Shown piece by piece: positions 1 through 64,000 of a DNA stretch of 64,000 bases. Under the pieces are notes generated by a model, which was not told the origin of the DNA, searched no databases, and saw only the letters and a program-made list of their open reading frames with translations. Made by a program: the position numbers and the translations under genes. This DNA comes from an uncultured Verrucomicrobiota bacterium (GTDB taxonomy: Bacteria; Verrucomicrobiota; Verrucomicrobiia; CAIQCK01). Position 1 is the stretch's first letter. Each line of letters opens with the position of its first letter. The stretch spans positions 16,964 through 80,963 of the forward strand of contig CAZGGF010000400.1 of NCBI GenBank assembly GCA_964524715.1, in the 5' to 3' direction.

Positions 1-34
1 GCGAACGGCTCCGGAAACTGCTGTCCAAGCGCCC

Positions 35-184
35 ATGAGCGCACCCTCCGCCCTCGTTCAGAAGCTCTGGAACTACTGAACATCTTTGCGGGATGACGGG
101 CTGTCCTACGGCAATTATGTCGAGCAGTTGACGTATCTGCTGTTCCTCAAGATCGCCAACGAACAGAGCCGGCCGCCGCGCAGC
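35..184 (+). pseudogene. hsdM: Remnant of a type I restriction-modification methylase (HsdM) N-terminus
   Basis: The frame from ATG 35 reads MSAPSALVQKLWNY*TSLRDDGLSYGNYVEQLTYLLFLKIANEQSRPP. This is the HsdM N-terminal signature (LWN.C..LRDDG.SYG.YVEQLTYLLFLK), interrupted by TGA at 77-79. Similarity is lost after about 50 aa and no methylase core follows. Confidence 0.6.
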
Positions 185-228
185 CACCCGGCAGTTGAAT
201 CTAGACGCTTGACGCCCATAACCGCTGA

Positions 229-522
229 CTACAGTTGCCTCGGCTGCGTGGCTTCGCCCGTCTCGTCATCAACATCAATGAAAATCGCACTCGGGAGACT
301 CATGCCAGCCGGAGCCTTGTCTTCGAACGCCACGGTCCAGTAGTCTCTGTGATGCGATAGCAAGTATTCCCATGCATCTGGACGTTTCTGCTTAAGTTCT
401 GGATCGCCTTCCTCCAACACCTCGCGTGTGACGAGACGAGCTGCCACCTTCCGGCCACTCATGTCGTGTCCGCGTTTTGCCATGAATTCCCTAGCTGTTC
501 TGATCGCTTCTTCCTTTGTCAC
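229..522 (-). CDS. Small hypothetical soluble protein (97 aa), family not recognised
   Basis: It is the only long ORF between the hsdM stub and the next gene. It is acidic, has no TM segment, and sits exactly where hsdM homology breaks off. Confidence 0.4.
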   Translation of the reverse strand: MTKEEAIRTAREFMAKRGHDMSGRKVAARLVTREVLEEGDPELKQKRPDAWEYLLSHHRDYWTVAFEDKAPAGMSLPSAIFIDVDDETGEATQPRQL

Positions 523-581
523 TTCATTCCTTTACCAAAAACTTCAGATAAGTTGCCGTCCCCACCATCGAATGTGACGCG

Positions 582-2792
582 TCACTGCCACCGTAGCGCC
601 ATCAGCAGATTCGAGAAATCGTCTGTCCAGAGAATGCCGCGCGTTGCCGGCAGCGGCTGCCATTTGGGATACCGTTGGAATTGCTGCCGCAAATCAGCAC
701 GCCGCGAGAGGACGATCCATTCGCTGACTTCCTTGCCGTCCCGCCGGTCCTCGTCGCTGATCTTGAAGTCCTGCCAGTCGTAACCCGTCAACCCGGCATC
801 GATCGCCAGGGTTGCCACAATCGGTTTCAAATCCAAACGCCGGTTCGAAATGTGAAACGCAAGAACGCCGCCATCGGCCAGCTTCGAGCAATACAGCCGC
901 AACGCTTCCCGAGTCAGCAGGTGAATCGGAATCGAATCCGAACTGAACGCATCCAGCACGAACATCCCGTAATGACGGTCCGGCGCGCTTTGCAGCTTCA
1001 GCCGGGCGTCGCCCAGAACCACTCGCAGTTGCGACGCGGGACACCTGCTCATGAACGTGAAGTAACGAGGGTCGCATGCAATGCGTTCCACGGCGGGATC
1101 AATCTCGTAGAAGTCCCACGACTGTCCTGGGTGCGCATAGGTGGCCAGCGCCCCTGCCCCCAAGCCGATGACGCCGACGCGCGGCGGGAGCGATCGCGCC
1201 ACTGAATCAAAAAAAGCGAATGCTTGTGCAGCCGGACCGTGTCGGTGGAAATACGCCAGCGGCTCGCCGGCGTGCGCGGGATCGCGATGTTGCCGGCCGT
1301 GCAACGTATTGCCATGAACGATCTGGCGAAAACGACCAGCGGTGTCCTCCGTCACACGCAATACGCCGAAAAAATTCCGCTCGGCCAACAGGACCCGGCC
1401 GTGCGCACCCACATACCCGACACCCGCCACCAATACCGCTGCGAGGCACAGACTGAAGCGGACGGGCCGTAACACAAACCGATACGTCACCAGTGCCGGC
1501 ACAGCGAAGATCGCCAGCGTGCTCAGCCGCCCCGGCTCCGCGCCCATGACCTGCACAGCCAGAATCGATGCCAGCGTCACCAATCCCAGCCCCGCGGGCC
1601 AGATCAAGTCCCAACGATTGAAGCCGCGCTGCTCGCCCACTCGCGGCACAACCGCGCATGCCAGCAACATCACCAGAGGGTATTCCAGCACCGAGTTGAA
1701 GATCATTGGCGCCAGCAGCGCGTTGAACATGCCGCCCAATACGCCGCCCACCGACATCCAGAGGTAGAACTCCGTCAGATACCGGCTGGAGGGACGATCC
1801 TTGGCCAGTTCGCTGTGACAGATGAATGCGGCAGCCACGAACATCAGCAGATGCAGCACAACGAACACCACCGGCGGGTGTGTTGCCTCGATGATAAATG
1901 ACACCGTCAGCACCAGTGCCGGCAGGCACAATACGCGCCCCATCCATGGCGATGCATACACAGGCCGGGGCGCAAACACCAAGATGAACGTTGCCAGATA
2001 CAGCGCCAACGGCAGCACCCAGAACAGCGGGAATGGCGCCACATCCGTGGTCAGATAGGTCGTCACACCCACCATCAAGCTTGACGGCACAAATGCCAGC
2101 ACCACCCATCGAACCCGGCGTCCCGGCGTCACGGGTCGAGTGCTGCGTTCTTCCGACAGTTCGGACTTCAGGTCCGGGGTTTCAGATTCCTTCTTCGGGA
2201 AACGCCACAATGTCCAGGCACAAGCCACCGTCAACATCAGCAATAGTGTATAGCCCACCGTCCAGAACCGGCTCTGCGCCCAAAGCGGCAGATTCGGTTC
2301 CACCAGCACAACATAACCGAACAGCCCCGCCATGCTGCCCGCGTTACTGGCCGCGTAGAGAAAATAGGCATCGTGCGCCTGCCGATGCCCCGTCTGGCTG
2401 AACCACTTCTGCAGCAATGGCGCCGTCGTACAAACCGCGAGCAGCGGCAAACCAACCGTTGTCCCCAGCAACTGCAGCAACCACGGAATTGGATTGTCCG
2501 CGCTCGGCAGCGATGCGACTGCGCCGTCGGAAACGCGGATGGGCAACACGAATAGCGGAAGCACTATCAGCACCAAGTGCAACAAGGATTGACGGCGCAG
2601 CCCGAGCCATTGCGTGGAGAAGTGGGCATAAGCGTAACCGAGCAGCAGCACTGTCTGATAAAAGACCAGGCAGGTATTCCAAACCGCAGGTGTCCCGCCC
2701 AGCAAAGGCAGAATCATCTTGCCGACCATCGGTTCCACCAAAAACAACAGTGTGGCGCCAAAGAATAAAGTTGCCGAAAATAAGTAAACCAT
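582..2792 (-). CDS. Fused polytopic membrane domain / spermidine synthase-like (SAM-dependent aminopropyltransferase fold) protein
   Basis: The N-terminal ~480 aa are multi-TM. The C-terminus carries VGVIGLGAGALATY...FYEIDP...VVLGDARL...FVLDAFSSDSIPIHLLT...GGVLAFH, typical of the spermine/spermidine synthase fold. The likely start is ATG 2792 (MVYLFSATLF); the ORF extends to 2828. Confidence 0.8.
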   Translation of the reverse strand: MVYLFSATLFFGATLLFLVEPMVGKMILPLLGGTPAVWNTCLVFYQTVLLLGYAYAHFSTQWLGLRRQSLLHLVLIVLPLFVLPIRVSDGAVASLPSADNPIPWLLQLLGTTVGLPLLAVCTTAPLLQKWFSQTGHRQAHDAYFLYAASNAGSMAGLFGYVVLVEPNLPLWAQSRFWTVGYTLLLMLTVACAWTLWRFPKKESETPDLKSELSEERSTRPVTPGRRVRWVVLAFVPSSLMVGVTTYLTTDVAPFPLFWVLPLALYLATFILVFAPRPVYASPWMGRVLCLPALVLTVSFIIEATHPPVVFVVLHLLMFVAAAFICHSELAKDRPSSRYLTEFYLWMSVGGVLGGMFNALLAPMIFNSVLEYPLVMLLACAVVPRVGEQRGFNRWDLIWPAGLGLVTLASILAVQVMGAEPGRLSTLAIFAVPALVTYRFVLRPVRFSLCLAAVLVAGVGYVGAHGRVLLAERNFFGVLRVTEDTAGRFRQIVHGNTLHGRQHRDPAHAGEPLAYFHRHGPAAQAFAFFDSVARSLPPRVGVIGLGAGALATYAHPGQSWDFYEIDPAVERIACDPRYFTFMSRCPASQLRVVLGDARLKLQSAPDRHYGMFVLDAFSSDSIPIHLLTREALRLYCSKLADGGVLAFHISNRRLDLKPIVATLAIDAGLTGYDWQDFKISDEDRRDGKEVSEWIVLSRRADLRQQFQRYPKWQPLPATRGILWTDDFSNLLMALRWQ

Positions 2793-2811
2793 GCCGACCT
2801 CTTGCCACCTT

Positions 2812-4026
2812 TTATTCGGGCGGTGCAATACGCAGTATCAATGCGCGCATCTCCGTGGCAAGACGTTCCGCCGAGAAGATCCAACTGCCAAGACCCACGC
2901 GATGTTGAAGATTGCGACACGTGATCATCAGCGCCTCCGACGTCTCTCTGGCGGTATTCGATCCGGGGTGAAGCCGTATCCATAGAACCGTCAGCACGCA
3001 TTGCAGCATAAGCAAACGATAGCCGGCCAGCACCGAGACTTGCTCGTCCCCCCAACAACCAAAGAAGGCCTTGCCAAACAATGATTGCTCCATGAATCGC
3101 CTCAACATCGTTTCCGCGGGAGCATCCAACGTCACCTTGGGCAGTGTGCTTATCTCTGCAAATGTGAACGTACGATTGTCCAGCTGCAACCGACGCTGCA
3201 AGGCGGGCAATACGATCGCCTCGACGTAGGTCGAGACGTCCGCATTACTCAAATCCACGAGTTTCGTCCGCAAGAAAACCTGAATACACAGGCCCAGAAT
3301 GACGCGGTGCCGCAGCTTCAGTTCGGCCATCGGCAGCGGATCGCTCTGAGGCACCGTCTCGCCCGCTGCTTCTGCCAGCAATCGCTCTCCCTCAAACAAC
3401 GCCGTCCAAAACCTGCCGGTTGGAGCGCTGGTTATCACCGCACGCACACGATTCTCCAAGGCAAGGTAATCCGCCCAACTCATCTGTTTCGCAGCACTCA
3501 AGGCCACGCTTGCCCCGTGCTCACGGTCCGCGCCTACGCGCTCATAGAATGCCGTCAATTCATCCCGGGATTCTGACAACTCGGCACCCAGATTTCTCCG
3601 GGCACCATCGCTGACATAGGAGAGGCTGGTATAAACACCCGTGGGGGTTCTCACAAAATGATATGGAAATCGCTGGCAAGGAACCGGTTTCGCTTCGGCG
3701 CCGAAGTGTTTATGAATCAGACAGAGCTTGTCACTGCCGAGAAAACGGCAGAAACCAGATGGTTGCAGCCCCATCATCCAGCGCGGCTGGGATGGTTTAC
3801 CCAGGTCGCGAAAAAACTGCTCGCGTGGCGGCGCTTCCGGAACCTTGCTCCAATCCAGCTTTTCAAGGCGCTCCTTCTCTGCCGCGCTCACCTCGATGCC
3901 CCATTGTTGGCAGCAACGTCCACAGCACGAACAGGCAAAACGCAACCCCGGCAAGAACTCCAACTGTTCCTTCATGACATCCTCCTCTTGAATGCGATCC
4001 ATGAACCTGACCACCGATGCTTGCAT
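2812..4026 (-). CDS. YkgJ-family Cys-cluster (CxxCxxCC) protein, FliB-like size
   Basis: The N-terminus contains FACSCCGRCCQQWGIEV...FCRFL...LCLIH...CQRFPY (UPF0153/YkgJ zinc/iron cluster motif), followed by a ~300 aa unrecognised domain. The start is uncertain (3975, 4026 or 4095). Confidence 0.65.
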   Translation of the reverse strand: MQASVVRFMDRIQEEDVMKEQLEFLPGLRFACSCCGRCCQQWGIEVSAAEKERLEKLDWSKVPEAPPREQFFRDLGKPSQPRWMMGLQPSGFCRFLGSDKLCLIHKHFGAEAKPVPCQRFPYHFVRTPTGVYTSLSYVSDGARRNLGAELSESRDELTAFYERVGADREHGASVALSAAKQMSWADYLALENRVRAVITSAPTGRFWTALFEGERLLAEAAGETVPQSDPLPMAELKLRHRVILGLCIQVFLRTKLVDLSNADVSTYVEAIVLPALQRRLQLDNRTFTFAEISTLPKVTLDAPAETMLRRFMEQSLFGKAFFGCWGDEQVSVLAGYRLLMLQCVLTVLWIRLHPGSNTARETSEALMITCRNLQHRVGLGSWIFSAERLATEMRALILRIAPPE

Positions 4027-4173
4027 GAAGTCGTGTTTTCTTTCAAGCGTCGAGAGCAAACCGCGCTCCTTGCGGCGCCGGCCGCAAACCTGCAATCAAA
4101 CCGTCCATCGTGGCATACGGAGGGGCGCAACTCGGCACACCATTTGAATCATGCGCGAATCGCACTCCGAAGC

Positions 4174-4234
4174 CCCCTCACCCTGCCCTCTCCCCATCCG
4201 ATGGGGAGAGGGCGGCCGAAGGCCGGGTGAGGGG
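4174..4234. repeat. Nested palindromic (cruciform-capable) intergenic element
   Basis: Outer arms are cccctcaccc (4174-4183) and gggtgagggg (4225-4234). Inner arms are gccctctccccat (4185-4197) and atggggagagggc (4201-4213). A mini-hairpin ggccgaaggcc lies at 4214-4224. The element sits between divergent genes. Confidence 0.7.
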
Positions 4235-4377
4235 TTGCCTCGCGCGCATTTCTTTATTGCCGCGTGTGCCGAGTTACGCCCCATACGGAGTTGCCTTCGT
4301 CCCACGATTGACAGAACCCCTTGCGTGTCTGACATTGACGCCGAACAGTATCCTTGAGGTTTTAAGAGGAGGCGGCG

Positions 4378-6075
4378 ATGAAAATCAGTCGGAGCAGGTT
4401 TCTGCGCATGGCGGCTGGAGCAGTCGCCTGCACATCGTTGGGACGCCATGCGAAAGTGTTTGCCGCGAGCGGACGGACGGCGGACCTGGTGCTCACAGGC
4501 GGCGTAATCACCACAATGAACGACGCGAAGCCGTTCGTGTCGGCCATGGCAATCAGAGACGGCAAGGTGCTGGCCGTGGGCACCGACCTGGAGCTGTCCG
4601 ACTGCATTGCAAACAGGACACGCGTGATCAAGCTGGCCGGACGGGGCGTCAGTCCCGGTTTGATTGACGCGCATAGCCACCCGATGGCCTACGGACACAT
4701 GGAGTTGATGTTCGTCGTCATCCGGCCGCCGAAGGTCACCGATTTCGATTCGCTGAAGAGAACGCTCAGCCATGCGGCCAAGTCCGTTCCGAAAGGCGAA
4801 TGGATCGTGGCGCGCGGATTCCAGGACTTCCAGGAAGGCCATTTCCCCGGACGCGCTGTCCTGGACGATGCCGTGCCGGATCATCCGGTGCTGACGATTC
4901 ATTGGAGCGGCCAGTATGGCGTGGCGAACACAGCGGCGTTGAAGAAGGCGGGCCTGTTCAGCCCGGATGTTGAAGATCCCTACGGCGGCAAATTCGTGCG
5001 TGAGCGGACGACCGGCCTGCCAAACGGTGTCCTGATCCATTACCCCGCCATCTACGCGGTCTACAAACCCGTGCTGAACGAGCAGGACATGCTGAAGTGC
5101 ATCCGTTGGGCCGTCCAACAATTCCATAGCGCGGGCGTCACCTGCATCCACGACAACTTCGTCCTGCCGCAGCACAACAAGAACTATGTGAAGATGGAAC
5201 GCGAGGGTGACTTGAACATGCGGATTCGGCTGTATCCGTATATCGCCAATCTTCAACAAGCCGAGACGGTGCTGGCCAAAATGGTTCACTACCGCGGCTC
5301 GCTGGTCCGGGTTCAGGGCATCAAGCTGGCCGTGGATGGTTACGCGCTCATGTACGAGTCCCAGCCTGAGCATCAACACATCGCGCTGCCGATGCATCCG
5401 CAGCCGATTTTCGAGCAGATCATCGCCGCGATTCACCGGGGCAACTGGCAGGTGGATGTTCACGCCGCGGGTGACAAGGGAGTGGACTGGACGCTGCAAG
5501 CGTTTGAGAAGGCGGCTGGCGGCGTGCGTCAGGCTCGCGAACGCCGGCACCGCATCGAGCATTTCGCCTTCCGAAAACTCGACTCGATCCACAAAGCCGC
5601 CGAGATGGACGTGCCCGTCTGCGTCCAGCCCACGTTGATGGATTTCCGTGTGGATGATTTCACACGCCGGTTGGGAAGCCCCGTGAAGAAATACATGGGA
5701 ACCATCGTCCCCACGCGGACGTTTCTCCAGCAGGGCGTGCCGCTCGCGTTTGGCGCCGACGTGCCGGCATTCCCCTACTTCGCGCCGCTGGACTCCATCC
5801 GTTGCGCCATGAGCCGGAAGACCCACTCAGGCCGCCAACTGGACACGGCCGAATCCATCTCGTTCATGGAAGCGCTGAGAGTCCACACACGCGGCAGCGC
5901 CTACGCCGCCTTCGATGAAACGGAACTGGGCAGCTTGGAACCGGGCAAGGCCGCCGACTTCGTCATCTGGGACAGGGACCTGCGCAATGTGAAAACACCC
6001 GGCGACGTGAGCAATCTGCACGTGCAAGCCACCTACCTCGCAGGCCGCTGCGTTTATCAAGCCAAGGAAACTTAG
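4378..6075 (+). CDS. Amidohydrolase-family (YtcJ-like, amidohydrolase 3) metal hydrolase with TAT-like signal
   Basis: The protein starts MKISRSRFLRMAAGAVA and contains GLIDAHSH, VDVHAAGD and a C-terminal ADFVIWDRD motif. A strong SD (aagaggagg) lies 6 nt upstream of the ATG. Confidence 0.85.
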   Translation: MKISRSRFLRMAAGAVACTSLGRHAKVFAASGRTADLVLTGGVITTMNDAKPFVSAMAIRDGKVLAVGTDLELSDCIANRTRVIKLAGRGVSPGLIDAHSHPMAYGHMELMFVVIRPPKVTDFDSLKRTLSHAAKSVPKGEWIVARGFQDFQEGHFPGRAVLDDAVPDHPVLTIHWSGQYGVANTAALKKAGLFSPDVEDPYGGKFVRERTTGLPNGVLIHYPAIYAVYKPVLNEQDMLKCIRWAVQQFHSAGVTCIHDNFVLPQHNKNYVKMEREGDLNMRIRLYPYIANLQQAETVLAKMVHYRGSLVRVQGIKLAVDGYALMYESQPEHQHIALPMHPQPIFEQIIAAIHRGNWQVDVHAAGDKGVDWTLQAFEKAAGGVRQARERRHRIEHFAFRKLDSIHKAAEMDVPVCVQPTLMDFRVDDFTRRLGSPVKKYMGTIVPTRTFLQQGVPLAFGADVPAFPYFAPLDSIRCAMSRKTHSGRQLDTAESISFMEALRVHTRGSAYAAFDETELGSLEPGKAADFVIWDRDLRNVKTPGDVSNLHVQATYLAGRCVYQAKET

Positions 6076-6155
6076 GCTTCGATCTCCCGGCCCAGTCATA
6101 CAGATAAGCAACGACGGGCGTCCTATCTGCTCGCCTTTGGCGGCGAACACGTTTA

Positions 6156-9100
6156 ATGCTTGCGCCCGTCATGTTCAGCCGACGACCGCAATGGCTACGG
6201 GCCGCTCTTACAGTGGCGTTTGTGTTTGGAGGATTTGCCGCAAAAGCTGCGCCCCCGGAGCGAGGTCTGCACAGCGCGGAAGAGATGGCGATCATGCGGG
6301 AGAATATCGCGCGTCATCCTTGGGCGCAGGCGCAGGTGAAGGCGGCCCGCAGGGCGGCAGACAAGTGGGCCGCGATGACAGACGACGCGCTGAGGGAGAT
6401 GGTGACGCCGCCGGAAGTGCCGCGGGCGTTTCGCGCGCATGAGAAGGGTTGTCCCGTGCATGGACAGGAAGTCTACAGGCACGGCGGTTATCCGTGGATC
6501 CTGTCGCTGGAGACGCCTTGGAAGGTGAAATGTCCCGTCGGCGGCGAGCTTTACCCGTCGAACGACTTCGGCGCGTTTCTCAAGTCGGGCCTGAAGGACC
6601 GGTCGTTGCTGACCGGCCCTTACGCCGACGACGGCTGGGGTTGGCGCAAAACGGAGAAGGGCGCGAAGTATTGGTTCATCGCGTATTACAACCACTGGGC
6701 GGTTTGGGAACGCGGGGTGTTGAGTGCGTTATCGCAATTGTCAAACGCGTATCTGCTCACGGACGACGCACGCTACGCGCACAAGGTGGCGGTGTTGTTG
6801 CTGAAGATCGCCGAGTATTATCCGCGTTACGATCATGGGCCGCAGTCGCGCTACGGCACGGAGATCAACAGGAGTTACAAAGGCAAAATCCTGAACGCCA
6901 TCTGGGAAACGCACACAGTGACGCAGTTCGCCCAAGCCTATGACGCAATCCATCCGGCGCTGGTGGCGAACGAAGAGTTGCAGCGACAGAGCGGCTTGAG
7001 CGCGCGGCAAATCGCGGAGCGGATCGAGACGAATATTCTGCGTGACGGCGCGCATCACGTGATGGTGACGGGCAAGGTGCGCGGCAACTTCGGGATGCAT
7101 CAGGAGACACTGCTGAGCATCGCGCTCGCGTTGCATGAGACGACCGGCCAGCCGACGCGCGACGACATGGTGCGCTGGGTGATGGAGAGCCGCGGCGCAG
7201 GCGTCATGCTCAACGTCAGCGACGCGATCTACAACCTGGTGTTTCGCGACGGCGTGCCGGAGGAGTCGCCCTCCTACAACATGGGCTGGGTGAGCAATCT
7301 CACCGACGTGGCCCGCCTGTTGAAACGGGCAGGCATGGATTTGTCCCGCGAGCCGAAGTTCCGCCAGCTCTACGACTGGCCATTGGACATGGCCGTGCTC
7401 GGCCGACTGACGCCGCCGCTGGGCGACACGAGCGACATGTTCGCCGGCCGTGTCGGCTGGTCGCCGCCGCTCTACCTCCAGGCGTTTCGCGCCTACCGCA
7501 ATCCGCGCCACGCACGGATCGTTGTGGACAGCAAGGGCAGGATCACCAGCCGCGACATCTTCGAGCGTCCGCTGGACGAAGACATCCAGCGCGCTGCAAC
7601 GACGGTCACCGAGCCGCTGGGCACGCGCAGCAAGCTCTTTCCCGGCTACGGTTTCGCGACGCTGCAGCGCGGCGGCACCAACGGCGTGGCAGCGACGTTG
7701 AGCTTCCCGCAATATCACGGCCACCGCCACGCCGACTTCCTCGACATCGGTCTCTATGCCAACGGCAAGTCGCTCGTGCCCGACTTCGGTTATCCGGAAA
7801 CGGCCAGCGCGGATGATCCGCGGCGGGCGGGCTTTTTCTGCCACACAGTGTCGCACAATACGGTATTGGTGGACGGCCAATGTCAGACATTCGCCTCCCC
7901 CTATCGCTTGCATGCCTACGACACGACGCCTGTGCTGCAACGCGTGGACGTGTCCGCGCCCGGTGTCTATCCGGCCAAAGCCAAAGCGTATCGCCGCTGC
8001 GTCGCGTTGGTGCCGATGGACGACACGCGCGCCTATGTCGCTGACTTCTTCCACGTCGCGGGAGGCCGCCAACATGACTGGCTGGTTCACGGCAGCCACG
8101 TCGAGTTTCGCACGGACGACCTGAAACTTCCCGTGGCCGCACAAGGCACCGTCGCCGGACCGGACGTGCCCTACGGTTTCTTCTACGATGACAAACGCCT
8201 CCAGAACCTGCCCGAAGGCTCGGGCTACGGCGGTTATCGCGGCAGCGGATTTCAGTTCCTCACCAAGCCGCAGACGGTGAAGAACGCGCCCGGCATCTAT
8301 CGGGCGGAATGGCGTTGGACACGCGACACGACGCCTGCGCATCTTTCGTTGTGGTGCGTCGGTGAAGGTGAATCCGCGACCGTCTGCTCCGGGAAACCGC
8401 AGAATCGCCGATCCAATCCCGACGAGGTAAAGTTCCTGATGCGCCGCCGCGCCACAGAAGGTGAAGGCGGTTTGGAGAGTGTTTTCTCTTCGGTGTTCGA
8501 GCCGTTCGCGAACGCCCCCGCAATCCAGCAGGTCGAGCGTGTGAAACTGTCGCCGCCGGTTGCTGGCGCCACTGCATTGTGCGTGAAACTGCCGGGGCGG
8601 ACGGACTGGATCGTCTTCAACGCCAGCGGTGGAAACGTGACGACCCCCAACAACATCCGCGTCAGCGGCGAATTCGCATGGTTGTCGCTGGACGAGAGCG
8701 GCCAGGTGCGGCAGGCGTATGTGGCGCATGGCGGCTCGTTGCGATTCGGGAAGCTCGACCTGGCTGCGCCCGCGGCGGCGTTAAAGGTCGTCAGCGCAGA
8801 CTGGAACCAGCACACCGTCACGCTCAACAGCGATATCCCGAAGAGCGTGGAGGCTGGCCAGACGGTGATGTTCGGCGAAGACCGTTACGCTTACGAGATT
8901 CGCGGTGTGGACCGCAAGACACGGCGAATCGAGCTGGGCGATCAGGACTGCGTCGTGGCCCGCGGAGACGCGGCCAGGATTGAAATGCGGGATTCAGGAT
9001 CAGAAATGCGAACCTCCGCCACGATGCCGCACGCGCGAGCCGGAATGCATCTCCTTGACGAAGCGCGCACACAAAGCTGGCGGATTTTGGACATGAGCGG

Positions 9101-9218
9101 CGGCAAACTCACTCTGTCACGCGGCAACGCGTGGCCCCAGAGTGCGAAGCGTTTCCTGATTACGGACTACGGCCCGGATGACGTCGCAGTCTTTTCCGCC
9201 CCCGCGGTTCTGAAGTAA
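6156..9218 (+). CDS. Heparinase II/III-family polysaccharide lyase-like protein (alginate-lyase-type N-domain)
   Basis: It has a signal peptide. The N-terminal (alpha/alpha) toroid-type region begins MRENIARHPWAQ. The central motif is HGHRHADFLDIGLYANG...DFGYPE...HNTVLVDG, as in the heparinase II/III-like domain. Confidence 0.8.
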   Translation: MLAPVMFSRRPQWLRAALTVAFVFGGFAAKAAPPERGLHSAEEMAIMRENIARHPWAQAQVKAARRAADKWAAMTDDALREMVTPPEVPRAFRAHEKGCPVHGQEVYRHGGYPWILSLETPWKVKCPVGGELYPSNDFGAFLKSGLKDRSLLTGPYADDGWGWRKTEKGAKYWFIAYYNHWAVWERGVLSALSQLSNAYLLTDDARYAHKVAVLLLKIAEYYPRYDHGPQSRYGTEINRSYKGKILNAIWETHTVTQFAQAYDAIHPALVANEELQRQSGLSARQIAERIETNILRDGAHHVMVTGKVRGNFGMHQETLLSIALALHETTGQPTRDDMVRWVMESRGAGVMLNVSDAIYNLVFRDGVPEESPSYNMGWVSNLTDVARLLKRAGMDLSREPKFRQLYDWPLDMAVLGRLTPPLGDTSDMFAGRVGWSPPLYLQAFRAYRNPRHARIVVDSKGRITSRDIFERPLDEDIQRAATTVTEPLGTRSKLFPGYGFATLQRGGTNGVAATLSFPQYHGHRHADFLDIGLYANGKSLVPDFGYPETASADDPRRAGFFCHTVSHNTVLVDGQCQTFASPYRLHAYDTTPVLQRVDVSAPGVYPAKAKAYRRCVALVPMDDTRAYVADFFHVAGGRQHDWLVHGSHVEFRTDDLKLPVAAQGTVAGPDVPYGFFYDDKRLQNLPEGSGYGGYRGSGFQFLTKPQTVKNAPGIYRAEWRWTRDTTPAHLSLWCVGEGESATVCSGKPQNRRSNPDEVKFLMRRRATEGEGGLESVFSSVFEPFANAPAIQQVERVKLSPPVAGATALCVKLPGRTDWIVFNASGGNVTTPNNIRVSGEFAWLSLDESGQVRQAYVAHGGSLRFGKLDLAAPAAALKVVSADWNQHTVTLNSDIPKSVEAGQTVMFGEDRYAYEIRGVDRKTRRIELGDQDCVVARGDAARIEMRDSGSEMRTSATMPHARAGMHLLDEARTQSWRILDMSGGKLTLSRGNAWPQSAKRFLITDYGPDDVAVFSAPAVLK

Positions 9219-9346
9219 AAGATGCGACCCCGTTACTCCACCGTTGGAAAGCGAACGGCGACGCCAGCAGTAACAGCGCGCCGCCACCACCGAATCTGAA
9301 TTGTCCGTTCGACCTTCATCGTTCGCTACCCAACCGCATTTGTCTG

Positions 9347-9862
9347 TTGTTGAGACCTGACCCCCTGTCGCATCGCGAATACGGTCACTGGCCGCAGCCG
9401 CGCAATTCGGAAGATTTGGTATTGATCTTCACCGGTTTGCGCGACCCTCGGACGGGTGAGGATATCAGGGACTCAAGACCTGATCTGCATAAGCAAAATC
9501 CTCGGCACGTTCAGTTCATGAAGTTCAAGCTCAAGGATGTGACGCTCCATGGAAGACCGCAGGAAGAATTGGGCTTGCGCGATTCTTGGGGAACTCCCTT
9601 CGGCTTTGCCTTCGACAACGGCAATGGTGGTATCTATTACCTCGGTCCGGGAACGAATTCTCCAGTGGTGTGGCACGATAATAAAGCCAATGATGACACA
9701 ATCCCCACACCATTCGAAGACGGTTCAACTGTGAGTGTTATCCGAACGGGCTATGCCTTCTTCTCCAACGGTCCGGATAGACGCACGGGTACTGGACAGT
9801 CATGTTCCGGCGGCAAAAACCCTGCTAAAGCCTACAAAGATGACATCAGAAGTTGGAGATGA
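9347..9862 (+). CDS. Pseudopilin (GspG-like) C-terminal domain protein lacking the prepilin N-terminus; possible gene remnant
   Basis: The motifs LRDSWGTPFGFAFD...YAFFSNGPDRRTGTG...DDIRSWR resemble the T2SS pseudopilin G C-terminal motifs (DPWGNPY...S.GPDG..GT..DDI..W). No methylation motif or hydrophobic helix appears in this or the other upstream frames. The start is TTG. Confidence 0.4.
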   Translation: MLRPDPLSHREYGHWPQPRNSEDLVLIFTGLRDPRTGEDIRDSRPDLHKQNPRHVQFMKFKLKDVTLHGRPQEELGLRDSWGTPFGFAFDNGNGGIYYLGPGTNSPVVWHDNKANDDTIPTPFEDGSTVSVIRTGYAFFSNGPDRRTGTGQSCSGGKNPAKAYKDDIRSWR

Positions 9863-10375
9863 GCCGATTGTTTTTCTGTTTTGCTTGGAGTTGACTGGAT
9901 GCGAGACTCTCGGCAACAGCCAACGTAAGGCGGAACGAAAACAATGGGGTCACATCCCGGGTTTCAATATTTGGTTGAGGCGAAAAAAGTAATCATCACC
10001 GGGTCGACTTTCGACTTTTGGCAGACTTTCCCCGTCTCGTCTGCTGTTTCTTCAATGCAGTGTCTGTCATCGCTTACCTTCGAATCGTTTTACCGTCTGC
10101 CGCGAGGCATTTCGACGCACAAAGCATGTCCTTCTGCTCGCTGAAAGGAACTACAGACAAGCTGAAGCTTGGGCCCCAACGTCATGCCGACATTTCCAAA
10201 CTGACCCAGACCGACCATTGTCAAAGGCTCGCGCCTCCGCTCGCAGGCCATCGTCATGTCCGCCGAGCCGGCCCGGCACTTTTCCGTTTGACCGTTTGGG
10301 CGCACCGTCGCACGATGCTGGCGCGATGAATGGAGTGCATGGCAGAGAGAGGGAGGTTTTCTTCTGAGAAGAACC

Positions 10376-11620
10376 TTGATCAAGGTTTGGGCACTGCTCG
10401 TGTTTGTGGGGGCATTGTCATCCTCCAAGGCGCAGGTGGACTACAGCCAGGCCCTTCAACAATACACCAGTGTCATCGAATCGAGTTCCGGCTCTGCCGA
10501 AGCGTATTGGCGGCGGGGAAATGTTTATTGGGAGAAAGGCGACTACAGCCTCGCCCTTCAGGATTACAACAGCTCGATTGCAGCCGACCCGGGTTACAGC
10601 CTGGCCTATCTGGGGCGCGGCAACGTGTATGTCCGCCAGGGCAATTACGACCAGGCGGTTCAGGAATACAACCAAGCCATCGCAATCCAACCGACGTTGG
10701 TGGATGCCTACTATAATCGCGGCGTCGCGTATCGCGCCGAGGGCGATCTGGATTCAGCCATTCAGAGTTTTGACCGCGCCATCGAGTTGAACCCGAACTT
10801 TGCCGAAGCCTACAGCAACCGCGCCCAAGCTTACAGCCAGCAAGGCGACTACGAGAGTGCCATCCAGGATTACACACAAGCGCTGGCGCTGAATCCGAAT
10901 CTGGCGGAGGCCAGTTGGGGACGAGGGAACGCCTACTGGGAGTCCGGCGATTACGACCTGGCGTATCAGGATTACAGCCGCACCATTGAACTCGCGCCGA
11001 ACAACCCGCTGGGGTATCTGGGCCGCGGCAATGCGGATTTTTGCAGAGGCAACTACGACCTTGCGGTCGATGACTACAGCCGCGCCATCACGTTGCAGCC
11101 CAATTTCGCCGATGCCTACAACAATCGCGGTGTCGCGTATCGTGCCGAGGGCGATCTGGACCGCGCCATCCAGGATTTGACGCGCGCCATCGAATTGAAA
11201 CCGGACTCCGCGGAAGCCTACTACAACCGCGGCCTGACGTATCGCGACAAGGGCGATCTGGAGCGCGCCCTCCAGGACTTCAAGCGCGCCATCGAATTGA
11301 ACCCAAAGCTGGCCGCGGCATTGAACAATCGCGGCATATCCCTGAGCGACAACAAGATGGATCACGACCAAGCCATCAAAGACCTCAGCCGGGCTGCTGA
11401 ATTGGGTCCCGCCTCTGTCAGAGGTTCGCGCGCGTGGGCGGGCAAGAATCATGCAAAGGTTGCCGGCTCGCGCGTTGCGACGAACTCCAGCCATGCGGGC
11501 CGGGATGCAAAAGCGTCATCAGATCGCGGCAGGTGGAAGCACGGTCTGTTGTGGGTGGTGCCTGCGGCGGCTGTCGGCATCCTCATATTCATCTTCGCAC
11601 GCCGCCGCAGCAGGCTGTGA
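10376..11620 (+). CDS. TPR-repeat protein with signal peptide and C-terminal TM anchor
   Basis: There are about 9 consecutive 34-aa units (A.AY..RG.AY...GD.D.AI.D...AI.L.P). The C-terminus is LLWVVPAAAVGILIFIFARRRSRL. The start is TTG. Confidence 0.9.
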   Translation: MIKVWALLVFVGALSSSKAQVDYSQALQQYTSVIESSSGSAEAYWRRGNVYWEKGDYSLALQDYNSSIAADPGYSLAYLGRGNVYVRQGNYDQAVQEYNQAIAIQPTLVDAYYNRGVAYRAEGDLDSAIQSFDRAIELNPNFAEAYSNRAQAYSQQGDYESAIQDYTQALALNPNLAEASWGRGNAYWESGDYDLAYQDYSRTIELAPNNPLGYLGRGNADFCRGNYDLAVDDYSRAITLQPNFADAYNNRGVAYRAEGDLDRAIQDLTRAIELKPDSAEAYYNRGLTYRDKGDLERALQDFKRAIELNPKLAAALNNRGISLSDNKMDHDQAIKDLSRAAELGPASVRGSRAWAGKNHAKVAGSRVATNSSHAGRDAKASSDRGRWKHGLLWVVPAAAVGILIFIFARRRSRL

Positions 11621-11626
11621 GCAAAC

Positions 11627-11657
11627 TTCCCGGAATCCCCATGGGCCAGGGAATTTT
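11627..11657 (+). terminator. Candidate intrinsic terminator after the TPR gene
   Basis: ttcccgg (11627-11633) pairs with cc(a)gggaa (11646-11653), followed by tttt (11654-11657). The loop contains the palindrome cccatggg. Confidence 0.4.
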
Positions 11658-11811
11658 CCTCAATATTGCCGCCACCCACAGAAAACGCCGCGAGTGCCCC
11701 TCCCGTCCGGAAAACGAAACAAGAGTCGCAGGACATTCAGTCACCCAGAAAAGATTTGCCAAAAGACGATTTATTGGACATTCTCAAGTCAGCTTCAGTT
11801 GAGGCAAAACC

Positions 11812-12435
11812 ATGAAACCGAGAGCCTTGAGATGGGTGGTAGCCGCAGCCGTGATGGCCGGCGTAATAAGCACACAAGCCGCTCCTTGGCTTGGCTTGGT
11901 GAAAACCGGCACAACATCGCAAAACAGCGATACCGTTTTTCTTGGCACGCTGACTTTCAGCCTGGATGTGCGCGCGAACACCGACGGCAATCCGGTGGGT
12001 GGATTGCAGTATTACATCGTCACCTCACCAGCGGATGCTGTCACCTATGGCACGACACCCCTGACGACTTTGAATAACCCATTCGTCGCGGCGGACTTGA
12101 CGGGGTTGGGTCAACCCCCGACGGCAGGAGCCACGGTCAATTCGGATTCGGCAGCCAATACCATTTGGTTCAAATCCAGTTCGCCTGATTACAGTGCTTT
12201 TTCCGACCAATCCATCGGCACGTATCAGTTCAACATCAGTTCGCTTGGAATGGGCACCTATGTATTCACGCCGGTGGGTGTCCTGCTGACCTACGGTTCG
12301 GGCGAGGAGATCAACACGTTTGCGACACCCGGCTCGTTTACGCTGACGGTGGTGCCAGAGCCAGGCACATGGACACTGCTGGCTTGCGGGAGCCTGATGG
12401 CGGTCTGGCGGAATCGCCGTCGCAGTTCACACTGA
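11812..12435 (+). CDS. PEP-CTERM sorting-domain secreted protein
   Basis: It has a signal peptide (MKPRALRWVVAAAVMAGVISTQA). The C-terminus is VPEPGTWTLLACGSLMAVWRNRRRSSH, i.e. PEP motif, TM segment and basic tail. Confidence 0.85.
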   Translation: MKPRALRWVVAAAVMAGVISTQAAPWLGLVKTGTTSQNSDTVFLGTLTFSLDVRANTDGNPVGGLQYYIVTSPADAVTYGTTPLTTLNNPFVAADLTGLGQPPTAGATVNSDSAANTIWFKSSSPDYSAFSDQSIGTYQFNISSLGMGTYVFTPVGVLLTYGSGEEINTFATPGSFTLTVVPEPGTWTLLACGSLMAVWRNRRRSSH

Positions 12436-12560
12436 ATGCCCGTTGTTGTTCCCACCCGTAGTGTGGTGGATATTCCTTCGCTATTTCCCGAGTGAAGTCA
12501 CCCTGTGACAAGCCGTGACTATTGCCAATCGCAGCCGGCCTTGTTGGACCAAGATTTGTC

Positions 12561-13313
12561 GTGAGTGGATTTTTCTACAACCTCGGACGCCATATGGGAC
12601 GCGTCGCCGTGCCGACCATCCGCAAGTCCAAGTGGATTTGGGACGGCCTGACCGGCACTGAAGAAGAAGCATTGCGCGCCGAAGCATCTTTTGGCAGCGC
12701 ACTGGCTGTCGAGCTTCGGGCTGCTACGAAGCGGGCGGATGACCCGCACATGACATCCCTTCTCAATGATCTATGCGGCCGGCTGGCCGGATGTGCGCGC
12801 GACAAACGCCGGGCCTTCCGCTGTGAGGCGATTCACGACGACTCTCCAAACGCAATGGCACTGCCCGGAGGTTTCATCTTTGTGAGCCACTCGTTGGTGG
12901 ACCTTTGCGAGCGCCGTCCGGAAGAACTGGCGTTCATCATCGGGCATGAGATGGCCCACGTCATCCGCGAACACGCATGGAACCGGATGTTGAACCAGGC
13001 AATCTCGCGCGCTGTGTCGGTCATCGCCGCACGCGCCGGCCCGTTGGGCGAATGGTTACGCCAGAAGGGCATCGGGCTTCTGCAAAGCGCCCACTCCCAA
13101 GACAACGAACAAGAGGCGGACGAACTGGGTCTTCATCTCATGGCTGCAGCCGGTTTTGCGCCCGGCGGCGCCATCGCGTTGCTGCAACGCATCGAGCGAC
13201 TCGGACCGAAGTGCGCGGAGTTCGGCCAGTATTTTGCCTCCCATCCCCCGGCTGGCGAGCGAATCGCCCGCTTGGCGCCGCTTTGCCGGCAACTGGCTTC
13301 AGGCCGTCCTTGA
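12561..13313 (+). CDS. M48-family zinc metallopeptidase
   Basis: It contains the HEMAHVIREH (HExxH) motif and a downstream EQEADELG. The N-terminus SGFFYNLGR is typical of this subfamily, so the start is probably GTG 12561 (the ORF opens at 12522). Confidence 0.85.
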   Translation: MSGFFYNLGRHMGRVAVPTIRKSKWIWDGLTGTEEEALRAEASFGSALAVELRAATKRADDPHMTSLLNDLCGRLAGCARDKRRAFRCEAIHDDSPNAMALPGGFIFVSHSLVDLCERRPEELAFIIGHEMAHVIREHAWNRMLNQAISRAVSVIAARAGPLGEWLRQKGIGLLQSAHSQDNEQEADELGLHLMAAAGFAPGGAIALLQRIERLGPKCAEFGQYFASHPPAGERIARLAPLCRQLASGRP

Positions 13314-13355
13314 TCTGCAAATCCAAGTTGTCCCACAAGCCACTCGCGCGGCGCA

Positions 13356-13754
13356 TCAGCCTTTCTTTTCGTCCTGCTTGGGTTTCAACAGCGACTCCAG
13401 CTTGTCAAAGGGATTGGTGACCAAAGGCGGAGGCGGCTTATCAGGCCCGCTTTGCCCCTCGTAGTACTTGCCGATCAGCGACTTCTCGTGCTCGTGATCG
13501 TGGCAATAGACACAGAGCAATTCCCAGTTGCTGCCGTCGGCGGGATTGTTGTCATGATTGTGGTCCCGATGATGAACAGTGAGTTCTCGCAGGCGTTTCC
13601 CGGAAAACTCGCGGCCACAACTTGCGCAGATGTGTGGAAATATCTTGAGCGCCTGTTCCCGATATCCCTGCTGCCGGATTTCCTGCTCACGCAGAATCTC
13701 GGCGAGCAGTTTCTTATGTCCATCGGTATTGGTTGGCGGTTTGTTGGAGGACAT
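13356..13754 (-). CDS. yajD: YajD-like HNH endonuclease
   Basis: GYREQALKIFPHICASCGREFSGKRLRELTVHHRDHNHDNNPADGSNWELLCVYCHDHEHEK aligns closely with E. coli YajD. The likely start is ATG 13754 (MSSNKPP). Confidence 0.85.
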   Translation of the reverse strand: MSSNKPPTNTDGHKKLLAEILREQEIRQQGYREQALKIFPHICASCGREFSGKRLRELTVHHRDHNHDNNPADGSNWELLCVYCHDHEHEKSLIGKYYEGQSGPDKPPPPLVTNPFDKLESLLKPKQDEKKG

Positions 13755-13774
13755 TGCTGCAAGCCACGGTAATA

Positions 13775-13942
13775 TCACTTAAAGCCGCTGGAAACCAGAC
13801 TGCCCAAGACCACTCCGAAAATGATACTCCCCCACGGAGAGCTTGTGATCATTCACCCTCCCGAATGGCAGCCGACGAACTTGTAGTAGAGGAATCCGCA
13901 CGCGCCGCCAATCACAGCACCGATGATGAGCTTGATAATCAT
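13775..13942 (-). CDS. Candidate selenoprotein: 55-codon small membrane protein with in-frame UGA (13853-13855)
   Basis: This ORF is absent from the ORF track because the TGA splits it. It translates as MIIKLIIGAVIGGACGFLYYKFVGCHSGG[U]MITSSPWGSIIFGVVLGSLVSSGFK. The pattern YY.FVGC.SG.C.ITS.P...G matches, from memory, small DUF6132-type membrane proteins, and the TGA sits at the second Cys. A hairpin follows the TGA directly. Confidence 0.5.
13821..13852 (-). promoter_or_regulatory. SECIS-like stem-loop immediately 3' of the in-frame UGA
   Basis: The mRNA reads UGA-AUGAU-CACAAGCU-CUCC-GUGGG-GGAG-U-AUCAU. The lower stem is 5 bp, the upper stem is 4 bp, and the apical loop begins GU about 17 nt after the UGA. 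Confidence 0.4.
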
Positions 13943-14289
13943 GACTCGTCTCAATCCATGAACCAGACAACATTGAGAGACTAGCACATCGCGCGCGTGT
14001 GCTCAAATATCCCCTGCCCTTTGCCCCCGTCCCCGTTCTTCTGCGGTCTCTGGCGTCTACGTTATAGGCGCTAACGGTGGCGGGATACATTCCCATGAGA
14101 TCATCAAACTCGTCGTTGAATGTGTTTCCTGAGTTGTGGCCTTGCTCGTGGCACCAACCTCTCACGCCGAGGACGACGCCATCGCCAAACCGTTCGCTGG
14201 TCACTGGGAAGGCAGCGTCCGGATCGCTGCAGATTGGTGCAAGCAGCGCCAACTGGCCGCGGCGATTGACATTCACCCCACCGGCAGTG

Positions 14290-15060
14290 TCATCGCTTGG
14301 ATGGGGCACCTGGCTGTATCTCCCGATTCTTCATCACCACGATGAGGGAACCAAAACAGTTCCCCGGTTTGATTTGATCCGGAGGAAACACCTTCATGTC
14401 GGATATATCTCCGTCCAGGAATAGCGCATTCTGGCAGCCGTACTCCATGAAGGCCATGGCGAAGTCATGGAGATTCGGCTTCCGCTGCGATTCAAACCTC
14501 GTGATCAGGAAGATTGCTTTGCCATCGCTTCGGATTCCCACTCCGTTTCTGTGGAGGCGCGATTCCGAGCCGGCGCGAAACTGGGGATGAACCCTGCCAT
14601 TCTCCAAAAGCAAAGGGCCCGATTGCACAGCCCACTCTGGCTGCAGTTTTGCCGACGAGAAATGCGCGGTCTCCATTACGCCAGCCACACCTCGCGCGAC
14701 GAAGAACACCCCGTTTGGTTTGAGATAGAAATTACCTTTTCCTGAGTCGAGGTTGAGAGGACGAATCTGCCGTCCATCCTGCACAAGCAACCCGGCTGGA
14801 ATACCCTGCGGTTCAAAGATGCCACCGTTGGTTATCATCTGAACCCGCTCTCCCTTCGACTCCAAATATGGCACCAAGACTGCAAACTGCCGGAACGCCT
14901 CACCCGAGGGATTGCTCCAATAGACGCGAACTTGTGCCGGATCGGCCACGAAGCGACGGTACTCTATTCCCTTGATCGAGACTGGCTCGTCCAGTGCCTC
15001 CGCCGCGCATGCAGCAACGCCGGCCAAACTCATAAGTGTCAAAAACACATACGTTCGCAT
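14290..15060 (-). CDS. Phosphodiester glycosidase family (DUF2233/NAGPA-like) secreted protein
   Basis: It has a signal peptide. Motifs MITNGGIF, GNFYLKPNGVF, QSGPLLLENG, RNGVGI and ALFLDGD are characteristic of the family. Confidence 0.8.
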   Translation of the reverse strand: MRTYVFLTLMSLAGVAACAAEALDEPVSIKGIEYRRFVADPAQVRVYWSNPSGEAFRQFAVLVPYLESKGERVQMITNGGIFEPQGIPAGLLVQDGRQIRPLNLDSGKGNFYLKPNGVFFVARGVAGVMETAHFSSAKLQPEWAVQSGPLLLENGRVHPQFRAGSESRLHRNGVGIRSDGKAIFLITRFESQRKPNLHDFAMAFMEYGCQNALFLDGDISDMKVFPPDQIKPGNCFGSLIVVMKNREIQPGAPSKR

Positions 15061-15477
15061 AGGTCGCCTTCAGACTGAGATCTCGAAAGCATTCGGTTCC
15101 AAAAAGCTATAATCGCTGTCGTCCCACTGGTTATCTGATTGAGAGTTGAATAGAGCTGGTTTGCAGTATACGGGCTCACCATGCGGCAAGCGATCAATAG
15201 AAAATGGGTGATGTGATCTTTGCCAAAATCGTGAGATCTGCTGTACCATGTCCGTGCCAGGGGATGGATGGTTTTCGCAGAAACCTCCAGAAAACCAGAA
15301 CCGGTTCCGAGAGGCCTCGGCTGTCGGCCATCTGAAACGCCGATGAGGGATTGTTAACAGATGGAGAACGGTTATGCCCTTCGTTCTTTGACAAGTGTAT
15401 TGGGCGAGCCGCCTTGTGGTGGCCGTCTCCCGCACCGACACAGGAGGTTGCCAGCGCGATCCGAGTAACCCGCAGAT

Positions 15478-15517
15478 TAGTCCGACCTAGTCCGACCTGA
15501 TCCGACCTGATCCGACC
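15478..15517. repeat. Four tandem 10-bp repeats t(a/g)(g/a)tccgacc
   Basis: The sequence is tagtccgacc tagtccgacc tgatccgacc tgatccgacc. A degenerate gatccgag lies just upstream. The repeats sit in a lower-GC intergenic stretch upstream of galE. Confidence 0.85.
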
Positions 15518-15539
15518 CAAAAAAGTCAAATTTTGGGTC
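15514..15539. other. Perfect 9-bp-stem hairpin overlapping the end of the 10-bp repeat array
   Basis: gacccaaaa (15514-15522) pairs with ttttgggtc (15531-15539) around an 8-nt loop. No flanking U-tract is present. Confidence 0.6.
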
Positions 15540-15749
15540 ACCGGACAGGCCAAAATAGCGGTGGAATTGTTCCAACACTTCCTTCATTTTGGAAAGCGGT
15601 CTTCTTGTTCAAATCAAAGGAGTGCCCCCGCAAACACCATGCCAAAAGGTTGACGCGTTTGGCACCGAACTCCGGTGTCACCCCCCCCTGCCCTTCCGGC
15701 CCTGCGGCTGCGTTGACAACCCCTCACGCGGCTTCCTATACTCTGCGGT

Positions 15750-16721
15750 ATGCACATTTTTGTTAATGGCGGCGCGGGATATATCGGCAGCATCTGCGTC
15801 GAGGAGATGCTCAACGCCGGACACCAGATCACGGTGTTCGACAGTCTCTCGGAAGGCCATCGCAGCGCCGTGGATTCACGCGCGGCGTTCTTCCAGGGCG
15901 ACCTCGCCAACTACGGCGACATCAGCCAGGCGCTGAAACAGGCCGCGCCCGACGCGGTGATGCACTTCGCCGCCGCATCACTGGTGCCGGAGAGCATGGT
16001 CAATCCGTCGAAGTACTTCCGCAACAACGTGGCCAACGGGATCAACCTCCTCGATGCAATGGTCGAGGCCGGCGTCCGGCGGCTTGTGTTCAGCAGCACC
16101 TGCGCCATTTTCGGCACGCCGGATCGCGTGCCAATGACAGAGGACTTGCCAGTGAAGCCGTTGTCGCCTTATGGCCAGAGCAAGGCGATGTTCGAAAGCA
16201 TGTTGAAGTGGTATGAACAAATCCACGGCATCCAGCACGTGAACCTGCGCTACTTCAATGCCGCCGGCGCGTCGGAAAACTTTGGTGAGCATCACCGCCG
16301 CGAAACGCACCTCATTCCCAACGTCCTTGCCGTGGCCCTTGGCAAGAAGGAACAGGTGGAGATTTACGGCACCGATTACCTGACGCCCGACGGCACCTGC
16401 GTGCGGGACTACATCCACATTGTGGACCTTGCCAACGCCCACATGCTGGCGCTGCAGTGCCGCCAAAGTGGCAGCTTCAATCTCGGCAGTGGCGACGGTT
16501 ACACCGTGCGACAGGTGATCGAAGCCTGCCGCAAGGTCACCGGACACCCGATTCCAGCCGCCGAGCGCCCGCGTCGTCCCGGCGACCCGCCGAAGCTGGT
16601 GGCATCGTCAAAAAAGATTTCCGTCGAACTCGGTTGGAAGCCGAAGTTCAACAAGCTTCAGGACATAGTCGCCAGTGCGTGGGCATGGCACAAGGCGCAC
16701 CCGAACGGTTATCCAGACTGA
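15750..16721 (+). CDS. galE: UDP-glucose 4-epimerase
   Basis: It carries GGAGYIGS (Rossmann), SSTCAIFG and the YGQSK catalytic motif. The length is 323 aa. Confidence 0.9.
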   Translation: MHIFVNGGAGYIGSICVEEMLNAGHQITVFDSLSEGHRSAVDSRAAFFQGDLANYGDISQALKQAAPDAVMHFAAASLVPESMVNPSKYFRNNVANGINLLDAMVEAGVRRLVFSSTCAIFGTPDRVPMTEDLPVKPLSPYGQSKAMFESMLKWYEQIHGIQHVNLRYFNAAGASENFGEHHRRETHLIPNVLAVALGKKEQVEIYGTDYLTPDGTCVRDYIHIVDLANAHMLALQCRQSGSFNLGSGDGYTVRQVIEACRKVTGHPIPAAERPRRPGDPPKLVASSKKISVELGWKPKFNKLQDIVASAWAWHKAHPNGYPD

Positions 16722-16814
16722 GATCCTCAGTGTGCCGGAACACCGGACGGATCAGAGAGGCAAACCCTCTGGCCTTCACCCTTACCATTTCCAACTCATT
16801 ACTCCTTGCATCCC

Positions 16815-17486
16815 ATGACTGCTCCCAACATTCGCGCCATCCTTTTCGACATGGACGGCGTCGTCGTAGACTCCATGAACTTCCACCTCGACACGTGGAA
16901 AATCCTCCTCGTCGAGATGGGCACCCCGCGCCGCTCCCTTGATGTTCAACGCCACTTCGGTCTCGCCACGCGGGTTCTCCTCCGCGAAATTCTGGCCGAG
17001 CGCGATCACGGTCGTGAACCTTCCCCGGAGGAAATCGAGCGATGGCTCCGGCGCAAGGTCGACCTCACCTGCCAGGTCGCCAGCCGCGTCGCCGAGCCGA
17101 TCCCGGGATTCATGGACTTCGCGCGGCGCGTCCGGGCCCGCCGGCTGCCGACTGCACTGGCCAGCGCCGCCTCGCGCCCGTTCATTAGCGCCGTGCTGGA
17201 GAAGATCGGCGCACGCGACTTCTTCGACACCATCGTCTCCGTGGACGACGTGGCAGAACCGAAGCCCAACCCGGAGATTTTTCTTCAAGCCGCCCGGCGT
17301 CTCAACATTCCGATTCGTGACTGCCTTGTCATCGAAGACTCACACCCCGGCATCGAAGCCGGTGTCGCCTCCGGCGCCACCTGTTGCGCGTTGCTGACCA
17401 TGCTCCGCCCGGATGAGGTCCGCGGAGCCCACTTCAAAGCCCGCAATTTCGACGAAATCGCCCGCTGGCTGCAACTCGGCGATTGA
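16815..17486 (+). CDS. HAD-superfamily hydrolase (beta-phosphoglucomutase-like subfamily IA)
   Basis: It has the ILFDMDGVVVDS motif I and the EDSHPGIEAGVASG motif IV. ATG 16815 is preferred over TTG 16806. Confidence 0.85.
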   Translation: MTAPNIRAILFDMDGVVVDSMNFHLDTWKILLVEMGTPRRSLDVQRHFGLATRVLLREILAERDHGREPSPEEIERWLRRKVDLTCQVASRVAEPIPGFMDFARRVRARRLPTALASAASRPFISAVLEKIGARDFFDTIVSVDDVAEPKPNPEIFLQAARRLNIPIRDCLVIEDSHPGIEAGVASGATCCALLTMLRPDEVRGAHFKARNFDEIARWLQLGD

Positions 17487-17554
17487 TGCCAGAAGCCGTG
17501 ACTCGTTTGTGGTTCTTCACGCGCGTCACGATCCGAACCATTGGATTTTCGCAA

Positions 17555-20500
17555 ATGAACTCAAAATCAGAAGCACTCAACATAACCCTGTCAACCGTGG
17601 TCATTGGCGCCGTGGCGATGCTGTCCTTCGCATCGCTCACTCTGGCCGCTCCGCAGGAAACAACCCACCAAACAGGAAAAACGACTCCACCCACGACGGC
17701 TACTCAGGCCGCAAAGGACAACGCGCTATCACCGGAGCAGATTCAGGCAAAGATCGCCGCGCTCACCGGCGACAAGGACTTGAAGGACGAGGTCCGGACG
17801 CTGGCGATTGACTTGTACAAATCCTGCCTGAAGGCAGTGACCCAGGCGCAGTCGGACGAAAAGCAGGCCGCGGAGTATCAGGACGCGATAGACAATGGTC
17901 CCGCGCAGGCCCGTGCGATACGCCAGGAAGTATTGCCTCCCGCAGCCGCCCCCCTGTCCGGGACAGCTTCCCTGTCCGTGAAAGAACTGCAACAACGGCT
18001 GGATGCGCAAGTGGCTTCCGTGCGCACATTGAAAGGTCTGCTCGAAGAGCTGGATCGTCAGATCAAAGCCCTGAGGGAAGACCCCATGGCAACGGCCGCG
18101 GCATTGGCCGCAGCCCGGGCGGAATTGGACCCACTGAAACAGACAGCCACTCCCGCGACAGGAAGCGATTCGGCGGAGGTGGCAGCAGCCCGGCAGACAC
18201 TGCGGCAGGCTCAACAACTGGCCGCCGCGGCGCGCGTCCACAGGCTGGAGTTGATGCAATCCAGCACGGCTGCACGCCAGGATTTGCTGGCGGCACGTCG
18301 TGAGCAAATCGCGCGCCGCATGGCCGCAGCGAGAGATGTCACGCGTCAACTGAGCGACCTGCTTAACGCAAAACAACGCGAGTCCGCTTCGCGCGCACAG
18401 TTGGAGGCGCAAAACGCCGACCACGAGCACCCCGCAGTGCGGACCGTGATCGAGCAGAACGCAAAATTCGGCAAACAACTCGACACCCTGATCGACCAGA
18501 TCAAGATGACCCTTGCGCAGTTGCGAACACTCAACGCCCGGCTGCAGGAGATCAGCCAGAACTACGAAATCACGAAGGAAGAGATGGCGATTGACGGCGT
18601 GGGCGTGGAGCAAGCGGAAGCACTGCGCCGTGACCGGCGAAAGCTGCCCAACGCGGAACAATGCCGCCGGGACGCGGCAGAGGCGAGGCATCGAGCCAAT
18701 CAGGCCCGCGTGGGCCAGTTGCAGAGCAACCAGGAAGCCCAGAATCTTGAGAACATTGACCAACGCTGCGCACAGATTCTCGCCGATCAAGTTCCCCAGA
18801 CATTGCCATCGGAGCAGCGCGAGGCGATCCGCACGCGAGTCCGCAGCCTGTTGAACACTCGCCAGCAACTGGTCGAGAATCTCAACGGCAGCTACGCCCG
18901 CTACATGGACCTCTTGAGTTCGCTCCAGGAGCGCGAACAACAACTTGCATCCAAATCCGCGGCGTTTGCGCAACTGCTGGACGAGCGGCTCATGTGGATT
19001 CCCAGCGCTTCGCCGGTCAGCCACGCATGGCTCGGCAGGATCGCCCGTTCCACCGGCTGGCTCACGAGCGCCGAAAACTGGCGCGCGGTCGCCGCCAGCC
19101 TTGCGGCGGAGATACATCGGCAACCCGTGCAGACGCTGCCCGTGCTGGCGCTGATCGCCGTTCTGGTGCTTGCCCGGCGCCGGCTGTTTGCGCGGTTGGA
19201 TACGCTTGGCAAACTCGCCAGGGCGACGGACGGCGGAGGTTTCAAGGTGACCGGCATGGCGCTGGTCATAACGCTGCTGACGGCCCTGCCCGGACCGGCG
19301 TTGTTGTGGACCATTTCCTTTCTCTTGTCGCAAAGCGGCAGTGCGGTTGAGTTTGTAAAATTCGTGAGCGCCGGTTTGCGTCGCGCGGCCCAGTATGGGT
19401 TGTATCTGGAATTGCTTCGCCAGATTTGCCGTTCCCATGGACTTGCGGACGCTCATTTCCAATGGAACAAGTCCACGCTCAAGGTGCTCCGGCAAAACCT
19501 GGGCTGGTTGCTCATGGTCTATGTCCCGCTGAGTTTCATCATCGCCACGACGTACGCCAGTTCCATGAACGCGAACTCAACAGGCGACTATGCCAGCGGC
19601 CTGGGACGATTTGCGTTTGTGCTGATGTCCATCGCCTTGTCGGCGTTTCTCTGGTCCGTGCTGCATCTGCGCAAAGGCGTGCTGGCGACGATGACACCTG
19701 ATCGCCGTGCCCGATGGGTCTGGCGGACACGCATCCTCTGGTATCCGCTTGCAGTGATCACGCCGCTGTTGCTCGGCATGGCCGCGCTGCTGGGTTACTA
19801 CCACGCTGCGCTGGCGTTTGAGGGACGACTGCTGCGGTCCTTCCTGATCATCATCGCCGTCCTGTTGCTGCACAATCTGGCAACGCGCTGGTTGCTGTTG
19901 CTGCAAAACAAGATTCTGCTCTGGGAAGCGCGCGAGAAGCACGCGGCCGACGCCATCTCGCGAACAAGGAACGAAGTGGCCGAAACCGCCGGCCAGGGCA
20001 CGCCTCAATCGCTCGACTTGCTGCAGGTCGATCTGGTGACGATCAACGCGCAGACGCGTTCGCTTTTTGACGCGCTTCTGTGGGTCGTGATCGGGGCGTT
20101 CCTGTGGACCATCTGGGCGGATATGCTGCCAGCCCTGCGGGTCCTCGGAAACACACCACTGTGGCAGCACACAGTGAAAAGCGCCTCCGCCATACAGCTG
20201 GAGAACATCACCGTGGGTCATCTCGTAATGGCGACTCTCTTCGCGGTCCTCACGGTCGTCGCCACGCGTAATGTGCCGGGGTTGCTGGAAATCCTGTTGC
20301 TCCCGCGTTTGTCGTTGGACGCGGGCGTCCGCTACGCCATCAACCGCATCGCGATCTATATCGTCATCACGATTGGCGCGGTTGCGACGTTTAACGAGAT
20401 CGGCGTGGGATGGGACGAGGTGCAGTGGCTGGCGGCGGCGTTCAGCGTGGGACTCGGTTTCGGCTTGCAGGAAATTTTCGCGAACTTTGTCTCGGGCCTC

Positions 20501-20950
20501 ATCATGCTCTTCGAGCGCCCAATTCGAGTGGGCGATATTGTGACGGTGGACGGCATGAGCGGCACCGTCTCCCGTATCCGCATGAGAGCCACCACCATCA
20601 CCGACTGGGACAACAAGGAGATGATCGTCCCCAACAAGAAGTTCATCACCGACCGCGTCACCAACTGGACGCTGACAAGCCCGATGACACGGGTGGTGAT
20701 CAACGTCTCCCTTGCCCTCGGCGCGGATACGAAGCTGGCCGAACGCCTGATGCTGGAGATCGCGAGAGCACACAAGCTCGTGCTCGCAAAGCCCGTGCCA
20801 ACGGTTTTCTTCACCCAGTTTGGCGAAAGCGCCCTGAACTTCGAATTGCGCGTTTTCGTCAAGGAGCCGGCGGACCGCATGCCGGTGCTCAACGATCTCC
20901 ACATGGCATTGAACGAGGCATTCCAGAAGAACGGCATTCATATCCCGTAG
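17555..20950 (+). CDS. MscK/KefA-like large mechanosensitive channel (MscS family)
   Basis: The domain order is signal/TM, long Gln/Ala-rich coiled-coil periplasmic region, multiple TM segments, and a C-terminal MscS core (IFANFVSGLIMLFERPIRVGDIVTVDGMSGTVSRIRMRATTITDWDNKEMIVPN). The likely start is ATG 17555. Confidence 0.85.
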   Translation: MNSKSEALNITLSTVVIGAVAMLSFASLTLAAPQETTHQTGKTTPPTTATQAAKDNALSPEQIQAKIAALTGDKDLKDEVRTLAIDLYKSCLKAVTQAQSDEKQAAEYQDAIDNGPAQARAIRQEVLPPAAAPLSGTASLSVKELQQRLDAQVASVRTLKGLLEELDRQIKALREDPMATAAALAAARAELDPLKQTATPATGSDSAEVAAARQTLRQAQQLAAAARVHRLELMQSSTAARQDLLAARREQIARRMAAARDVTRQLSDLLNAKQRESASRAQLEAQNADHEHPAVRTVIEQNAKFGKQLDTLIDQIKMTLAQLRTLNARLQEISQNYEITKEEMAIDGVGVEQAEALRRDRRKLPNAEQCRRDAAEARHRANQARVGQLQSNQEAQNLENIDQRCAQILADQVPQTLPSEQREAIRTRVRSLLNTRQQLVENLNGSYARYMDLLSSLQEREQQLASKSAAFAQLLDERLMWIPSASPVSHAWLGRIARSTGWLTSAENWRAVAASLAAEIHRQPVQTLPVLALIAVLVLARRRLFARLDTLGKLARATDGGGFKVTGMALVITLLTALPGPALLWTISFLLSQSGSAVEFVKFVSAGLRRAAQYGLYLELLRQICRSHGLADAHFQWNKSTLKVLRQNLGWLLMVYVPLSFIIATTYASSMNANSTGDYASGLGRFAFVLMSIALSAFLWSVLHLRKGVLATMTPDRRARWVWRTRILWYPLAVITPLLLGMAALLGYYHAALAFEGRLLRSFLIIIAVLLLHNLATRWLLLLQNKILLWEAREKHAADAISRTRNEVAETAGQGTPQSLDLLQVDLVTINAQTRSLFDALLWVVIGAFLWTIWADMLPALRVLGNTPLWQHTVKSASAIQLENITVGHLVMATLFAVLTVVATRNVPGLLEILLLPRLSLDAGVRYAINRIAIYIVITIGAVATFNEIGVGWDEVQWLAAAFSVGLGFGLQEIFANFVSGLIMLFERPIRVGDIVTVDGMSGTVSRIRMRATTITDWDNKEMIVPNKKFITDRVTNWTLTSPMTRVVINVSLALGADTKLAERLMLEIARAHKLVLAKPVPTVFFTQFGESALNFELRVFVKEPADRMPVLNDLHMALNEAFQKNGIHIP

Positions 20951-21299
20951 AGCAAGCGGATCAGCAGGGAGGATGTCAGGCTGTCGCGGTTTACAACCGG
21001 GCCACATCCTCCAAGCCAGAAGAGGCGTGACTGGCAACGGTCACGCTGCCCCGCAGGATTCGAAGCGAGTTTTCACGGCGCCCAGACCGAGTCCGACTGG
21101 TTTTGTGTGGTTGCTGATGCTCACCGACCAATGTCATGGGAATCGACTATTCCACAACATGACCAATGGATGCGTGAAATATTCCTTGTCCTGTCACTTT
21201 TCTGCCTCTTTGAAACAATAATCTGTTAACACAATCGTTAAGTCATGGTGCAGGGACAAAACACGCTGTGAGGACACGAACAGTGAAAGGACAGACACC

Positions 21300-22061
21300 A
21301 TGAAGAGGACCATTGCAATCGCAGTACTAACACTTGCCGTGACAGTGTTTTACGCATTCGCCCAAGACACGGATCGTCCGCCAAGCCAACAGGACAAACA
21401 GGACCAGAGTGGGCAAGACCAGAATTCCAGTACCCGCCGCCGCCCACCACCTCCTCCACCCAACGGGGATCAAGCCAATCAGCAAGGACAAGACGGTCAG
21501 AATAACCAAGGCTCCGGCACTCGTCGTCCACCGCCCCCGCCGCCCAATGGCGATCAAGTCGGTCAGCAAGGCCAACAAGGTCAAGGCGGCCAAAACAACC
21601 AAGGCTCTGACACTCGTCGTCCGCCACCTCCGCCGCCCAATGGCGACCAAGCTGGCCAGCAGGGTAAAAAGGGCCAGAATGGCCAAGCCGGCCAAGACTC
21701 TGGTGCACGCCGCCGCCCACCGCCTCCGCCGCGCAATGGCGACCAAGCCGGTCAGCAGGGCAAGAAAGACCAAAATGGTCAGGCTGGCCAAAACTCCGGT
21801 GCACGCCGTCGCCCACCGCCTCCGCCGCGCAATGGTGATCAAGCCGGCCAGCAGGGCAAGAAAGACCAAAATGGCCAGGCTGGCCAAAACTCCGGTGCAC
21901 GCCGTCCCCCACCGCCTCCGCCCAATGGTGATCAAGCCGGTCAGCAAGGTCAGCAGGGCCAGAACAATCAGGGTTCAGGCACCGTCCGTCGGCCACCGCC
22001 GCCGCCACCTGAGGGTGATCAAACCGGCACAAGCACCAAGCCCCGTCCACCGTCTGAGTAA
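21300..22061 (+). CDS. Secreted Pro/Gly/Gln-rich tandem-repeat protein
   Basis: It has a signal peptide (MKRTIAIAVLTLAVTVFYAFA) and then 7 copies of about RRPPPPPP(N/R)NGDQAGQQG(KK/QQ)(G/D)QNGQAGQ.SG. Frame choice is supported by the signal peptide and an SD-like gaaagga upstream. Confidence 0.75.
   Translation: MKRTIAIAVLTLAVTVFYAFAQDTDRPPSQQDKQDQSGQDQNSSTRRRPPPPPPNGDQANQQGQDGQNNQGSGTRRPPPPPPNGDQVGQQGQQGQGGQNNQGSDTRRPPPPPPNGDQAGQQGKKGQNGQAGQDSGARRRPPPPPRNGDQAGQQGKKDQNGQAGQNSGARRRPPPPPRNGDQAGQQGKKDQNGQAGQNSGARRPPPPPPNGDQAGQQGQQGQNNQGSGTVRRPPPPPPEGDQTGTSTKPRPPSE
21702..21893. repeat. Two near-identical 96-bp tandem units inside the repeat-protein gene (flanked by diverged copies from ~21430 to ~21990)
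   Basis: The units 21702-21797 and 21798-21893 both begin ggtgcacgcc and differ at only a few positions. Confidence 0.85.
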
Positions 22062-22093
22062 GAGGCACTCACCTAGGTATCTGTCAACAGGAT

Positions 22094-22134
22094 GTGCGAG
22101 GCTTCGGGAGGGGGGCCTCGCACATTCCTTTTCT
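22094..22134 (+). terminator. Intrinsic terminator between convergent genes
   Basis: gtgcgaggc (22094-22102) pairs with gcctcgcac (22115-22123), giving a 9-bp GC-rich stem. It is followed by attccttttct. Confidence 0.55.
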
Positions 22135-22158
22135 ACAAACCGTTCCTTATGAAAGACG

Positions 22159-23571
22159 TCAGGCAGTTGCCGCTGGCAATCGGATTACCACTTCCAAGCC
22201 GGAGGGTGTGCGATTGCGGGCGGTGACCGTGCCTTGGCAGGCTTCCACACAAGTCTTGACGATAGCCAAGCCCAGCCCCACACCGCCACTGTCACGGCTG
22301 CGGGAGGATTCGATGCGAAAGAAAGGGTCGAAAACCCTGTCCAAAGCATCGGCGGGCAAACCGGGGCCGGAATCGCTCACGATGAGCATCGTATGATCTG
22401 GCGTGCCTGCCGAGGAGACGGTGATTGGCCCGGCGTCGGCGGCATAGCGCACAGCGTTGCGGACCACGTTTCCAAGCGCGCGCTCCAGCAAGCCCGGCGA
22501 AGCGAGGGCACGGGCTGTTTCATCGACCTTGATTTCCACCAACACACCCGCAGCTTCCCGATCAACCACGCGCCGCACCACGTCCACCAGCGCCACCGGT
22601 TCCAGGGCAATTTCCTTCTGCTTAAGGCCAGCCTTGGAGAAGGCGAGCAGTTCACTGACCAGTTCCGACATTTGCTGCACCTCTTCGCGCAGGTCATCGA
22701 CGCAGGCTTTTTGTTTTTCATCTGCGCGTTGTTCCAGAATGCCAAGTGACACCTGGATGCGTGCGATGGGCGAACACAATTCGTGCGCGATGTCACCCAG
22801 GAAACGTCTCTGCCCCGTGACAAAGCCCGACAAACGAGACGCCATGCGATTGATGCTTTCGCCCAACCGGCCCAGTTCGTCGCCCCGCCGCGTGGCCACC
22901 TGCACGTCGAAACGTCCGTCAGCAATCTCAGCGGTGGCTCGCGTCATCTGGGAAATTGAGCGTGTAATACTGCGCACCAGGGGAATCCAAAACACCACGG
23001 AGAACATCAATGTGCCGAGACCGATTAGAAGCCACGGTTTGAAATCAAGGAAAAGGCCGCCACCACTCATCGAATCCGACACGGCTAATAGAACCGCCGG
23101 CAACTCGCGTTTTCTTTCAATACCGACCACCGGCACGCGCACGCCCACCCAGTAACGAGCAGGGTCCCCCGCACGTTCCATGAATTTCGCATAGGGACGC
23201 CGTCTGGAACCGGCATCAGATGGCGGTCCACGTCGTTCGCCAAGCACATTCTCCACGGAACGAGGCAACTCAACCGGTTCACCCGCGATTTGGCCACCGT
23301 CGGTTTGAAATAGATAGAATTGAACACCGTAGGAACTGCTGAAGCGTTTGAGTATCTCATTTGCCGAAGCCCGCCCGGGAAACTTGTTGAGTTCGGCCGT
23401 GATGACTTCGCTCACCGCTTGAATCCGGTCGCCAGAGCGGCCCATCATCAGCGAGTTGAGGCCAAGTTTCACCTGCGTGTGAAAGAAAATATAGAACCCC
23501 GCGCAGACCACAATGAGGTTCAGAAAGAACCAAAGCAAAATCTTCGCATAGAGTGGGAAGCGGATTCTCAT
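22159..23571 (-). CDS. Sensor histidine kinase (2 TM, HAMP, HisKA, HATPase_c)
   Basis: The H-box is FLGDIAHELCSPIARIQ, the N-box is NVVRNAVRYA, and the G-boxes are DSGPGLP and GGVGLGLAIV. Confidence 0.9.
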   Translation of the reverse strand: MRIRFPLYAKILLWFFLNLIVVCAGFYIFFHTQVKLGLNSLMMGRSGDRIQAVSEVITAELNKFPGRASANEILKRFSSSYGVQFYLFQTDGGQIAGEPVELPRSVENVLGERRGPPSDAGSRRRPYAKFMERAGDPARYWVGVRVPVVGIERKRELPAVLLAVSDSMSGGGLFLDFKPWLLIGLGTLMFSVVFWIPLVRSITRSISQMTRATAEIADGRFDVQVATRRGDELGRLGESINRMASRLSGFVTGQRRFLGDIAHELCSPIARIQVSLGILEQRADEKQKACVDDLREEVQQMSELVSELLAFSKAGLKQKEIALEPVALVDVVRRVVDREAAGVLVEIKVDETARALASPGLLERALGNVVRNAVRYAADAGPITVSSAGTPDHTMLIVSDSGPGLPADALDRVFDPFFRIESSRSRDSGGVGLGLAIVKTCVEACQGTVTARNRTPSGLEVVIRLPAATA

Positions 23572-23574
23572 GGC

Positions 23575-24336
23575 TCAGAATTGCCCGGCGTCAGGGTTGA
23601 TGAGCAGATAACCGGCGGCGCGCACGGTGCGGATGAACCGCGGTTCTTTCGGATCATCGCCGAGTTTCCTGCGCAACGCTGAGATATGAACGTCAATGGA
23701 TCGATCGAACACCTCATAGTTACGATCGCGAATCTCCTCCAGAAGATGCTCACGGGTTTTTACGCGTCCCCGAGCGCGAGCAAGACTTGCCAGCAAATCA
23801 AATTCGACAGGCGTCAGCACGAGCGGCTTGTCGTCAAAAACAGCCGTGCGCGAGCCAGTGTTCACCCGCAGTTTGCCAACAACAATCTCTGGTTCGGCCT
23901 TCTCGTCTTCCTGTAACGCAGCCATGGACGCACGGCGCGTGACGGCGCGCAGGCGTGCCAATAGCTCGCGCGTCGAGAAAGTCTTCGGCAGGTAATCGTC
24001 CGCGCCGATTTCCAATCCCACGATGCGGTCGGATTCGTCGCCGCGCGCGGTGAGCATCAGCACGGGCACGCTGGACTTGTGGCGGATCTGTTTGAGCACC
24101 TCAAAACCGTCCATGCCCGGCAGCATCACGTCGAGAATCACTGCCTGCCACGTTTCCGCGGTTGCTTTCTCAACTCCCTCCGGCCCTGTGTGAACCGCCG
24201 ACACGTCGTAACCGAGTGGCTCCAGGTAAGTCTTGATGAGCCGGCAAAGTTTGCGGTCATCGTCAACCACCAGCACACGCGCAAGCGTGCCGGTGCTGGC
24301 GCTGGCTGAATCGGCGTGGCGCTCTGTTGGAGTCAT
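23575..24336 (-). CDS. OmpR/PhoB-family response regulator
   Basis: It has a receiver domain (VLVVDDD...DVMLPGMDG...LTARG) and a winged-helix C-terminus (LTPVEFDLL...RSIDVHISALRRKL...IRTVRAAGY). It ends 3 nt before the HK start. The start is 24336 or 24390. Confidence 0.9.
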   Translation of the reverse strand: MTPTERHADSASASTGTLARVLVVDDDRKLCRLIKTYLEPLGYDVSAVHTGPEGVEKATAETWQAVILDVMLPGMDGFEVLKQIRHKSSVPVLMLTARGDESDRIVGLEIGADDYLPKTFSTRELLARLRAVTRRASMAALQEDEKAEPEIVVGKLRVNTGSRTAVFDDKPLVLTPVEFDLLASLARARGRVKTREHLLEEIRDRNYEVFDRSIDVHISALRRKLGDDPKEPRFIRTVRAAGYLLINPDAGQF

Positions 24337-24389
24337 AGCAGATTCTTCAACAGGAAGTGTACCCTCTCCTTCCCCACTGCGCTGCAACA

Positions 24390-24438
24390 TTTACGTTTCC
24401 TTTACATTTTTCCTCCGCGTCACACACGAATTCTTTAC
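24390..24438 (+). promoter_or_regulatory. Phased TTTAC direct repeats, candidate OmpR-family binding site
   Basis: TTTAC occurs at 24390, 24401 and 24434, with spacings of 11 and 33 bp. The context TTTACATTTTT resembles E. coli OmpR half-sites. The repeats lie in the divergent regulator/operon intergenic region. Confidence 0.3.
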
Positions 24439-24475
24439 ACGCCCGCTGTTCAATACAGGTAAAGGAAACAGAACT

Positions 24476-26305
24476 ATGAAAACGCAAACGACAATTTCAG
24501 TGGTGATTGGCGCGTGGCTGATGGTGCTGTGCGCGGATGGCGCGGCGATGCAGCAAACGATGCCTGGCTTTGCGCTCATCCCGGCTGGCAAGTTTGAGAT
24601 GGGCGACCATCACGGATTCGTGGACCCGAAACACGGCGGCGATGAGACGCCACTCCATACGGTGCGGTTGGACGCGTTCTACATGGGCGTCTGCACGGTC
24701 ACGACGCGCGAGTATTGCGAGTTTCTCAACTCGGCGATCGCCCAACGCATGATCGAGGTGCGGCAGGGTGGCGTGTACCTCACGGGCGGGAAAGACCTCT
24801 TGTGCGAGACGCGTGAGATGTCGCCTTACAGCCGAATCGGCTTCAGTGCCGGGAAGTTCACCGTACTCGACCGAAAGGAAAACCATCCCATTGTCTGCAT
24901 CCGCTGGCCAGGCGCGGCGGTCTACTGCAACTGGCTGAGCACACAGAAACGGTTGCCGACCTGCTACAACACAACGACGTGGGACTGCGATTTCAACAAG
25001 AGCGGCTTCCGGCTGCCAACGGAGGCGGAGTGGGAATACGCCGGGCGCGGCGACCTGCACAATCCCTACCGCAATTTTCCATGGGGCGACGAGCCGGACG
25101 CCACAAAGGCGAACTGGCCGGAGTCGAAGAATCCGTTTCGCGCCGGTCCCCTTCCCTGGACGACACCGGTCGGGTTCTTCAACGGGCAAACGCACCGTAA
25201 AGCGGACTTCGGCTGGCCCGGCGCACAGGAGACGTTTCAAACCTCGAACGGCGCCAATGGCTACGGCCTCTACGACATGAGCGGCAATGTCTGGCAATTC
25301 ATCAACGATTGGTACGTGCGCGATTACTACGCTTACAGCCCGGCGGAAAACCCGCCCGGCCCGGCGAGCGGCAGTCTGGTGCAGGATGGCAAGCCGTATC
25401 GCGGCATGCGCGGCGGAAATTGGTATAATGGCGAGAACGGCCACGGCCGGGTGTCCAACCGCAATCCGTCCTACTATCGCGGTCCGCAGGACCCGGATCA
25501 TCCGTATTACCACCTCGGCTTCCGTGTCGTGCTGCCGGTCAACGCCGAAAGCCGGCCGGTCATCAAGCCAACGCCCGTGCAACACATCGGCGGTCGCGAG
25601 GGTGCACCGGGCGGAGGTCGGCCAGGGAAAGGCGGCGGTGGTGGCCGACGGCGCTCCAGTGATCAGACCCGGTCAGATGACAATCGCCCGCCGCGAGATG
25701 GCCAGGGTGGCGGCGCCGCAACGCGCGAACAAGGCGGTCGTCCGCAGCGTCCCGATGCCCAACGGCCGGCTCGTTCCGGCTCATTCGTCCTGAGCAGTCC
25801 CGAGGTGACCGATGGCGGGACGCTGCCGGCGGAGTTCACCGGCGACGGCGCAAGCATCACGCTGCCACTCCAATGGACCGGCGCGCCGACCGGCACAAAA
25901 AGCTACGCACTCATCATGCACCATGAGGCGCCGGACCAGACCAAATGGTATTGGATCCTCTACAACATACCTGCGGATGTTCGGAACCTGCCCAAGAATG
26001 TGAAGGATGTGGGCACGCTGGGCAATAACAGCGTCAACGAACGGACCGAATATGCCCCGCCCCACTCGAAAGGGCCAGGCGCGAAGACCTACATCTATAC
26101 TGTCTATGCGCTGTCAGCGCCGCTGCAACTGACCGTCCCGCCATCTCAAGTCAACCGCGAAGTTCTTCTCGCGGCCATGAAGGACCGTATCCTTGCGAGC
26201 GCAGAATTGAGCGTGGTTTACACGCGCCCAGGCAATGGCGGCGAAGACGGGGGCGGCGAGCGACGCAGACCAAGCAAGTCGGAAGATCGTCCGCAACGCA
26301 ATTGA
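24476..26305 (+). CDS. Fusion protein: FGE/SUMF1-family domain + Gly/Arg-rich linker + YbhB/YbcL (PEBP) domain
   Basis: It has a signal peptide. The FGE-type motifs are FEMGDHHG, RLPTEAEWEYAGRG, GNVWQF..DWY, MRGGNWY and GFRVV. The linker is GGREGAPGGGRPGKGGGGGRRR...DNRPPRDGQGGG. The PEBP-type motifs are SYALIMHH.APDQTKWYWILYNIP...YAPPHSKGPGAKTYIYTVYAL. Confidence 0.8.
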   Translation: MKTQTTISVVIGAWLMVLCADGAAMQQTMPGFALIPAGKFEMGDHHGFVDPKHGGDETPLHTVRLDAFYMGVCTVTTREYCEFLNSAIAQRMIEVRQGGVYLTGGKDLLCETREMSPYSRIGFSAGKFTVLDRKENHPIVCIRWPGAAVYCNWLSTQKRLPTCYNTTTWDCDFNKSGFRLPTEAEWEYAGRGDLHNPYRNFPWGDEPDATKANWPESKNPFRAGPLPWTTPVGFFNGQTHRKADFGWPGAQETFQTSNGANGYGLYDMSGNVWQFINDWYVRDYYAYSPAENPPGPASGSLVQDGKPYRGMRGGNWYNGENGHGRVSNRNPSYYRGPQDPDHPYYHLGFRVVLPVNAESRPVIKPTPVQHIGGREGAPGGGRPGKGGGGGRRRSSDQTRSDDNRPPRDGQGGGAATREQGGRPQRPDAQRPARSGSFVLSSPEVTDGGTLPAEFTGDGASITLPLQWTGAPTGTKSYALIMHHEAPDQTKWYWILYNIPADVRNLPKNVKDVGTLGNNSVNERTEYAPPHSKGPGAKTYIYTVYALSAPLQLTVPPSQVNREVLLAAMKDRILASAELSVVYTRPGNGGEDGGGERRRPSKSEDRPQRN

Positions 26306-26354
26306 AAATCAGAAGCTGAGTCACCTCTAACACCAGGTTCACAGGAGAAAGATC

Positions 26355-28082
26355 ATGAACACAACGAAACAAACCATACGCAGACTGGTAAAGGACGCAC
26401 TGTTGACGTTGCTGGCAATCGGCAGCGTGGCGTATTTCGCCGGTATCATTACCGCGCAAGAGCAACCCGACAACCGTCCACCCCGCCCCGATGGCCAGGG
26501 CCGGGATCGCGAGGGCGGTGGTGGCGGAGGCGGTGGTGGCGACCGTCGCGGAGGCGGCGGAGGAGGCGGTGGCAAGCGTGAGATGCCGGAGAACAAAACA
26601 CCGGTTTCGCCGAATCCCGGCCAGACCGTCGGTCTCTTCCTCAACACGCCGAAGGCTTACAACGGCTACACGCTGTTCGCGCCCAAGCACAACATGGTGA
26701 CCTACTTGATGAACAATGCCGGACAAGTCTGTCATTCGTGGAAGAGCGAATACGAACCCGGACAGACGGTTTATCTGCTGCCCAATGGCCACCTGATCCG
26801 CGCCTGCATGCTGCGGGTACAGGGCGGCACCGGTGGCGGTGAAGGCGGACGTATCGAAGAATATGACTGGGATGGCAAGCTGATCTGGGAGTTCGACCAC
26901 GCCACCCGCGATTACCAGTTGCATCACGACATCAAGCCTCTGCCCAATGGAAACTTCCTCGCCCTGATGGTCGAGCGGAAATCCCACGAGCAGGCGTTGG
27001 CCGTTGGTTTCGAGGAAGGCATGATGCGCGACGATTACCTGGTGCCCGACGCGGTGGTCGAAATCCAGCCCATCCGGCCCAAGGGCGGGAAGATCGTCTG
27101 GGAATGGCACGTCTGGGATCATCTGATCCAGGACTCCGACCGCAGCAAACCCAACTACGGCGATCCCGCGCAACACCCCGAGCGGGTCTACGTCAATTGC
27201 AACGGCCGGGCGGTGGCCGCCTTCTGGAATCACATGAATTCGCTCGACTACAACGCGAAGCTCGACCAGATCGTCCTGAGCGTGCGCGGCTGTAACGAAA
27301 TCTGGATCATTGACCACAGCACGACGACACAGCAAGCGGCCGGTCGCACCGGCGGCAAGCACGGCAAAGGCGGCGATCTCATTTATCGCTGGGGCAATCC
27401 CGCGGCCTACAAGCGCGGCACTCTCAAGGACAAGCAGCTGGTCCAGCAGCACGACGCGCTGTGGATTCCTGACGGTTATCCCGGCGCCGGTCACATGACG
27501 ATCTTCAACAACGGCTACGACCGCGGTTGGTCGAGCGTCGAGGAAATCGTGCTGCCGATGGATGCCAGCGGCCGCTACATCCTTGAGCCGGGCAAAGCTT
27601 ACGGTCCCGCCAAGCCTGTCTGGCACTACGAGGCAAAGAATCGCACGGACTTCTTCTCGGCCGAGATCTCCGGCGCACACCGCCTGCCCAACGGCAACAC
27701 TCTCATCTGCGGAGGCATCGTGGGCAACTTGTTCGAGGTCACACCCACAGGCGAGATGGTCTGGCAATACGTCAACGCCATGGTTCGCGGCGGCATCCTC
27801 GCGCAAGGCGAGTTGCCCGGCAAAGACATGCGCGGCCATTTGTGGAACGCCGTGTTCAAGGTCCATCGCTACGAGCCGAACTATCCCGGTCTGGCGGGAC
27901 GCGATCTGACTCCGAAAGGCGTCGTTGAACTGCCCGCCTCCATGAAAGGCAAGACCGGCCTCCATCTGATGACCGAAGCGCAACGCACCGACCAAGGCCC
28001 CAATGGCAAAGGCAAGGGCAAGGGCAAGGAAAACCGTAATCGAGACAACCGCTCATCTCGCGACGACCAGCGCAACAACTAA
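26355..28082 (+). CDS. Arylsulfotransferase (ASST)-like beta-propeller protein 1
   Basis: It has an N-terminal TM/signal segment followed by poly-Gly/Arg. The propeller motifs YNGYTLF, LPNGHL, HHDIKPLPNGN, WEWHVWDHLIQD, HMNSLDY, IYRWGNPAAY, HMTIFNNG and RLPNGNTLI are shared with its paralog downstream. An aggag SD is present. Confidence 0.7.
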   Translation: MNTTKQTIRRLVKDALLTLLAIGSVAYFAGIITAQEQPDNRPPRPDGQGRDREGGGGGGGGGDRRGGGGGGGGKREMPENKTPVSPNPGQTVGLFLNTPKAYNGYTLFAPKHNMVTYLMNNAGQVCHSWKSEYEPGQTVYLLPNGHLIRACMLRVQGGTGGGEGGRIEEYDWDGKLIWEFDHATRDYQLHHDIKPLPNGNFLALMVERKSHEQALAVGFEEGMMRDDYLVPDAVVEIQPIRPKGGKIVWEWHVWDHLIQDSDRSKPNYGDPAQHPERVYVNCNGRAVAAFWNHMNSLDYNAKLDQIVLSVRGCNEIWIIDHSTTTQQAAGRTGGKHGKGGDLIYRWGNPAAYKRGTLKDKQLVQQHDALWIPDGYPGAGHMTIFNNGYDRGWSSVEEIVLPMDASGRYILEPGKAYGPAKPVWHYEAKNRTDFFSAEISGAHRLPNGNTLICGGIVGNLFEVTPTGEMVWQYVNAMVRGGILAQGELPGKDMRGHLWNAVFKVHRYEPNYPGLAGRDLTPKGVVELPASMKGKTGLHLMTEAQRTDQGPNGKGKGKGKENRNRDNRSSRDDQRNN

Positions 28083-28095
28083 AGGAGTCAGCATC

Positions 28096-29736
28096 ATGAA
28101 ATACGCAACACTGATCATGTGCGCAATACTGGCGGGTTCAGCGTCCGCTTACGAACGCCTGCAAGGCCCCACTGAGTTGCTCCTCTGCAACAAGGAGAAG
28201 GCGCTCAACGGCTACACGCTCTTCGGCGTTGGCAGCCGGACGTTCCTGCTCGACATGGAAGGGCGCGTGGTTCACACGTGGGCCATCGGCACCAACCCGC
28301 ACCTGCTCGACAACGGCAACATCCTCGACGCGTCGAAAGACGACCCCAGTGGTTTCCAGGGTTTCACAGAGGTCGATTGGGACGGCAAGAAGGTTTGGGA
28401 ATACACCGAGAAGCGCGAGAACTACGCGCCGCATCACGATTGGGTGCGCATCTTCAACAAGAAGCTCAATGCGCCCACCACGCTCTACATCGCCAACAAG
28501 TCCATCTCTTACGACCAAGCCGTCGCTGCCGGAGCCGACCCCAAGAAGGCCTCGACCGAGGGCGGCCAAATGGACGCGGTCGTCGAGGTGGATATGCAAG
28601 GCAACGTGATTTGGGAATGGTGCTTCTTCGATCACGTCGTGCAGGACCTGGACCCGTCAAAGCCCAACCACGTCGGTGCGGGCAAGACCATCGCGGACCA
28701 TCCCGGCCGCATCAACATCAACATGCCGGGCCGTCCGCTCAGGCGCGACTGGCTCCACTGCAACTCAATGGACTATAACGCCGAGACCGGCCACATCGTC
28801 ATCAATTCCGTGCAGGGTGAACTCTACGTGGTTGACCACGATGGCACGTTCGTCGCCGGCGACCCGAAGGCCAGCATCGCCAAGGCCGCCGACCCCGCGG
28901 GCGATTTCCTCTACCGCTTCGGCGACCCGGCCCGCTACGCGCAGGGCGACCCGCCGCGTGTGCTGGAAAACTGGGACTCCGCCACCTCCGGCCACAAGCA
29001 GATGGGCGGCGCGCACGACGTGCATTGGATCCGGCCCGGCCTGCCCGGCGCGGGACACATCATGGTCTTCAACAACGGCCAATATCTCTACCAGCGCACG
29101 CCCGGTTCCTCGATTTTGGAAATCAATCCGTTCCTCGACGCGAGCGGGCGTAACACAGGCGAGTATGTCAATCCGCCCGATGCCGGCTACCGTCGCGAAA
29201 CCTACGAACACGACACGCATAACCAGCCGCGGCAAATCTCGAAGCAAGTCGTCTGGAGTTACAGTTCCGTGAACAGCCACGGTTTCTTCAGCCACATCGG
29301 CTCCAGTGGCCAGCGCCTGCCGAACGGCAACACCTTCATCTGCTCCGACACCGAGGGCCATTTCTTCGAGGTCACCGACAAGGGCGAACTCGTTTGGGAG
29401 TACATCAACCCCGTCACGCGCGATGGTCCGGTGAAAGTGCTCGGCGACGTGCTGCCGATGACCAACTCTGCCTTCCGCGCCTTCCGTTACCCCGTCGATC
29501 ATCCCGTCTTCAAAGGCCGCGACCTGACACCCAAGGGCACCATCACCGAGCGCGCCGCGCAAGGCGTTGACGTTTATCCCAAGAGAGGCGCCGGTGACCG
29601 TAAAGGCAAAGGCGGCGACCGCCGCGGCAAGGGTGGCAAAGGCGGCGGCAAGGGCGGCCAGCGCGGAGGAGAAGGTGGCGGCGCGGGTGAAAATCGCGAT
29701 AACCAGCCGCAACGCGACAAGCCGCAAGAGAAATGA
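28096..29736 (+). CDS. Arylsulfotransferase (ASST)-like beta-propeller protein 2
   Basis: It has a signal peptide (MKYATLIMCAILAGSASA) and an SD (aaaggag). It is a paralog of the upstream gene (LNGYTLF, HHDW, WEWCFFDHVVQD, HCNSMDY, LYRFGDPARY, HIMVFNNG, RLPNGNTFI). The C-terminal tail is Gly/Lys/Arg-rich. Confidence 0.7.
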   Translation: MKYATLIMCAILAGSASAYERLQGPTELLLCNKEKALNGYTLFGVGSRTFLLDMEGRVVHTWAIGTNPHLLDNGNILDASKDDPSGFQGFTEVDWDGKKVWEYTEKRENYAPHHDWVRIFNKKLNAPTTLYIANKSISYDQAVAAGADPKKASTEGGQMDAVVEVDMQGNVIWEWCFFDHVVQDLDPSKPNHVGAGKTIADHPGRININMPGRPLRRDWLHCNSMDYNAETGHIVINSVQGELYVVDHDGTFVAGDPKASIAKAADPAGDFLYRFGDPARYAQGDPPRVLENWDSATSGHKQMGGAHDVHWIRPGLPGAGHIMVFNNGQYLYQRTPGSSILEINPFLDASGRNTGEYVNPPDAGYRRETYEHDTHNQPRQISKQVVWSYSSVNSHGFFSHIGSSGQRLPNGNTFICSDTEGHFFEVTDKGELVWEYINPVTRDGPVKVLGDVLPMTNSAFRAFRYPVDHPVFKGRDLTPKGTITERAAQGVDVYPKRGAGDRKGKGGDRRGKGGKGGGKGGQRGGEGGGAGENRDNQPQRDKPQEK

Positions 29737-29759
29737 CCGTGCGAAATTTGGAGGCGCAA

Positions 29760-31178
29760 ATGAAAAGACTGATGTGGATCGTCACTCTGTCGGTCGCTGC
29801 CGCGCTCAGCGCACCGCTTCCGGCGGCCACGCCGCAGCGGCCCAATTTCGTCTTCATCCTGGGCGAAGGCCATGGCTGGAGCAGCACGTCCGTGCGAATG
29901 GATGACGCCGTAGCAGAGTCCAAGAGCAGCTTCGCGCGCACGCCGAACTTCGAGAAGCTCGCGCAGACCGGGATGCGGTTCGCGAACTTCTACGCGCCGT
30001 CGCCGCGCTGCACACCATCGCGCGCCACGTTCTTCACCGGCAAAAGCCCGGCGCAGTTGCACATGACGTTCGTCGGCGAAGGCAAGAAGGACAGCGGTGG
30101 CGGCGCGAACACCCGCATGCTGCCGCCCCCAAGTTCAATCGAACTGCCCACGAGCGAGACAACGATCGCGGCGCTGCTCAAGCGCGCGGGCTACGCGACG
30201 GCGCACTTCGGCAAATGGCACGTGGGGCGGATTAACCCGAAGGAATACGGATTCGACTCGAGCGACGGTCCGACCAGCAACGGCGGCCCTGACAACGTGG
30301 ACAATCCGCACCCAAAACAACTCTTCGGCATGACCGAGCGCGGTATCGAGTTCATGACACGCCAGGTCCGTGCCGGCAAACCGTTCTATCTCCAGATGTC
30401 GCACTACGCCTCACGTAATGGAGGCGACGCGCGGCCGGAGAGCGTCACGACGGTGAAAGGCTGGTCTGTGGAGGAGCGCGACGCGAGCACCGCCGCCGCC
30501 GACCTCGACCTTGATGTCGCGTTCGGGATGGTGCTGAAAAAGCTCGACGAACTCGGCATCGCGAACAACACCTACGTGATTTTCACCACTGACCACGGCA
30601 CGCCGGGGAAAAATTCTCCCTTCGCCGGTGGCAAAGGTACCGTCTCTGAGGGCGGCCTGCGCGTGCCGTTCATCATCCGCGGCCCCGGCATCAAGCCCGG
30701 CGTGTGCTCACACGTGCGGACGGTCGGCGCGGATTTGTTTCCTACAATCGCCGAGCTGGCGCGCGTGAGCGGACCGTTACCCAAGGGCGTCGAGGGCGGC
30801 AGCTTCGCGTCGGTGCTTGCCAACGCCGGAAACGGCACGGTCAAGCGCCCGCGCGAAGAATACGCCGTCCATTTCCCGCACTACGACAAGGACGCCATCG
30901 GCCCGGCCTCCGCGACCCTGCTCGGCGACTTCAAACTTATCCGCGTCTATGAAACCGGCGCGCTGGAACTGTTCAACATCGCCAAGGACCCCGGCGAACG
31001 CCGTGATCTGGCGCAACAGATGCCTGACAAGGTGAAGGAACTCGACCAGCGATTGACCGACTACCTCACGTCGGTCAACGCGCAGATGCCAACCAAGAAC
31101 CCGAATTACGACCCGAGCAAGCCGACGGCCGAACCCAAACGCGGCAAGGGAAGAAGCGGGAAGAAAAAGGACCGATGA
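29760..31178 (+). CDS. Cys-type (formylglycine-dependent) sulfatase
   Basis: It has a signal peptide, then PNFVFILGEGHGW, the SPRCTPSRATFFTGK motif (C-x-P-x-R) and GKWHVG. A GGAGG SD lies 5 nt upstream of ATG 29760. Confidence 0.9.
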   Translation: MKRLMWIVTLSVAAALSAPLPAATPQRPNFVFILGEGHGWSSTSVRMDDAVAESKSSFARTPNFEKLAQTGMRFANFYAPSPRCTPSRATFFTGKSPAQLHMTFVGEGKKDSGGGANTRMLPPPSSIELPTSETTIAALLKRAGYATAHFGKWHVGRINPKEYGFDSSDGPTSNGGPDNVDNPHPKQLFGMTERGIEFMTRQVRAGKPFYLQMSHYASRNGGDARPESVTTVKGWSVEERDASTAAADLDLDVAFGMVLKKLDELGIANNTYVIFTTDHGTPGKNSPFAGGKGTVSEGGLRVPFIIRGPGIKPGVCSHVRTVGADLFPTIAELARVSGPLPKGVEGGSFASVLANAGNGTVKRPREEYAVHFPHYDKDAIGPASATLLGDFKLIRVYETGALELFNIAKDPGERRDLAQQMPDKVKELDQRLTDYLTSVNAQMPTKNPNYDPSKPTAEPKRGKGRSGKKKDR

Positions 31179-32659
31179 AACATTCCGTCCACAGGGCAAC
31201 GTTTTGGATTTGTCTTTGCGTCTGCGTCGCGTTCGGCGCGCCCGAAGGCAAGCGCGGCGGCCGCAGCAAAGGCAACAAGGATCAGCCAACGCAGAACTCG
31301 GAGTGCAACAACTTGCCGGCGCATCCGTTAGACGTAGTGCTAGGCCGGCCGACGCGGGATTCCGTCACGATCAGCGTGCTTGCCTATCAGGACGCCGAAG
31401 GCTGGATCGCCTACGGGACACAGCGAGGCAGCTATCTGCGACAGACCCCGGCGCGACAGTTCAAGAAAGGCGAGCCAGCGGAGATCGTGATCGGCTCCTT
31501 GCGGCCCGACACGCAGTACTTCTATCAACTCCGCACCCGCAGCACGAACAGCGTGGAAGGCGCATTCCACACGCAACGCTCACGTGGCAAACCGTTCACG
31601 TTCACCCTCACGGCTGACCCGCATCTTGATGACCGCACCAGCGCCAAGGTCTATCAGCAAACGCTGGCCAACGCGCTCGCCGACGCGCCCGATTTTCATG
31701 TGGACCTCGGCGACACGTTCATGACCGAAAAGCACGAGAGCCGCGACAACGCTGCCAGACAATACCTCGCGCAACGGTTCTACTTCGGCCAGCTTTGCCG
31801 GTCCGCGCCGCTGTTCCTCGTGCTTGGCAATCACGATGGCGAAAGCCCGCGTGGACGGGGCAGCGACGCTGACAGCCTGGCTGTCTGGTCGTGCCAGATG
31901 CGAAAGCACTATTTCCCAAATCCCGTTCCCGACGGCTTCTTCACGGGCAACGTGACGAAACATCCCCAGGCAGGTCCGTTGCAGGACTACTACGCGTGGG
32001 AATGGGGCGACGCCTTGTTTGTCGCGCTTGACCCATTCTGGTTCACACAGAAACAGCGTGGAAAAGGCGACAACTGGAAGCACACGCTCGGCGAGGAACA
32101 GTATCGGTGGCTCAAGCGCACGCTTGAAGGCAGCAAGGCGGAGTTCAAGTTCGTCTTCATCCATCATCTCGTCGGCGGCGCGGATGAACAGAGCCGCGGC
32201 GGGACGGAGGCGGCGCCGTTCTACGAGTGGGGCGGCAAGGACGGCAATGGCACGGACGCCTTCAAACAAAACCGTCCGAAATGGCCCGCACCGATTCACC
32301 AACTCCTTGTGCAGAACCGCGTCTCCATCGTCTTCCACGGCCACGATCATCTCTACGCCAAGCAAGACCTCGACGGCATCGTGTATCAGGAAGTCCCCCA
32401 GCCCGGCAATGAGAGCAACGGCAGGCTACCCCGTTACGCCGAAGAATACGGCTACAAAACCGGCACCGTCCTCGGCGGCTCCGGCCACATAAGGGTCACT
32501 GTCTCATCCACGCAAGCTGTCGTCGATTACGTCTCCAGCTACCTTCCCTCCGACGAAACCGCTGACCGCAAAAACGGCAAAGTGTGCCACCACTACGTCA
32601 TCCCCAGCGAAGGCCTGCTGACTCACAAACCCATGCCAGCAGCTTCCACACCTCGCTGA
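31175..32659 (+). CDS. Secreted metallophosphoesterase (purple-acid/PhoD-like N-terminal Fn3-type domain + calcineurin-like core)
   Basis: Motifs are LTADPHLDD, DLGDTFM, LGNHDGE and VFHGHDHLYA. The ATGA start/stop overlap with the sulfatase gene indicates translational coupling. Confidence 0.8.
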   Translation: MKHSVHRATFWICLCVCVAFGAPEGKRGGRSKGNKDQPTQNSECNNLPAHPLDVVLGRPTRDSVTISVLAYQDAEGWIAYGTQRGSYLRQTPARQFKKGEPAEIVIGSLRPDTQYFYQLRTRSTNSVEGAFHTQRSRGKPFTFTLTADPHLDDRTSAKVYQQTLANALADAPDFHVDLGDTFMTEKHESRDNAARQYLAQRFYFGQLCRSAPLFLVLGNHDGESPRGRGSDADSLAVWSCQMRKHYFPNPVPDGFFTGNVTKHPQAGPLQDYYAWEWGDALFVALDPFWFTQKQRGKGDNWKHTLGEEQYRWLKRTLEGSKAEFKFVFIHHLVGGADEQSRGGTEAAPFYEWGGKDGNGTDAFKQNRPKWPAPIHQLLVQNRVSIVFHGHDHLYAKQDLDGIVYQEVPQPGNESNGRLPRYAEEYGYKTGTVLGGSGHIRVTVSSTQAVVDYVSSYLPSDETADRKNGKVCHHYVIPSEGLLTHKPMPAASTPR

Positions 32660-32760
32660 CTTCTTCTCGGTTCCATCTGGACAACCATTTGACGGGACTG
32701 CTGTTGAATAGGGGTGTGGCAATGCGAATACGACCAAAAGGAAGTGAATTGAGGAGAATC

Positions 32761-34119
32761 ATGAACCGAGCCATCGTTGCGCTGGTGTTGGCCCTGATGA
32801 CATGTGCGGACGGATTTGGCGCGCAGCGGCCTTATACGGTCGTTGGGACGGGGCAAACGAAGTGTTACGACGACCATCAGGAGATTGCGCCGCCACAACC
32901 GGGACAGCCATTCTATGGGCAGGATGCGCAATTCCGAGGAGCCAAGCCTTCATATCAGTCCAGCGTCGACGGCCTGACAGTGTACGACAACAACACAGGA
33001 CTGACCTGGCAACACAGCGCGGACACCAATGGCGACGGTCTGCTCAGCTACAGCGACAAGTTGACATTGAGCCAAGCCCGCGAGCGCCCCGCGAAACTGA
33101 ACAGCGCCGGATTCGGTGGGTTCAATGATTGGAGATTGCCGACGATCAAGGAACTTTATTCACTGATCTTGTTCAGCGGAGTTGATGTCGGACTAAATGC
33201 CACGGACCCGTCACGGCTGATGCCGTTCATCGATACAAAGTCCTTCAAGTTCGCCTACGGCGACCCTGGCGCGGGCGAACGAACCATCGACTCGCAGTGG
33301 GCATCCTGCACCGTGTATGCCGCCAGCCCAAACCAGATGTTCGGAGTGAATTTTGCCGACGGCCGCATCAAGGGCTATGGCACGGCCATGCCTGGCAGGC
33401 CGGAGAAGACGTTCTTCGTGCTCTGCGTCCGCGGCAACCCCGCTTACGGCAAGAACGATTTCTGTGACAACCGTGATGGCACGATCACGGATCGCGCCAC
33501 CGGGTTGATGTGGTCAAAGGCTGACAGCGACCGAGGCTTGAACTGGGAATCGGCACTTGCGTGGGTGCAACAACGTAACGCAGAGAAATATCTCGGACAC
33601 AGCGACTGGCGACTGCCGAACGCGAAAGAGTTGCAAAGCCTCGTGGACTACGCCCGCGCGCCTGCAGTGACGCGTTCGCCTGCAATAGACCCGGTGTTCC
33701 AGACAACGAAACTCGCTGACGGCGAGTATCCTTTCTTTTGGACCAGCACGACGCATCAAGGAGGCCCACCCGGCCGGCAGGGCAGCGCCGCCGTTTACAT
33801 TGCGTTCGGCCGCGCAACGGGCTGGATGCAACCGCACTCGCGTGGTGGGCCTCCAGCGCCGGGCGGCTTTGGCAAAGGCGGTCCGCGTGGCAAGAGTGCC
33901 CCAGGCTCCAGCGATTCCCGGGATGGCGGACTGCGATCATCCGGTTCCGGTAATTATCAACTGCTCGACGTTCACGGTGCTGGCGCGCAACGCAGCGATC
34001 CAAAGACCGGTGATCCGGCTGCGTTCCCGCATGGACGCGGGCCCCAGGGCGATGTCGTCCGCATCAACAACTTCGTCCGTTGCGTGCGGAACATGGACGT
34101 CACCACTCACGCTCGATAG
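32761..34119 (+). CDS. DUF1566 (Lcl C-terminal domain) secreted protein
   Basis: It has a signal peptide. Motifs are TGQTKCYD, TGLTWQ, DWRLPTIKEL, TGLMWSK and DWRLPNAKELQSL. A gaggag SD lies upstream of ATG 32761. Confidence 0.75.
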   Translation: MNRAIVALVLALMTCADGFGAQRPYTVVGTGQTKCYDDHQEIAPPQPGQPFYGQDAQFRGAKPSYQSSVDGLTVYDNNTGLTWQHSADTNGDGLLSYSDKLTLSQARERPAKLNSAGFGGFNDWRLPTIKELYSLILFSGVDVGLNATDPSRLMPFIDTKSFKFAYGDPGAGERTIDSQWASCTVYAASPNQMFGVNFADGRIKGYGTAMPGRPEKTFFVLCVRGNPAYGKNDFCDNRDGTITDRATGLMWSKADSDRGLNWESALAWVQQRNAEKYLGHSDWRLPNAKELQSLVDYARAPAVTRSPAIDPVFQTTKLADGEYPFFWTSTTHQGGPPGRQGSAAVYIAFGRATGWMQPHSRGGPPAPGGFGKGGPRGKSAPGSSDSRDGGLRSSGSGNYQLLDVHGAGAQRSDPKTGDPAAFPHGRGPQGDVVRINNFVRCVRNMDVTTHAR

Positions 34120-34247
34120 CAGTCCGACGCGAGCAATAACGGGGCACGACAGGCAAAAGACTGAATCAGAGGCCGGGTGTTGATCCTGAGTTTCTTTCTG
34201 TTTTGCACGGCACAGCAGTTGCATCTCTCGCATGATCACAAACACCT

Positions 34248-34276
34248 TTGACAAGCGACGGTGCTTCTTCTACGTT
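34248..34276 (+). promoter_or_regulatory. Candidate sigma70-type promoter giving a near-leaderless gcvT mRNA
   Basis: The arrangement is TTGACA (34248-34253), 17 nt spacer, TACGTT (34271-34276), then 7 nt to ATG 34284. No SD is present. Confidence 0.25.
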
Positions 34277-34283
34277 CGCGCCC

Positions 34284-35396
34284 ATGTCATCCGAAGTTCA
34301 ACTTAAACGCACACCGCTTTATGAATGTCACCGCCGCCTAGATGCCCGGTTGGTGGAATTCGGCGGCTGGGAAATGCCCGTGCAGTATGACGGTATTATC
34401 GCTGAACACAACGTAGTCCGCACTGACTGCGGCATTTTCGATATTTCACACATGGGCGAGGTTCGTGTCAGCGGCCCACAAGCGCTGGCGTTCCTGAATC
34501 ACTTGCTCACCAACGATCTGGCCAAGCTCAGCATCGGCCAGGGGCAATACAATCTGATGTGCAACGATCGCGGCGGCACGGTCGACGATCTTTACGCCTA
34601 TCGCATCGGCGAGCAGGAATACCTGCTCATCATCAACGCATCCAGGATCGAGGCGGACGTGCCGCACATTCAAAACACTGCAGCATCGAAGTCCTTTTCG
34701 CCCTCGGAACTCCAAATCACCAACTGCTCCGATGACATGGGAGCGATTGCCGTACAGGGCCCCCGCAGCGCAACTGTAATGGAAGCGCTGCTGCCAGGTA
34801 TTGCATCGGAAGTGAAGCGCAATCGCATCGCCAGGAAGCCGCTCGCAGGCCGTGATGTGTTTGTGGCACGCACCGGTTACACCGGTGAGGACGGTTTCGA
34901 GCTGGTCATCCCGGCGGAGACAACGGCGGCGGTATGGGAACTGTTGCTGAAACAAAATGCGAAGCCATGCGGCCTCGGCGCGCGCGACACGTTGCGGACG
35001 GAAATGTGCTATCCGCTTTACGGCCATGAGCTGGACGAGGAGACCTCACCCATTGAGGCGGCGTTGTCGAAATTCGTCGCGCTTGGCAAACCGGAGTTTG
35101 TCGGAAAAGAACACTTGCAACGCCAAACAGTTTCTGGCAGGAGCAAAACGCTCGTTGCGTTTCGAATGAACGGCAGGAGCGCGCCGCCACGACCGCATTA
35201 TTCGCTGGTGGCCGGCGGACACGTTGTGGGTGAAGTAACCAGCGGCACGCAGTCACCGTCGCTGGGCGTTGGCATCGGCATGGGTTATGTGCCGCTGACG
35301 TGCGAGACAAGCGGGCAAATTTTGGAGGTTGAGATTCGTGGGAAACGATTCCCGGCCACCATCGTAGCAAAACCAATTTACCGGAAGAACGGATAG
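34284..35396 (+). CDS. gcvT: Glycine cleavage system aminomethyltransferase T
   Basis: It reads [29 protein letters not shown]...HMGE...[12 protein letters not shown]. Confidence 0.95.
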
Positions 35397-35402
35397 AACA
35401 TC

Positions 35403-35825
35403 ATGAACGTCCCTAGCGATCTCAAATACACGGAGAGCCACGAGTGGGTGAAGCTGAGCAAGGACAAGGCCACGGCCACCGTCGGCCTGACCGACTTTGC
35501 ACAGGAGGAGTTGACTGACATCGTTTATCTCGACCTGCCAAAGGTCGGCGACGAAATCGAAGCCGGCACCGAGTGCGCCGTGGTCGAGTCGGTGAAAGCC
35601 GCCAGCGATATTTACGCGCCGCTCTCCGGCCAGGTCACAGAGATCAACCAAGCCGTGCTTGACGACCCCGCCGTCGTCAATGAGGACGCTTTCGGCAAAG
35701 GATGGCTCTTCAAAATGAAGCTCGCCGATCCCGCGGAGATTGAGGAATTGCTCAGCGACAGCGACTACGAGGAAATCCTCAGCGAGAAGGAAAGCCAGGA
35801 CGAGGACGACGACGAGGAGAAGTAA
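35403..35825 (+). CDS. gcvH: Glycine cleavage system H protein (with acidic C-terminal extension)
   Basis: It reads YTESHEWV...VGLTDFAQ...VESVKAASD (lipoyl-Lys motif). The tail is SEKESQDEDDDEEK. Confidence 0.95.
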   Translation: MNVPSDLKYTESHEWVKLSKDKATATVGLTDFAQEELTDIVYLDLPKVGDEIEAGTECAVVESVKAASDIYAPLSGQVTEINQAVLDDPAVVNEDAFGKGWLFKMKLADPAEIEELLSDSDYEEILSEKESQDEDDDEEK

Positions 35826-35921
35826 GCCGCATGCGGCTTGCGGATTGCGAAATGCGAGATGGGTCGTCGCATTTCCCACGACAATCCACTCCCCATTTCA
35901 AACTTCGAATATGGCATTTCC

Positions 35922-37277
35922 ATGGACTACATTCCCAACACCGAAGCTGATCTGAGCGCAATGCTGCGCGAGATCGGCGTCGCAAGCTTCGACGAATTGG
36001 TCGCGGCGGTTCCTGCCCCTCTTCGCCAGTTCAAGATGGAACTGCCGCCAGCAATGTCCGAGTCGGAATTGCAGCGCGAACTTGGCGCGATGGCGGCCCG
36101 CAACACACCGCTCGACGCGCTCCTGTCATTCCTGGGCGCCGGCGCTTATGAGCATTTCGTTCCCAGCGCCATCGACCACCTCGTCTCTCGTGGCGAACTC
36201 TATACCGCCTACACCCCCTATCAGGCCGAGGCGAGTCAGGGCACACTGCAACTGCTCTACGAATATCAGTCTCTCATCTGCGGGCTCACCGCGATGGATG
36301 TCTCCAATGCCTCGCTCTACGACGGGGGTTCGGCGGTCGGCGAGAGCGCCTACCTTGCGCTGAATGCGCACCCGAAACGGAACCGCATCGTCGTTTCCAG
36401 CGCCGTGCATCCGGAGTATCGACAGGTTCTCAAAACCTACACTGCCGGCATGGATGTGGAGATTGTCGAACTGCCAACGCGTGATGGCTTGACCGACCTC
36501 GACGCACTCGCCGCCGCAGTCAACGAAAACACCGCTGCCGTGCTGCTTCAATCGCCGAACTTTTTCGGCTGCATCGAACCCATGCAGCGTGCCGGCGAGA
36601 TGATCAAACCGAAAGGCGCGTGGTTCGTCGCCGTCGTCAACCCGATCTCTCTTGGCGCAATCAAGCCGCCCGGCGAATACGGCGCCGACCTCGCCATTGG
36701 CGAAGGCCAGCCACTCGGCATTCCGGTCGGCTATGGCGGACCCTACATCGGCTTCCTGACCAGCTCCAAACAACTGATCCACAAGATTTCCGGCCGCATC
36801 GTCGGTCGCAGCGTGGACACCGAAGGCCGCGAGGCCTTCTGTCTGACGCTGCAAGCGCGCGAACAACACATCCGCCGCGAGAAGGCCACGTCGAATATCT
36901 GCAGCAACCAGTCGCTGATGGCGTTGCGAACGGCCATTTTCCTGTCGCTGCTCGGCAAACGCGGCATGCGCGAGATTGCTGAGTTGAATCTGCGACGGAG
37001 CCATCAGGCCGCCGAAGTCATCAGCCGCGTGCCTGGGTTCGCACTGAAGTTCCCCCATACACCATTCTTCAACGAGTTCGTCGTCACCTGCCCTGCCCCA
37101 GCGCAAACGATTTGCGACCGGCTGGAGAGTGACGGCATTCTCGCCGGCCTGCCCCTGGGCCGATTCGACGCCGCCATGGAGCGCGATTTGCTCGTGTGCG
37201 TCACTGAAACCAAGTCCACCGCCAACATCGAGCAGCTCGCCGAAGCACTGGGGCGTGCCGCCAGTCGGAAAGTTTGA
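35922..37277 (+). CDS. gcvPA: Glycine dehydrogenase (decarboxylating) subunit 1
   Basis: It reads [20 protein letters not shown]...[16 protein letters not shown]...[18 protein letters not shown]. Confidence 0.95.
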
Positions 37278-37282
37278 CCGCG

Positions 37283-38743
37283 ATGAAAGAACCGCTCATT
37301 TTTGATCTCTCGTCGCCCGGCCGCCGCGCCTGTTCGCTGCCGGCCTTCGACGCGCCCACGAAACCGCTGACGGATCTCGTGCCGCAGGATTGCCTGCGCC
37401 AACACGATGCCGAGCTGCCGGAAGTCAGCGAAATGGATGTCGTCCGCCATGTCACCCGCCTGAGCCAGCTCAATTTCAGCGTGGACACGCATTTCTATCC
37501 GCTCGGCTCCTGCACGATGAAGTACAACCCGAAGATCAACGACCGCATCGCGTCGTTGCCGGGCTTCGCCAATGTCCATCCTTATCAGCCACCAACCACG
37601 ACACAGGGCGCGCTCGCCGCGTTTGACCTGCTGGAAAAGATGTTCTGTGCGATCACCGGCATGGATGCATTCACGCTCCAGCCCGCCGCCGGTGCGCACG
37701 GTGAACTGACCGGTTTATTGCTCATCCGCGCCTACCATACCGCCCATGGCAACCCGCGCCGTAAAGTGATCGTTCCCGATTCTGCTCACGGCACCAATCC
37801 GTCGTCGGCACATCTGGCCGGCTACGAAGTCGTGACCGTCCCGTCAAACAAGCAGGGCGAGGTGGACGTCGAGAAATTCCGCGCCGCGCTCAATGAGGAT
37901 GTCGCCGCCGTCATGCTCACCAATCCGAGCACGCACGGCGTCTTCGAAACCCATATTCTGGAAATCGCCGACATGGCGCACAAGGCTGGCGCGCTGCTCT
38001 ACTACGATGGCGCCAACCTCAACGCACTCGTCGGTCTCGCGCGTCCCGGCGACATGGGCTTCGATGTCGTTCATTTGAACGTTCACAAAACGTTCGGCAC
38101 CCCGCACGGCGGCGGCGGCCCCGGCGCAGGACCCGTCGGCGTCAAGAAGGCGTTGGAGCCGTTTCTTCCAACGCCACGCATCACACGTAAATCGGCGGAC
38201 GGCACGCTGTTCTGGAGCTATGACCGGCCACAAACCATCGGCAAGATGCGTTCGTTCTACGGCAGCACCGGCATCCTGATTCGCGCACTCACCTATATCC
38301 TCGCGCACGGCGCTGATGGTCTGCGCCGCGTGTCAGAAGCCGCAATCATCAACGCCAACTACGTCAAGAAGAAGCTGAAGGACCTTTACGACGACCCGTT
38401 CCCGCAAGCGTGCATGCACGAGACCGTCCTCTCGGCCAGGCTCCAGAAGAAACAGGGCTCCAGCGCACGCGACATTGCCAAGCGTCTGTTGGATTTCGGG
38501 TTCCATGCGCCGACAATTTACTTCCCGATGACAGTACCGGAAGCGCTGATGATTGAGCCGACAGAGACCGAAAGCCGGGAGACGCTCGACCAGTTCATCG
38601 CCGCAATGCGGAAGATCGCGGAAGAAATCGAACGCAACCCCGATATGTTGCATAACGCCCCGTTCACAATGCCGGTGAAACGCGTGGACGAGGTGAAGGC
38701 CGCGCGAGAGTTGGATGTAAATTTCGCGAAGCGTAACGCGTGA
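37283..38743 (+). CDS. gcvPB: Glycine dehydrogenase (decarboxylating) subunit 2
   Basis: It reads [10 protein letters not shown]...[21 protein letters not shown] (PLP-Lys region). Confidence 0.95.
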
Positions 38744-38839
38744 CACACAGGGCGTGCGGTGCCACGGATGCTCTGCCATGGGTTGCGATCTCCCGAAAGC
38801 CAAGGCTTGCGCGTAACGCCGAAGCCGCTATTGTGAATC

Positions 38840-39508
38840 GTGTTGAAATTGCCTGATGAAATCGCCGTCATGGCCTTGCCGAACGCGATCCTGTTTCCGC
38901 AGGCCGTGTTACCGGTGCACATCTTCGAACCGCATTACCGCAGAATGCTGAGGGATGCTCTGGAGACGCACCGGATGTTCTGCATTGCGTTGATGCGACA
39001 GAGGCCGGCAGCCAGCCAGCCATGCCCGCAGCCTTACGATGTCGGTTGTGTTGGCGTCATCAGCGCCTCGTTCCAGTTGCCTGATGGCACGTCAAACCTC
39101 CTGCTCCAAGGACTGCATCGAGTGCGCTTCAGAGAGTTCCTGCCGGACACGCCCTACCCCATCGCCGCCATCGAGCCGCTGGAGACCACGCATGAGACGG
39201 ACGCCGAAACGAATGAACTGGCTGCGAGGATTGGCAAATTGGCCCATCTCCGTGCTGCCGCCGGCAAGGCTGTTCCCAAGCAACTTCTCCAGGCACTGGC
39301 CACCCTGGGCGATGCGGAAACGATGGCCGATCTGATATCGTTTACCCTCGTGACCGATCTCCGCCAGAAACAACAGCTCCTGGAAATGCTCGATCTGCGG
39401 CTGCGGATGCAAAAACTGCTTCAGTGTCTTGAACGCCAGATCAAACAGTTGAAAATCCAAAAGCAGTTGAAACCCACGAAGACCAGCAAGGGCTTCGGTG
39501 TGAACTAA
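38840..39508 (+). CDS. LON substrate-binding (Lon N-terminal) domain protein
   Basis: It starts LPNAILFPQAVLPVHIFEPHYRRML, is 222 aa long, and has no AAA or protease domain. The start is GTG. Confidence 0.8.
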   Translation: MLKLPDEIAVMALPNAILFPQAVLPVHIFEPHYRRMLRDALETHRMFCIALMRQRPAASQPCPQPYDVGCVGVISASFQLPDGTSNLLLQGLHRVRFREFLPDTPYPIAAIEPLETTHETDAETNELAARIGKLAHLRAAAGKAVPKQLLQALATLGDAETMADLISFTLVTDLRQKQQLLEMLDLRLRMQKLLQCLERQIKQLKIQKQLKPTKTSKGFGVN

Positions 39509-39512
39509 GCCG

Positions 39513-40634
39513 GTGAATATCCTCCAGCGTTATATTGCACGGCAGGTCCTGTTCACGCTCGTAGTGGCGGTGGCAGTGTTCAGCGTCATCCTGTTGACCG
39601 GCAATGCACTGAAACAACTGTTGGAACTGCTCTCGACCAAGCAAGTACCTGCGGGCGCCGTCTTGAAGCAGTTGCTGTACCTCGTGCCGTTCGTGCTGAC
39701 GTTCTCGTTGCCCATGGGCATGATGACCGCCTGCCTGCTGGTATTCAGCCGTCTCTCCGCCGACAATGAGATCAGTGCCATGCGCGCCTGCGGCCAGAGC
39801 TTCTGGCAACTGATCTCGCCCGTGCTGGCAACCGCGTTCCTGCTCTCCCTGGTCTGCCTGTATTTCAACCTCCAGCAGGCACCATTGCTGAAGGCCGCTT
39901 TCAAACAAGGCCTCTCCAACCTCGGCTTGAGCCACCCCACGGCGCTGCTCGAACCGGGGCGCTTCAACGACGATTTCCCCGGCTACCTCATCTACGTCAG
40001 CGAAAGCAAGGATGAGCGCATTCGCGACGTGAGCATCTACCAACTCGACGCACGCGGCAATGTCATCCAGAAAATTCGCGCCACCCACGGAGAGCTCTAC
40101 CCCGACCTTCCTCACAAGAAAATCGATATCGCGCTGCACAACGTTAAGAACGAGATTCATGACCCCAATGACCCCAATAACCCGCAGCGCATCCGCCCTG
40201 GCGTCATCGCGGCCGATTACAATCTCACGATGGACATCTCGACCATGATCGAGGCCAAGCGTGTGCGGCGCGACACCAACCATCTCACCTTCACCGAACT
40301 GGTTGCCGCCATCGTCCACCTTAAGCAACGCGGTATCAACCCCAGCCCCTACGTCGTCCGCGCCCACCGCCAATGGGCCACCTCGTTCTCCTGTCTGGCT
40401 TTTGCGATGATCGCCATCCCCTTCGGCATCCGTTCCCAGCGCCGCGAGACCTCCATTGGCATCGCCTGGTCGCTGGCGCTGGCCTTCGCCTATTACTTCA
40501 TCGTCATTGTCGCCGAAGCCCTCAGCAACCGCCCGCAGTTCTACCCTGAAGTCATCGTCTGGATCCCCAACTTCGTCTTCCAGACCCTCGGCATCTACCT
40601 GCTCTCCCGCATCAGCCGCGTTGGCGTCGTATAG
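39513..40634 (+). CDS. LptF/LptG-family (YjgP/YjgQ) permease
   Basis: It starts MNILQRYIARQVL and has a 6-TM architecture with a central periplasmic beta-jellyroll-sized insert. Confidence 0.85.
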   Translation: MNILQRYIARQVLFTLVVAVAVFSVILLTGNALKQLLELLSTKQVPAGAVLKQLLYLVPFVLTFSLPMGMMTACLLVFSRLSADNEISAMRACGQSFWQLISPVLATAFLLSLVCLYFNLQQAPLLKAAFKQGLSNLGLSHPTALLEPGRFNDDFPGYLIYVSESKDERIRDVSIYQLDARGNVIQKIRATHGELYPDLPHKKIDIALHNVKNEIHDPNDPNNPQRIRPGVIAADYNLTMDISTMIEAKRVRRDTNHLTFTELVAAIVHLKQRGINPSPYVVRAHRQWATSFSCLAFAMIAIPFGIRSQRRETSIGIAWSLALAFAYYFIVIVAEALSNRPQFYPEVIVWIPNFVFQTLGIYLLSRISRVGVV

Positions 40635-40746
40635 CAACGACGTTGCTGCGTCCGATTCTCAACACCGCTGAACTTTTCGCGCGTCTGCCTTGTCCAATTG
40701 CTTGGTTGGCGAGGATGAACCTCGCGAGCCAGACGGAGAAAACGGT

Positions 40747-41328
40747 ATGAAGATGTCAGCTCTGTTCAAGTATTCCCTTGCTTGTATTGTCCTGATCGTC
40801 CTTCCCGCAATCGCCAGCGAAAAACATCCTGGATCTCATCAAGATATCCCGGGTTGGATCGGCGCGTTTCTCTGCGGGACTGATGACGGAGTGAAGATCA
40901 ACGGCGTCATCCGCGACGGCCCGGCCGACCAAGCCGGCTTGCGCGCCGGCGACGTGGTCTTCGAAGCGGCCGGCAAATCCGTCCGGTCGCCAGCACAACT
41001 GACCGGCATTGTCCGCGATACCGCCGTGGGCAACGAGATTGCCCTGCGAGTCCGCCGCAGCGGAGATGAGAAGTCCATGACAGTCAAGGTTGGCAAATGG
41101 CCAGAGTGGTTTAGCGGTTTCGACCCGGCGTGGCCCGGTCACGGCTGGCCGCCGGGCGCGCCACATGGCGACTGGCGTTTGGAGTGGCCGCCCAAATCGC
41201 GGATGGATTCAAAAGCCGCGGATCACCTCCAGAAGCAAATGGACGCGTTGCGCAAACAAATGGAGAACCTGCGTGAGAAGCTGGAGAAACACCTCTCCTG
41301 CAAGCAGCCGAATCCGAGCCATATCTGA
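40747..41328 (+). CDS. Secreted PDZ-domain protein
   Basis: It has a signal peptide. The PDZ core is GVKINGVIRDGPADQAGLRAGDVVFEAAGKSV...IALRVRR. The tail is coiled-coil. Confidence 0.7.
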   Translation: MKMSALFKYSLACIVLIVLPAIASEKHPGSHQDIPGWIGAFLCGTDDGVKINGVIRDGPADQAGLRAGDVVFEAAGKSVRSPAQLTGIVRDTAVGNEIALRVRRSGDEKSMTVKVGKWPEWFSGFDPAWPGHGWPPGAPHGDWRLEWPPKSRMDSKAADHLQKQMDALRKQMENLREKLEKHLSCKQPNPSHI

Positions 41329-41496
41329 ACAATCCCGTCCGACACCGCCCCATGGATTGTGTGAACTTACGAGACTTCGCCGCGCTTCACCTTGACCGCA
41401 GCGAAACCGTCTGAAACTCCACTTCTCATGGCCCGTCGGTTGCAGGATTTGCTTCCGTCATTGCACATGATCGGGCAATATCCTCGTTCACCAATC

Positions 41497-42195
41497 ATGC
41501 GGGTCAGAAGTTATCTCCAGCTGGTTCGAGCGCCGAACCTCTTCACGGCAGCCACCAACGTCTTCACCGGCTGCGCGGCGGTGAGTCCCTCATCGCCAGC
41601 GCCGGCAACCATTGTGCTGCTCGCGCTCAGCTCGGTGTGCCTTTATGCGGGCGGCGTCGTATTGAATGACTGGTGTGACATCGAATTGGACCGCGTCGAG
41701 CGGCCAAAACGCCCGCTACCATCCGGTCAGGTTGCGTCCAAAACAGCCGTCACGCTGGCGGTCGTACTCCTCGCGGCGGGCATCATGCTGGCAAGTGCCG
41801 TCAGCGCCATGGCGGCGATGACAGCGTCAGCGATTGTTCTTCTGGTGGTAACCTACAATTTCGGTCTCAAGTCCTTTCGCATAGTGGGTCCGTTGAACAT
41901 GGGCGCGTGCCGCTTCGGTAATGTGCTGCTCGGCGCGTGCGCTGCCCCAGCGGCAAGTATGAAGGCACTGCCGTTCGCAGTGTTCATGATGGCGTGGGTC
42001 GTCGCCATCAGTCTGGTCAGCGCCCGCGAAGTCACCGCGCCGCGCCTGCAGGCTGTCATCAAGGCAATGCTGCTGGCAATTCCCCTGCTTGACGGCGTTT
42101 TCGTTGGAACTCTGGCAACCCCATGGATGGGCGTTGCTGTCGCTGCATTTGCGTTGCCAGCGTGGTTGACTGCGCGCCGGCTTTACGTTACGTAG
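41497..42195 (+). CDS. UbiA-family prenyltransferase, EboC-like
   Basis: The N-terminus is YLQLVRAPNLFTAATNVFTG, the Asp-rich motif is LNDWCDIELDRVERPKRPLPSG, and there are 7-8 TM segments. The likely start is ATG 41497. Confidence 0.75.
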   Translation: MRVRSYLQLVRAPNLFTAATNVFTGCAAVSPSSPAPATIVLLALSSVCLYAGGVVLNDWCDIELDRVERPKRPLPSGQVASKTAVTLAVVLLAAGIMLASAVSAMAAMTASAIVLLVVTYNFGLKSFRIVGPLNMGACRFGNVLLGACAAPAASMKALPFAVFMMAWVVAISLVSAREVTAPRLQAVIKAMLLAIPLLDGVFVGTLATPWMGVAVAAFALPAWLTARRLYVT

Positions 42196-42205
42196 CAGGT
42201 GCCTC

Positions 42206-43465
42206 ATGAGTTCGCCAAAAGTCCTCGTTATCAACGTCGCCGCGCTCGCGCCGCAACACATCGAGCAGTGCCCCGCCTTGTCGCGGCTCGCTGACAGTGG
42301 CTGGACTGCGCCGATGACGCCAACGTTCCCGGCGGTGACCTGTACGGCGCAGGCCACGCTCACCACCGGGCAACCGCCGTCCGCGCACGGCATCATTGCC
42401 AATGGACTCTTTGATCGCGACAAGCTGGAGGTGGCGTTCTGGGAACAACCCGCCAAACTCGTGCAAGCGCCGCGGCTCTGGGACATCCTCAAGCAACGCA
42501 ACCCCGCTGCGACGTGCGCGGTGTTGTTCTGGCAGCATAGTCTTTACGCCAACGCCGACGTCGTCATCACGCCAAAACCTATTCATCTCGAACACAGCAT
42601 GTTGCCCTGGTGCTACTCGAAGCCGGCCGGCTACTACGAGGAACTGTGTCATGCCATCGGCAAGTTCAAGCTTCACAACTACTGGGGACCGCTGGCAGGC
42701 ATTGGGTCAAGCCGCTGGATCGCCGCCGCAGCAGCCTGGACACTGCGAACGAGGCAGCCAGACCTGACGATGGTTTATCTGCCGCACCTTGATTACCATT
42801 CCCAGAAGCGCGGGCCTGGCTCGCCACAAATGGCTCGCGATCTGAAACTCGTCGATGACCTTGTGGGCGAGATTGTTGCGGCGGCGCCGCCGGGAACAAC
42901 CGTGTTTGTGGTTTCCGAGTATTCCATCACGCCCGTGACTGGCGCAATCCTGCCAAACCAGATTTTGCGCCGCGCCGGGCTGCTCGCCATACGCGAAATC
43001 GGTGGTGGTGAGTATCTCGACATCGAGCATAGCGCGGCATTCGCGATGGTGGACCATCAGGTTGCCCACATCTACTGCAAGTCGGATGCCATCGAACCGG
43101 CCCGCTGCGCGTTGGCGGCGGCGGGAGTCGAGTTTCGGCAGGTTGACCATCCACGCAGCGGTGAGCTGGTCGCTGTCGCTCCACAAGACAAGTGGTTCGC
43201 TTATTACTGGTGGCTGGAGCCAGACAAGGCGCCCCCGTTTGCACGTCACATAGACATTCACCGCAAACCCGGGTATGATCCATGTGAGCTTTGGTTTGAC
43301 TGGCCGTTGCTTCGGATTCCAACGAAGCCGGAGTTGGTCAAAGGCTCGCATGGCCGCGACGACGTGCCGGCCGCATTCGTCGTCACCGGCCCACAGTCGC
43401 CGGCGCGACGCGATCAGGTCGCGATGACAGACGTGGCAGGTTGGATATTGGATTGCTTCCGATGA
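42206..43465 (+). CDS. Alkaline-phosphatase-superfamily (type I phosphodiesterase/nucleotide pyrophosphatase) protein, EboF-like
   Basis: It reads KVLVINVAAL...TFPAVTCTAQATLTTG..P..HGIIANG (nucleophile Thr region) and later YLPHLDY. It starts 10 nt after the UbiA gene. Confidence 0.75.
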   Translation: MSSPKVLVINVAALAPQHIEQCPALSRLADSGWTAPMTPTFPAVTCTAQATLTTGQPPSAHGIIANGLFDRDKLEVAFWEQPAKLVQAPRLWDILKQRNPAATCAVLFWQHSLYANADVVITPKPIHLEHSMLPWCYSKPAGYYEELCHAIGKFKLHNYWGPLAGIGSSRWIAAAAAWTLRTRQPDLTMVYLPHLDYHSQKRGPGSPQMARDLKLVDDLVGEIVAAAPPGTTVFVVSEYSITPVTGAILPNQILRRAGLLAIREIGGGEYLDIEHSAAFAMVDHQVAHIYCKSDAIEPARCALAAAGVEFRQVDHPRSGELVAVAPQDKWFAYYWWLEPDKAPPFARHIDIHRKPGYDPCELWFDWPLLRIPTKPELVKGSHGRDDVPAAFVVTGPQSPARRDQVAMTDVAGWILDCFR

Positions 43466-44319
43466 ATTTAAGATTTGGCTACAATACGAATGGTTTCGCG
43501 CATCACAGGCTCAACGATGCGCTGGTGGTGATCGCCGGCTGCGGTTACGACGGCGTCGCGCTGTCGGTGGATGTGCAGCACTGCGATCCGTTCAACATCA
43601 CCGCCACCGAACTGCGCCAGTTGAAAGGGATGCTCAAGGCGCTTCAGTTGTCCGTGGTAATCGAAACAGGCGCGCGTTACCTGCTCAGCAAGTGGTTCAA
43701 GCACGAGCCTACTCTCATCAGCCGACAGCCCGAAGGCCGCGCGTTGCGCCTCCAATTCTTGAAGCGCGCCATCAACCTCGCCGCCGATCTTGGCGCGGAG
43801 GCCGTAAGTCTCTGGTCCGGGCCGCGCGCAAAAGATGTCACCGAGGAAGAAGCGTGGAAATGGCTCATCGCCGGCTGCAATGAGATCACCACGTATGCCG
43901 AGCGCAAAGGCGTCGTGCTGGCGTTCGAGCCCGAGCCGGGCATGATGGTGGGCACCCTCACGGCTTTCGACCGGCTGAAGACACATGTGCCGTCGCCGTC
44001 GTTTGGCCTCACGCTCGACATCGGTCATATCTTCTGCACCGAGCCGGAACGGTTTGAAGCCCTCGTGCGGCAGAATGCCCCGCTGCTGCGCAACGTCCAC
44101 ATCGAGGACATCAAGGGCCGCGTCCACGAACACCGGATGTTCGGCGAAGGCGACATTGATTTCCCGCCCGTGCTGCGCGTGCTCCACGCCACCGGTTATC
44201 GTGGAATGATCAACGTTGAACTCAGTCGCGACAGCTACCGTGCCCCGGATGTGGCTCGCCGTTCACTCCAACTTCTCCGCCAATGGGCCGCCAAGGCACA
44301 AGCATCGGCTACTCACTGA
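43462..44319 (+). CDS. Xylose-isomerase-like TIM-barrel (sugar phosphate isomerase/epimerase, AP endonuclease 2 fold) protein
   Basis: It reads FGYNTNGFAHH...VIETG...LAFEPEPG...LDIGH...HIEDI...INVELS. There is an ATGA overlap with the upstream gene. Confidence 0.8.
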   Translation: MNLRFGYNTNGFAHHRLNDALVVIAGCGYDGVALSVDVQHCDPFNITATELRQLKGMLKALQLSVVIETGARYLLSKWFKHEPTLISRQPEGRALRLQFLKRAINLAADLGAEAVSLWSGPRAKDVTEEEAWKWLIAGCNEITTYAERKGVVLAFEPEPGMMVGTLTAFDRLKTHVPSPSFGLTLDIGHIFCTEPERFEALVRQNAPLLRNVHIEDIKGRVHEHRMFGEGDIDFPPVLRVLHATGYRGMINVELSRDSYRAPDVARRSLQLLRQWAAKAQASATH

Positions 44320-45455
44320 ACGTCTTTCCGGACGAGTCGCTCGACGAGCTTCGGCAAACGCTGCGGCATCGCGCGCCCCACATCCGGCGCGAGGCCTACC
44401 ACGACCGCGAGTTCCCGGTGGAGCTCCGATTCTCGCAGCGCATGGTCGGGGAACTTCGCCTCCGGCCGGCGGCGGTGACAGAACTGCGCAACATTCTGCG
44501 CGATGAAGGTTTGCGGCTTGTGGCACTCAACGCGTTCGTGCCTGTCAGTTTCCACCAGCCGAATCTGAAGGAGCGCGTCTATCTTCCGGCGTGGCACGAA
44601 AGCGACGAGCGTCTCCACTATACCTGTGATTGCGCCGACCTTCTCGCCGCACTCGCGCCTCCCGAGGTGAAAGAGCCGACGCTCAGCGTGCCCGCAGGCG
44701 CGCTCAAGCGTGACTTTGCCGACGCGCCCGGCGTTCACGAGCAGACCGCCGCCGCATTGCGCCGCTGTGCACAACACTGCGCTGAACTCGAACATCGCAC
44801 TGGCCGTCGTGTCACCGTCGGCCTCGAACCGGAACCCGGCCTCGCCTATGAACGCACCACCGAGGTCATTGAGTTCTTCGCAAAGTTCCAAGCCACGCTG
44901 GATGGCGAGACCGGCAGCGGGCGTTATCTAGGCGTCAACTTCGACATCTGCCACCAACTCGTCGAGTTTGAAGACCTCGCACAATCGGTGGCCTCGCTCC
45001 AGGCAGCCAATATCCAGATCGCGAAGATTCACATCTCCAATTGTATCGAGATCGAAAAACCGCTCATCGCGCCCGAATTGCTGGAGGCATTGCGCCAACG
45101 CTACGCAGAGTCGAAATTCCTTCACCAGACCTGCGGCGTGAATGCTGCCGGCCTGCCTGTCTATTTCTCGCTCGACCTCCCGCCCGTGCTGACGCCCGAC
45201 GGTCTGCGGGCGATGGCGCACGCGGGCGTTGAGAAGCTCCGCATTCATTACCACATGCCGCTGCTGCCGGGCGGTTCGATGCCCACGCCGCTCCCCGACG
45301 TGGAGACATTCGTTCGCCGCTTCGCCAAGGTCCAGCCCAAGGTGCCGCTGGTGATCGAGACCTACACATGGCTGGAACTGGCCGCCGGCACTGGCAAGCC
45401 CGACTTGGTGCCCGGCATCGCCGACGAAATCCATCACGTCAGCGGCTGGCTCTGA
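44283..45455 (+). CDS. Large TIM-barrel protein, EboE-like (metabolite traffic protein family, tentative)
   Basis: It is 390 aa. The N-terminus SIGYSLNVFPDESLDEL is followed by GLEPEPG, NFDICH, IHISN and YHMPL. The size, N-terminal motif and neighbourhood match my recollection of EboE. It overlaps the upstream gene by 37 nt. Confidence 0.55.
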   Translation: MGRQGTSIGYSLNVFPDESLDELRQTLRHRAPHIRREAYHDREFPVELRFSQRMVGELRLRPAAVTELRNILRDEGLRLVALNAFVPVSFHQPNLKERVYLPAWHESDERLHYTCDCADLLAALAPPEVKEPTLSVPAGALKRDFADAPGVHEQTAAALRRCAQHCAELEHRTGRRVTVGLEPEPGLAYERTTEVIEFFAKFQATLDGETGSGRYLGVNFDICHQLVEFEDLAQSVASLQAANIQIAKIHISNCIEIEKPLIAPELLEALRQRYAESKFLHQTCGVNAAGLPVYFSLDLPPVLTPDGLRAMAHAGVEKLRIHYHMPLLPGGSMPTPLPDVETFVRRFAKVQPKVPLVIETYTWLELAAGTGKPDLVPGIADEIHHVSGWL

Positions 45456-45602
45456 CATGGAACAGTGCATGAGCGTCGCATTATCTCTTGCGCGTGTTTA
45501 TCACGGCGTGCTTGCGCGCGCACGGCAACAACTGATAAAGAAGCTCCCGCATGGCCGCGTCGGCCCGATGCCGGCGCCATTGTCCACACTAACACACTAA
45601 TC

Positions 45603-47213
45603 ATGAAACTTACTCGCATGCCCTCGTTCGTCTTCACCGTAGCTGTTTCCTTCGCCGCGATCGCCGTCGTGAGCGGCGCATTTGCCGGAAGCGACTGGCC
45701 GCAATGGCGCGGCCCGATGCGCAACGGCATCGTGCCGGACAGTCCCGCGCTGGCCAATGAGTGGCCCAGCAAGGGGCTGGCGAAACTCTGGGACAGCGAG
45801 GCGATTCCGTCGGACGAGGACGGCGGCCACGGCAGCGTGGTGGCGGCAGGCGGGCGGGTCTATGCAAGCATCGTGTGGCACACCGACGTGCCAACCGAGA
45901 CGCGCGCAATAGACTATCTGGTGATGCAGCAACTCGGCTATCAATCGGTGGCCGGCTGGCCCAAGGAGGTTGTGGAGAGCATGGAGAAGGAGCGTCTCTC
46001 TCTTGACCCGAATCTGAAAGGCGCAGCGCTGGACAAATACATCGCCGACTGGATGGACAAGCACCTTGACAGCAAGAAGCGCCAGACGGCTGCCGGCTAC
46101 GTGCGCGGCCGGATCGCGAAGCGCGGCGACGCCATCCCGTTGGAGGTGTATGACAAACTGCTGACGGTCTCGAAAACACGGTTTCCAAGCCAGGCGGCGA
46201 TGGAGAAGTGGGTCAACGAGCAGAATTTCAGCGAGCCGATCAAGAAGCAGATCATAGCGGCAGTGCCGCCAACGATGAAGGTAGCCGAGGACGTGGTGAT
46301 CTGTCTCGACCTCGTCACAGGCAAGACGTTGTGGAAATGCAAGTCGCCCGGCGAAGCCACCGGCCGCATGGCCTCCAGCACGCCGTGCGTGGCCGGAGGG
46401 CGTGTGTATGCTCTCGGCAGCGCGCACTTCTACGCTGTGGATGCGAACGACGGAAAGTTGATCTGGTCCGCCCCGCTGCCCGCCAAGGCCCCGGCATCGT
46501 CACCGTTGGTTGTGGACGGCGTGCTCGTCATGAACACCGGCAAGCTCGCCGCGTTCGACACCGCGACGGGCAAGCAGCTCTGGATGCAGGCCAAGGCCGG
46601 CGGTGGCAATTCGTCGCCCGTGGCATGGAAATGCGGCGACAAGACCGTGGTCATTTGCAACGGCCGCGGTGTGATCGCGGGCGTGGACCTCAAGAGCGGC
46701 GACGTTCTCTGGACCACACCGGGCGGCGGCGACTGCACACCAGCGATTGTCGGCGATTCGCTCGCCGCGCAGAGCAACAATCCGAAGATCGGCATTCTCG
46801 CAGGCAAGCTGACAGCCACCGGCTTCACCAAGCTGTGGAATTTCCCCATTGATCCGCTGCGCTCGCAGTCCAGCCCGCTCATCCTCGACAAACATGTCTA
46901 CCTGATGGATGACAATGTTCACTACTGCTTCGACCTGGCGACCGGCCGCGTACTATGGCAGGAGAAAGTGCCCTCTTCGACGATCTCGTCGCCCGCCTTT
47001 GTTGACGGGAAGATTTTCCTGATGGTCAACGGCGGTACCAAGGTTCTCATGCTCAAGCCTTCGCCGGAGAAACATATCGAGCTCGGCAAAGCCACCACCC
47101 GCGCGATGTGGGTCCCCACACCTGCCATCGCCGACGGCAAGCTCGTGGTGCGCGGCCGCAAGGCCATCACATGCTACAGCCTGACCGCCGAAGCTAAGGC
47201 GCCGGCCAAGTAA
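45603..47213 (+). CDS. PQQ-like (BamB-type) beta-propeller repeat secreted protein
   Basis: After the signal peptide come DWPQWRGPMRNG and repeated G..LW motifs. The likely start is ATG 45603. Confidence 0.8.
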   Translation: MKLTRMPSFVFTVAVSFAAIAVVSGAFAGSDWPQWRGPMRNGIVPDSPALANEWPSKGLAKLWDSEAIPSDEDGGHGSVVAAGGRVYASIVWHTDVPTETRAIDYLVMQQLGYQSVAGWPKEVVESMEKERLSLDPNLKGAALDKYIADWMDKHLDSKKRQTAAGYVRGRIAKRGDAIPLEVYDKLLTVSKTRFPSQAAMEKWVNEQNFSEPIKKQIIAAVPPTMKVAEDVVICLDLVTGKTLWKCKSPGEATGRMASSTPCVAGGRVYALGSAHFYAVDANDGKLIWSAPLPAKAPASSPLVVDGVLVMNTGKLAAFDTATGKQLWMQAKAGGGNSSPVAWKCGDKTVVICNGRGVIAGVDLKSGDVLWTTPGGGDCTPAIVGDSLAAQSNNPKIGILAGKLTATGFTKLWNFPIDPLRSQSSPLILDKHVYLMDDNVHYCFDLATGRVLWQEKVPSSTISSPAFVDGKIFLMVNGGTKVLMLKPSPEKHIELGKATTRAMWVPTPAIADGKLVVRGRKAITCYSLTAEAKAPAK

Positions 47214-47231
47214 CACAAGCAGCGCGTTGGT

Positions 47232-48428
47232 TCACCGTGTGGGCGTGCGGCTGAACTTGGTGAGCATGTCGCCCTCTGACAACGCAAAACCGATATAGAA
47301 CTCGATCGTTTTCTCGTTCCACCGCGCCATCAGCAAGCGGTCGGGCCGGCACGCGAGAAAACCAAATTGCATCCCGCCCGGCGTTGTGTTTGAGGCCAGC
47401 GATCCCTCGCTCGAGAGACGCTTCGCGCTGAACAATTCTTTAATCCTCGTCTCGCCACCATCCAACCTCACCACATCTCCCGCGCATTTTGCAGCCGTCT
47501 CAAACGGTGTCATCGTCACACCCGGCGTGAACGGCAGGAACAGGTGCCACTCCTTCGCGCTGCCGTCGAGGCCGCACACCAGCAGCGCACGTTCACCGTC
47601 CGCGCTCCTCAGTTCGTATTCGCGCCAGTCATATAGCGTGCCAACCTTGGCGATCTCGACGGTAGCACGCCCCATGACAGTGAAATTCCAGTGCTTGATC
47701 GTGCCGCTCGCACCCACGTCAAGCATCGCGGCGGGGATCGCCTTCTTCGTGAGTGGCGCAGATGAACGCCAGCCCGTAGACACAGAAGAAAAAAACCATG
47801 CGACCATCACCACGGCAAAGACCACCACTTTCCATATCCAGCCCGACGATGCGAACTCCGTCATTCCGCCACCTGATGAAAGAGAACGACCCGCCGAGAA
47901 CTCGCGATCGCTCGCCGGCATTTGCGGCAACTTGAATGCCTCGGTGATTGTCTCAGCAGGTACGGTAATGCCCTGGTAGTACTCGACTTCGTCGCCAGTC
48001 CAACTCACCACCAACATTCGGTTGTCGCTTTCGACATTGAAGTAGTCGGCTACATCGCCGACCTCCACACCGTCGGGCGGCCTGCCTTCGATGAAGTAGA
48101 CGCGTGACTGGTCCACCAAGGTGATCGGCATCGGCTGGCCGTCGAGGTTGATGCTATCGCCGACGTTTTTGGCCGCCGCCTTGTCCGCAGTCAACGGATG
48201 CACCGGCTCGAAAAGCGTGAACAGCCGCCATTCAGGACCGTCCTCCGTTTCCTCGAACACCAACGTGGCAGAATCGCCGGCGTCGTCCACCAAGTGATAC
48301 TCGTTCCAGTAGTAAGTCTCGCCCTCGTCGTCCATGCCCATGACCACGCGCCCGGCAACGCGGAAACGCTGGCCTCCCAGCACACCCGCAGTGCCGATTC
48401 GCAGTGGAGTTGGGTTGGCGTAGTTCAT
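47232..48428 (-). CDS. Tandem DUF4178-domain membrane protein
   Basis: There are two copies of a G..F.V.GR....D.EG..Y.W.EY.L-type domain separated by a TM helix (WIWKVVVFAVVMVAWFF). The likely start is ATG 48428, 2 nt after the upstream stop. Confidence 0.7.
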   Translation of the reverse strand: MNYANPTPLRIGTAGVLGGQRFRVAGRVVMGMDDEGETYYWNEYHLVDDAGDSATLVFEETEDGPEWRLFTLFEPVHPLTADKAAAKNVGDSINLDGQPMPITLVDQSRVYFIEGRPPDGVEVGDVADYFNVESDNRMLVVSWTGDEVEYYQGITVPAETITEAFKLPQMPASDREFSAGRSLSSGGGMTEFASSGWIWKVVVFAVVMVAWFFSSVSTGWRSSAPLTKKAIPAAMLDVGASGTIKHWNFTVMGRATVEIAKVGTLYDWREYELRSADGERALLVCGLDGSAKEWHLFLPFTPGVTMTPFETAAKCAGDVVRLDGGETRIKELFSAKRLSSEGSLASNTTPGGMQFGFLACRPDRLLMARWNEKTIEFYIGFALSEGDMLTKFSRTPTR

Positions 48429-48430
48429 GG

Positions 48431-49552
48431 TCAGCGAAAGAAGTGCGGCACAAAGCGGCTTAGGTTGCCTGTGATGCGCCTGGTGTCCTCGCGAATGCCA
48501 AGGCCAGCCGGCTCGTGATCCACGATCCACACGCCAAACACCGGCCGGTTGCCGTCGAACTGCGGCATCGTAGCGAGGGCTTGATAAACATATCCCTCCT
48601 CGCCATAACCGCCGTCGGTTTCCTCAACGGTCACGCCGCTCTCGAACCATGCGACGTTGCTGCCTTCGCGGCTGAGCTTCGGCTTCCGCACATAGCACCC
48701 GCCGAGTGGCGCCACAGTCTCGTGAGCCGGTAAGAGGTTTGGATGATTGGGAAAAAGCTCCCAAAGAATCGGCAGCAGTCCCTTGTTGCTGAGCAGCATC
48801 TTCCACGCCGGTTCGATGAATTGCACCGGCTCTTTCGTGAGATTCGGGCCAAACTCCTCGTGCCACATCCACTCCCACGGATAGAGCTTGAAACAGTGTG
48901 TGATGCGCTGGCCCTCGGAGTCCACGAAGATGCTCTGGCCTGCATCCCAGCCGATGTCCTCAATGGCGACGGCTTTCGTCGTCACACCGGCCTGCTGGCA
49001 CGTATCGCGGAGGTATAGCACTGTCTGCTCGTCTTCGGGATGGTCTTTGATGCTGCTGAAGTGAATCGTCGTGCCAGCCCAGCGACGCCACGCTTCGATG
49101 AGCCGCTCATGAATCGAATTGAACTGGTCGGCGTCGGACCGCGTCTCCTGCAACCAGAACCATTGTGCCACTGCCGCCTCCACCAGCGCCGTCGGCGTGT
49201 CGGCGTTGTATTCAAACAACTTCGGCGGATTCTGGCCATCGTAGGCAAGGTCGAACCTGCCATAGAGACTGAAGTCGTCCCGTTCCCACGAACGCAGGAT
49301 GCCCGGGCGCGCGATCTCCGGAATCCCCAGCCGCTGCCACCAGTTGTGCTCGATCACCGCCTCCGCCGCATCGATGCAAAGCCGGTGCAACGTCTGCGCC
49401 GCCGTTTCCAACGCACTCACGTCACCCGCGGTCAACTCGTAGCAGGCCGACTCGTCCCAATACGGCCCGCAATCGTGCGAGTGATACGTCAGGCCGACGT
49501 TCTCAACCTTCTCACGCCACGCAAGTCTGGGTTCGCAGCGGTGCCGTTGCAT
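48431..49552 (-). CDS. Glutathionylspermidine-synthase-like ATP-grasp protein (YgiC/YjfC family)
   Basis: It reads GLTYHSHD..PYWDES.CYEL...LYGRFDLAYDG..PKLFEYNADTPT...LLSNKGLLPILWELFPNHPNLLPA...YVRKPKLSREGSNV. The likely start is ATG 49552. Confidence 0.85.
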   Translation of the reverse strand: MQRHRCEPRLAWREKVENVGLTYHSHDCGPYWDESACYELTAGDVSALETAAQTLHRLCIDAAEAVIEHNWWQRLGIPEIARPGILRSWERDDFSLYGRFDLAYDGQNPPKLFEYNADTPTALVEAAVAQWFWLQETRSDADQFNSIHERLIEAWRRWAGTTIHFSSIKDHPEDEQTVLYLRDTCQQAGVTTKAVAIEDIGWDAGQSIFVDSEGQRITHCFKLYPWEWMWHEEFGPNLTKEPVQFIEPAWKMLLSNKGLLPILWELFPNHPNLLPAHETVAPLGGCYVRKPKLSREGSNVAWFESGVTVEETDGGYGEEGYVYQALATMPQFDGNRPVFGVWIVDHEPAGLGIREDTRRITGNLSRFVPHFFR

Positions 49553-49935
49553 CAGGAGTAAACCGAATGATAGTGCGACGTGCTGCCGAAGCCGCTGCGC
49601 CGGACCGTGCCGGCGGGGGCCGTGGCCGCCCGCGCCGCGCTCAACGCCTCCGGCGTCGGCGCAGAGAGATTTGTGATGGTCATCAGCGGCGACGTCGACC
49701 ACGTGCCGCCGTAGTAGTAAGCGTTTCGCCGCGCGTCGTAATGGTTATAAGGCAACGGGAACCACGCGCGAAACGGCGCGTGGTAGTAGCCGAGGTGGGC
49801 AACGTAGTAATTGTTCGTGTAGACGTTGCCCGAGCGAAAAGTGCCCGGCGAGTTTGATGAAGAATCGCAACCGCTGAGCGCGCCAGCCGACAGGCCGCTA
49901 ATGAGCACGAGTTTGACGCTTTTGCTCCGCTTCAC
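49552..49935 (-). CDS. DUF1190 (YjfM/YgiB-like) lipoprotein
   Basis: It has KRSKSVKLVLISGLSAGALSGC (lipobox) and a C-terminal VRRSGFGSTS, as in YgiB. The probable start is GTG at 49935. Its stop overlaps the downstream ATG by 1 nt. Confidence 0.55.
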   Translation of the reverse strand: MKRSKSVKLVLISGLSAGALSGCDSSSNSPGTFRSGNVYTNNYYVAHLGYYHAPFRAWFPLPYNHYDARRNAYYYGGTWSTSPLMTITNLSAPTPEALSAARAATAPAGTVRRSGFGSTSHYHSVYS

Positions 49936-49958
49936 GTTGGCGCGAGAAAACAGACGGT

Positions 49959-50267
49959 TCAGCCAATCATCGCCGCGGCAATGATGATGCACACGCCGAG
50001 AATGACCGCGGCGGCAACGATGGCGGCGGCCACATTCTTGTTCTCGATGATTTCCTTGTTCAGGTCACCCGGCGTGCACATATCGAAGATCTTGTAACCC
50101 AGGATGGCAGCGCCGATGCCCACCGCGGCAAAGAGCACCATCATGCCTAGCGCTTGGCCAAGCGTCTGGGCGTGCCAGGTCGTGGCAGGCGCGGCATCCG
50201 CGGCAAAAAGTGTCGCAGGCAAAAGGAGTGGAAGAAATAAAAGGATGCGGGCAGGGATTCGTTTCAT
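49959..50267 (-). CDS. DUF350 (YjfL-like) small membrane protein
   Basis: It contains ILGYKIFDMCTPGDLNKEIIENKNVAAAIVAAAVILGVCIIIAAAM. The likely start is ATG 50267. Confidence 0.75.
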   Translation of the reverse strand: MKRIPARILLFLPLLLPATLFAADAAPATTWHAQTLGQALGMMVLFAAVGIGAAILGYKIFDMCTPGDLNKEIIENKNVAAAIVAAAVILGVCIIIAAAMIG

Positions 50268-50344
50268 GGTTTGTCGCTCCGGTCCCATCGTAACAACCGC
50301 TTGCACCAGCTCAAGCGGAAAAGTCCCGCTGCCAACACTGACCG

Positions 50345-51373
50345 TTACGGTGCGCGATCCAACCGCAATACCGCGGCCAGTGTAGCCTGCGTGCTCATGC
50401 GCACGTTGACGTAGTCCACTCGTTCCGGTTTATCCTCGGCTTCGTGATACGCGGAATCCGCGTAGGGATAGGAACCGAGACTCGCCACCGCGCAAGGATA
50501 ACCCGCCTTGATAAACGAGCCGTCGTCATCACCGGGCCGCTTGCGTTCATAAGAACTTTGGATGAGGCCGATCTTGTAGGCATCATTCACCTCGGCCATC
50601 AGGTCGGCCAGACGTTTGCCTTCGGGCGCGGTATATAACGTGACATTCGTCTTGCGGCCGGCGGCAACGTCCTCGTCCGATTTGCCGCCGATGCTATCCA
50701 CGTTGAAGATGGCAATGAGGTTGTCGCCGCGCTGCCGGCAATTCTTCGCGGTGATGTTGCTCGTCCACGGTGCATGCTCCTCGTTGCACCAAAGAAACCA
50801 GATGGACCGTTCGCTCTGGTAGCCAGCCAGCACGCGCGCCAGTTCCAACAGGGCTACCGTGCCAACGCCGTTGTCATACGCGCCCGGCGAGTCAATCCAG
50901 CTTTGCGAGTCCTTGTGGGCCACCAACACGATGATCTCTTTCGGGCAGCGCCGACCGGTCTTCTTCGCGTAAAGGTTGCGGACTGTGAAAAACGGCGAGT
51001 CGTAAGCAGGCCGCGCGTAGGTGTGGTGTCTCGGCTTCTTCAGGTCGCAACCAAACGCCTGCACTTCGCAAATGTCGGATTCCTGCTTGTAATCGTAATT
51101 GCGCAACCGCCGCTCGATCCACGCATCCGTTTCCTCCAACGTGCTTCGTTTGTGGCCCGGCACGGCGTAGTTCGCCTTCCGAAACGGCAACGGTTGCTTC
51201 GCCAGGTAAAACAAATCGCGCCGCAGGTTGGTTTCGCTGACTTGCGCGAGCAGACCGGGGATGATGTCGCTGCCTGTGGTCGCACCTTTCGCGGACTGTG
51301 TGGGTGGAGTTTTATCGGCGCAGCCTGAAGCAAGAACGAGGATGCAAATCGCTGCGCCACTAATGTTGCGCAT
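50345..51373 (-). CDS. M28-family aminopeptidase lipoprotein
   Basis: It has a lipobox (LVLASGC) and the motifs VAHKDS...GAYDNGVGTVALLELARVL...WCNEEH. Confidence 0.8.
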   Translation of the reverse strand: MRNISGAAICILVLASGCADKTPPTQSAKGATTGSDIIPGLLAQVSETNLRRDLFYLAKQPLPFRKANYAVPGHKRSTLEETDAWIERRLRNYDYKQESDICEVQAFGCDLKKPRHHTYARPAYDSPFFTVRNLYAKKTGRRCPKEIIVLVAHKDSQSWIDSPGAYDNGVGTVALLELARVLAGYQSERSIWFLWCNEEHAPWTSNITAKNCRQRGDNLIAIFNVDSIGGKSDEDVAAGRKTNVTLYTAPEGKRLADLMAEVNDAYKIGLIQSSYERKRPGDDDGSFIKAGYPCAVASLGSYPYADSAYHEAEDKPERVDYVNVRMSTQATLAAVLRLDRAP

Positions 51374-51470
51374 GTTCGTCAATCTCACGCGCGGAGTTTG
51401 ACACAAACCCATTCAAAAGCCAACACCGGTCAGCAAGTAATCCGGGCAACGGTGTTTTAGGGAAATGCTT

Positions 51471-53840
51471 TCATTGGGTTCGTTCCCCCATCTTCAGCAC
51501 GCGCAGACCAAACACGCCGCCAGCGGTGGCATGCGGATGCGCCTGGAACTTTATCGTCACTCGCTGTTTGCCTGCGATGAGTCTCGCAGGAATCGGATAC
51601 TCGACATCAAAGAACTCGTCGGGCTTGTTTCTTGCCAGTGTCTGCGTCGCGATCTTCTCCTCGTCCACGAGAATGTCGAATTCGCGCTTGCCGCCATCGT
51701 TGCCCCAATAGGTGCAAAGCAGGATGGCGGACGAGCCGGAGGGAACCTTCATCTCATAGGCAAATGAACCGCCATCCCTGGCATGCCGCCAGAGACGGCC
51801 ATCGAAGACGCCGGCATCGCTGCGCTCACCCTTGAAATTGTGAGCGCGCTCCGGTTCAAACTCGCCGATGCGAACAACATCCACGGTGCGCGCGTTCAAT
51901 TCGCGCTCGCGCCGTTCTTCTGCATCAAGCGCGGCGCGGCGCTTGTCCCATTGTTCGCGGGTGAACAGATCCCAATAGATCGAGTAACGCTGCGGCGGGA
52001 GTGTGTGAAAAGCAACGAGCGTCACATCGCGGGGTTTACCGACGCCTTTGGTGGTGAACATGAGCGGCTTACCGGGAACTGCTTCGACCCATTCGCTGAC
52101 GGGCCGCCCTTGCGCGAGAAGCACCGGCGCAGGCGGGGCAGTCTTGCCTTTGAAGAAATCGGACTGACTTTTCGCATACGGCATCGGCGGAACGATGCCC
52201 TCGCTGCCGAGTGCGCCCGCGAGCACCACCGGTCCGTAGCAGATGGCGACGCGGTTCGGATCATCAGGCATCGGCTCCAAACGCAGGCTCATCGGGAGCC
52301 GCACCTCAACACGGTCGCCGTTCTTCCACTCGCGCCGCAGCTCCACATAGCCGTCGACGCAAGGAGGCGCTTCGACACGCTTGCCATTCAGCAGCACAAC
52401 TATCTCACCCACCCAAGCCGGCCGGCGAATCCTGAGGCTGAGAGGGACAGGCTTCCCGCACTGCAACGACAACCGCGTCGTGTCCTGTTCGGGAAAGCGT
52501 GTCTCCTGCCGCAAGACAAGGCCCTTATCTTTCCACGTCAGTTCCGAAGCGATGAAGAGGTTTACGTAGAGTGAGCGGTCATCGTGCCAGTAAATGCTGT
52601 CGCCGTATTTGGCGTGGCTCTCGGTGCCCGTGCCGGTGCAGCACCAGAATGAATCGCGCGGCGTGTTGTAGGGCATGAACCACGCGCCGTATAGCGGCAC
52701 GTGATATCCCATCATGCCGGTGCGCGGATCCTGCGTGGCTAGGATTTGGTTATAGAGAGCGCGTTCATAATAATCCGCCTGGGCGGCATTCGGATTCCAC
52801 GCAAATACATGCCGCGTGAGCTTGAGCATGTTGTGCGTATTGCAGGTCTCGGCCGTCCACGGACTGATCCGCTGCGCCAGTTGGTCCGGGGACCCGAAAT
52901 GCTCATGGTCGCTGTTGCCGCCTATGGCGTAGCTGTGGTGGTTCACAACGCGGTCCCAGAAGAATTCCACGAGGGTCCGATAACGCTCCTCGCCAGTCAG
53001 TTCATAGAGCCGAGCCGCGCCTATGACCTTCGGGAATTGTGTGTTGGCGTGCAGCCCGGCCAGCCTATCCTGTCGCGCCGCCAGCGGATCGAGCACATGT
53101 TTATGACAGAACCGCCGCGCCGCGCGTAGATGTTTCTCGTCGCGAGTCAGCGCGTAGAGATTGGCCATCGCTTCATTCATGCCGCCATGTTCGACGGTGA
53201 GCATTTTCTGCATCTGTTCGTCGCTGAGCCGCTCGTTGCGAGCAGCAACCCAGTCGCCGAAACGCCTCGCCACGTCGAGCGCCTGCGTGTTGCCGCAACG
53301 CGTGTGAATATCAAGCAGGCCGGCGAGGATTTTGTGCAGCGTGTAATAAGGCGCCCAGACTTTGCCTGTCGTCTCGACACGATCAATGAACGACTCCGGG
53401 AACGCGCTCAGATACCCACTCGGCCCAAGTGCCGTCTGACACTTTGCGAGTTCACGCACCATCAGCGCCGCTCGCTCCTTGAGTTGCTCATCGCCCGTCG
53501 AGGCAAACATCAACGCGCACGCCGAAAGATAGTGGCCCACGAAATGACCACGAATTTCGATCTTCGGCGTCTCCCATCCACCCAGCGGCTCAGCCGATGA
53601 CGGCAGGCCGGCGTTGAGACGAAATGCATGGAGAAGGCGATCTGGTTCCAAACTGAACAGATACGCCTTGTCTCTCAACATCGCGTCGCGAAACCGTCCA
53701 TCGAGCAGGCGCACATCCGTAAGATCGAACGGCTGCAACCTGCACACGTTCTTCGGCGATACGGGATCGCTGGCAGGCAATGCGAACACAACGACCGGTG
53801 CGGATAAAACGCACAGCAATGAGAGGCAGAACAATCTCAT
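51471..53840 (-). CDS. Glycoside hydrolase family 127 (beta-L-arabinofuranosidase-like, DUF1680) protein with C-terminal accessory domain
   Basis: It has a signal peptide. Motifs are GHFVGHYLSA, YYTLHKI, VEHGGMNE, NTHNMLKL, WCCTGTG and ESHAKYG. Confidence 0.85.
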   Translation of the reverse strand: MRLFCLSLLCVLSAPVVVFALPASDPVSPKNVCRLQPFDLTDVRLLDGRFRDAMLRDKAYLFSLEPDRLLHAFRLNAGLPSSAEPLGGWETPKIEIRGHFVGHYLSACALMFASTGDEQLKERAALMVRELAKCQTALGPSGYLSAFPESFIDRVETTGKVWAPYYTLHKILAGLLDIHTRCGNTQALDVARRFGDWVAARNERLSDEQMQKMLTVEHGGMNEAMANLYALTRDEKHLRAARRFCHKHVLDPLAARQDRLAGLHANTQFPKVIGAARLYELTGEERYRTLVEFFWDRVVNHHSYAIGGNSDHEHFGSPDQLAQRISPWTAETCNTHNMLKLTRHVFAWNPNAAQADYYERALYNQILATQDPRTGMMGYHVPLYGAWFMPYNTPRDSFWCCTGTGTESHAKYGDSIYWHDDRSLYVNLFIASELTWKDKGLVLRQETRFPEQDTTRLSLQCGKPVPLSLRIRRPAWVGEIVVLLNGKRVEAPPCVDGYVELRREWKNGDRVEVRLPMSLRLEPMPDDPNRVAICYGPVVLAGALGSEGIVPPMPYAKSQSDFFKGKTAPPAPVLLAQGRPVSEWVEAVPGKPLMFTTKGVGKPRDVTLVAFHTLPPQRYSIYWDLFTREQWDKRRAALDAEERRERELNARTVDVVRIGEFEPERAHNFKGERSDAGVFDGRLWRHARDGGSFAYEMKVPSGSSAILLCTYWGNDGGKREFDILVDEEKIATQTLARNKPDEFFDVEYPIPARLIAGKQRVTIKFQAHPHATAGGVFGLRVLKMGERTQ

Positions 53841-54000
53841 ATCGGTTCTCCAAATGAATATGTCTGAACCGATGATAGCCGGCTACCAATCCGCTACAAC
53901 GCCAGTTTGCGGAAAACAACCGCCATTTTGCGAACCGGTCCCCGGCTTGCCACCCTGCCTGCGAAACCGCGCTATTAGCGCCAGCCAGGCGACACAGCCA

Positions 54001-56028
54001 TCACTTCGCCGCCGGCAGCTCCCACCGCTCGCCAAAGAAACCGGCGGTCACGATGCCGCCGGGTGCGCGCGAAGACACCGGCACGCTCACGTCCACAACG
54101 GCGTAGTCGGGAAGCTTCGGCGTCTGGCGGGCATTATTGAGATAGTCGTATTCGCGGAAAGTGAAGCCACTGTTGACGACGATATACCGCTTCGGGTTCA
54201 ACGGATTCGGATAAACGAGCACCGGCACGTGATGGCCCGAAGCGAAGCTCTGCGCGCCGAGTTTGACGGATTGCGCGTCCCAGCGGATCGGCAGCTTGTC
54301 AGCGAGTTTCGCGAGCACCTTGTTGCTCGACGGATCGCCCCAGAGGACGAGGTTGCTTGATGCAATGTCAGCGTTGCTCAAGTCGGTGTCGGCAACCACC
54401 CGGGCGTCACCGCGGAACTGCTTCCGCCAATGCTCAACAGCGTGTTTCATCTCGGCAGCAGCCCACGCACCGACCTTTTCATTGAGTGGTTTGCCTGTCG
54501 GCTTCACCATCACAAAGCTGTCCATGAACGCATCGTCAATCGGCCCTTGCAGACCGTGCCGTTTGCGGAGACTGCCGTCGTCCGGCGACGGTACAACGGT
54601 CCATTGCTTCCCAACCTTGCGGAAGTGCGCGATCCAGGAATGATTGGCGGGCACCGGTGGCGCATTGAGTTCCTGACCGTCGAGAATCACCTTCGGACGC
54701 CGTCCAACGGTGAGAGGACGAGCCTGCGGCGGCATTGCAAGCGTCAGCGCGTCGGCGTTCAGCGTTGTCACGCGCACTGTGGTCGGGTTGACGATGTCCG
54801 CGTCCACGCGCGCCCGTTCCCAATGCTTTTCCATGCCATCGAGCGTCACCCAAAGCATCTGGTTATAGCGCAGCGTCCACGTTGTGAACCGCACCCGCGG
54901 CGGCATCGGATTGCGGCCGCGCGCGGCGATCTCGTCAATGCGCCGGATGACCTCCGCCTTTGCCTCCGGGTGATACTTGTGCGCGGTCTGCGGACCGATG
55001 ATGTGCGTGAGCTTCATGCCTTCCGCTTCGATCGCCTTCGCCATGATGTCAGCCGCCTGCTTCTGCCGGTCAATCTCGCCGCTGTAGGCGACCGTCGGGC
55101 AGTTGAACAGGTTCGCCGCGTAGTCGGTCGCGTCGTAGAGATGCCAGAGCGTTTGTTCCCATTGCGGTGGCTTGGTCGGTTCATTCTGGAACACCTTCAG
55201 GAACTCTGCCGATTCCGCAAAACCCGCTCCCGGTGCCGCGGCGGCCCACAATCCAGCAAAGTGCGTCGCAAACTGCCAGCATGCCGCGCCGCCCATCGAG
55301 AAGCCACGCACGACGATGCGGTTCTCGTCAATCGGGTAGCGCCGTTTCACGCTATCAATCGCCTCGAACAAGTCCGTCTCGCCCGCGAATTTGTTGGCGT
55401 TGCAGTAACGACCATACAGATGGAGCACGATCGTGTCCGGCGGCGTGAACTCGCCGGGTGTTTTCTGCCGCTGGCTGATGAAGTTCACCTCGCTCAGCGT
55501 CTCGCCGCGTCCGTGAAACCAACAATCCAGCCGGTGCCGCCGCGCAGCACCCGGCTTGAACGACGGAGGCACGACCAGTCCGTAAGGCTGCACCGAGCCG
55601 TCAATCTTCGACACGTAGGCGCGCACCACCAGCCCGGTGGACGTATTCCACGACGTCTTGCCAGCGCGCAATTCCTGCGCCCGCTCCGCTCCCTGTTGGA
55701 GCAGCGATTTCCCCACAGCGATTTCAGGTTTCTTGAAAAACTCGTTGTAGTTGAGCGCGTAGCGGACGGCCTTGTGATAAACCTCCACGTCCGGCAGCAA
55801 CTCCAGTTTCGCCGGCTGGTTCTTCATCGTCCCGCGCAGCGACTCGATTTCCGCGCCAAGCTTTTTCAGTCCCGCCTCCAGTTCCGCCCGATCCTCCGCC
55901 GGCACATCGACACCCGGCGGTGGCACAGGCCGCACGCTATCCGGCAGGTTGTCGCGCGGGCCGTCGGCGCGAAGAGTGGCGGCGAAGAGGAGAGCAGAAA
56001 TTGGCAAGAGCATTGGGAAAAAGTTCAT
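54001..56028 (-). CDS. Secreted alpha/beta-hydrolase (S9 peptidase/esterase-like) protein
   Basis: It has a signal peptide and the nucleophile elbow GFSMGG within VVRGFSMGGAACWQFATHF. The C-terminal domain is large and unassigned. Confidence 0.7.
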   Translation of the reverse strand: MNFFPMLLPISALLFAATLRADGPRDNLPDSVRPVPPPGVDVPAEDRAELEAGLKKLGAEIESLRGTMKNQPAKLELLPDVEVYHKAVRYALNYNEFFKKPEIAVGKSLLQQGAERAQELRAGKTSWNTSTGLVVRAYVSKIDGSVQPYGLVVPPSFKPGAARRHRLDCWFHGRGETLSEVNFISQRQKTPGEFTPPDTIVLHLYGRYCNANKFAGETDLFEAIDSVKRRYPIDENRIVVRGFSMGGAACWQFATHFAGLWAAAAPGAGFAESAEFLKVFQNEPTKPPQWEQTLWHLYDATDYAANLFNCPTVAYSGEIDRQKQAADIMAKAIEAEGMKLTHIIGPQTAHKYHPEAKAEVIRRIDEIAARGRNPMPPRVRFTTWTLRYNQMLWVTLDGMEKHWERARVDADIVNPTTVRVTTLNADALTLAMPPQARPLTVGRRPKVILDGQELNAPPVPANHSWIAHFRKVGKQWTVVPSPDDGSLRKRHGLQGPIDDAFMDSFVMVKPTGKPLNEKVGAWAAAEMKHAVEHWRKQFRGDARVVADTDLSNADIASSNLVLWGDPSSNKVLAKLADKLPIRWDAQSVKLGAQSFASGHHVPVLVYPNPLNPKRYIVVNSGFTFREYDYLNNARQTPKLPDYAVVDVSVPVSSRAPGGIVTAGFFGERWELPAAK

Positions 56029-56174
56029 TGATCAATCCATGCGTCACTCCGCCGCAGAAGACAAGCCGGAAACAACCGTGTCTGGGCGGGAGAAAGCGTT
56101 GACTGGTGCGGGAAGGGACACTGGGAACTTGGACAAAGTGAACAATGTGGACAGAATGGAGTAGGAACGGAGCC

Positions 56175-56822
56175 ATGGGTGAGCCAGAGAGCTTGATCTC
56201 CAAACACGGCGGCTACCGCAAGCTAAAGAGTTTTCAGGTGGCACAATTGGCCTATGATGTGACGGTGCGTTTCTGCAACCGCTACATCGAGAAGCGCAGC
56301 CGCACGCACGACCAGATGGTGCAGGCAGCGCGAAGCGGGGTGCAAAACTTCGCCGAGGGCAGCAAAGCCAGCGGCACGTCGAAGAAGATGGAGTTGAAGT
56401 TGACAAATGTGGCGAGGGCGAGTCTGGAAGAGCTGCGGCTGGACTATGAGGATTTCTTGAGGCAGCGCGGGCTGGAAATGTGGAACCGAGAAGACCCGCG
56501 CCGGGCGGAACTGATCGGGCGCCGATGCAACACGGCGGAATCAGTGGCCGCGTGGGTGCGAGAAGTGCATGAGAGAAAGGGGCGTAGTGAACTGCGTGTA
56601 CTCGGCAAACGGAATGAACAGCATAAAGGCGAGACTTTGTCCACAAAGTCCAACTCGTCCACCTATCCAGAGATCGCGGCGAACGCGGCGTTGGTGCTCA
56701 TTGCGGTGGCGTGCGGCCTTCTGGACCGGCAGCTAGCCCCCCAAGCCCAGGCTTTTGTCGAAGAGGGTGGTTTCACGGAGCGGTTGCACCGCGTCCGAAC
56801 TGAAAGGCGACTGCGCGGCTAG
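56175..56822 (+). CDS. Four-helix-bundle (23S rRNA IVS-type) protein with suffix domain
   Basis: It reads YRKLKSFQVAQLAYDVTVRFC...QMVQAARSGVQNFAEGS...ARASLEEL..DYEDFLRQRGL. The likely start is ATG 56175. Confidence 0.8.
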   Translation: MGEPESLISKHGGYRKLKSFQVAQLAYDVTVRFCNRYIEKRSRTHDQMVQAARSGVQNFAEGSKASGTSKKMELKLTNVARASLEELRLDYEDFLRQRGLEMWNREDPRRAELIGRRCNTAESVAAWVREVHERKGRSELRVLGKRNEQHKGETLSTKSNSSTYPEIAANAALVLIAVACGLLDRQLAPQAQAFVEEGGFTERLHRVRTERRLRG

Positions 56823-56832
56823 TAACAGCCGC

Positions 56833-57384
56833 TTACACCACTTCGCGATAGGCGTCGGGATGGGGACGCGGGATGACGACGGCGTTCACAAGTACGCCAC
56901 GGTCGGCGATGAGTTGTTTGCCGGCTTGGACGGCGGCCTGCACGGCGGCAACGTCGCCCGTCATGGTGCAAAACGCCTTGCCGCCGAGCGCCATCGCCAG
57001 ACGGATTTCCATCAACGTCACGTTCGCGGCTTTCGCGGCAGCGTCAGCGGCCTCGAGTAGCGAGACAACGCTGAAAGACTCCAGAATGCCGAGCGCGCCG
57101 CCGGCAGGCGGCACCTGGCTGCGGCCAATGGCCGTGAGCACCTCGGGATGAGGATTCGGCAATACAAACTGGTCAATGAGGCAGCCGTTGGCGGCGGCAG
57201 TTCCAGCGTCTACTGCGCTCTGCACGGCAGCGACGGCGCCGGAGATGGCGACCATGTATTTGCCAGAGCAGATACTGCGCGAGAGGACGATCTGGACGTT
57301 GGCGGCCTTGAGCATGGCGTCGGCCACGGCGAAGCCGGCGGCGACGCTGGTGAGTTCGATGATGCCAATGGATTTCCCGTTCAT
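56833..57384 (-). CDS. pduT: Tandem-BMC-domain shell protein (BMC-T), PduT-like
   Basis: It is 183 aa and colinear with Salmonella PduT. IGIIELTSVAAGFAVADAMLKAANV...SRSICSGKYMV matches [25 protein letters not shown]...SKTICPGKFLL, including the Fe-S ligand Cys. The second BMC repeat is GILESFSVVSLLEAADAAAKAANV and the C-terminal motif is VIPRPH. Confidence 0.9.
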   Translation of the reverse strand: MNGKSIGIIELTSVAAGFAVADAMLKAANVQIVLSRSICSGKYMVAISGAVAAVQSAVDAGTAAANGCLIDQFVLPNPHPEVLTAIGRSQVPPAGGALGILESFSVVSLLEAADAAAKAANVTLMEIRLAMALGGKAFCTMTGDVAAVQAAVQAGKQLIADRGVLVNAVVIPRPHPDAYREVV

Positions 57385-57386
57385 GG

Positions 57387-58700
57387 TTACCTTGTCAAAA
57401 TGATGCGATCGTTGGTCACGTCGGCGACGGTGGCGGCAAACGGTGCGTGGATGATTGCGCCGAGCGCGTCTTTCGGAATCTCGCCCAGCGGCTGGCCAGC
57501 CTTAACCTTGTCGCCTTTCTTCACCAGCGGTTTGTTCGGCGCACCGGCCCCTTGCCGTAACGGCAGGAAAACCTTGCGCGGCTTGAGTTCGATATCGTTC
57601 CACGGCGCGGGGGCGTCAAATTGCTCAACATTGAGCCGCTGAGCAAGCGCCTTGATCGGCACGCGCCGGCCCTCTCGCAATCCGTGCGGCTGGGTGGGCG
57701 CTGTGCCGGTCCATTTGACGTTCGCGGCGCGCATCTCGGCCTTGGAAGCGTCGCACGCTTCCTTGGGGAAAAGCTGTTCCGGGCAGGAGTAGAGCGTGCA
57801 GAGGCCGCACGAACAACAGTTGGCCGCCAACTGGTTCCAGTATTTCCTGTCCGTCGCGGTAAACGCGAGGCTGCGCATGACCTGATGTGGCTCCACTTGA
57901 TAGCCAAGCAGATAGCGCGGGCAAAGCTCGGTGCAGTAGCGGCATTGATCGCAGGCGGACTTGCCGATGCGAGCCTGGATTTCCGCGGGCTTGGTCTTGC
58001 GGCTGGCAACTCGATGGCTGCGCGGCAGGATGACAACGCCGGTGGTGGTCTTGACGATCGGCGTGTCGAGATTGTCGGTCGTCTGGCCCATCATCAAACC
58101 GCCGAGGCAGAGCACCGGATCATCCGTCGTCAGGCCGCCGGCAATCTCAATCACTTCGCGGAAGGTGGTGCCGACCGGAACCGTGAGGGTCATTGGGTTC
58201 TTCACCGCGCCATTGATCGTGAGTATCTTGTGCGTAACCGGCACGCCTTTCGCCGCGGCGGCGATGTTCACAAGGGTCTCGACGTTGTTGACGACCACGC
58301 CAACCTGCAACGGGATGCCTTGCGGCGGGATGAGCCGGCCCGTTACCGAGTAAACCAAATCGTATTCGTCGCCCGCCGGGTAGTAGTCGCCGAGCAGATG
58401 AACGCGGACCGGCGTGCCTTTGCATGCAGCTTGGCAGGCTTCGACGGCGTGCTTTTTCTTACCCTTGATGCCGATCACGCCCTCTTTGGCTCCAACGGCC
58501 TTCATGACCAACTGGATGCCAGCGACTACGTCCGCCGCACGGCGTTCCATAATGACCGCGTCCTTGTGCAGTAAAGGCTCGCACTCAGCTCCGTTGGCGA
58601 TAACGGTGTCGGCTTTGCCACCCAGTTTGACGTGCGTCGGGAAACCGCCACCGCCCGCACCGACCACGCCGGCCTGTTTTACCTGTTCTACCAAGCTCAT
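57387..58700 (-). CDS. pduS: PduS/RnfC-like flavo-iron-sulfur oxidoreductase
   Basis: It has GVVGAGGGGFPTHVKL (RnfC/51K-type nucleotide/FMN motif), an SLBB-like region and two ferredoxin motifs (CDQCRYCTELCP, CCSCGLCTLYSCP). The C-terminus is a barrel-sandwich-like domain (KKGDKVKAGQPLGEI). It ends 2 nt before pduT. Confidence 0.8.
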   Translation of the reverse strand: MSLVEQVKQAGVVGAGGGGFPTHVKLGGKADTVIANGAECEPLLHKDAVIMERRAADVVAGIQLVMKAVGAKEGVIGIKGKKKHAVEACQAACKGTPVRVHLLGDYYPAGDEYDLVYSVTGRLIPPQGIPLQVGVVVNNVETLVNIAAAAKGVPVTHKILTINGAVKNPMTLTVPVGTTFREVIEIAGGLTTDDPVLCLGGLMMGQTTDNLDTPIVKTTTGVVILPRSHRVASRKTKPAEIQARIGKSACDQCRYCTELCPRYLLGYQVEPHQVMRSLAFTATDRKYWNQLAANCCSCGLCTLYSCPEQLFPKEACDASKAEMRAANVKWTGTAPTQPHGLREGRRVPIKALAQRLNVEQFDAPAPWNDIELKPRKVFLPLRQGAGAPNKPLVKKGDKVKAGQPLGEIPKDALGAIIHAPFAATVADVTNDRIILTR

Positions 58701-58870
58701 GGGGCCGGATGCTACCGTGAACCCGGCGATATTTCAACGATGACCATGATCCAAAAGCTGATTATCCATGTAATTCGCTGCGTAAATAGCTCTGGATAGC
58801 GCAAGAAAGGTGGCAAAACACCCCTAAATCGTCGGTTTGCTGGCGATTGTTAGTGCTGTATACACAAGAT

Positions 58871-58886
58871 GTTACACGTTTGTAAC
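58871..58886. promoter_or_regulatory. Palindrome GTTACAcgttTGTAAC in an AT-rich divergent promoter region
   Basis: The arms are 6 bp with a 4-bp spacer, and a second palindrome ACGTTtgtAACGT overlaps it. It lies between pduS (-) and the DUF2934 genes (+). Confidence 0.25.
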
Positions 58887-58986
58887 GTGCGAAGCTTGCA
58901 TTCAGGTGGTTTCCAAGTATGCTTGTCCGTCTTTACCCGGTTCATTAGAGGGAACCGATGACTAAGGATAAGTAGATTTGCAGATT

Positions 58987-59301
58987 ATGACCATAGAAAG
59001 AGAAGAGAAAATGAACAACCTGAATCCAACGACAAGGGATTCGAAGCGCGCCAAGCGAGCCAAGGCGAGCCGCAAGCCACAAGCTGAACACGAAACAGAG
59101 CAGTGGCTGCGGTCCATCGAACACGGCTTGATCTGCCGGCGCGCAAGAGAGATTTTCGTAGAACGCGGCTCCAAACCCGGTCAAGACCTCGATAACTGGC
59201 TCAAGGCCGAGGCGGAAGTGAAGCGGACGCTCGAAGAAGCCGAGCGGACGCTGAACTCGGACTCTGTCGCGAACGGTTCGGGACTGAACGGAAACAACTA
59301 A
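58987..59301 (+). CDS. DUF2934-domain small protein
   Basis: LICRRAREIFVERGSKPGQDLDNWLKAEAEV matches the DUF2934 pattern (IA.RAYE....RG...G.D..DWL.AE.EL). The start is uncertain (58987 or 59011). Confidence 0.6.
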   Translation: MTIEREEKMNNLNPTTRDSKRAKRAKASRKPQAEHETEQWLRSIEHGLICRRAREIFVERGSKPGQDLDNWLKAEAEVKRTLEEAERTLNSDSVANGSGLNGNN

Positions 59302-59312
59302 GGAGAACCGAT

Positions 59313-59795
59313 ATGATTCACCTGACACACGATCAGATCGCCAAACGAGCCTATGAGATTTATCTCCGTTCCGGCTCGTTGCCCGGACGCGATGAGGAGA
59401 ACTGGCTTGCTGCCGAGATCGAACTAAAACGCGATATCGAAGCCGCCCACGCAGTCACCACACCCAAGCCGAATGGCCACTCTTCGATTCAGCCGCAGGT
59501 GAAGGTGCAAGCGCCGCCACCGTTGATCAAGCCGGTTCCGCCCGTTGTGGCGAAGCCAGTGACGAGTGCCCCTGCCTGCGGTTGCACACCGCTGCCGGTT
59601 GCGAAAGCAAAGCCGGGTGCCACTCCCCCGCTTCAGCCGCGGGTGAAGGTGCAAGCGCCGCCACCGTTGGTCACGCCGGTTCCACCCGTCGTGGTAAAGC
59701 CAGCCGTGAGCGCCACTGCCTGTGGTTGCGCGCCGCCGCCGGCTCCAAAAGCCAAGCTGGTGCCGCGCGTCCGCAAGGCCAAGGCACGGCAGTAA
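59313..59795 (+). CDS. DUF2934-domain protein with duplicated Pro-rich Cys-Gly-Cys module
   Basis: The N-terminus is IAKRAYEIYLRSGSLPGRDEENWLAAEIEL. It is followed by two 48-aa repeats, QP.VKVQAPPPL..PVPPVV.KP..SA.ACGC.P.P. An aaggag SD is present. Confidence 0.7.
   Translation: MIHLTHDQIAKRAYEIYLRSGSLPGRDEENWLAAEIELKRDIEAAHAVTTPKPNGHSSIQPQVKVQAPPPLIKPVPPVVAKPVTSAPACGCTPLPVAKAKPGATPPLQPRVKVQAPPPLVTPVPPVVVKPAVSATACGCAPPPAPKAKLVPRVRKAKARQ
59490..59777. repeat. Two tandem ~144-bp units inside the second DUF2934 gene
   Basis: The units start at 59490 and 59634 with cagccgc(a/g)ggtgaaggtgcaagcgccgccaccgttg. Confidence 0.8.
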
Positions 59796-59910
59796 TAGGC
59801 CTCGGGCACAGCCTTTCAGGCTGACGGCCAAACATCACGCAAGGATGGCGCGCTTTCGAGCACGCGACAGATGAGGTGTACCCATGCGTCGGCGACCAAT
59901 CCGATTCGTC

Positions 59911-61167
59911 TTACGACTCCGGGCCTTGGTCTTCGCCGGGTTTGACTACAGTCTCCACGGTGACCTCGCCCCCCTTGAAGTGAAACCGCTCCAGCGTTGC
60001 GCCGTCGAGACCGAGTTGGACCAGCGCCTCCACGTCAAGGGCGGACTCAGCCTGGGCCACGCTGTCGAGTTCCGAGAAGATCACAGGATGCTTCGGCATG
60101 AATAACGGACAACAGTCCTCAAACTTCTGCGACGATATCTCGCAAGTGCCAAGCCGCCGCGCCATCGCGATGATCTCCTCCTTGTCAAAACCGATGAGGG
60201 GCCGGTAGAGCGGCAGATGCGCAACCTCGCCCACTGTTCGCAAGTTGTGCAGCGTCTGCGACGCGACCTGCGCAAGGCTGTCGCCGGTGACCAGACCGAG
60301 ACATCTCTTGCGCAATGCCAGCCGTTCCGCAATTCGCAGCATCATTCGCCGGTAGAGAATGATCCGGAACTCCGATGGCGCTTTCGCGACGATGTGCCGC
60401 TGGATCTCCTCGAACGGCACCAGCCACAACTGCGAGCCGAACTGCCACGGCGTCAGACGCCGCGCCAGTTCACAAGCCACCGGCGCCGATGATTCCCCCG
60501 CGCGCTCGGGCGTCGCGTAGAAATGCGTAAAGTGAACCTTTGCGCCGCGCTTCATCATATACCATGCCGCCACCACCGAATCGAAGCCGCCACTGAGCAG
60601 GCACATCAACCGTCCTGCCGTGCCGCATGGCATTCCGCCCGGCCCCGACACCTTGTCCACCGCCACGAGCACCACCCCGCTGGTGATCTCCACCAAACAC
60701 GTCCGCTCCGGCGCATCAAGATTCACTCCCACCTGCGGTCCAAACTTCTCGCGTGCCCGCGCCAGCAACATGCCGCCGAGCTTGCGCTCCACCTCCAGCG
60801 AGTTCATCGGGTAGTTCTTATCCGCCCGCTTCACGCGCACTGCAAAAGACTTGAACGCCCGCTCGCCCAACATTCCCCACGCCACGTCGGCGATCTGTTC
60901 CAATTCGCGTCCCGCCTCACGTGCCACTGCCAGGTTCGCAACGCCGAATACGCGTTGGATGCGTTCGATGATCGGCTCCACCGGTGCATCGTCCTTCAGC
61001 CAGACCGCAATACGCCCGTCGGGGTGCACGATCTTCTCCACCGGCTGTCCTTCCAACGCCGCTGCCAGGTTGTCCTTCAGCCGCCCGACGAAGAAACCGC
61101 GGTTGCCCGCCTTGAGGGCGATCTCGTGATAATGAATCAGTAACGCTTGTCGCATCGCCATCATCAT
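59911..61167 (-). CDS. thiI: tRNA 4-thiouridine synthase / sulfur carrier ThiI
   Basis: It has HYHEIALKAGNR (ferredoxin-like/THUMP N-terminus) and the PP-loop LLSGGFDS. No rhodanese domain is present. Confidence 0.9.
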   Translation of the reverse strand: MMMAMRQALLIHYHEIALKAGNRGFFVGRLKDNLAAALEGQPVEKIVHPDGRIAVWLKDDAPVEPIIERIQRVFGVANLAVAREAGRELEQIADVAWGMLGERAFKSFAVRVKRADKNYPMNSLEVERKLGGMLLARAREKFGPQVGVNLDAPERTCLVEITSGVVLVAVDKVSGPGGMPCGTAGRLMCLLSGGFDSVVAAWYMMKRGAKVHFTHFYATPERAGESSAPVACELARRLTPWQFGSQLWLVPFEEIQRHIVAKAPSEFRIILYRRMMLRIAERLALRKRCLGLVTGDSLAQVASQTLHNLRTVGEVAHLPLYRPLIGFDKEEIIAMARRLGTCEISSQKFEDCCPLFMPKHPVIFSELDSVAQAESALDVEALVQLGLDGATLERFHFKGGEVTVETVVKPGEDQGPES

Positions 61168-61261
61168 TCACTCCACCGCCGCCAACGGCAAGCGAAGTTT
61201 GCACGTGACGTAATTTTTCGGGTGCTTTCATACCTTTCAAAGTGGTAGATATATCCCTGCT

Positions 61262-62626
61262 ATGAACAAGAACACCTCCCGCCCCAGCCTCTCCCTCCAT
61301 CGCCGCGATTTCCTCCGCTCGACCGCTGCGCTCGCCGCGGCGTTCGGTGCGCCGTATATCATGCCGGCGTCCGTCTTCGGCAACAACTCGCCGAGCAACC
61401 GCATCAATCTCGGCATCGTCGGCTGCGGCAACCAGAGCACCGTGGACATCCCCGAGTGGCTCAAGAACGACGACTGTCAGATCGTCACCGTCTGCGACGT
61501 CAACCGCGCCAGCCACGGCTATCGCGATGAGAAACAGTTCCTCGGACGCGAGCCGCAGCGGGATTTCATCAACAAGTTCTACGCCAAGAAGACCGGCAAC
61601 GATTCCTTCAAAGGCTGCGATGCCTGCATCGATTTCCGCGAGGTGCTCGCCCGCAAGGACGTGGACGCCGTCGCCATCATCACGCCGGACCATTGGCACG
61701 CGGTGATGACGAACATGGCGGCGGCAGCCGGCAAGGACATCTATTGCCAGAAGCCGCTCACGCTCACCGTCCACGACGGACGGGAGATGATCCAGGCCGT
61801 TCGCAAACACAAGCGCGTTCTCCAGTGCGGCAGCCAGTGGCGTTCCAACGCCATGATGCGCCATGCGTGCGAACTGGTTCGCAACGGCCGCCTCGGCAAA
61901 ATCAAGCGCATCGAAACGTTCGTCGCCCTGAACAACTTCACCGGCCCCGGCCCCGGCTGGCAACCGATGCCCGTGCCGGAGGGATTCGACTACAATTTCT
62001 GGCTCGGCCCCGCGCCACAAGCGCCTTATCACAAGGACCGTTGCTTCTATCGCTTCCGGTTCATCTTCGACTACTCCGGCGGCCAGACCACCAACTTCGG
62101 CCACCACTCCAACGGCATCGTCCAGTGGGCGCTGGGCGATGACGCCATGCCCGTCGAATATGAGGACACGGGCGCCGAATTCCCGGCGAAGGGCGACCTT
62201 TTCAACACACCGACCAAGGTTTCCTTCCGCGCCCGCTACGCGAGCGGCGTCGAGCTGGATTGCCATTCAGACAAACGGGCCTTCGGCGTGCGTTTCGAGG
62301 GCAGTGACGGCTGGCTGGAGATCAGTTCCCGCAAACTCCAAAGCAATCCCGAGTCGCTCAAGGATTCCGTCATCGGCGAAAACGAGAAGCACCTCCCCGT
62401 CAGCCCGAACCACCAGCGCAACTTCCTCGATTGTGTGAAGTCGCGCAAGGACGGGGTCGAGCCGGTGGAGGCGGGCCACCGCACTTCGGCTCTCTGCCAC
62501 CTCGGCAACATTGCGATGGTCCTGAAGCGCAAGATCAAGTTCGACCCGCAGGCGGAGCAGATTGTCGGTGACGACGAAGCCAATAAAATGCTCAGCCGCC
62601 CGTTGCGCGGCCCGTGGCATTACTGA
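61262..62626 (+). CDS. Gfo/Idh/MocA-family oxidoreductase with TAT signal
   Basis: It reads HRRDFLRSTAALAAAFGA, then INLGIVGCGNQ (Rossmann), then TPDHWH and CQKPL. Confidence 0.9.
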   Translation: MNKNTSRPSLSLHRRDFLRSTAALAAAFGAPYIMPASVFGNNSPSNRINLGIVGCGNQSTVDIPEWLKNDDCQIVTVCDVNRASHGYRDEKQFLGREPQRDFINKFYAKKTGNDSFKGCDACIDFREVLARKDVDAVAIITPDHWHAVMTNMAAAAGKDIYCQKPLTLTVHDGREMIQAVRKHKRVLQCGSQWRSNAMMRHACELVRNGRLGKIKRIETFVALNNFTGPGPGWQPMPVPEGFDYNFWLGPAPQAPYHKDRCFYRFRFIFDYSGGQTTNFGHHSNGIVQWALGDDAMPVEYEDTGAEFPAKGDLFNTPTKVSFRARYASGVELDCHSDKRAFGVRFEGSDGWLEISSRKLQSNPESLKDSVIGENEKHLPVSPNHQRNFLDCVKSRKDGVEPVEAGHRTSALCHLGNIAMVLKRKIKFDPQAEQIVGDDEANKMLSRPLRGPWHY

Positions 62627-62652
62627 TATTCTGGTTGCAGCTAATAACAGAC

Positions 62653-63939
62653 ATGGACAACTTGATCGTTGCGCTTCTTAACACGCTTCTCGGCATCACT
62701 GTCGTTGTCACCGGTGTCGCGGCCCTCATTGGGTCGCGCAGGCGAAAGGCAACGAAGTTCAAGGGTCCGTTCGTCACGCACACCAAACCGAAGGACTTCG
62801 ACTGGCTGCCGCCGCAGAACCTCGACGACACGTCAGCCACTGGCAAGGTGTCCACATTCCCCGAAACGTCCATCCCCTCCGCCACAGGCAAGACCACAGT
62901 CATTCTGCCGCCACCCGCCGCTGAAGAACCGCCATCGTCGCCGTTCAAGGTCATGGAGCCGCTCGCAACGACTGTGGAACCACCCGTCCAGCATGTCGAA
63001 TTGCCCCAGAAGACAACCGTGCTGGCAGAGAAACCGGCTCCCGAGTCCATTGCCGTACCCGAACTGCCGCCTGCTCAACCCGAGCCCCCTGCCCCAGTCG
63101 TTGTTGCAGAGGAAAAGAAGCCCGTTGTTGCTGAAACGGTCAAGGTCCCGTCTGAACTTCCTGTGCCAGAACCTCCGGCACCGGAGCCTTTCGTGTCCGA
63201 GCCGCCACCCGTTCAACCCGAGCCCCCTGCCCCAATCATTGTCGCAGAGGAAGAAGAGCCCGTCGTCGTTGAAACGGTCAAGGCCGCGTCCGAACCTCCA
63301 GTATCCGAACCTCCTTCGCCAGAACCTTCCGCGCCCGAATCTCCAGCGCCAATCGCTGCCGCCGCCGTCGAACCGCAAGAACCTGGCATCGTCTCCGAAC
63401 CCACCCCACCGCCCGCGCCTCCCGCGCCGGGGCCAGCACCAGCCACCACGACCGATGCCGGGAGCGTACACAACTCCATTGACCAGATCGAACAGCGGCT
63501 CGAGTTCGCGCGAGAGATGGGCGACCGTCACAACGAGGCGGATGCGCTGGCAGACCTTGGCGCCGCGCACTTGACCGCCAACGCTTTCCGCAAATCGATC
63601 GCCGCCCTCGAACAGGCGCTGGCCATCTACCGTGAACTTCATGATCGGCAGGGAGAAGCCGACGCCCTTGGCAATCTTGGCCTGGCTCACGAAGCGCACG
63701 GCGATCTGTTCGAACCGATCGAGCTATTTGAACAAGCCCTGCTCATCTACCGCGACATTGGCGACCGTCGTGGTGAGGCCAACGCCCTCTGGATTTCATC
63801 CCTGACCTTCAACAAGCTCGGCAACCGTTCCGCTGCCGTCTCCAGTGCCGAAACCGCGCTGAGGATTTTTGAGGAGCTCTCCGACCCCACCGCCACCACC
63901 GTCCGCACCCAGCTCGCCGATTGGCGCGCGACCACGTAG
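62653..63939 (+). CDS. Membrane-anchored Pro/Glu-rich repeat protein with C-terminal TPR domain
   Basis: It has an N-terminal TM segment (LLNTLLGITVVVTGVAALIG) and a duplicated module QPEPPAP..VAEE..PVV.ETVK..SE.PV.EPP.PEP. The C-terminal TPR_12-like repeats read GDR..EA.AL..LG.A. The likely start is ATG 62653. Confidence 0.8.
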   Translation: MDNLIVALLNTLLGITVVVTGVAALIGSRRRKATKFKGPFVTHTKPKDFDWLPPQNLDDTSATGKVSTFPETSIPSATGKTTVILPPPAAEEPPSSPFKVMEPLATTVEPPVQHVELPQKTTVLAEKPAPESIAVPELPPAQPEPPAPVVVAEEKKPVVAETVKVPSELPVPEPPAPEPFVSEPPPVQPEPPAPIIVAEEEEPVVVETVKAASEPPVSEPPSPEPSAPESPAPIAAAAVEPQEPGIVSEPTPPPAPPAPGPAPATTTDAGSVHNSIDQIEQRLEFAREMGDRHNEADALADLGAAHLTANAFRKSIAALEQALAIYRELHDRQGEADALGNLGLAHEAHGDLFEPIELFEQALLIYRDIGDRRGEANALWISSLTFNKLGNRSAAVSSAETALRIFEELSDPTATTVRTQLADWRATT

Positions 63940-64000
63940 CCTGCAACACGCTCCAAACACGCGAGCATGAAACTCGCATCCAAAACCCTTGCCGCAGTCG

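What the first reader, a model, noticed from the sequence alone, without database searches (positions are those of the whole stretch)
13775..13942. Unannotated small membrane protein with UGA at a conserved Cys position plus a SECIS-like hairpin: candidate selenoprotein
- **ORF:** On the minus strand, ATG 13942 opens a 55-codon frame that the ORF track misses, because a TGA at 13853-13855 splits it into two halves shorter than 60 aa.
- **Translation:** Read through, it gives MIIKLIIGAVIGGACGFLYYKFVGCHSGG-U-MITSSPWGSIIFGVVLGSLVSSGFK.
- **Family match:** The pattern YY.FVGC.SG.C.ITS.P..S...G...G.L is, from memory, that of small DUF6132-type membrane proteins. The TGA falls exactly where the second Cys of the C-x4-C motif would be. 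A Cys/Sec correspondence of this kind is the classical hallmark of a selenoprotein.
- **Hairpin:** The RNA directly after the UGA folds as AUGAU / CUCC-GUGGG-GGAG / AUCAU. The apical loop starts GU about 17 nt from the UGA, which fits bacterial SECIS geometry.
- **Coding signal:** Both halves keep GC-rich third positions. The frame ends at TGA 13775, 20 nt upstream of the yajD ATG.
Basis: partly seen in the sequence, partly recalled or inferred. Interest (0 to 1): 0.72.

Follow-up and report, generated by a model that had tools for sequence, protein, structure and literature searches.

The report
Small membrane selenoprotein, DUF6132 family
A 55-codon gene for a two-helix membrane protein has a UGA where all its relatives have a conserved cysteine, and comparative evidence from four phyla indicates the UGA is read as selenocysteine, so this looks like a selenoprotein family missing from current catalogues.

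Summary

**What is there**
- The minus-strand ORF 13942-13775 has an in-frame TGA at 13855-13853.
- With C in place of the stop, the protein matches Pfam DUF6132 just above its threshold.

**Evidence for selenocysteine**
- The TGA aligns with a Cys present in 149 of 149 family representatives.
- A DNA pattern that requires the TGA found about 22 distinct genes in Verrucomicrobiota, Cloacimonadota, Armatimonadota and Leptospirales. All read on into a conserved second helix.
- Downstream pN/pS is 0.18-0.38 in frame, against 0.7-7 out of frame.
- Each lineage has its own hairpin 17-25 nt after the UGA, with a G[GU] loop.
- Synonymous variation collapses at the hairpin in TGA-forms and does not in Cys-forms.
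- One Verrucomicrobiota relative has tRNA-Sec about 680 nt from the gene.
- TGA is the commonest ordinary stop in the window, so the code is not reassigned.

**Weaknesses**
- The window holds no sel genes, and its genome could not be retrieved.
- Folding energy and the published SECIS rules do not discriminate here.

**Novelty and function**
- The family is absent from a 2026 inventory of 119 selenoprotein families and from NCBIfam.
- Cys-forms sit beside rhodaneses and thioredoxins, which suggests a thiol/selenol relay. That function is inferred.

The parts
13775..13942 (-). Complete gene: 55 codons plus stop, read through one UGA. It encodes a DUF6132-family two-helix membrane protein, MIIKLIIGAVIGGACGFLYYKFVGCHSGG-U-MITSSPWGSIIFGVVLGSLVSSGFK.
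   Evidence: Translation. Pfam PF19628 match. Orthologues with the same structure. In-frame purifying selection on both halves.
13853..13855 (-). In-frame TGA (codon 30), the proposed selenocysteine codon. It occupies the second Cys position of the family's invariant C-x2-G-x-C motif.
   Evidence: 149 of 149 representatives have Cys here. TGA is conserved in 9 distinct Verrucomicrobiota sequences.
13853..13870 (-). C-H-S-G-G-U motif (Cys25 to Sec30), the predicted redox or chalcogen-binding pair. It lies in the loop between the two helices.
   Evidence: The AlphaFold model of the closest Cys-form (P0001, pLDDT 83.7) places both Cys residues in the 13-residue loop between the helices.
13819..13854 (-). 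SECIS-like stem-loop. The lower stem is 13854-13848 paired with 13825-13819. A 5-nt bulge follows. The upper stem is GCUCUCC/GGGGAGU, 13842-13836 paired with 13832-13826. The apical loop GUG is at 13835-13833 and starts 17 nt after the UGA.
   Evidence: Folds. Pairing kept in 95% of cells across 9 sequences, against 49-68% when the partners are slid. Synonymous diversity of 0.10 at codons +4 to +9 against 0.36 elsewhere. No such dip in Cys-form genes.
13874..13939 (-). Predicted transmembrane helix 1 (about residues 2-23). It is Gly-rich (GAVIGGACG).
   Evidence: Read from the sequence. Helix 2-21 in the model of P0001.
13781..13837 (-). Predicted transmembrane helix 2 (about residues 36-54). 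It is encoded entirely downstream of the UGA.
   Evidence: Helix 35-51 in the model of P0001. Downstream in-frame pN/pS of 0.38 in the Verrucomicrobiota set.
13356..13754 (-). Co-oriented downstream gene for an HNH-domain (YajD-like) protein, 20 nt after the small gene's stop. It is a lineage-specific neighbour and is not thought to be functionally linked.
   Evidence: Pfam HNH match. Adjacency is kept in L001, L010, L011, L012 and L019 but not in L009, L017, L020 or the other phyla.

Best explanation
This is a real gene for a 55-residue integral-membrane helical hairpin of the DUF6132 family. The second cysteine of the invariant loop motif G-C-x2-G-x-C has been replaced by selenocysteine.

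**Proposed decoding.**
- The ribosome reaches UGA30.
- The stem-loop that begins 13 nt downstream, with a G-U-G apical loop 17 nt from the UGA, acts as a bacterial SECIS.
- The SECIS recruits SelB carrying Sec-tRNA(Sec), Sec is inserted, and translation continues through the second helix to the TGA at 13775.

**Shown here.**
- The TGA aligns with an invariant Cys.
- The downstream half is translated in frame.
- The TGA-forms recur in four phyla.
- An RNA-level constraint coincides with the hairpin.
- TGA is otherwise a normal stop codon in this window.

**Inferred.**
- The inserted residue is Sec, rather than some other amino acid inserted by leaky read-through.
- This genome has selA, selB, selC and selD.

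**Function (inferred, about 0.4-0.5).** The Cys25/Sec30 pair in the inter-helix loop forms a reversible selenenylsulfide, or carries sulfane sulfur or selenium at the membrane surface. It would exchange with soluble rhodaneses and thioredoxin-type reductants. Sec would serve as the stronger nucleophile.
For: **1. Cys/Sec correspondence**
- All 149 small representatives, each a separate 50%-identity cluster, carry C-x2-G-x-C.
- The eight full-length close homologues do as well.

**2. TGA-forms recur widely**
- About 22 distinct genes were found in Verrucomicrobiota, Cloacimonadota, Armatimonadota and Leptospirales.
- Every one continues past the TGA into x-[ILF]-T-[ST]-[NS]-[PV]-[WF]-[SG]-S...G...G.

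**3. The downstream half is translated in the same frame**
- Downstream pN/pS in frame is 0.38, 0.33 and 0.18 in the three lineages. The upstream half gives 0.27-0.30.
- The two off-frames give 0.7-7.
- The terminal stop stays at the same codon position in the ~90%-identical relative while its identity changes from TGA to TAG; TAG is also the terminal stop of most other Sec-form genes.

**4. RNA element**
- Each lineage has a different hairpin sequence at the same place: Verrucomicrobiota GCUCUCC-GUG-GGGGAGC, Cloacimonadota/Armatimonadota ACGUUU-GGUC/GGUU-AAGCGU, Leptospirales C[GA]GCA-GUA-UGCUG.
- Synonymous diversity falls to 0.12 at the hairpin codons against 0.59 elsewhere in the Cloacimonadota-type set. 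In the Verrucomicrobiota set it is 0.10 against 0.36.
- Pairing is kept in 95-96% of cells, against 16-68% when the partners are slid. There is one double compensatory change (C-G to U-A) and several wobble-preserving changes.
- Cys-form genes show no dip (0.74) and no consistent hairpin.

**5. Sec machinery in the clade**
- tRNA-Sec lies at L009:7847-7943, about 680 nt from the TGA-form gene in a Verrucomicrobiota genome. ARAGORN called it. Rfam RF01852 scores 63.5 bits against a gathering score of 47.

**6. Standard genetic code**
- 24 of 37 window ORFs of at least 200 aa end in TGA.

**7. Repeated origin**
- Each Sec group is closer to some Cys-forms (56-66% identity) than to the other Sec groups (42-54%).

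**8. Functional context of the family**
- In L032, L036, L037 and L038 the order is Crp-type regulator, rhodanese, rhodanese, DUF6132. Thioredoxin, a YgaP-like TM protein, a rhodanese-fused disulfide reductase or a methyltransferase lie nearby.
- In L039 the order is DUF6132, thioredoxin, MarR.
- The Leptospirales Sec-form lies beside a MarR, methyltransferase, radical-SAM and thioredoxin::thioredoxin-reductase cluster.

**9. Structure**
- The model of the closest Cys-form has pLDDT 83.7. It is a helical hairpin with both Cys residues in the connecting loop.
Against: - **No Sec machinery seen for this genome.** The 64-kb window has no selA, selB, selD or tRNA-Sec. The window's genome could not be retrieved.
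- **Energy is not unusual.** The hairpin's free energy does not stand out.
- **Published constraints do not discriminate.** They pass at 55% of random coding positions. Four AT-rich Cloacimonadota-type genes and L023 fail the -7.5 kcal/mol threshold.
- **Formal covariation is weak.** 44-50 of 500 shuffles reach the observed values, because the stems are nearly invariant.
- **Ascertainment.** The TGA-forms were found with a pattern that required TGA. The DNA scans therefore cannot say how often close relatives use TGY, TAA or TAG at this codon.
- **Stop-start coupling.** In the Verrucomicrobiota clade the codon after the UGA is AUG, so UGA-AUG coupling is formally possible there.
- **Weak functional context for Sec-forms.** Their neighbourhoods are not conserved. 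The rhodanese link rests on Cys-forms from a few related Bacteroidota-type loci.
Confidence: 0.8

Rival explanations
1. Sec-independent leaky read-through. The UGA is a programmed weak stop suppressed by a near-cognate tRNA that inserts Trp, Cys or Arg. This would give a mixture of a 29-residue peptide and a full-length protein without selenium.
For: No Sec machinery could be shown for this genome. Downstream purifying selection shows that the second half is translated, but it does not identify the inserted residue.
Against: - The stop falls exactly on an invariant Cys of a Cys pair, which is the classical Sec signature.
- Read-through would not need a hairpin with a G[GU] apical loop under RNA-level selection 17-25 nt downstream in three lineages.
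- tRNA-Sec is linked to the gene in L009.
- Inserting Trp or Arg at an invariant Cys would probably inactivate the motif.
Confidence: 0.08
2. Two separate micro-proteins. Translation ends at the UGA after a 29-residue one-helix peptide. The second helix is made separately from the AUG immediately after it, by UGA-AUG stop-start coupling.
For: In all nine Verrucomicrobiota sequences the codon after TGA is ATG. Both halves are under purifying selection, which this model also predicts.
Against: - In the Cloacimonadota, Armatimonadota and Leptospirales genes the codon after the TGA is CCN, TCN, AGT or GCN, which cannot initiate. The architecture is otherwise the same.
- Met at that position is an ordinary family residue, present in 9 of 149 Cys-forms and in the nearest Cys-forms P0007 and P0009.
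- Splitting the protein would separate the two residues of the invariant Cys pair.
- It does not explain the hairpin constraint.
Confidence: 0.05
3. Leader peptide plus attenuator. The 29-codon ORF is a leader. The GC-rich hairpin followed by AUCAUUUUC is an intrinsic terminator or attenuator that controls the downstream HNH gene.
For: The consensus scan flags 13842-13826 plus its tail as terminator-like. The HNH gene follows 20 nt after the small gene.
Against: - The sequence after the hairpin is under in-frame purifying selection and ends at a conserved stop position.
- The U-rich tail is simply the Ile-Ile-Phe/Leu codons of a hydrophobic helix and is interrupted in relatives.
- The HNH neighbour is absent in L009, L020 and all non-Verrucomicrobiota loci, which nevertheless keep the hairpin.
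- The Leptospirales hairpin has no U-tract.
Confidence: 0.03
4. Pseudogene or sequencing artefact. A nonsense mutation has inactivated an ordinary Cys-form DUF6132 gene.
For: A single TGC/TGT-to-TGA change would produce this codon. The outlier L023 (TGA without a convincing hairpin) could be such a case.
Against: - About 22 distinct sequences from independent assemblies in four phyla share the TGA.
- Downstream pN/pS is 0.18-0.38.
- No Cys-form more than 66% identical to the window protein was found among 5.8 billion proteins.
Confidence: 0.02
5. Genetic-code reassignment. UGA is read as Trp or Gly throughout this genome, as has been reported for some Verrucomicrobiota.
For: A 2026 paper notes UGA-to-Trp reassignment in some Verrucomicrobiota (PMC13462651, abstract seen).
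Against: TGA ends 24 of 37 ORFs of at least 200 aa in the window, and these have full-length Pfam matches. The small gene itself ends in TGA.
Confidence: 0.01

Closest known systems
DUF6132 (Pfam PF19628), Cys-containing forms
   Same: Same family. It has the same size, the same two Gly-rich hydrophobic helices and the same loop motif FLYYKF-x-G-C-x2-G-x-[C]-x-[IL]-T-S.
   Different: The window protein has UGA (Sec) instead of the second Cys. Residues after it (S-P-W-G-S) differ from the usual N-P-x-[IN]-S-T, apparently to accommodate the RNA hairpin. No function has been published for the family.
Canonical bacterial SelB/SECIS recoding, as in E. coli fdhF
   Same: There is an in-frame UGA, followed by a stem-loop inside the coding sequence whose small apical loop starts with G[GU] 16-37 nt downstream (model quoted in PMC13188914). 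The Cloacimonadota-type loop is GGUC, which from my memory is the fdhF loop sequence.
   Different: The hairpins are short, with a 5-8 bp upper stem and a 3-4 nt loop. The Verrucomicrobiota version has a 3-nt GUG loop. Binding to SelB has not been tested.
Putative mercuric transport protein selenoprotein (MerT-like, PF02411, C/SxxU) and YeeE/YedE thiosulfate-transporter-family selenoprotein (PF04143, GUxSG)
   Same: Both appear in the 2026 inventory. From my own knowledge they are membrane proteins, with a Sec at or near the membrane that is implicated in handling a soft metal or sulfur compound.
   Different: They are unrelated families; Pfam gave no hit to either at E<=10. From my knowledge they are larger, with more membrane-spanning helices than this two-helix protein. 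Their motifs also differ, with CxxU and GUxSG against C-x4-U.
YgaP-like TM domain proteins (PF11127) and membrane-anchored rhodanese YgaP
   Same: These are small two-helix membrane proteins with a conserved Cys, encoded next to rhodaneses. They sit in the same operons as Cys-form DUF6132 genes.
   Different: It is a different family. It has a single Cys in an F/Y-C-P-[LI]-Y motif near the C terminus and no Cys pair. No Sec forms were examined.
Rhodanese-like selenoproteins (forms 1-5 in PMC13188914)
   Same: They belong to the sulfur/selenium-transfer theme and have Sec in place of the catalytic Cys.
   Different: They are soluble alpha/beta rhodanese domains. The protein here is a putative membrane partner, not a rhodanese.

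Membership tests
DUF6132 (PF19628) | Match to the Pfam HMM at or above the gathering score | tested here: met
   The score is 23.6 bits against a cut-off of 23.2, E=4.1e-5, covering residues 2-50 of 55 with U replaced by C. The margin is small, but phmmer hits to PF19628-annotated proteins at 1e-9 to 1e-13 support it.
DUF6132 (PF19628) | Two hydrophobic helices joined by a loop that carries G-C-x2-G-x-C-x-[IL]-T-S | tested here: met
   The window protein has G-C-H-S-G-G-U-M-I-T-S. The motif is invariant in 149 of 149 representatives. The model of the closest Cys-form is a helix-loop-helix.
Bacterial selenoprotein (SelB/SECIS-dependent) | In-frame UGA aligned with Cys in homologues | tested here: met
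Bacterial selenoprotein (SelB/SECIS-dependent) | Coding conservation continues downstream of the UGA in the same frame | tested here: met
   pN/pS is 0.18-0.38 in frame and 0.7-7 out of frame. The stop position is conserved in the close relative.
Bacterial selenoprotein (SelB/SECIS-dependent) | UGA-containing orthologues in other organisms | tested here: met
   About 22 distinct genes in four phyla.
Bacterial selenoprotein (SelB/SECIS-dependent) | SECIS stem-loop: 3-9 nt apical loop with G in its first two positions, upper stem of 4-16 bp, 16-37 nt from the UGA, dG <= -7.5 kcal/mol | tested here: met
   The window hairpin has a 7-bp stem, a GUG loop and 17-nt spacing, and passes. These constraints pass at 55% of random coding positions, so meeting them means little. 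The stronger support is synonymous-site suppression and kept pairing at the hairpin, both absent from Cys-forms.
Bacterial selenoprotein (SelB/SECIS-dependent) | selA, selB, selC (tRNA-Sec) and selD present in the same genome | not testable with these tools
   None lies in the 64-kb window, and the genome is not retrievable. Indirect support comes from a tRNA-Sec next to the orthologue in Verrucomicrobiota locus L009.
Bacterial selenoprotein (SelB/SECIS-dependent) | Selenium shown in the protein (75Se labelling or mass spectrometry) | not testable with these tools
   This is an experiment.
Any of the 119 catalogued prokaryotic selenoprotein families or subfamilies | Listed by domain accession or motif in the 2026 inventory, or matched by an NCBIfam selenoprotein model | tested here: not met
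   PF19628, DUF6132 and a C-x4-U motif do not appear in Table 1 of PMC13188914 or in the BSepDB main text. NCBIfam release 20.0 gave only a weak CrcB hit at E=0.079.
Glycine zipper 2TM (PF05433), YtxH (PF12732), YgaP-like TM (PF11127), MerT (PF02411) | Pfam HMM match at the gathering score | tested here: not met
   PF05433 scores 9.2 bits against 24.2. PF12732 scores 7.8 bits against 37.5. PF11127 and PF02411 are not reported at E<=10. The 'YtxH domain-containing' name that NCBI gives P0006 is not supported.

The most novel reading that the evidence does not exclude
DUF6132 proteins would be a previously unrecognised class of membrane-embedded chalcogen relay. An oligomerising Gly-zipper hairpin would present a ring of Cys/Cys or Cys/Sec pairs at the membrane face. 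It would pass sulfane sulfur, or selenium, between the membrane or periplasm and cytoplasmic rhodaneses and thioredoxins. The Sec-forms, which arose at least three times, would be the smallest known integral-membrane selenoproteins in bacteria. They would mark the catalytic residue of the whole family of about 7,000 clusters.
Probability: 0.25. Interest if true: 0.75.

Novelty: new member of a known kind. Interest (0 to 1): 0.62.

Why it matters
- **Annotation.** Gene callers either miss these genes or cut them to 25-31-residue fragments; P0008 is the only trace of this clade in a collection of 5.8 billion proteins. The family is missing from the 2026 inventory and from NCBIfam, so current pipelines cannot annotate it.
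- **Selenium biology.** It would add a very small integral-membrane selenoprotein. It would also extend the list of selenoprotein families found in Verrucomicrobiota, Cloacimonadota and Leptospirales.
- **The DUF6132 family.** Replacement of Cys by Sec at one position, apparently several times independently, marks that residue as the reactive centre. Together with the rhodanese and thioredoxin neighbourhoods, this gives a large family of unknown function its first testable hypothesis.
- **Method.** In GC-rich genomes the standard bSECIS constraints are close to uninformative. Suppression of synonymous changes at the hairpin, compared between TGA-forms and Cys-forms, discriminates much better.

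Tried and rejected
1. **Hairpin energy against dinucleotide shuffles and synonymous recodings**. It was not significant, so I dropped it as evidence.
2. **Published bSECIS constraints as a test**. They pass at 55% of background positions, so they do not discriminate. A stricter filter passes at 0.9%, but I defined it after seeing the data, so I use it only as description.
3. **Second split gene upstream** (15441-15070 and 15060-14290). Rejected. The second ORF starts with its own Met and signal peptide, and the region is not syntenic with L001.
4. **Other TGA-split genes in the window**. All candidates were ordinary gene boundaries or antisense frames.
5. **Sec machinery in the window and in 24 fetched loci**. 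Only the tRNA-Sec in L009 was found.
6. **Identifying the window's genome by exact-protein look-up**. Nothing is on record.
7. **Looking up full-length U-containing proteins in the protein collection**. The tool rejects 'U'.
8. **BSepDB supplements**. None are held.
9. **Solved-structure relatives by sequence and by fold**. Only generic helical hairpins came back, all with E > 3.
10. **Alternative code in L023**. The contig is too short to decide.
11. **Literature searches** for DUF6132 and for a small membrane selenoprotein. Nothing relevant was found.
Full report
**Observation**

The minus-strand frame from ATG 13942 to TGA 13775 translates as MIIKLIIGAVIGGACGFLYYKFVGCHSGG*MITSSPWGSIIFGVVLGSLVSSGFK*, with the internal stop a TGA at 13855-13853. 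The mechanical ORF list shows only the two fragments. With C in place of the stop, the protein matches Pfam DUF6132 (PF19628) at 23.6 bits, just above the 23.2-bit cut-off. NCBIfam has no model for it. The next gene, 20 nt downstream, carries an HNH domain.

**Cys/Sec correspondence**

A phmmer search of 5.8 billion proteins found eight full-length homologues, all with G-C-x2-G-x-C-[PM]-[IL]-T-S. It also found one 31-residue fragment (P0008, 93% identical) that ends exactly before the TGA column. A profile search of 1.84 billion cluster representatives found 1,376 members at E<=0.001. All 149 small proteins among the best 150 have both cysteines. The TGA therefore replaces an invariant Cys of a Cys pair.

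**Recurrence of the TGA**
- P0008's contigs come from a Verrucomicrobiia MAG. The region is about 90% identical at the DNA level. It keeps the TGA, the downstream frame and the position of the terminal stop, while the stop itself changes from TGA to TAG.
- I then scanned 596 Gb of genomes and the metagenome collection with a degenerate pattern that requires the TGA. The pattern is YY[KR]F-x-GC-x2-G-x-TGA-x-[ILVMF]-T. It carries about 44 bits, and I estimate about 0.07 chance hits in the genome set.
- It returned 13 loci from each collection. One (L026) looks like a chance hit and one (L023) is an unresolved outlier.
- This gave about 22 distinct genes: nine Verrucomicrobiota (counting the window), eleven Cloacimonadota or Armatimonadota, and two Leptospirales.
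- Each reads through the TGA into a conserved second hydrophobic helix.

**The second half is translated**

Nei-Gojobori counts within each lineage give an in-frame pN/pS of 0.38, 0.33 and 0.18 for the 24 codons after the TGA. The 24 codons before it give 0.27-0.30. The two alternative frames give 0.7-7. This excludes a pseudogene. It also excludes a leader peptide followed by non-coding sequence.

**The RNA element**
- Each lineage has a hairpin that starts 13-20 nt after the UGA, and the sequences differ between lineages.
  - Verrucomicrobiota: GCUCUCC-GUG-GGGGAGC.
  - Cloacimonadota and Armatimonadota: ACGUUU-GGUC/GGUU-AAGCGU.
  - Leptospirales: C[GA]GCA-GUA-UGCUG, extended by CCAU/AUGG.
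- Folding energy is not exceptional: z=-0.8 against shuffles and a mean z of -0.83 against synonymous recodings of the same peptide.
- The published bacterial SECIS constraints come from PMC13188914. They are a 3-9 nt loop with G in its first two positions, a 4-16 bp stem, 16-37 nt spacing and dG <= -7.5. The window hairpin meets them, but so do 55% of random codon positions in this window's genes. Meeting them means little.
- Synonymous-site variation does discriminate.
  - In the Cloacimonadota-type set, synonymous codon diversity is 0.59 over the gene and 0.12 over codons +5 to +10. Both Ser codons in the stem are fixed, while Ser codons elsewhere vary freely.
  - In the Verrucomicrobiota set it is 0.10 at codons +4 to +9 against 0.36 elsewhere.
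- Pairing is kept in 95-96% of cells, against 16-68% for slid partners. There is one double compensatory change (C-G to U-A in L006) and several wobble-preserving changes. Formal covariation statistics are weak because the stems hardly vary.
- Seven distinct Cys-form genes serve as the negative control. They show no dip at these codons (0.74) and no consistent hairpin.
- The RNA constraint is therefore specific to the TGA-forms and sits where a SECIS should be.

**Sec machinery and genetic code**
- The window has no tRNA, no Rfam hit, and no SelA, SelB or SelD among 40 ORFs scanned with Pfam.
- Its genome could not be found by exact-protein look-up. The key requirement is therefore untested for this organism.
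- Scanning the fetched loci for tRNAs found a tRNA-SeC (anticodon TCA) in L009, a Verrucomicrobiota MAG. It lies about 680 nt from the TGA-form gene. Rfam confirms it as RF01852 at 63.5 bits against a gathering score of 47.
- According to PMC1273633 (abstract seen), SelC is a signature of the Sec-decoding trait.
- Genome-wide UGA reassignment has been reported in some Verrucomicrobiota (PMC13462651). It is excluded here, because TGA ends 24 of 37 long ORFs in the window.

**Rivals**
- *Stop-start coupling.* The codon after the UGA is AUG in all Verrucomicrobiota sequences. In the other lineages it is CCN, TCN, AGT or GCN. Met is also an ordinary residue at that position in Cys-forms, in 9 of 149.
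- *Terminator.* A consensus scan flags the hairpin plus AUCAUUUUC. This is explained by the Ile-Ile-Phe codons of helix 2 and is contradicted by the selection downstream.
- *Leaky read-through without Sec.* This is the only rival that survives in any strength. It would need no hairpin.

**Structure and function**
- An AlphaFold model of the closest Cys-form (P0001, 48-sequence alignment) has mean pLDDT 83.7. It shows helix 2-21, a 13-residue loop that holds both Cys residues, and helix 35-51. A shallower model had pLDDT 63.
- No solved structure is related by sequence or by fold.
- Neighbourhoods of the Sec-forms are not conserved.
  - Verrucomicrobiota: an HNH gene.
  - Cloacimonadota: a YgjP-like peptidase, a nitroreductase, a GNAT and an MFS transporter.
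  - Leptospirales: MarR, a methyltransferase, a radical-SAM enzyme and a thioredoxin::thioredoxin-reductase fusion.
- Cys-forms show a recurring array of Crp-type regulator, rhodanese, rhodanese and DUF6132. Nearby lie thioredoxin, a YgaP-like TM protein, a rhodanese-fused disulfide reductase and a methyltransferase (L032, L036, L037, L038). L039 has DUF6132, thioredoxin and MarR.
- From this I infer a thiol/selenol relay at the membrane that works with rhodaneses and thioredoxin. This is inference from context in a few related loci. Two Clostridia loci were uninformative.

**Evolution**

Each Sec group is closer to particular Cys-forms (56-66% identity) than to the other Sec groups (42-54%), and each has its own hairpin sequence. 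This suggests at least three independent Cys-to-Sec switches at the same residue. Proteins of 50 residues give limited resolution.

**Novelty**
- No paper in the library mentions DUF6132 in this sense.
- The May 2026 inventory of 119 prokaryotic selenoprotein families and subfamilies lists neither PF19628 nor a C-x4-U motif.
- BSepDB's main text does not mention it either.
- NCBIfam release 20.0, which holds the models the inventory cites for most recent families, has no match.
- I therefore rate it a new member of a known kind. It is a new selenoprotein family, the Sec-containing branch of a known DUF, decoded by the known bacterial mechanism.

**Verdict**
- Confidence that this is a real selenoprotein gene is about 0.8. 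The main gap is direct evidence for the Sec machinery in this genome and for selenium in the protein.
- Confidence in the proposed redox or sulfur-relay function is about 0.4-0.5.

Noticed in passing
L009:7847-7943 (+); small gene at L009:6990-7172 (-): A tRNA-Sec gene lies about 680 nt from the TGA-form DUF6132 gene in a Verrucomicrobiota MAG (CAZAAF010000099.1). A small ORF lies between them. This could be genomic linkage of selC with a selenoprotein gene. The rest of the 11-kb contig, which might hold selA or selB, was not available.
   Followed up: partly
window 13300-14350; general: The published bacterial SECIS constraints are met at 55% of 3,000 random codon positions in this window's genes (60% GC). 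In GC-rich genomes they barely filter anything.
   Followed up: yes
Verrucomicrobiota Sec-form alignment, codons -10 to -4 (window about 13885-13865): There is a second zone of very low synonymous diversity (0.08-0.13) just upstream of the UGA, over Y-K-F-[VI]-G-C-H. The search pattern explains only part of it: GGC in 9 of 9 and AAG in 9 of 9 are not forced by the pattern. The Cloacimonadota set does not show it. It might be an upstream context effect on recoding.
   Followed up: no
L023:792-835 (+), contig Ga0116171_10073778: A Clostridia-like DUF6132 gene has TGA at the Cys column and an intact downstream frame. Its only hairpin (AGAUC-CAC-GAUCU) has no G in the loop. It could be an atypical SECIS, a recent nonsense mutation or a different genetic code. 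The 2.1-kb contig is too short to decide.
   Followed up: partly
P0011 (3,486 aa): A very long repetitive protein has about 32 tandem copies of a unit that contains FYGCSNGECNITSH. It scores 7.5e-24 against the DUF6132 profile through the motif alone. Its origin is unknown, and it may be a repeat artefact or a eukaryotic sequence.
   Followed up: no
L007 and L013 (MAGs labelled Armatimonadota) compared with L004, L006, L015, L016, L018 (Cloacimonadota): The 'Armatimonadota' genes have the same peptide type and the same ACGUUU-GGUC-AAGCGU hairpin as the Cloacimonadota genes, and their loci have similarly low GC (0.34-0.35). This could be horizontal transfer or mis-binning.
   Followed up: no
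L008:896-4799 (-): Beside the Leptospirales Sec-form gene, and divergent from it, lies a cluster of MarR, a SAM methyltransferase, a radical-SAM enzyme and a thioredoxin fused to a thioredoxin-reductase-type flavoprotein.
   Followed up: partly
window 56833-58700 (-): A tandem-domain BMC shell protein sits next to an RnfC/Nuo51-like iron-sulfur flavoprotein. This looks like part of a bacterial microcompartment locus, as I recall from PVC-group bacteria.
   Followed up: no
window 24233-31178 (+): This is a sulfatase-related cluster. It holds a fusion of an FGE-sulfatase (formylglycine-generating enzyme) domain with a PEBP domain (690 aa), then an arylsulfotransferase and a sulfatase.
   Followed up: no
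window 13775-15441 compared with L001:8474-10174: Synteny with the ~90%-identical relative breaks immediately upstream of the small gene. The window has a secreted NAGPA-type phosphodiester glycosidase (14290-15060, -), where L001 has an unrelated 470-residue membrane protein. Only the small gene and the HNH gene travel together. The 123-codon ORF at 15070-15441 has low GC3 (0.54) and is probably not a gene.
   Followed up: partly
P0006 (NCBI name) and P0010, P0198, P0215 (JGI names): Public names for DUF6132 proteins are inconsistent and unsupported. They include 'YtxH domain-containing', 'phage shock protein E', 'F0F1-type ATP synthase assembly protein I' and 'tetrahydromethanopterin S-methyltransferase subunit G'. 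The YtxH model scores only 7.8 bits against a 37.5-bit cut-off for the window protein.
   Followed up: partly
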